Notes: generated from the letters alone by a model not told the origin. A DNA stretch of 14,662 bases from Deinococcaceae bacterium (GCA_040256005.1 JBDZWC010000075.1:1-14662), one strand, 5' to 3'. Positions 1 to 14,662 are shown, counted from the stretch's first letter. A program made the numbers and translations.

Positions 1-92
1 AGCCCCTCGCGCATCATGTCCTGCATCTCCAGGACGCGGTTGACGAGCTCCTCATGGCTCATCGCCTCGAGCTCGGCTCGGGTCCTCTGCAT
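1..92 (-). CDS. Hypothetical protein, N-terminal part only (runs off the window start)
   Basis: Not in the ORF track. Reverse strand reads ATG(92) MQRTRAELEAMSHEELVNRVLEMQDMMREG..., open to the window edge with GC3-rich codons. A TAGACT -10 box (99-104) lies 6 nt before the ATG. Confidence 0.7.
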   Translation of the reverse strand, partial: MQRTRAELEAMSHEELVNRVLEMQDMMREG

Positions 93-175
93 GCCACGAG
101 TCTAGCGCCATCGACGCATCCAGGCGGCCTCACGTCACTCTCCGAGCAGGTCCCTGGCGGCGCGGCCGTGAAGGT

Positions 176-181
176 TATCGT
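176..181 (+). promoter_or_regulatory. Putative -10 box (TATCGT) of a leaderless amidase transcript
   Basis: TANNNT hexamer 5 nt upstream of ATG 187 with no clear SD. The same GTTATCGT-N5-ATG arrangement occurs at 3047-3062. Confidence 0.55.
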
Positions 182-186
182 GCCGC

Positions 187-1554
187 ATGGAACAAGACGT
201 GACGCGTCTCGGCGTGTCTGGACTTGGGGCCGCCTACCGCGCCGGCGACCTGGATCCCGTCGACGTGACGACGGCCCTGTTGCGACGCTCGCGGCAGCAT
301 CCGCACGGTCATCTCGTGTACCGCAAGCTCACCGAGGAGCGAGCCCTGGCGCAGGCCGAGAGGGCCAGCCGGATGTTCGCCTCCGGCGTGGACTGCGGAC
401 CCTTGCAAGGCGTTCCCGTGGCCGTCAAGGACCTGCTCGACATGGAGGGCGAGGTGAGCGCGGCGGGCTCCCGAGCGTTGCTGGGCCGGCGCGCGCCAGC
501 TCAGGAAGACGCGCCGGTCCTGGCCCGTCTGGACGCCGCCGGCGCCGTTCTCGTGGGCCGCACCAACATGACGGAGCTGGCCTACTCGGGCATAGGCATC
601 AACCCGCACTTCGGCACGCCACCGTGCGCGCTCGACCCGAGCCGCGTCCCGGGCGGCTCCTCCTCTGGCTCTGCCGTGGCCGTCGCGACCGGGCTGGCGA
701 CGGTGGCGGTGGGGTCGGACACCGGCGGCAGCGTGCGCATCCCCGCCGCTGTCAACGGCGGCGTGGGTCTCAAGACGACGGACGGCCTGATCCCCACCCA
801 GGGGAGCGTGCCGCTGTCGACGACCCTGGACACGATCGGGCCCATGGCGCGCGACTGCGACGACGCTTGGGCGCTGTTCACGACGATGGCGGCCCTGAGC
901 AGCCAGCCGTTGTCCGAGCCGGCCAAGCGGCTCACGCTCCTGGCGCCCACGACGTTGCTCACGGAGGACCTCGATCCCGAGGTGGAGAGCGCCTTCAACG
1001 GCGCGCTGGCGATGCTCGAGGCGCTGGGGCACGAGGTGAGGACCGGCGCGCTGGCTGAGCTGAACGAGGCGCCCGACATGTACCGCCGCTACGGGAGCTT
1101 CGCTAGCCACGAGGCCTGGGCCCTGTACGAGGACGTCCTGCGCGAGCACGACGACGAGATCGACCCCAGGGTGTCGCGGCGCATCCGCGAGTACGCGGAC
1201 CGTCCCGCGAAGGACTACGTCCGGCTGACGCTGGCGCGGCGAGACCTGAGGCGACGCTTCTGGCCTGGGCTCGCCGGCATAGACGCGATCGTCGCCCCCA
1301 CGATCCCGATCCTGCCGCCCAGGATCGCCGACCTGGTCGACGACACCGAGTACTTCCGGGCCAACGGCCTGATCCTGCGCAACACCGCCCCGTTCAACGT
1401 CCTGGGATGCCCGGCGGCCAGCGTGCCCTGCGGCACCACGTCGTCCGGGCTCTCGGTGGGCTTGATGATCGCCACGCGGCCGGGCGAGGAGGAGCTCGCA
1501 CTTGGCATAGGCCGCCAGGTGGAGCGCGCCGTGGCAGGTCGCGCCGGGGTCTGA
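187..1554 (+). CDS. Amidase-signature family enzyme (455 aa)
   Basis: GPLQGVPVAVKDL (catalytic Lys), PGGSSSGSA and GSDTGGSVRIPAA (Ser-cisSer-Lys triad). GRTNMTELAYSGIGINPHFGTP differs from the GatA-type TNMDEFAMGSS, so it is probably not gatA. Confidence 0.92.
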   Translation: MEQDVTRLGVSGLGAAYRAGDLDPVDVTTALLRRSRQHPHGHLVYRKLTEERALAQAERASRMFASGVDCGPLQGVPVAVKDLLDMEGEVSAAGSRALLGRRAPAQEDAPVLARLDAAGAVLVGRTNMTELAYSGIGINPHFGTPPCALDPSRVPGGSSSGSAVAVATGLATVAVGSDTGGSVRIPAAVNGGVGLKTTDGLIPTQGSVPLSTTLDTIGPMARDCDDAWALFTTMAALSSQPLSEPAKRLTLLAPTTLLTEDLDPEVESAFNGALAMLEALGHEVRTGALAELNEAPDMYRRYGSFASHEAWALYEDVLREHDDEIDPRVSRRIREYADRPAKDYVRLTLARRDLRRRFWPGLAGIDAIVAPTIPILPPRIADLVDDTEYFRANGLILRNTAPFNVLGCPAASVPCGTTSSGLSVGLMIATRPGEEELALGIGRQVERAVAGRAGV

Positions 1555-1594
1555 CGCGACGTGGCCAGGCCGCTCGGCCCGGCGCCGGGGCCGT

Positions 1595-2050
1595 TCAGTC
1601 CGCGATGTAGAGGTACAGGACCTCGGCCACCAACGCCGGCGTCTGCGCGCCTTCGGCCGTGACCTCGCAGGCGATCTTGGCCAGGACTCGCCCCTGGCCC
1701 TTGGGCTGCAGCTCCGCGATCCGGCCCGTGAGCCGGACCGAGGACCCGGAGGGTAGAGGCGCGGGGAAGCGCACCTTGTCGATCCCGTAGTTGATGACGG
1801 TCACGCCGTCAGGGAACAGGCCCGTCGTCGTGAGCAGGTGGACCAGCAGCGACAGGGTCAGGTAGCCGTGCCCGACGGTGCCGCCGAACGGCCCGGTGGC
1901 GGCGCGCTCTCTGTCCACGTGGATCCACTGGTGGTCCAGCGTGGCGTCGGCGAAGGCGTCGATGCGCTCCTGCGTCACCCGTACGGCGTCGCTGGGTCCG
2001 AGCTCACGCCCGAGCAGGTCGTACAGGAAAGCGAGCTTGGGTTCGGCCAT
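1595..2050 (-). CDS. MaoC-family (R)-specific enoyl-CoA hydratase/dehydratase (151 aa)
   Basis: Hydratase-2 motif FADATLDHQWIHVD...GPFGGTVGHGYLTLSL and INYGIDKVRFPAP. Start moved to ATG 2050 (MAEPKL); the longer ORF-track N-terminus overlaps the upstream gene. Confidence 0.92.
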   Translation of the reverse strand: MAEPKLAFLYDLLGRELGPSDAVRVTQERIDAFADATLDHQWIHVDRERAATGPFGGTVGHGYLTLSLLVHLLTTTGLFPDGVTVINYGIDKVRFPAPLPSGSSVRLTGRIAELQPKGQGRVLAKIACEVTAEGAQTPALVAEVLYLYIAD

Positions 2051-2055
2051 CTGGG

Positions 2056-3042
2056 TCAGTATCGCCCATCGGCCGGAGCGTTCCCGGGGCGGCCCGGGAC
2101 GTCGCTGGCGACCAGGCGACGCGGTAGGGCGGTCCGCACCAGAGCCAACACCCCGAGCGCGGCTACCAGGCCGCTGACGTACTTCACCAACACGTCGGTG
2201 ACGATCACCTGTGTGAGCCAGCCCGCCGTGGCGAACTCCTCGCCAACGAACGCGAGCAGCGTGAACACGACGGTGTCTATGGGCGCGCTGATGGCGTTGG
2301 AGGTAGCCACCCTGCGGAGCCACCGCCGACCGCGGAGCCGGTGGAAGACCTCTGTGTCCGCCGTCTCGGCGAGCACGATGCTGAGGAAGCTCACACCCAC
2401 GTAGCGCAGCGGGGTCCCCAGGGACGCCGCGAGCGCCACGTTGGCGACGGCGGCGAGCAGGATCATGCGGTAGACGGTGGGGCGGCCGAAGGCATGAACG
2501 CGGTCGCGCTGCGTGAAGGTGACCCCGAAGAAGAACGTGCCCACGTTGACGAGGAAGAAGCTGCCCAACGGCAGGAAGCTATCGAGCGTGAAGTTCGCGA
2601 GCAGGGTGCAGGCCACGTAGACGCAGACGGCCTGAGCGAGGCCCTGCGGCCGCACCTCGCGCAGGATCGCCGCCAGGGCTACGGCCGTCACCGGGCACAG
2701 GAGGTACCTGGCGTCGGCCGCCGGCAGGGACAACGTCGCCGCGCCGGCTGCCAGTCCCAGCAGAAGCGCCCCAGCCAGGCGCGCCAGCGCAGCCCGGCGC
2801 GACGAGCTGACGGTCAGGTCGGTGAGCGGCCCGGTGAGCACGGCTCCCAGCAGCGGTATGGCGGCCAGCGGGAGCCTGTCCAGCGGCTCCTGTCCGAAGC
2901 GCGACAGCCAGAGCAGGATGGCGGGCCCTACCCCCGACGCTATCGCTGTCAACGCCAGCAGGACAGCAGGCAGGTAGCCACCACGTGGCCCCCGCCCCGG
3001 GGGTTCCGGGGCGCCTGGAACGTCAGCAGTGTGAGCGGGCAC
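2056..3042 (-). CDS. VUT family (YhhQ-like) queuosine-precursor/vitamin transporter with an extra N-terminal membrane region
   Basis: C-terminal ~190 aa show VUT-type motifs: LLAN, VGTFFFGVTFTQRDRVH, SIVLAETADTEVF, RVATSNAISAPIDTVVFTLLAF, LVK. The N-terminal ~130 aa are hydrophobic (about 4 helices). Start (GTG 3042) is uncertain. Confidence 0.82.
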   Translation of the reverse strand: MPAHTADVPGAPEPPGRGPRGGYLPAVLLALTAIASGVGPAILLWLSRFGQEPLDRLPLAAIPLLGAVLTGPLTDLTVSSSRRAALARLAGALLLGLAAGAATLSLPAADARYLLCPVTAVALAAILREVRPQGLAQAVCVYVACTLLANFTLDSFLPLGSFFLVNVGTFFFGVTFTQRDRVHAFGRPTVYRMILLAAVANVALAASLGTPLRYVGVSFLSIVLAETADTEVFHRLRGRRWLRRVATSNAISAPIDTVVFTLLAFVGEEFATAGWLTQVIVTDVLVKYVSGLVAALGVLALVRTALPRRLVASDVPGRPGNAPADGRY

Positions 3043-3048
3043 CGGCGT

Positions 3049-3054
3049 TATCGT
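3049..3054 (+). promoter_or_regulatory. Putative -10 box (TATCGT) of a leaderless thioesterase transcript
   Basis: TANNNT 5 nt before ATG 3060, identical to the amidase upstream arrangement. Confidence 0.55.
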
Positions 3055-3059
3055 TCACC

Positions 3060-3491
3060 ATGCCTTCCCCCGGCGACAAGCGCGCAGGTGACGGAACCGC
3101 GAGGCGGTACCTCGGCACGGTACCCGACACCTTGCTCGAGACACTCGGCATCGTCGTGACGCGGGCGGACGAGGACCGCGTGGAGGCCACCATGCCGGTC
3201 ACCACGCGGCACCACCAACCGCACCGCATCCTGCACGGCGGCGCTTCGGTGGCGTTGGCCGAGACGGTGGCCAGCATCGGCGCGAGCCTCGGGCTGCCGG
3301 ATGGGCACAGGGCCGTGGGCCTGGAGATCAACGCCAACCACATCAGGCAGGTCGCTTCCGGGAACGTGCACGGCGTCGGCATCCCACTCCACAGGGGCAG
3401 ACGCACGCACGTATGGCAGGTAGAGATCCGCGACGAGGCCGAGAGGCTCGTTTGCGTCTCCCGCTGCACGGTGGCGATCATCGAGACCTGA
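3060..3491 (+). CDS. PaaI/hotdog-fold acyl-CoA thioesterase (MenI/YdiI/ComA2-like, 143 aa)
   Basis: ATMPV...[60 protein letters not shown]. Start set at ATG 3060 to avoid overlap with the divergent VUT gene. Confidence 0.92.
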
Positions 3492-3499
3492 AACGAAGC

Positions 3500-3525
3500 G
3501 GGGCGGAGCTCTGTCGCTCCGCCCC
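3500..3525. terminator. Hairpin terminator between the convergent thioesterase and tRNA-Pro
   Basis: Perfect 10-bp stem GGGGCGGAGC (3500-3509) / GCTCCGCCCC (3516-3525) with a 6-nt loop. On the minus strand it is followed by GCTTCGTTTC, 4 nt past the tRNA CCA end. Confidence 0.75.
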
Positions 3526-3527
3526 AG

Positions 3528-3606
<79 letters not shown>

Positions 3607-3618
3607 ACGCGAATAGCC

Positions 3619-3648
3619 AGTCTACTTGAACGCCGGCTCCCGCGGCAA
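3619..3648 (-). promoter_or_regulatory. Sigma70-type promoter for tRNA-Pro
   Basis: Minus strand TTGCCG (3643-3648), 18-nt spacer, TAGACT (3619-3624), ending 12 nt upstream of the tRNA 5' end. Confidence 0.6.
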
Positions 3649-3676
3649 CCTGAGGTGAGGCACCCGGCACGAGGTC

Positions 3677-4243
3677 TCACTCCTCGAACCACCCCACCCG
3701 CGAGATCGCCGCCTGGACCGCGTCGGGGTCGAACCCGCGCCTGCCCAGGAACGCCCGCGCCTTCGCCTCCGCGCGCCTGAGCCACAGCGACCGTTCGTAG
3801 TCGTCGACGCCATCCGGGGGATCGGCCGGCTGGTAGCGCCAAGCGTTCTTGCGCAGGAGGTCAGCGGCGGCCGACGCCTGTTGCTGCGTGCTCAGCGCAC
3901 CGACGTGCGGAGCCAGGACCTCCTCGTCGATCCCGCGCCTGAGCAGGTCGCGTCGCAGCGCGAAGCGGCCGTGGCTGGAACTGCGGCCGGCCACGAAGCG
4001 CTCGGCGTAGGCGTCGTCGTCGGCCAGGCCCAGCTCCTCGAGGCGCGTCATCAGCTCATCAGCCGTAGAGGCGGCCACGCCGCGCCGCGTCAGCTTCTGC
4101 CTGAGCTGGTGCACCGTGTAGGCCTGCCGGCTCAGCAGGTCCAGAAGGTATTCCCATGCGCCGTCGCGATCCAACAGCCGGGCGGCTCGCCGCCTGGGGC
4201 CGGGGCCGGAACCCTCTCCCGAGCTCGACCCGGAACTGGTCAC
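3677..4243 (-). CDS. recX: Regulatory protein RecX
   Basis: AWEYLLDLLSRQAYTVHQLRQKL, RLEELGLADDDAYAERFV, HGRFALRRDLLRRGID, KARAFLGRRGF: the three-repeat RecX pattern. GTG start overlaps the upstream TGA (GTGA 4240-4243). Confidence 0.88.
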   Translation of the reverse strand: MTSSGSSSGEGSGPGPRRRAARLLDRDGAWEYLLDLLSRQAYTVHQLRQKLTRRGVAASTADELMTRLEELGLADDDAYAERFVAGRSSSHGRFALRRDLLRRGIDEEVLAPHVGALSTQQQASAAADLLRKNAWRYQPADPPDGVDDYERSLWLRRAEAKARAFLGRRGFDPDAVQAAISRVGWFEE

Positions 4244-5424
4244 TTGAGCACCTTGACCGGGTCGAGGCGCGCGGCGCGCCTAGCCGGGAACACGCCGGCG
4301 ATGACGCTGGTGATCAGGGAGACGCCACAGACCCACAGGACGTCGAACGGCTGCACCTCTACCGGCAACTGGGTGATGAAGTACAGGTCTCCCGGCAGCG
4401 GGAAGGGCTGGACGCGGAAGTACGTTGCGACCGCCAGCCCCAGCAGGGCTCCCAGTACGGTGCCGGCCGCACCCAGCATGAAGCCCTCCAGCACGAACAC
4501 CGAGACGACCTGCCGCTCCGAAGCTCCGAGCGCCCGGAGGATGCCGATCTCCTCGGTCTTCTCGGCCACGGTGAGCACCAGCACGTTGGCGATGCCGAAG
4601 GCTGCGACGACGACGATCAGGAACACCACGACGCCTATGACCGCCTTCTGGAGGCGGAGCTGACTGATGAGACTGGAGAACAGGCTCTCCCAGGTGACGG
4701 GCCGAAGCGAGAAACGCTCTGCCAGGTCGAGGCCCACTGCCTGCGCCCGCGTGGGCTCCGCGACCCGGACGTGGTAGCCGGAGATGCGCCCGGGAGCGTT
4801 CATGTACTCCTGCAGTGCGCCGATCGAGAGGTAGGACGTCACCGCGTCGATCAGCTCGTTGCCGACCCGGAACGTGCCGGCGACGGTGAAGGTGGCGGTG
4901 GCGCCCGAGATGTCGCGCACCATCACCTCGTCACCCACCCTCACGCCCAGCTGCTGTGCGAGGGAGCTGCCCAGCACGATCCCGCCGGCGGTGGCGAGCG
5001 CGTCGGCTTGCTGCTCCAGGACCGGCAGGTCGAGCACGGCCGACTCGCGCACGGTGTCGATGCCGATCATCTGCGTGTAGCCCTGCCTGGCGCTGATGCC
5101 CAGGGAGGCGCTGGCGCGCCTGGCTATGAGCGCCTGGGTGGTGAGGAACGGTGCGGCGGCGGTGACGCCCGGCGACCCTGCCACGGCTGCCAGGAGGTCA
5201 GGCTCGTCGGTGAGGGTGTCGCCGGGCAGGTAGCTCTGCAGGGTGACCATCGGCGTGGCCCGCAAGGTGCTCGTGACCAACTCGTCGATGAAGCCGTTGG
5301 TGAGGGACAGAGCGATTATCAGGACGGCGACCCCAACGGCCACGCCGGCCACCGTGAGCCCCGATTGAAGTAGGCGGCGGCGAACGTGCTTGAGCGCGAG
5401 GTACGGGACCAGCGGCCGGCTCAC
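4240..5424 (-). CDS. ABC transporter permease, LolC/LolE (MacB/FtsX-type) family
   Basis: N-terminal TM (LTVAGVAVGVAVLIIALSLTNGF), a periplasmic domain, then VAAFGIANVLVLTVAEKTEEIGILRALGAS, YFITQLPV and PARRAARLDPVKVL. Confidence 0.9.
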   Translation of the reverse strand: MSRPLVPYLALKHVRRRLLQSGLTVAGVAVGVAVLIIALSLTNGFIDELVTSTLRATPMVTLQSYLPGDTLTDEPDLLAAVAGSPGVTAAAPFLTTQALIARRASASLGISARQGYTQMIGIDTVRESAVLDLPVLEQQADALATAGGIVLGSSLAQQLGVRVGDEVMVRDISGATATFTVAGTFRVGNELIDAVTSYLSIGALQEYMNAPGRISGYHVRVAEPTRAQAVGLDLAERFSLRPVTWESLFSSLISQLRLQKAVIGVVVFLIVVVAAFGIANVLVLTVAEKTEEIGILRALGASERQVVSVFVLEGFMLGAAGTVLGALLGLAVATYFRVQPFPLPGDLYFITQLPVEVQPFDVLWVCGVSLITSVIAGVFPARRAARLDPVKVLK

Positions 5425-5430
5425 TCAGGC

Positions 5431-5436
5431 AGGCTA
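5431..5436 (-). promoter_or_regulatory. Putative -10 box (TAGCCT) of a leaderless permease-recX transcript
   Basis: TANNNT 6 nt upstream of GTG 5424; no SD. Confidence 0.55.
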
Positions 5437-5526
5437 TCCGTAAGTGAGGCCCCGGCGCCATACGCGTCGGCAACCACCCAGGGCACGTCGCCGCCAGGCG
5501 TTTCGCGGACTAGAGCTGCTGCGAGT

Positions 5527-6189
5527 TCAGTCGACGGTGGAAGCGGGGGCCCTGCGCATGGCCAGCAGTTGCGGCGTGGCCTCGAAATCGCTGGCGAGGA
5601 CGTCGGTTAGCTCCGGACCGTTGCGCCCGTAGCGCACGACCTCGACCTCGATCCGGCGCACGCCCCAGCTGATAGCGGTGGAGTACTCGGGGAACCAGAC
5701 GTCCATCTGCTGGGACTTGCGGGAGTGCATCGTGTCTTCGACGATGAACAGACCCTGCGAGTCGAGCAGGTGCTGGAAGGCTCCCGCTCCCCGTCCCGTG
5801 TAGTAGCTGCCCAGGTCCTTCAGCCTTATCAGCGAGCCGTAGGGGATGGCGTCGCCGAGCAGGTCGCGGCTCACGGCCACGATGCCGAAGCGGGTCCTGG
5901 CGCCGGTGGCGGTGACGAACGGTGTGGAGTCGGTCTGGTTGGAGAGCGAGTTGTAACCGGTGGCGCGTAGCACGAAGGTGGGGTTGGAGACCGGCCCCAC
6001 GTTCACCGAGAACCGGGAGTCAGGCTCCACCGGCGTATCGCGGATGACGGCGACGGGGGAGATGCTCAGTTCCACTGCACCGGAGTCGCTCACGTCGACC
6101 GTTGGTTCTCGAGGCGCGCTGAAGGCTGTGATGAGGGCGGTGATCACCAGGCCAAGCGCCAGGAGCTTACCGCTGATGTGCAAGGCCAC
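5527..6189 (-). CDS. Exported/membrane-anchored 3D-domain (three-Asp, MltA-like) protein, putative peptidoglycan-remodelling enzyme
   Basis: ATGYNS...QTDSTPFVTATG, GIVAVSRD, IPYGS, FIVEDTM, QMDVWF, WGVRRIEV: the 3D-domain pattern, after an N-terminal hydrophobic helix. Start set at GTG 6189, which has GGAGG 5 nt upstream; the ORF extends to 6225. Confidence 0.88.
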   Translation of the reverse strand: MALHISGKLLALGLVITALITAFSAPREPTVDVSDSGAVELSISPVAVIRDTPVEPDSRFSVNVGPVSNPTFVLRATGYNSLSNQTDSTPFVTATGARTRFGIVAVSRDLLGDAIPYGSLIRLKDLGSYYTGRGAGAFQHLLDSQGLFIVEDTMHSRKSQQMDVWFPEYSTAISWGVRRIEVEVVRYGRNGPELTDVLASDFEATPQLLAMRRAPASTVD

Positions 6190-6194
6190 AGAGC

Positions 6195-6218
6195 CCTCCC
6201 AACCAGCGGATGCTAACA
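6195..6218 (-). promoter_or_regulatory. Extended -10 promoter (TGtTAGCAT) and SD (GGGAGG) for the 3D-domain gene
   Basis: Minus strand GGTGTTAGCATCCGCTGGTTGGGAGGGCTCTGTG; TAGCAT at 6210-6215, SD at about 6195-6200. Confidence 0.5.
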
Positions 6219-6417
6219 CCTTCACATGAGAGCAGCCGTGTTCGGAGGTAAGCTACTCGTTTCCCTCGGTCTCATCCTCGGTGGTGCCGGCCGGCGCGAC
6301 TGACACGCCGGCGCGGGAAGCTTCGTGACGCCCGTGGCGGCGTCTCCTACCGCGTCGCGGGTTAGGCTGCGCCCGAGTCTGCCGGCGAACGAGTCGGCGA
6401 GGAGAACCAAGAAGAGA

Positions 6418-8982
6418 GTGCTGCCGCTCCCTGGCCTCATGGCCATGCCCACCGTCCTGATGAACGCGGGCCTTAGTCTGGTGCGCGAGGGCGGAACCGT
6501 CGCCGTGGGACCCGACAGGTTGGGGGCGTTCGTCCCCATGTTCGACGAAGAGGCCGGTGCCGAGAAGACCATCCGGTCCCTCCTCGGTCAGACAGAGCCT
6601 CTCGACGAGCTCGTCATCAGCATCAACGGCGGCAGCGACGGCACCCCCGAGGTCGTCGAGCGCACCCTTGCCGCGCTGGGCTACCAGGCCCGCGCCCACG
6701 GCTCCAGCCCCGACGGTGACCTCACCCACTGGCACAGGGCCGGTGACGTCACCTCAGTGGTCGTCGTCAGGTACCTCGCGCCAACCTCCAAGGCCAGGAG
6801 CCTGAACCTGGCGGTGGAGAGCGGCGCGTTGACCGCCGAGCGTGTCCTCGTGGTCGACGGCGACACCGTGCTGTCTGCCGGCTTCGCCGCCGCCATGAGG
6901 CGGTCGTTCTACCGCCTCTCGTATCGGCGCCTCGCGGGCGGGGCTCACGGCTACGTCCTCGAGGACGCGGCACTGCTGTCAGGTGCCGTCAGGTCGCTGC
7001 CCGGCTCCTCGGTCCAGTCCCGTGTGATCTCGGCCGCGCGCGACGCCGAGTACTCGTTCTCTACCGTCGTGCGCAGCGGCCAGTGCGCGCGGCTGGGTCG
7101 CAGCGGAGTGTTCGGGCGCTCGCGCTTGTACACGGTCGTAGGTTGCGGGTTCGTCGCCAGGCGGGACGTCCTGCCCATGCCGGACGACACGCTCACCGAG
7201 GACCACGACCTGACGCTCGCCGCTCAGGACGTCGGCGAGCAAGACGAGGTCACGTCCGCTGCCGAGCTCGACGAGGGCGGCTACGGGCTACTCGTGGGTG
7301 GCCGCGTCAGGCCTGTCTCGGCCCTGCTCGGGCCCGGCACTGCGGTGATCGTGAGGCGAGGCAGCACGGCGCGCTTCGTGAGCGGCGCGGTCATGCATAC
7401 CGAGGACCCCCCACGCCTGGGCGGCCTGCTGAGGCAGGTGGAGCGGTGGAACGGCGGCGCCATCGAGAACGCGCTGAAACGGATCGGGCCCACGGTGGGA
7501 GGCCGGCTGCGCTCCAACGTGGCGTTCACGGTCGCCTCCGCCCAGGTGGAGAACGCGATCGGCCTGTTCCTCGCGCTGCTGCTGCCCGCCATGCTGGGAC
7601 TGCGGCACGCCTTGCCCCAAGCGCAGGTACCTGCGGCGATGCTGATCGGCTGGATAGGCATAGACCTCTTGGCCAGCCTGCTCATCGTCGTCGCCGGCGC
7701 CAGGCGGTTGGGCGACACGTGGGGTAGGGCGGCCCTGGTCGCGTTCCGCGGCGTGGTTCCACTGCTGGCCCTGCGGTCGCTGGGCGCGCTCGCTTACGTG
7801 ACAGCCGCTACCCGGGTGGTGCCGGCGTACCTCGGCGCCGGGCTGAAGAGACGGTCGGGCGAGATGCTCGGCTACGTGCAGCGAACCTGGTCGCGGCCAC
7901 GGGCGCATGTGGCGCCCCAGGCCCATCTGCGCACGGCCGGCGTCGCCGCCAGCGTCCTGCTGTTCAGCCTGAGCCTGTTCTTCGCGGTGGCGCACGTCGC
8001 GCGCGCCTACGCGAGCACTCACGACACCTGGCGCTACGTCTACGGCTCTCCGCGGTTGGACCAGTCGGACTTCGAGCTCTTGCCGGTCTACGACGACCGG
8101 AGCATGCCGACGCTGTTGGCGGATCCCGTCGAGTACGTCGCGCCAGCGACCGAGTGGGTCTCCCCGTACTGCCCGCCACCGGCGGTGGCCTCATGGTCGC
8201 CGTCCCTGTCGGACACTACAGACCACGCGCTCGCCTCCGCGAAGACGTACGAACCGCTGAGCCCGTGGGGCATCCTGATGCTGGCCCGGCTGACGCCCTT
8301 GCTGGCGCACCTCGAAGAGGCCGCGCTGGCGTACGGGCTGAACGCGAACTTCCTGCTGCAGGTCGTGCTCAACGAGTCGTACCTGGATCCGCTGGCTCGA
8401 GGCCCTACCAACGACATCGGGCTCGCCCAGTTGACGTCCGATGCGCTAACCCTCATAGCCGCCGTGTCGGCAGAGGAGGGCAACTCCCTGCGCAACGAGT
8501 CGTTGTTCGCCCGCACGGTGAGCGCGTTCGACCCGGCGTTCTCGCTCTGCGCCGGCGCGGCGAAGCTCGCCTGGGCCGTGTCGCAGCCGGGCGGAGATGA
8601 CCCAGAGGTCGCCTACGCGCGGTACATCAACCCGTTCGACGGCGTACGGGACGGGGCGGTGGCACCTACGCACGCCGAGCCGGTCGCCGCCATGACGCAG
8701 CTGGGCGCGCTCGTGCAGCTACTCGGGGCAGTCGTCGAGACGTACCGAGAGGACCCTGCCCTGGTCAGCCCTCAGGAACGCGAGCTGCTGGACGTCGCGG
8801 CGGCGGTAGCCGATCGGCGTCTTAGCGTTCCCGAAGCCTATAGACGGGTCTCGAACCTGGTGGCCGCGTTCGACATCGACGACCGACAGTTCTACCGGAC
8901 CGTGCTCGAGGACCTCTACGGTCCGAACGAGCCGGGTCCGGACGTCACTGGTCAGCTCGCAAGCGCGCCACGGTCCCGCTGA
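6418..8982 (+). CDS. Processive GT2 glycosyltransferase (polysaccharide synthase-like) fused to a C-terminal lytic transglycosylase (SLT/GH23-like) domain
   Basis: GT2 motifs: VPMFDEE, INGGSDGT, SKARSLN, VVDGDT (DxD, 6856), TLTEDHDLT (7195), RQVERW (QxxRW, 7435), followed by membrane helices. SLT-like motifs: AALAYGLNANFLLQVVLNESYLDPLARG (Glu at 8374), DIGLAQL (8419), FDPAFSLCAGAAKL, AYARY. Start is uncertain: the ORF opens at 6325, and GTG 6418 or ATG 6439 are more likely. Confidence 0.85.
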   Translation: MLPLPGLMAMPTVLMNAGLSLVREGGTVAVGPDRLGAFVPMFDEEAGAEKTIRSLLGQTEPLDELVISINGGSDGTPEVVERTLAALGYQARAHGSSPDGDLTHWHRAGDVTSVVVVRYLAPTSKARSLNLAVESGALTAERVLVVDGDTVLSAGFAAAMRRSFYRLSYRRLAGGAHGYVLEDAALLSGAVRSLPGSSVQSRVISAARDAEYSFSTVVRSGQCARLGRSGVFGRSRLYTVVGCGFVARRDVLPMPDDTLTEDHDLTLAAQDVGEQDEVTSAAELDEGGYGLLVGGRVRPVSALLGPGTAVIVRRGSTARFVSGAVMHTEDPPRLGGLLRQVERWNGGAIENALKRIGPTVGGRLRSNVAFTVASAQVENAIGLFLALLLPAMLGLRHALPQAQVPAAMLIGWIGIDLLASLLIVVAGARRLGDTWGRAALVAFRGVVPLLALRSLGALAYVTAATRVVPAYLGAGLKRRSGEMLGYVQRTWSRPRAHVAPQAHLRTAGVAASVLLFSLSLFFAVAHVARAYASTHDTWRYVYGSPRLDQSDFELLPVYDDRSMPTLLADPVEYVAPATEWVSPYCPPPAVASWSPSLSDTTDHALASAKTYEPLSPWGILMLARLTPLLAHLEEAALAYGLNANFLLQVVLNESYLDPLARGPTNDIGLAQLTSDALTLIAAVSAEEGNSLRNESLFARTVSAFDPAFSLCAGAAKLAWAVSQPGGDDPEVAYARYINPFDGVRDGAVAPTHAEPVAAMTQLGALVQLLGAVVETYREDPALVSPQERELLDVAAAVADRRLSVPEAYRRVSNLVAAFDIDDRQFYRTVLEDLYGPNEPGPDVTGQLASAPRSR

Positions 8983-10117
8983 TCGAGACGACGAGGACCT
9001 CCCCGCTCGGACCCAGGGCGATCTGAGTGATGGGTAGGTCAGTGTCCAGCAGCTCGGTCGCCTGCCCCGATGCCAGGTCGAGGGCCCAGATCCGACCGAC
9101 CACGAAGTCACCGAACAGGTAGGTGCCGGCCGCGGAGGAGCCCGCGAGGACCACTCCGCCCACCACCGCCTGACCGCCGGTCTGGTCCAGCGCCAGGTGA
9201 CCGTACGCGTACACCGGGGGCACGAAGGGCAAGCTTTCGCAGTCGTCGTTCACGAGCCCGGGAGCGTCGGGCAGATGCTGGCACTCGAAGCCCTCGCGGC
9301 GAGGCCACCCGTGGTCGCCGCCCCTCGCTACGACGTTGACCTCTTCCCAGCGGTCGTTGCCAACGTCGACGAGCACCACCTCGCCGGTCACTGGGTGGAA
9401 CGTGAACTTCCAGGGGTTCCGGAAGCCGTACGCGTAGATCTCGGGCCTGACACCATCGACGCCGACGAACGGGTTGTCCGCCGGGATCGCGTAGGCTTCG
9501 CCCTCGGCGCTCACGCTCAGGTCGAGGCGCAACAGCTTGCCCCTCACCGTCGAGAGGTCCTGGGACGAGAACGGGAGTCGATGCAGGTAGACGTTGGAGC
9601 TCTCGCCGTTCCCGACGCTCACCCACAGCATCCCGTCGGGCCCGAACTCCACGTGGCCGCCGTAGTGGAAGGGCTCTGGCATGGGCACTCGCAGCAACAC
9701 GTCCTCGCGGGCCGCCGCGGCCGTCACGGTCTGGTCGTCGAACGGGAACGCCGACACGATGAGGTCGCCGGTGTCGCGCTCCGCGAACGCCCCCACCAAC
9801 CACCTGGGCCTGCCCGCCGCCGCTGCAGCGTCCGCCGGCTCGAGCGCCACGCCGTAGAAGCCCTGTTCGCCCTGCAACGCCGTGACCCGCGCGCTCAGGT
9901 CGAGGACCAGTCTAGCCCTCACGCCCCCGTCGCGAAGCAGGTACACCTGGCCGTTCAGCGACGACAGGAGCATCGAGCCGTCGTCCAGGGGCAGCAGCGC
10001 GACCGGCTTGTCGAGGCCGTCGTAGAGCGTCTCCAGGCGGTAGGTAGTCTGGGCGAGGGCGCTGGGGGCCAGCAGGGCGAGGGGTAGGAGGAGGCGCGTG
10101 AGTGCGTTGGTGAGCAT
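8945..10117 (-). CDS. Secreted PQQ-dependent sugar dehydrogenase (glucose/sorbosone dehydrogenase, six-blade beta-propeller family)
   Basis: Signal peptide ending in ALA-Q; HYGGHVEFGPDGMLWVSVG, RGKLLRLD, YAIPADNPF, EIYAYGFRNPWKFTF, DVG...WEEVN, GGDHGWP. Start is ATG 10117 or TTG 10123. Confidence 0.88.
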   Translation of the reverse strand: MLTNALTRLLLPLALLAPSALAQTTYRLETLYDGLDKPVALLPLDDGSMLLSSLNGQVYLLRDGGVRARLVLDLSARVTALQGEQGFYGVALEPADAAAAAGRPRWLVGAFAERDTGDLIVSAFPFDDQTVTAAAAREDVLLRVPMPEPFHYGGHVEFGPDGMLWVSVGNGESSNVYLHRLPFSSQDLSTVRGKLLRLDLSVSAEGEAYAIPADNPFVGVDGVRPEIYAYGFRNPWKFTFHPVTGEVVLVDVGNDRWEEVNVVARGGDHGWPRREGFECQHLPDAPGLVNDDCESLPFVPPVYAYGHLALDQTGGQAVVGGVVLAGSSAAGTYLFGDFVVGRIWALDLASGQATELLDTDLPITQIALGPSGEVLVVSISGTVARLRADQ

Positions 10118-10185
10118 GCTCAATGCGCGGCCAGCATATGCCTAGCAGCCTGGTGGCGAACGCGACTGCTGTTGGAGCGAGACCG

Positions 10186-11205
10186 CTACTGGGAGGCCAA
10201 CTCGGCCCGCAGCAAGCCCTCGCGGAACGCGTCGGCCACGACGGGATCGGCCACCATCCTCCAGTCCGCCTCCTTGTGCTCGTCGAACCAGACGATGGCC
10301 TGTAGCCTCGCGAAGGACGTGCTGTTCAACATGGCCTCGACCCAGGCGGCCTTGTCGCCCCCCTCGGGCGAGCTGGAGAGCTCCGCGAACCATACGGGTT
10401 GGTCGCCGAGTCTGGTGATGCGGTCGTAGCCCGAGGCGAACACGCTCTCGAACGGGCGCCAGGCGGTCCACGGCCGCGTCGTGCCCCAGTTGTAGCCGTC
10501 CAGAGCGAGCACGTCGACGACGTCGTCGCCCGGGTAGTAGAGCTCCATGCGGTTGGACTCCGTGCTGGGCGAGTCCGTGACGTTCGGGCTGAACACCCAC
10601 ATGACGTTGTCGGCGCCTTCGAAGTCGAAGATCGCCACGATCCTCCGCCAGGCCCGGCGGAACGTAGCGGGGTCGCCGTTCCATGGCACCCAGTCTCCGT
10701 TCATCTCGGGGAACGGCCTGACGTAGACCGGCACGCCCGTGCCCTTGAGGTCAACGGCCCAGCGCCTGATGTAGTCGTCCCAGTAGCCGTCGGCGATGTC
10801 ACGGACCGGCACCGTATGGGGCTGCCAGCTGATCATGGCTCGCCGTCCCGCGCTCGCGACGGCCGTGATCATCTCGGGATACGCCTCGTTGCGCCAGTTG
10901 GTGAACCAATGGACGATGTCGAGCCTCTGTCCCAGCGAAGCCTCCAGGTCGAGGACGGGCTCCAACCCCTGCCATACGCCCCCGTAGGTGAACGCGCCCA
11001 GCTTCACGCGCTGGGCTAGAGGCAGGCCAGCGTCGTCGATGACGGGAACGGTGGAGGCGTCGCCCGGGGTGAGGGACCCCGGCTCGGCACAGGCGGTGCC
11101 CAGAAACGACAGGCACATCATCGCTAGTAAAGCAACGACGGGCGATCGCCGGAAACGCTTGGCAGGGAGATGGAAAGTTAACGAACTCAACCGGCGATCG
11201 CCCAT
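10186..11205 (-). CDS. Exported glycoside hydrolase family 26 (beta-mannanase/beta-glucanase-like), possible lipoprotein
   Basis: MISWQP, IADGYWDDYIRRWA, RPFPEMNGDWVPW (acid/base Glu), WVFSPN, YYPGDDVVDVLALDGYN, WFAEL (nucleophile Glu), IVWFD. N-terminus has a basic stretch, a hydrophobic stretch and LGTAC. Start is 11205 or 11190. Confidence 0.9.
   Translation of the reverse strand: MGDRRLSSLTFHLPAKRFRRSPVVALLAMMCLSFLGTACAEPGSLTPGDASTVPVIDDAGLPLAQRVKLGAFTYGGVWQGLEPVLDLEASLGQRLDIVHWFTNWRNEAYPEMITAVASAGRRAMISWQPHTVPVRDIADGYWDDYIRRWAVDLKGTGVPVYVRPFPEMNGDWVPWNGDPATFRRAWRRIVAIFDFEGADNVMWVFSPNVTDSPSTESNRMELYYPGDDVVDVLALDGYNWGTTRPWTAWRPFESVFASGYDRITRLGDQPVWFAELSSSPEGGDKAAWVEAMLNSTSFARLQAIVWFDEHKEADWRMVADPVVADAFREGLLRAELASQ
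11140..11203. repeat. 13-bp perfect inverted repeat at the start of the GH26 gene
   Basis: GGGCGATCGCCGG (11140-11152) and CCGGCGATCGCCC (11191-11203), 38 nt apart. Each arm contains the palindrome GGCGATCGCC. Confidence 0.7.
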
Positions 11206-11277
11206 CCGGGCGCTCGACCGTGACTAGTTGCGCGTGGGGCGCGACACCGGCGGATGAAGCCGGATCGCGACAGCGTA

Positions 11278-11349
11278 CTTGGCCGGTTGCGCTACTGGCT
11301 CCACCTGTCCCAAGCGCCCAGATGCAGGACAGGCTTCACAGCCTCCAAG
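11278..11349 (-). ncRNA. Cyclic di-GMP-II riboswitch aptamer
   Basis: Minus strand CUUGG-A-GGCU-GUGAAG-CCUGUCC-UGCAUCUGG-GCGC-UUG-GGACAGG-UGG-AGCC-AGUA-GCGC-AACCGG-CCAAG. P1 CUUGG/CCAAG, P2 GGCU/AGCC, kink-turn GA/GA elements, P3 CCUGUCC/GGACAGG, pseudoknot GCGC(11314-11317)/GCGC(11289-11292). The 3' AGUAGyGCAACCG string matches the class II consensus as recalled (clostridial ...GGGCACUU...GAGUUAGUAGUGCAACCGACC). Confidence 0.9.
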
Positions 11350-11352
11350 GGG

Positions 11353-11383
11353 TGCGAGGCGTTGCCTCGCAAGACAGATGTTA
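11353..11383 (-). promoter_or_regulatory. Putative -10 box (TAACAT) and 5'-terminal hairpin of the riboswitch leader
   Basis: TAACAT at 11378-11383; 6 nt downstream begins the 8-bp hairpin TGCGAGGC-AAC-GCCTCGCA (11371-11353), directly before aptamer P1. Confidence 0.5.
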
Positions 11384-11392
11384 GCCGAGTAG

Positions 11393-12781
<1,389 letters not shown>

Positions 12782-12807
12782 GTGAGTGAGACCTTCTGCT
12801 TGCCTAT

Positions 12808-12897
12808 AGGTTCCTTCTCGCTCCGCTCGGGGTCCCTGGCCCTGTCGCTAGGCTGAGTCTGAAGGTTCCTTCTCGCTCCGCTCGGGGTCCCTGGCCC
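12808..12897. repeat. Two exact 35-bp direct repeats in the convergent intergenic region after tgt
   Basis: AGGTTCCTTCTCGCTCCGCTCGGGGTCCCTGGCCC at 12808-12842 and 12863-12897, separated by 20 nt. Confidence 0.9.
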
Positions 12898-12914
12898 GCC
12901 AGGGCCAGGGACCC
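12885..12914. terminator. Strong hairpin between convergent genes (possible bidirectional terminator or REP-like element)
   Basis: GGGTCCCTGGCCC-GCCA-GGGCCAGGGACCC, a 13-bp perfect stem 6 nt past the stop of the minus-strand gene. No clear U-tract. Confidence 0.55.
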
Positions 12915-12920
12915 GGAAGC

Positions 12921-13529
12921 TCAGAAGCTCTTCTCGATCAGGTCGATCACGGTGCCGTCCTGCGTCTGGAACCGGACGATGCCCACCGTCGGCACGAAGT
13001 AGATGTCCAGGACGGTCTGCCCACCGTTGCTGGTGAGGGTCGTCTGGCGGATCTGCACCGCGTTGAAGCGCCCAGCCGGCGTGGCCACGCCCCGCAGGCC
13101 GAGGACCTCGGCCGACAGCGTCAGGTCGAAACCCGCCAGGGACGTGGTACCGGTCCAGGACATCCCCGGTTGGAGCGGTGCAGCAGGGTAGACCACGAGG
13201 GCGGGCTGGTACTGGTAGATCTGACCGCCGGCGGCGGAGCCGTGGCTGAAGACGCCGCCGTCGGTGTACTCGAGGTAGTCCTCGGAGACCGGCAGGCCCT
13301 CGAAGTAGTGGGTGAGCACCATGAGCTGGCGCCCATCCAGCTCGCGCGGCCCGGACAACGTCTGGGTCTCGCCCGACGAGTAGGTCCAGCTCATGCCGGG
13401 GTCCGAAGGGTAGTAGTCCTGGGCCGCCGCGACTGCCGCCAGCCACACGGCGAGCGCCACCACGACGTGCCGCAGGTGAACGCGTGACGACCGGGGGACG
13501 CGACGGGACCCCGCTTCGGCGAACCTCAT
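12921..13529 (-). CDS. Secreted hypothetical beta-rich protein (DUF3108/TapB-like motifs)
   Basis: Signal peptide ...LAAVAAA-Q, then YYP...GMSWTY, LVVYPAAPLQPGMSW, VATPAGRFNA, YFVPTVGIVR. ATGA overlap with the proC stop (13526-13529). Confidence 0.78.
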   Translation of the reverse strand: MRFAEAGSRRVPRSSRVHLRHVVVALAVWLAAVAAAQDYYPSDPGMSWTYSSGETQTLSGPRELDGRQLMVLTHYFEGLPVSEDYLEYTDGGVFSHGSAAGGQIYQYQPALVVYPAAPLQPGMSWTGTTSLAGFDLTLSAEVLGLRGVATPAGRFNAVQIRQTTLTSNGGQTVLDIYFVPTVGIVRFQTQDGTVIDLIEKSF

Positions 13530-14338
13530 GACTCCTCCTGGCTGAGCTCGCCGGCGCGCTTGGTCGCTTCCTCGACAGCGTCGATCAGCGCGAAGCGCAG
13601 CCGGTGCCGCTCCAGCGTCCGCACGCCCGCGATGGCGGTGCCGCCGGCGGACGAGACCTCGTCCTTCAACTCGCTCGGATGCCTGGTCTCGAGGAGCCGG
13701 GCTGCCGCCAGCAGCACCTGCCTGGCCAGATCACGCGCCAAGGGCCTATCGAGACCCACGCGTACTCCGCCGTCCGCGAGCGCCTCCGCGACGAGGGCGA
13801 CGTACGCTGGCCCCGAGCCGGCCATGCCGGTGAAAGCGTCGAACTGCTCCTCCCGGACGTCGTAGACGCTGCCGACGGCACCGAAGAGGCTTCGGGCCAT
13901 GGCCACGTCCTCGGGCGTGGCTTCGGGGAGCGCTGCCAGAGCGGTCGCGCTGACGCCCAGCGCGGCCCCGAGGTTGGGCATCGCCCTGATCACCCGCCGG
14001 CTGCCCACTCGCTCCGCGATATGGCGGGCGGGTACACCTGCCATGAGCGAGACGAAACTGGCGTCACGGCGCGCGACGACGGGTGCAACGCGCTTGAACG
14101 ACTGCGGCTTGACGGCCAGGAGCACCCGGGCCGCCCGCGACAGGCCCGAGTCCGTGACGTGCTGGACGCCGAAGCGCTCGGATAGCTCGCTGCCGCGCCG
14201 TTCGTTCGGGTGGTAGATCGCCACCTCGTCCGCAGACAGGACGCCGGCCGCCACCGCTCCCTGGAGGACCGCCCCGCCCATGCGCCCAGCGCCCACGATG
14301 ACCAGCTTGAGATCGCTGGCGCTACTTTCGTCGGTCAC
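13526..14338 (-). CDS. proC: Pyrroline-5-carboxylate reductase
   Basis: IVGAGRMGGA (Rossmann), LAVKPQ, SLMAGV, IRAMPN, AGSGPAYV, VSSAGGTAIAG. Start set at GTG 14338 (GTGA overlap with the upstream stop, TAGAAT 7 nt upstream); the ORF track gives ATG 14347. Confidence 0.95.
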   Translation of the reverse strand: MTDESSASDLKLVIVGAGRMGGAVLQGAVAAGVLSADEVAIYHPNERRGSELSERFGVQHVTDSGLSRAARVLLAVKPQSFKRVAPVVARRDASFVSLMAGVPARHIAERVGSRRVIRAMPNLGAALGVSATALAALPEATPEDVAMARSLFGAVGSVYDVREEQFDAFTGMAGSGPAYVALVAEALADGGVRVGLDRPLARDLARQVLLAAARLLETRHPSELKDEVSSAGGTAIAGVRTLERHRLRFALIDAVEEATKRAGELSQEES

Positions 14339-14661
14339 GGCGGCCATTCTACGGGCGGGTTCGTGTTCCGCCTTAGCAGATAGCCCACAAGCCAGGCGCC
14401 CACCGTGGCGCCTACCGCGTCCGCCAGCAGGTCAGCCAGGTCGGCGGTGCGGCCGGGGACGAACAGCTGGTGCACCTCGTCGCTCACCCCGTAGGCGACA
14501 GCGGCCAAAGCCGACACGACGGGTCTGCCCGTGGCCAACGTCAACAGGCCCGCCAGCACCAGGAACGCGCCGCCGTGAAGCACCTTGTCAGCGCCGTCGG
14601 GAAGGAAACCGAACACGCCCCCGGCGTCCGGCGTGCTCGAGAGCCAGAAGATCAGCGCGCA
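14335..14661 (-). CDS. VanZ-family membrane protein, 5'-truncated by the window end
   Basis: Frame is open to the window edge: CALIFWLSSTP...DKVLHGGAF...YGVSDEVHQLFVPGRTADLADLLADAVG, typical VanZ-like motifs. Confidence 0.9.
   Translation of the reverse strand, partial: CALIFWLSSTPDAGGVFGFLPDGADKVLHGGAFLVLAGLLTLATGRPVVSALAAVAYGVSDEVHQLFVPGRTADLADLLADAVGATVGAWLVGYLLRRNTNPPVEWPP
14346..14351 (-). promoter_or_regulatory. Putative internal -10 box (TAGAAT) for proC
   Basis: Near-consensus TAGAAT 7 nt before GTG 14338, inside the end of the VanZ-family gene. Confidence 0.5.
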
Positions 14662-14662
14662 C

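Follow-up and report, generated by a model that had tools for sequence, protein, structure and literature searches.

In synthase-dependent polysaccharide systems, the polymer is usually made, exported, trimmed and brought through the wall by several different proteins. A synthase and a periplasmic glycanase have, nonetheless, been described on one chain. The pseudomonad NdvB, an 'Orphan' cyclic beta-1,3-glucan synthase, is in the sections available a periplasmic GH17 domain, a TM region and a cytoplasmic GT2 domain in a single chain, and its GH17 domain is proposed there to process the product of its own synthase (PMC10237404). In Streptomyces, by the excerpted account, the CslA glycan depends on CslZ and LpmP remodelling the peptidoglycan locally if it is to arrive at the surface, and this remodelling is proposed to allow its passage across the wall (PMC9040799). 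The synthase HAS, as given in the consulted part of a structural account, has two TM helices on its N-terminal side and four on its C-terminal side, which leaves its C-terminus cytosolic, and carries a cytosolic gating loop between IFH3 and TMH5 (PMC11750622). PcManGT is termed 'minimal' and non-processive in remarks made in other papers.

Here we describe a reading frame in the window (the whole stretch of DNA analysed, 14,662 nucleotides) that joins a PgaC-like GT2 half to an SLT/GH23-like domain. This fusion is so far uncharacterised, while a synthase and a periplasmic glycanase on one chain are already known from NdvB (GH17 with GT2). No described GT2-SLT fusion was among the papers listed for the open-access PMC and bioRxiv literature, where other wordings may escape the search; the AmpG1 paper, in the part available, deals with an interaction with Slt and not a fusion. 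The preliminary description had known of no characterised example of the architecture, which stands for GT2 with SLT in the literature covered and gives way for the broader combination, as NdvB, in the sections available, already joins a synthase to a periplasmic glycanase (PMC10237404).

Reading frame, start site and distribution

The following feature delimits the gene, with residues counted from its first GTG:

6325..8982, plus strand: whole ORF, 885 codons from GTG; homologues are ~847 aa and cover 96% of the query

The frame from 6325 to 8982 is single and open throughout, as previously claimed, and each motif named for it was found at the given residue, including (i) DGD 178-180, TED 291-293, QVERW 371-375 and TWSRPR 521-526; and (ii) in the C-terminal half, LNES 682-685 (E684), GLAQ 699-702, FDP 735-737 and AYARY 763-767. 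Another TED occurs at 359-361. The length of 885 aa had to be revised: homologues mostly start at a residue aligned to V32 (GTG, 6418) or M39/M41, and residues 1-36 have a pLDDT < 50 in the AF2 model, so the protein is probably 847-854 aa long and its real start GTG 6418 (aa 32) or ATG 6439 (aa 39). Pfam detected SLT (PF01464) at 664-765, at 30.2 bits against a cut-off of 21.3, and three GT2 families piecewise at 69-113, 141-191 and 344-431; GH17 was absent among the Pfam matches of the protein at E up to 1. When the PDB was searched with the single sequence no match was obtained at E up to 1, and the whole-protein profile gave weak matches only (the GT2 N-terminus; MltC, E 0.018). No sigma-70-like site emerged when 6000-9300 was scanned for promoters. 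Two metatranscriptome libraries yielded two short contigs each (6253-6407 and ~8271-8442); such libraries may contain DNA.

The synthase-SLT fusion is real and conserved, and is restricted to Trueperaceae as far as the searches reach, being present in 76 of 127 genomes of this family and in none of the 236 genomes of the other five Deinococcota families. Among the matches listed (n = 120), all homologues are 798-975 aa, 107 have a precomputed SLT match and 75 have both SLT and GT2. The family forms ~22 clusters at 50% identity, with 'SLT domain-containing protein' as the sole annotation. Relatives outside Trueperaceae are unfused and stop directly after the W-x-R-P motif; they have two TM helices and the interface helix, without the third TM helix and the SLT part.

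An origin of the fusion in assembly or gene calling, with two genes wrongly joined, could be suspected from the 250-contig assembly that is the source of the window and from the few genomes with a match in different frames (G290 and G245). However, of the 77 genomes having a match, about 71 have the fusion within a single frame, and contigs from an independent study span 6000-7992 and 7963-8977 free of indels. The exceptional frame breaks, which distribute the match over three or two frames, also sit within the TM region and not between the domains. The one-frame counts and the independent contigs thus rule out an artefact for practical purposes, and we assign this explanation a negligible chance. 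The proposed search across Deinococcota, with its check for one gene, was in this way settled in favor of a single gene.

GT2 half and membrane part

The N-terminal half and the helices that follow it comprise:

6496..7512, plus strand: cytoplasmic GT2 (GT-A) domain, aa ~58-396 (Pfam, invariant columns, hhalign to PgaC, VIA fold matches)
6856-6864, plus strand: DGD 178-180, invariant
7195-7203, plus strand: TED 291-293, invariant
7435-7449, plus strand: QVERW 371-375, invariant
7513..7707, plus strand: TM hairpin, helices 397-429 and 435-461 with a 5-residue outer loop (AF2 helices, hydrophobicity, K+R distribution)
7720..7854, plus strand: long helix 466-510, probable cytoplasmic interface helix, IF3 equivalent (hydrophobic moment, K/R-rich ends)
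7855..7914, plus strand: loop 511-530, probable cytoplasmic gating loop (TWSRPR at 7885-7902, W522/R524 invariant, HAS position)
7915..8019, plus strand: third TM helix 531-565, predicted to take the chain outward (AF2 helix, hydropathy, charges, HAS alignment)

DGD178, TED291 and QVERW371 were invariant in 47 sequences and in register with E. coli PgaC; the processive-GT2-type signature reported earlier (DGD, TED, QVERW) was thereby recovered. By alignment, these three are read as the true catalytic motifs and TED359 as the usual 'E-P' stretch before QxxRW. The GT2 half is closer to PgaC than to BcsA, given hhalign E-values of 1.1e-17 for E. coli PgaC (NP_415541.1; Prob 98.9, 252 columns) and 1.5e-5 for BcsA. 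Relative to PgaC, residues ~300-348 form a family-specific insertion in the hhalign alignment. The PgaC_IcaA equivalog TIGR03937 scored 17.1 bits over an N-terminal stretch only, below its cut-off of 422.3 bits, and the N-terminal half is on these profile comparisons a divergent GT2 that is homologous to PgaC but no TIGR03937 member. Fold matches of the GT2/membrane part by VIA were led by PcManGT (Z 25.7, 326 of 346 residues aligned), with CvHAS at 22.9 and BcsA at 22.6; the HAS and BcsA matches span model residues 31-565 and include TM3.

Four long helices follow QxxRW, the third of them amphipathic, and the protein has three TM helices in total, none N-terminal. The preliminary description had given membrane helices, TWSRPR and one further hydrophobic helix; the motif and the helix behind it are as stated, and the count of helices ahead of them is amended. 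The loop between the first two helices (430-434) has a K+R value of 0.13 compared with 2.8 and 5.2 on its flanks. The hydrophobic moment is 0.49 at 484-508 and 0.52 in the QxxRW helix, compared with 0.15-0.21 in the TM helices. Helix 466-510 is K/R-rich at both ends and contains conserved R484, N487 and R497; given the amphipathic character of its second half, we take it as a probable interface helix. The loop 511-530 was modelled at low pLDDT (~58), its W522 and R524 are invariant, unfused relatives included, and the W-x-R loop lies at the position of the HAS gating loop, by which analogy a gating role is probable. The TM3 helix reaches a maximum 19-residue hydropathy of 1.92, with K+R of 8.4 ahead of it and K+R of 4.1 with D+E of 5.1 behind it, and superposes on TMH5 of XlHAS1 (VIA ranges: model 31-561 and chain 48-532). 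As TMH5 of HAS comes after the cytosolic gating loop, this superposition suggests that the third TM helix takes the SLT domain outside. Overall, the charge distribution, the amphipathicity of 484-508 and the homology to HAS all point to an SLT domain outside the membrane, in agreement with the earlier topology and away from a cytoplasmic placement.

SLT/GH23-like domain, linker and neighboring genes

Behind TM3 the chain continues with:

8023..8088, plus strand: juxtamembrane segment 567-588, predicted to pack on the SLT domain; W569, L586 and P587 conserved
8089..8157, plus strand: variable, partly disordered linker; pLDDT < 50 at 592-607
8158..8739, plus strand: SLT/GH23-like domain, aa 612-805 (Pfam SLT, MltC profile match, fold matches, invariant columns)
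8170-8172, plus strand: C616, invariant, in the SLT domain
8374-8376, plus strand: catalytic-type E684, invariant, aligned with the MltC catalytic Glu
8548-8550, plus strand: C742, invariant, in the SLT domain
within 8158..8739, plus strand: AYA 763-765, invariant
8740..8934, plus strand: C-terminal helical extension, aa 806-870, AF2 helices with pLDDT > 90, matching no known family

The domain modelled alone adopted a lysozyme-like SLT fold with a pLDDT of 94.1 and pTM of 0.92. The best VIA matches were all GH23 lytic transglycosylases, including 5o2n (LtgA-type, Z 13.8), MltF (13.6), MltC (12.8), MltE (11.9) and Slt70 (11.2); as a group these enzymes (Z 10.4-13.8) exceeded a GH23 chitinase (10.0) and g-type lysozyme (9.5). 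Foldseek returned MltE, MltC or MltF for all of its best matches (best E 1.2e-3), and a domain-profile search of the PDB ranked MltC (E 0.0013), T7 gp16 and MltE at the top, i.e., lytic transglycosylases, with weaker matches (spectrin and other long helical proteins) falling on the C-terminal helical part. E684 was invariant in two alignments (47/47 and 30/30 sequences) and aligned with the MltC catalytic Glu, the position that reads Q in entry 4cfo. Thus, the two points on which the assignment of this domain had been made to depend, a lysozyme-like fold and a conserved E684, both came out in its favor. Around E684-S685, the residues N683, P689, G693, T695, D697, G699 and Q702 were invariant among homologues of 39-85% identity. 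Family-1 lytic transglycosylases canonically carry GLMQ and AYNxG; here G699 and Q702 of GLAQ 699-702 are invariant, and the third motif is AYARY (AYA-R/L-Y) with A763-Y764-A765 invariant. The entire protein has only three invariant Cys, of which C616 and C742 are the two within the SLT domain, which we count in favor of its outside location. The extension 806-870, with conserved Y839, D853, Y857, L864 and Y865, lies beyond the range of the SLT fold matches (model residues 20-196). On model and alignment, the C-terminal domain has the GH23 lytic-transglycosylase fold with a catalytic-type Glu684, and cleavage is predicted.

Complex prediction of the 39-600 chain with the SLT domain gave ipSAE values of 0.65/0.65/0.67 compared with 0.00 for the best control. 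All listed contacts of the 39-600 chain with an expected error < 8 A fell within 567-588, a segment predicted to touch the SLT region around GLAQ and FDP (696-714 and 731-736). Across 47 homologues the length of 566-611 ranges between 31 and 130 aa, and in a 1265-aa form (P0123) the equivalent stretch is ~480 aa. The 'Pro/Ser-rich linker' of the preliminary description is thus retained as a variable linker and corrected in its character, the composition being 16% A and 10% P and the first part (567-588) predicted to be packed on the SLT domain.

The genes flanking the synthase in the window include:

8945..11205, minus strand: convergent two-gene unit (GH26 and GSDH), candidate synthase partner (Pfam; synteny)
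8945-10123, minus strand: PQQ-type sugar dehydrogenase GSDH (Pfam; signal-like N-terminus by eye)
10186-11205, minus strand: GH26 lichenase-like protein (Pfam; signal-like N-terminus by eye)
5527..6225, minus strand: divergent neighbor, a conserved 232-aa protein with a membrane anchor (21 of 29 loci)

The GH26 protein matched the GH26 structures of C. thermocellum Endoglucanase H at E 2e-50, compared with 1e-9 or weaker for mannanases. Of the 29 loci, 25 contain it, the rearranged ones included (L016, L020, L029 and L030). Across the 127 Trueperaceae genomes, synthase and GH26 occur together in 72, neither in 50, the synthase alone in 4 and GH26 alone in 1. GH26 is thus a candidate partner, linked to the synthase by synteny and by co-occurrence among kin, which are not independent events. 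For the 232-aa neighbor, the sole non-random PDB matches were to YuiC and weak (E 0.3), and PF06725 occurs in 21% of the proteins of an Atlas cluster (score 0.93); a YuiC/3D-domain (MltA-like) wall enzyme is a possible identity, which we take as a lead only. Pfam found no pgaABD-like partners within the window. The neighborhood of the unfused form, represented by one locus (L014, query P0158), has a DUF2334 deacetylase-like/hydrolase-like gene adjoining the synthase relative. A 530-aa gene after the unfused GT2 in that locus was considered as a beta-helix relative and rejected as unrelated (BLASTP E 0.071). A beta-helix gene lies 3' of the synthase in four other loci (L015-L017 and L032), and the window's own genome has a weak match to the beta-helix protein on another contig (E 2.6e-7).

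Possible roles and relation to known systems

The preliminary description had offered two roles for the domain, peptidoglycan opening and product trimming. The reading we prefer, at a probability of about 0.4, is that this glycan synthase uses its outward domain to cut peptidoglycan where the polymer exits. The cytoplasmic PgaC-like GT2 domain (D, DxD, TED, QxxRW) would make a beta-glycan from nucleotide sugar at the membrane face with two TM helices, an interface helix and the W-x-R gating loop coming next in the chain. The third TM helix, missing from unfused relatives, would take the chain outside, where the post-TM3 segment would pin the family-1 lytic-transglycosylase domain (Glu684) to the membrane's outer face. 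This domain would then cut peptidoglycan glycan strands locally where the new polymer exits the membrane, such that the polymer may cross the wall or be incorporated into it, and the adjacent secreted lichenase-like GH26 may serve as the system's hydrolase specific for the product. The analysis establishes the ORF, its motifs and how conserved they are, the two folds, the conserved fusion and the synteny; the topology, the processivity, which polymer is made and what the SLT domain acts on are points that we infer. The SLT half is nearest to peptidoglycan enzymes by virtue of its top profile matches and fold Z-scores for lytic transglycosylases. However, a single glycan chain has no obvious need for a hole in the peptidoglycan, and the altered third motif (AYA-R/L-Y in place of AYNxG) counts against wall opening as well. 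Export of the polymer by this chain alone is not assured, since there are only three TM helices, none N-terminal (fewer than in BcsA and HAS), and the best structural match is PcManGT. An SLT domain predicted to be pinned beside the membrane would be at least as well placed to act on the emerging chain as on the wall, and the deacetylase-like neighbor of the unfused relative, together with the proximity of the GT2 to PgaC, hints at a HexNAc polymer that a GH23 domain might bind.

These points lead to the main alternative, which we consider somewhat unlikely, in which the SLT/GH23 domain cuts, releases or sizes the nascent beta-1,4-HexNAc-type chain of its own synthase and not peptidoglycan. 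MltG, which acts on nascent peptidoglycan, offers a comparison for such cutting. The predicted packing on the post-TM3 segment would hold the domain at the membrane surface beside the exit, the nearest relative of the GT2 is a GlcNAc polymerase (PgaC), solved SLT clefts bind chito-oligomers (by the titles of 4hjy, 7lam and 8rhi), a GH23 chitinase is matched at Z 10.0, and a DUF2334 deacetylase-like partner sits beside the unfused relative. A periplasmic glycanase fused to GT2 also has a precedent in the GH17 domain of NdvB, as far as described in the part consulted (PMC10237404). Counter to this, in sequence and fold the lytic transglycosylases of peptidoglycan are nearer than the chitinase, a beta-1,6 polymer such as PNAG would by mechanism be unfit as a lytic-transglycosylase substrate, and the separate, co-occurring lichenase-like GH26 would be the expected product hydrolase. 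The fuller claim that one polypeptide polymerises, exports and cuts a HexNAc glycan other than peptidoglycan, perhaps with 1,6-anhydro ends as a result, is a shade more doubtful. If true, this would be the first case of a lytic transglycosylase dedicated to a substrate other than murein, and an exopolysaccharide synthase would have its device for chain length or release built in.

Distinctly improbable is that the GT2 is a minimal PcManGT-like glycosyltransferase working on a lipid-linked acceptor at the inner face, with SLT an ordinary anchored wall enzyme that shares the polypeptide. The structural match to PcManGT, the presence of only three TM helices with the N-terminal ones absent, and the SLT-less relatives with just two TM helices and an interface helix all agree with this reading; yet neither QxxRW nor the W-x-R loop varies, the protein is clearly homologous to the processive PgaC, the HAS and BcsA matches cover the model through TM3, and the strict conservation of the fusion argues for a coupled function. 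The SLT domain might instead no longer cut and only bind glycan, either anchoring the synthase in the wall or guiding the chain, much as BcsB does for cellulose. The changed third motif is in line with this, and the modelled juxtamembrane contacts around GLAQ/FDP could fill part of the cleft, but the invariant surroundings of E684-S685 have the conservation typical of a working active site, and we give this role little chance.

To our knowledge, the passage of a polymer through a thick wall has so far been addressed only in Streptomyces. In this Deinococcota lineage a PgaC-like synthase and a wall-cutting-type domain are joined in one chain by one TM helix behind the gating loop. Should the outer domain open peptidoglycan, it would be a compact natural answer to that passage; should it cut the product, the substrate range of lytic transglycosylases would be widened. 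Under either role, the protein would be a simple and genetically self-contained system in which to study how glycan synthesis is coupled to wall remodelling, and the family illustrates how a topology may be flipped through the gain of one helix.

Among known systems, PgaC/IcaA, the poly-beta-1,6-GlcNAc synthase, is the characterised protein nearest in sequence to the GT2 half, with DGD, TED-x-D and QxxRW in register. The PgaC tail RARWVSPDRG has W-x-x-P-x-R after the C-terminal hydrophobic helices, and the unfused relatives likewise end in W-x-R-P. The fusion differs from PgaC in (i) lacking N-terminal TM helices; (ii) carrying the insertion of about 50 residues between TED and QxxRW; and (iii) having an extra TM helix and an SLT domain predicted to face outward. 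With HAS and BcsA, as far as their accounts extend, it shares the order of QxxRW interface helix, two TM helices, interface helix, Trp/Arg gating loop and TM helix. Unlike HAS, the fusion family is without the N-terminal TM helices and without the last one, and it is the missing last helix that would turn the C-terminus outward. The SLT domain resembles MltC, MltE, MltF and Slt70 in its Pfam SLT match, its Glu-Ser and GLxQ motifs and its fold (Z 11.2-13.8). These enzymes are soluble or lipid-anchored and stand alone, whereas here the domain forms the C-terminus of a glycosyltransferase, with a conserved Cys pair, a 65-residue helical extension and AYA-R/L-Y for the canonical AYNxG. Similar to NdvB, as described in the available sections, a cytoplasmic GT2 and an outer glycan-cleaving domain (with SLT cleavage predicted here) would share one chain. 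In NdvB, by the same sections, the outer domain is a GH17 TIM barrel, is N-terminal and accompanies a BcsA-like TM region, whereas here it is a lysozyme-like GH23/SLT domain at the C-terminus, behind a single added helix. Our preferred reading, peptidoglycan cutting at the exit site, follows the same logic as the Streptomyces CslA-GlxA-CslZ-LpmP system, in which, by the excerpted account, a separate glucanase also stands beside the synthase; there, however, the wall remodellers are separate proteins (an LPMO and a glucanase), and here a lytic-transglycosylase domain lies within the synthase chain itself.

A single open frame conserved in Trueperaceae

The region 6325-8982 (+) was found to be a single open frame of 885 codons starting with GTG, in agreement with the preliminary description, and a script located each motif residue at the number assigned there: (i) DGD 178-180, TED 291-293, QVERW 371-375, and TWSRPR 521-526; and (ii) in the C-terminal half, LNES 682-685, GLAQ 699-702, FDP 735-737, and AYARY 763-767. 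An additional TED was found at 359-361. Since the starts of homologues align with V32 (GTG 6418) or M39/M41 and residues 1-36 have a pLDDT below 50 in the structural model, the true length of the protein is probably 847-854 aa. By Pfam, the lytic-transglycosylase-type domain SLT (PF01464) matched residues 664-765 (30.2 bits, cut-off 21.3), and three GT2 families matched piecewise at 69-113, 141-191, and 344-431. The NCBIfam model PgaC_IcaA gave only a weak N-terminal match (17.1 bits, cut-off 422.3).

A word-indexed search identified 157 relatives of this protein. The 120 matches listed were all 798-975 aa in length, with a precomputed SLT match in 107, SLT together with a GT2 family in 75, GT2 only in 9, and neither domain in 4; where their source names gave an organism it was always Trueperaceae, the other names stating function only. 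In a survey of the phylum with a single genome for each species, the fusion gene was detected in 76 of the 127 genomes of the window's family and in none of the 236 genomes from the other five families. As read from the genome table, the match was in one piece in 38 genomes and in two pieces of the same open frame, separated by a divergent linker, in a further 32; G248 carries a long-linker form of 1271 aa (P0267), and the remaining matches were interrupted by contig ends or frameshifted. In the two apparently split cases, genomes G290 (a single contig) and G245, the coordinates place the frame change within the TM region and not between the domains; they represent pseudogenes or indel errors rather than a two-gene arrangement that occurs in nature. 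Contigs of an independent study span 6000-7992 and 7963-8977 without insertions or deletions. The genome survey, these contigs, and the positions of the breaks bear out the proposal that synthase and SLT domain form one protein, and exclude an artefact for practical purposes. Exhaustive searching of representatives put the full-length proteins into about 22 clusters (50% identity), and no fused group of weaker similarity turned up.

Several variants and traces of the gene were also recorded. It is spread over three or two frames at L026:5669-8126 and L032:6001-8606 (the loci of G290 and G245), with the breaks within the GT/TM part. A long form (P0123/P0267, 1265-1271 aa; L027:6052-9864) has about 430-480 extra residues in the same frame between the third TM helix (TM3) and the SLT domain. 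Two metatranscriptome libraries of different studies contain short pieces of the gene at 6253-6407 and 8271-8442 only, with identical coordinates and no differences.

A second representative group, of 476-517 aa (E 1e-46 to 1e-67), covered profile positions 7-504 only. Because these unfused relatives have, in the alignment, the GT2 domain of the fusion family with its insertion, the first two TM helices, and the helix after them, and stop a few residues past an invariant W-x-R-P, much as E. coli PgaC ends in RARWVSPDRG, the Trueperaceae protein is, as judged by sequence, a synthase of the unfused type extended by a single TM helix and, after a linker, an SLT domain. The single unfused locus sampled (L014, from a record whose title names a Methyloligellaceae MAG) has no SLT gene. 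In its gene set (L014:6001-11676) the unfused GT2 gene comes first, a gene for an unknown protein of 530 aa second, and third a gene whose 844-aa product combines DUF2334, a GH57-like region, and DUF3131; at 39% G+C, versus 46-49% in the upstream flotillin/PspA/YqiJ genes, this three-gene set looks like an island.

Fold, predicted topology, and predicted packing of the two halves

An alignment of 47 homologues, 39-85% identical, showed no variation at D178-G-D180, T291-E-D293, Q371, R374, W375, W522, and R524. Profile comparison with E. coli PgaC (Prob 98.9, E 1.1e-17, 252 columns) placed DGD, TED-x-D, and QxxRW in register and marked residues ~300-348 as an insertion; that with BcsA was weaker (Prob 79.7, E 1.5e-5). 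The full-length AF2 model (pLDDT 86.4, pTM 0.74) matched membrane-integrated GT2 enzymes. By Foldseek the best match was Chlorella virus HAS (E 7.9e-10), with chitin synthases and BcsA next. By VIA, a second structure comparison tool, the matches included PcManGT (Z 25.7, 326 aligned, model 34-503), CvHAS (Z 22.9, model 33-564), E. coli BcsA (Z 22.6), and XlHAS1 (Z 20.9, model 31-561 versus chain 48-532).

The C-terminal part (610-870), modelled alone with 30 sequences from genome loci (pLDDT 94.1, pTM 0.92), was compared by VIA with about 48,000 representative chains, and the best matches were all GH23 lytic transglycosylases.

VIA matches of the C-terminal domain (entry, Z, rmsd, residues aligned)
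5o2n, Z 13.8, 3.3 A, 151
MltF 5aa1, Z 13.6, 2.7 A, 139
MltC 4c5f, Z 12.8, 2.4 A, 139
MltE 4hjy, Z 11.9, 3.2 A, 139
Slt70 1qsa, Z 11.2, 2.7 A, 141
GH23 chitinase 3w6b, Z 10.0, 4.6 A, 143
g-type lysozyme 4g9s, Z 9.5, 3.1 A, 134

MltE, MltC, and MltF also held the top Foldseek ranks (best E 1.2e-3). Together with the Pfam match, these fold matches support the SLT-like domain proposed earlier. The matches cover model residues 20-196 (protein 629-805), and residues 806-870 form an extra, conserved helical part. Invariant positions were N683, E684, S685, G699, Q702, and A763-Y764-A765. In a profile alignment with MltC (E 0.0013), the family N-E-S fell on T-E-S of MltC; the position of the family Glu reads Q in MltC entry 4cfo, which marks it as the catalytic Glu. 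The window's genome has one other SLT gene, which is canonical (contig C174, 99.6 bits). A distantly related SLT domain (E ~1e-10 against the family profile) occurs apart from the synthase in P0212 (731 aa), joined there to a polysaccharide deacetylase domain of family CE4.

The membrane part was read from the AF2 model as follows.

Helices and loop of the membrane part (protein residues)
365-387, QxxRW helix
397-429, helix
435-461, helix
466-510, helix
511-530, low-confidence loop with TWSRPR
531-565, helix (TM3)

Across the 47 sequences, mean K+R was 2.8 at 388-399, 0.13 at 430-434, 5.2 at 458-472, and 8.4 at 498-536; beyond the last helix (562-600), mean K+R was 4.1 and D+E 5.1. The hydrophobic moment was 0.49 at 484-508 in the third helix and 0.52 in the QxxRW interface helix, versus 0.15-0.21 in the three TM helices. 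In HAS, as outlined in one study (PMC11750622), IFH2 holds QxxRW, and IFH3 is joined to TMH5 by a gating loop in the cytosol that bears a key Trp and a key Arg; helix 531-565 falls on TMH5 by VIA ranges. The simplest reading of the order along the chain would be in, TM, out, TM, in, interface helix, gating loop, TM, out. In HAS, TMH6 leads the chain back, whereas the fusion family has no such return, and the C-terminal domain would therefore lie outside. Of the three invariant Cys columns of the whole protein, two (C616 and C742) are in this domain, a pattern that would fit an oxidising compartment.

When 39-600 was folded against 610-870, ipSAE was 0.65, 0.65, and 0.67 (best control 0.00), with at least 79% of contacts common between runs and a partner pLDDT of 88; among solved complexes 116 of 157 attain the ipSAE mark, among mismatched pairs 2 of 215, rates that are rough here, own alignments having been used. 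As both parts belong to one chain, the predicted score points to packing within the molecule rather than to a complex. The contacts listed with an expected error below 8 A all lie, on the first-chain side, in 567-588, the segment directly after TM3, and fall on 696-714, 731-736, 754, 770-771, and 863-866. Such packing, as modelled, would mean that the SLT domain is held near the outer membrane face and that the variable stretch (31-130 aa in the 47 homologues, ~480 aa in P0123) is a loop, not a long tether.

Neighbouring genes

The synthase gene is locally the sole gene on its strand, with neighbours divergent on one side and convergent on the other.

Genes flanking the synthase gene
5527-6225 (-), 232-aa conserved membrane-anchored protein with an N-terminal TM helix, divergent
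8945-10123 (-), PQQ-type sugar dehydrogenase, convergent pair with GH26
10186-11205 (-), GH26 protein, convergent pair with the dehydrogenase

The GH26 protein matched the GH26 structures of C. thermocellum Endoglucanase H, which we take to be lichenase CtLic26A, over the whole domain (E 2e-50), versus 1e-9 or weaker for mannanases. Among 29 loci from other genomes, GH26 was present in 25 (including the rearranged L016, L020, L029, and L030), the dehydrogenase in 23, and the 232-aa gene in 21. Across the 127 family genomes, synthase and GH26 were both present in 72 and both absent in 50; four had the synthase only (G244, G254, G273, and G343) and one GH26 only (G260). Because the genomes are kin, this co-occurrence may stem from few events. 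GH26 is tandemly duplicated in many relatives (e.g., L020, L022-L025, L027, and L031). The 232-aa protein, with the pattern ATGY...EDTMH...DVWF, had weak, colinear matches to B. subtilis YuiC only (E 0.3), and an Atlas cluster carries the 3D domain in 21% of members; as a lead, this protein may be another wall-lytic enzyme.

A lipoprotein-like beta-helix/Chlam_PMP-repeat protein of 505-550 aa is encoded immediately downstream of the synthase, on its strand, in four Trueperaceae lineages of lower G+C.

Beta-helix/Chlam_PMP-repeat genes
L015:4338-5963 (-)
L016:4425-5942 (-)
L017:8550-10070 (+)
L032:8772-10424 (+)

Two of the four share 37% identity, and the window's genome gave a weak match only, on a different contig. 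Further from the synthase, a MacB/FtsX-type permease gene (4240-5424, -) has no adjacent ATPase gene and is directly followed by recX (3677-4243, -), an order kept in many relatives.

Possible function and relation to known systems

Our leading, tentative reading (probability about 0.42) is that of a PgaC-like synthase with its own outward lytic-transglycosylase domain: the synthase would make a chain, the SLT domain would cut peptidoglycan where the chain emerges, and the GH26 protein would act as hydrolase of the product. This is favoured because (i) the domain is nearer to murein enzymes in sequence and fold; (ii) a separate candidate product hydrolase exists; and (iii) Streptomyces CslA provides a precedent, in which CslZ and LpmP remodel peptidoglycan, as proposed to let the CslA glycan pass (PMC9040799). 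The main rival, by analogy with NdvB, whose GH17 domain is proposed to process the product of its synthase (PMC10237404), is that the SLT domain trims the nascent glycan. The membrane-proximal position predicted by folding and the PgaC-like, possibly HexNAc, chemistry would suit such trimming, which we consider the less likely of the two. By fold, processive GT2 enzymes are not told apart from minimal, non-processive ones; the invariant QxxRW and W-x-R and the homology to PgaC favour the processive kind. A minimal non-processive transferase is improbable. Less probable still is an SLT domain acting as a non-catalytic anchor; E684, on whose conservation the preliminary description made its reading depend, is invariant and aligned with the catalytic Glu of MltC.

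The preliminary description knew of no characterised protein with this architecture. This stands for the GT2-SLT fusion, of which no description was found in the open-access literature and whose database names are only 'transglycosylase SLT domain-containing protein' or a COG1215-type transferase. It does not hold for the broader plan: NdvB already joins a synthase and a periplasmic glycanase on a single chain, and the fusion protein is of the same sort. What is new here is that the partner is GH23, that the gain of a single helix puts it at the C-terminus, and that the fusion is confined to one Deinococcota family.
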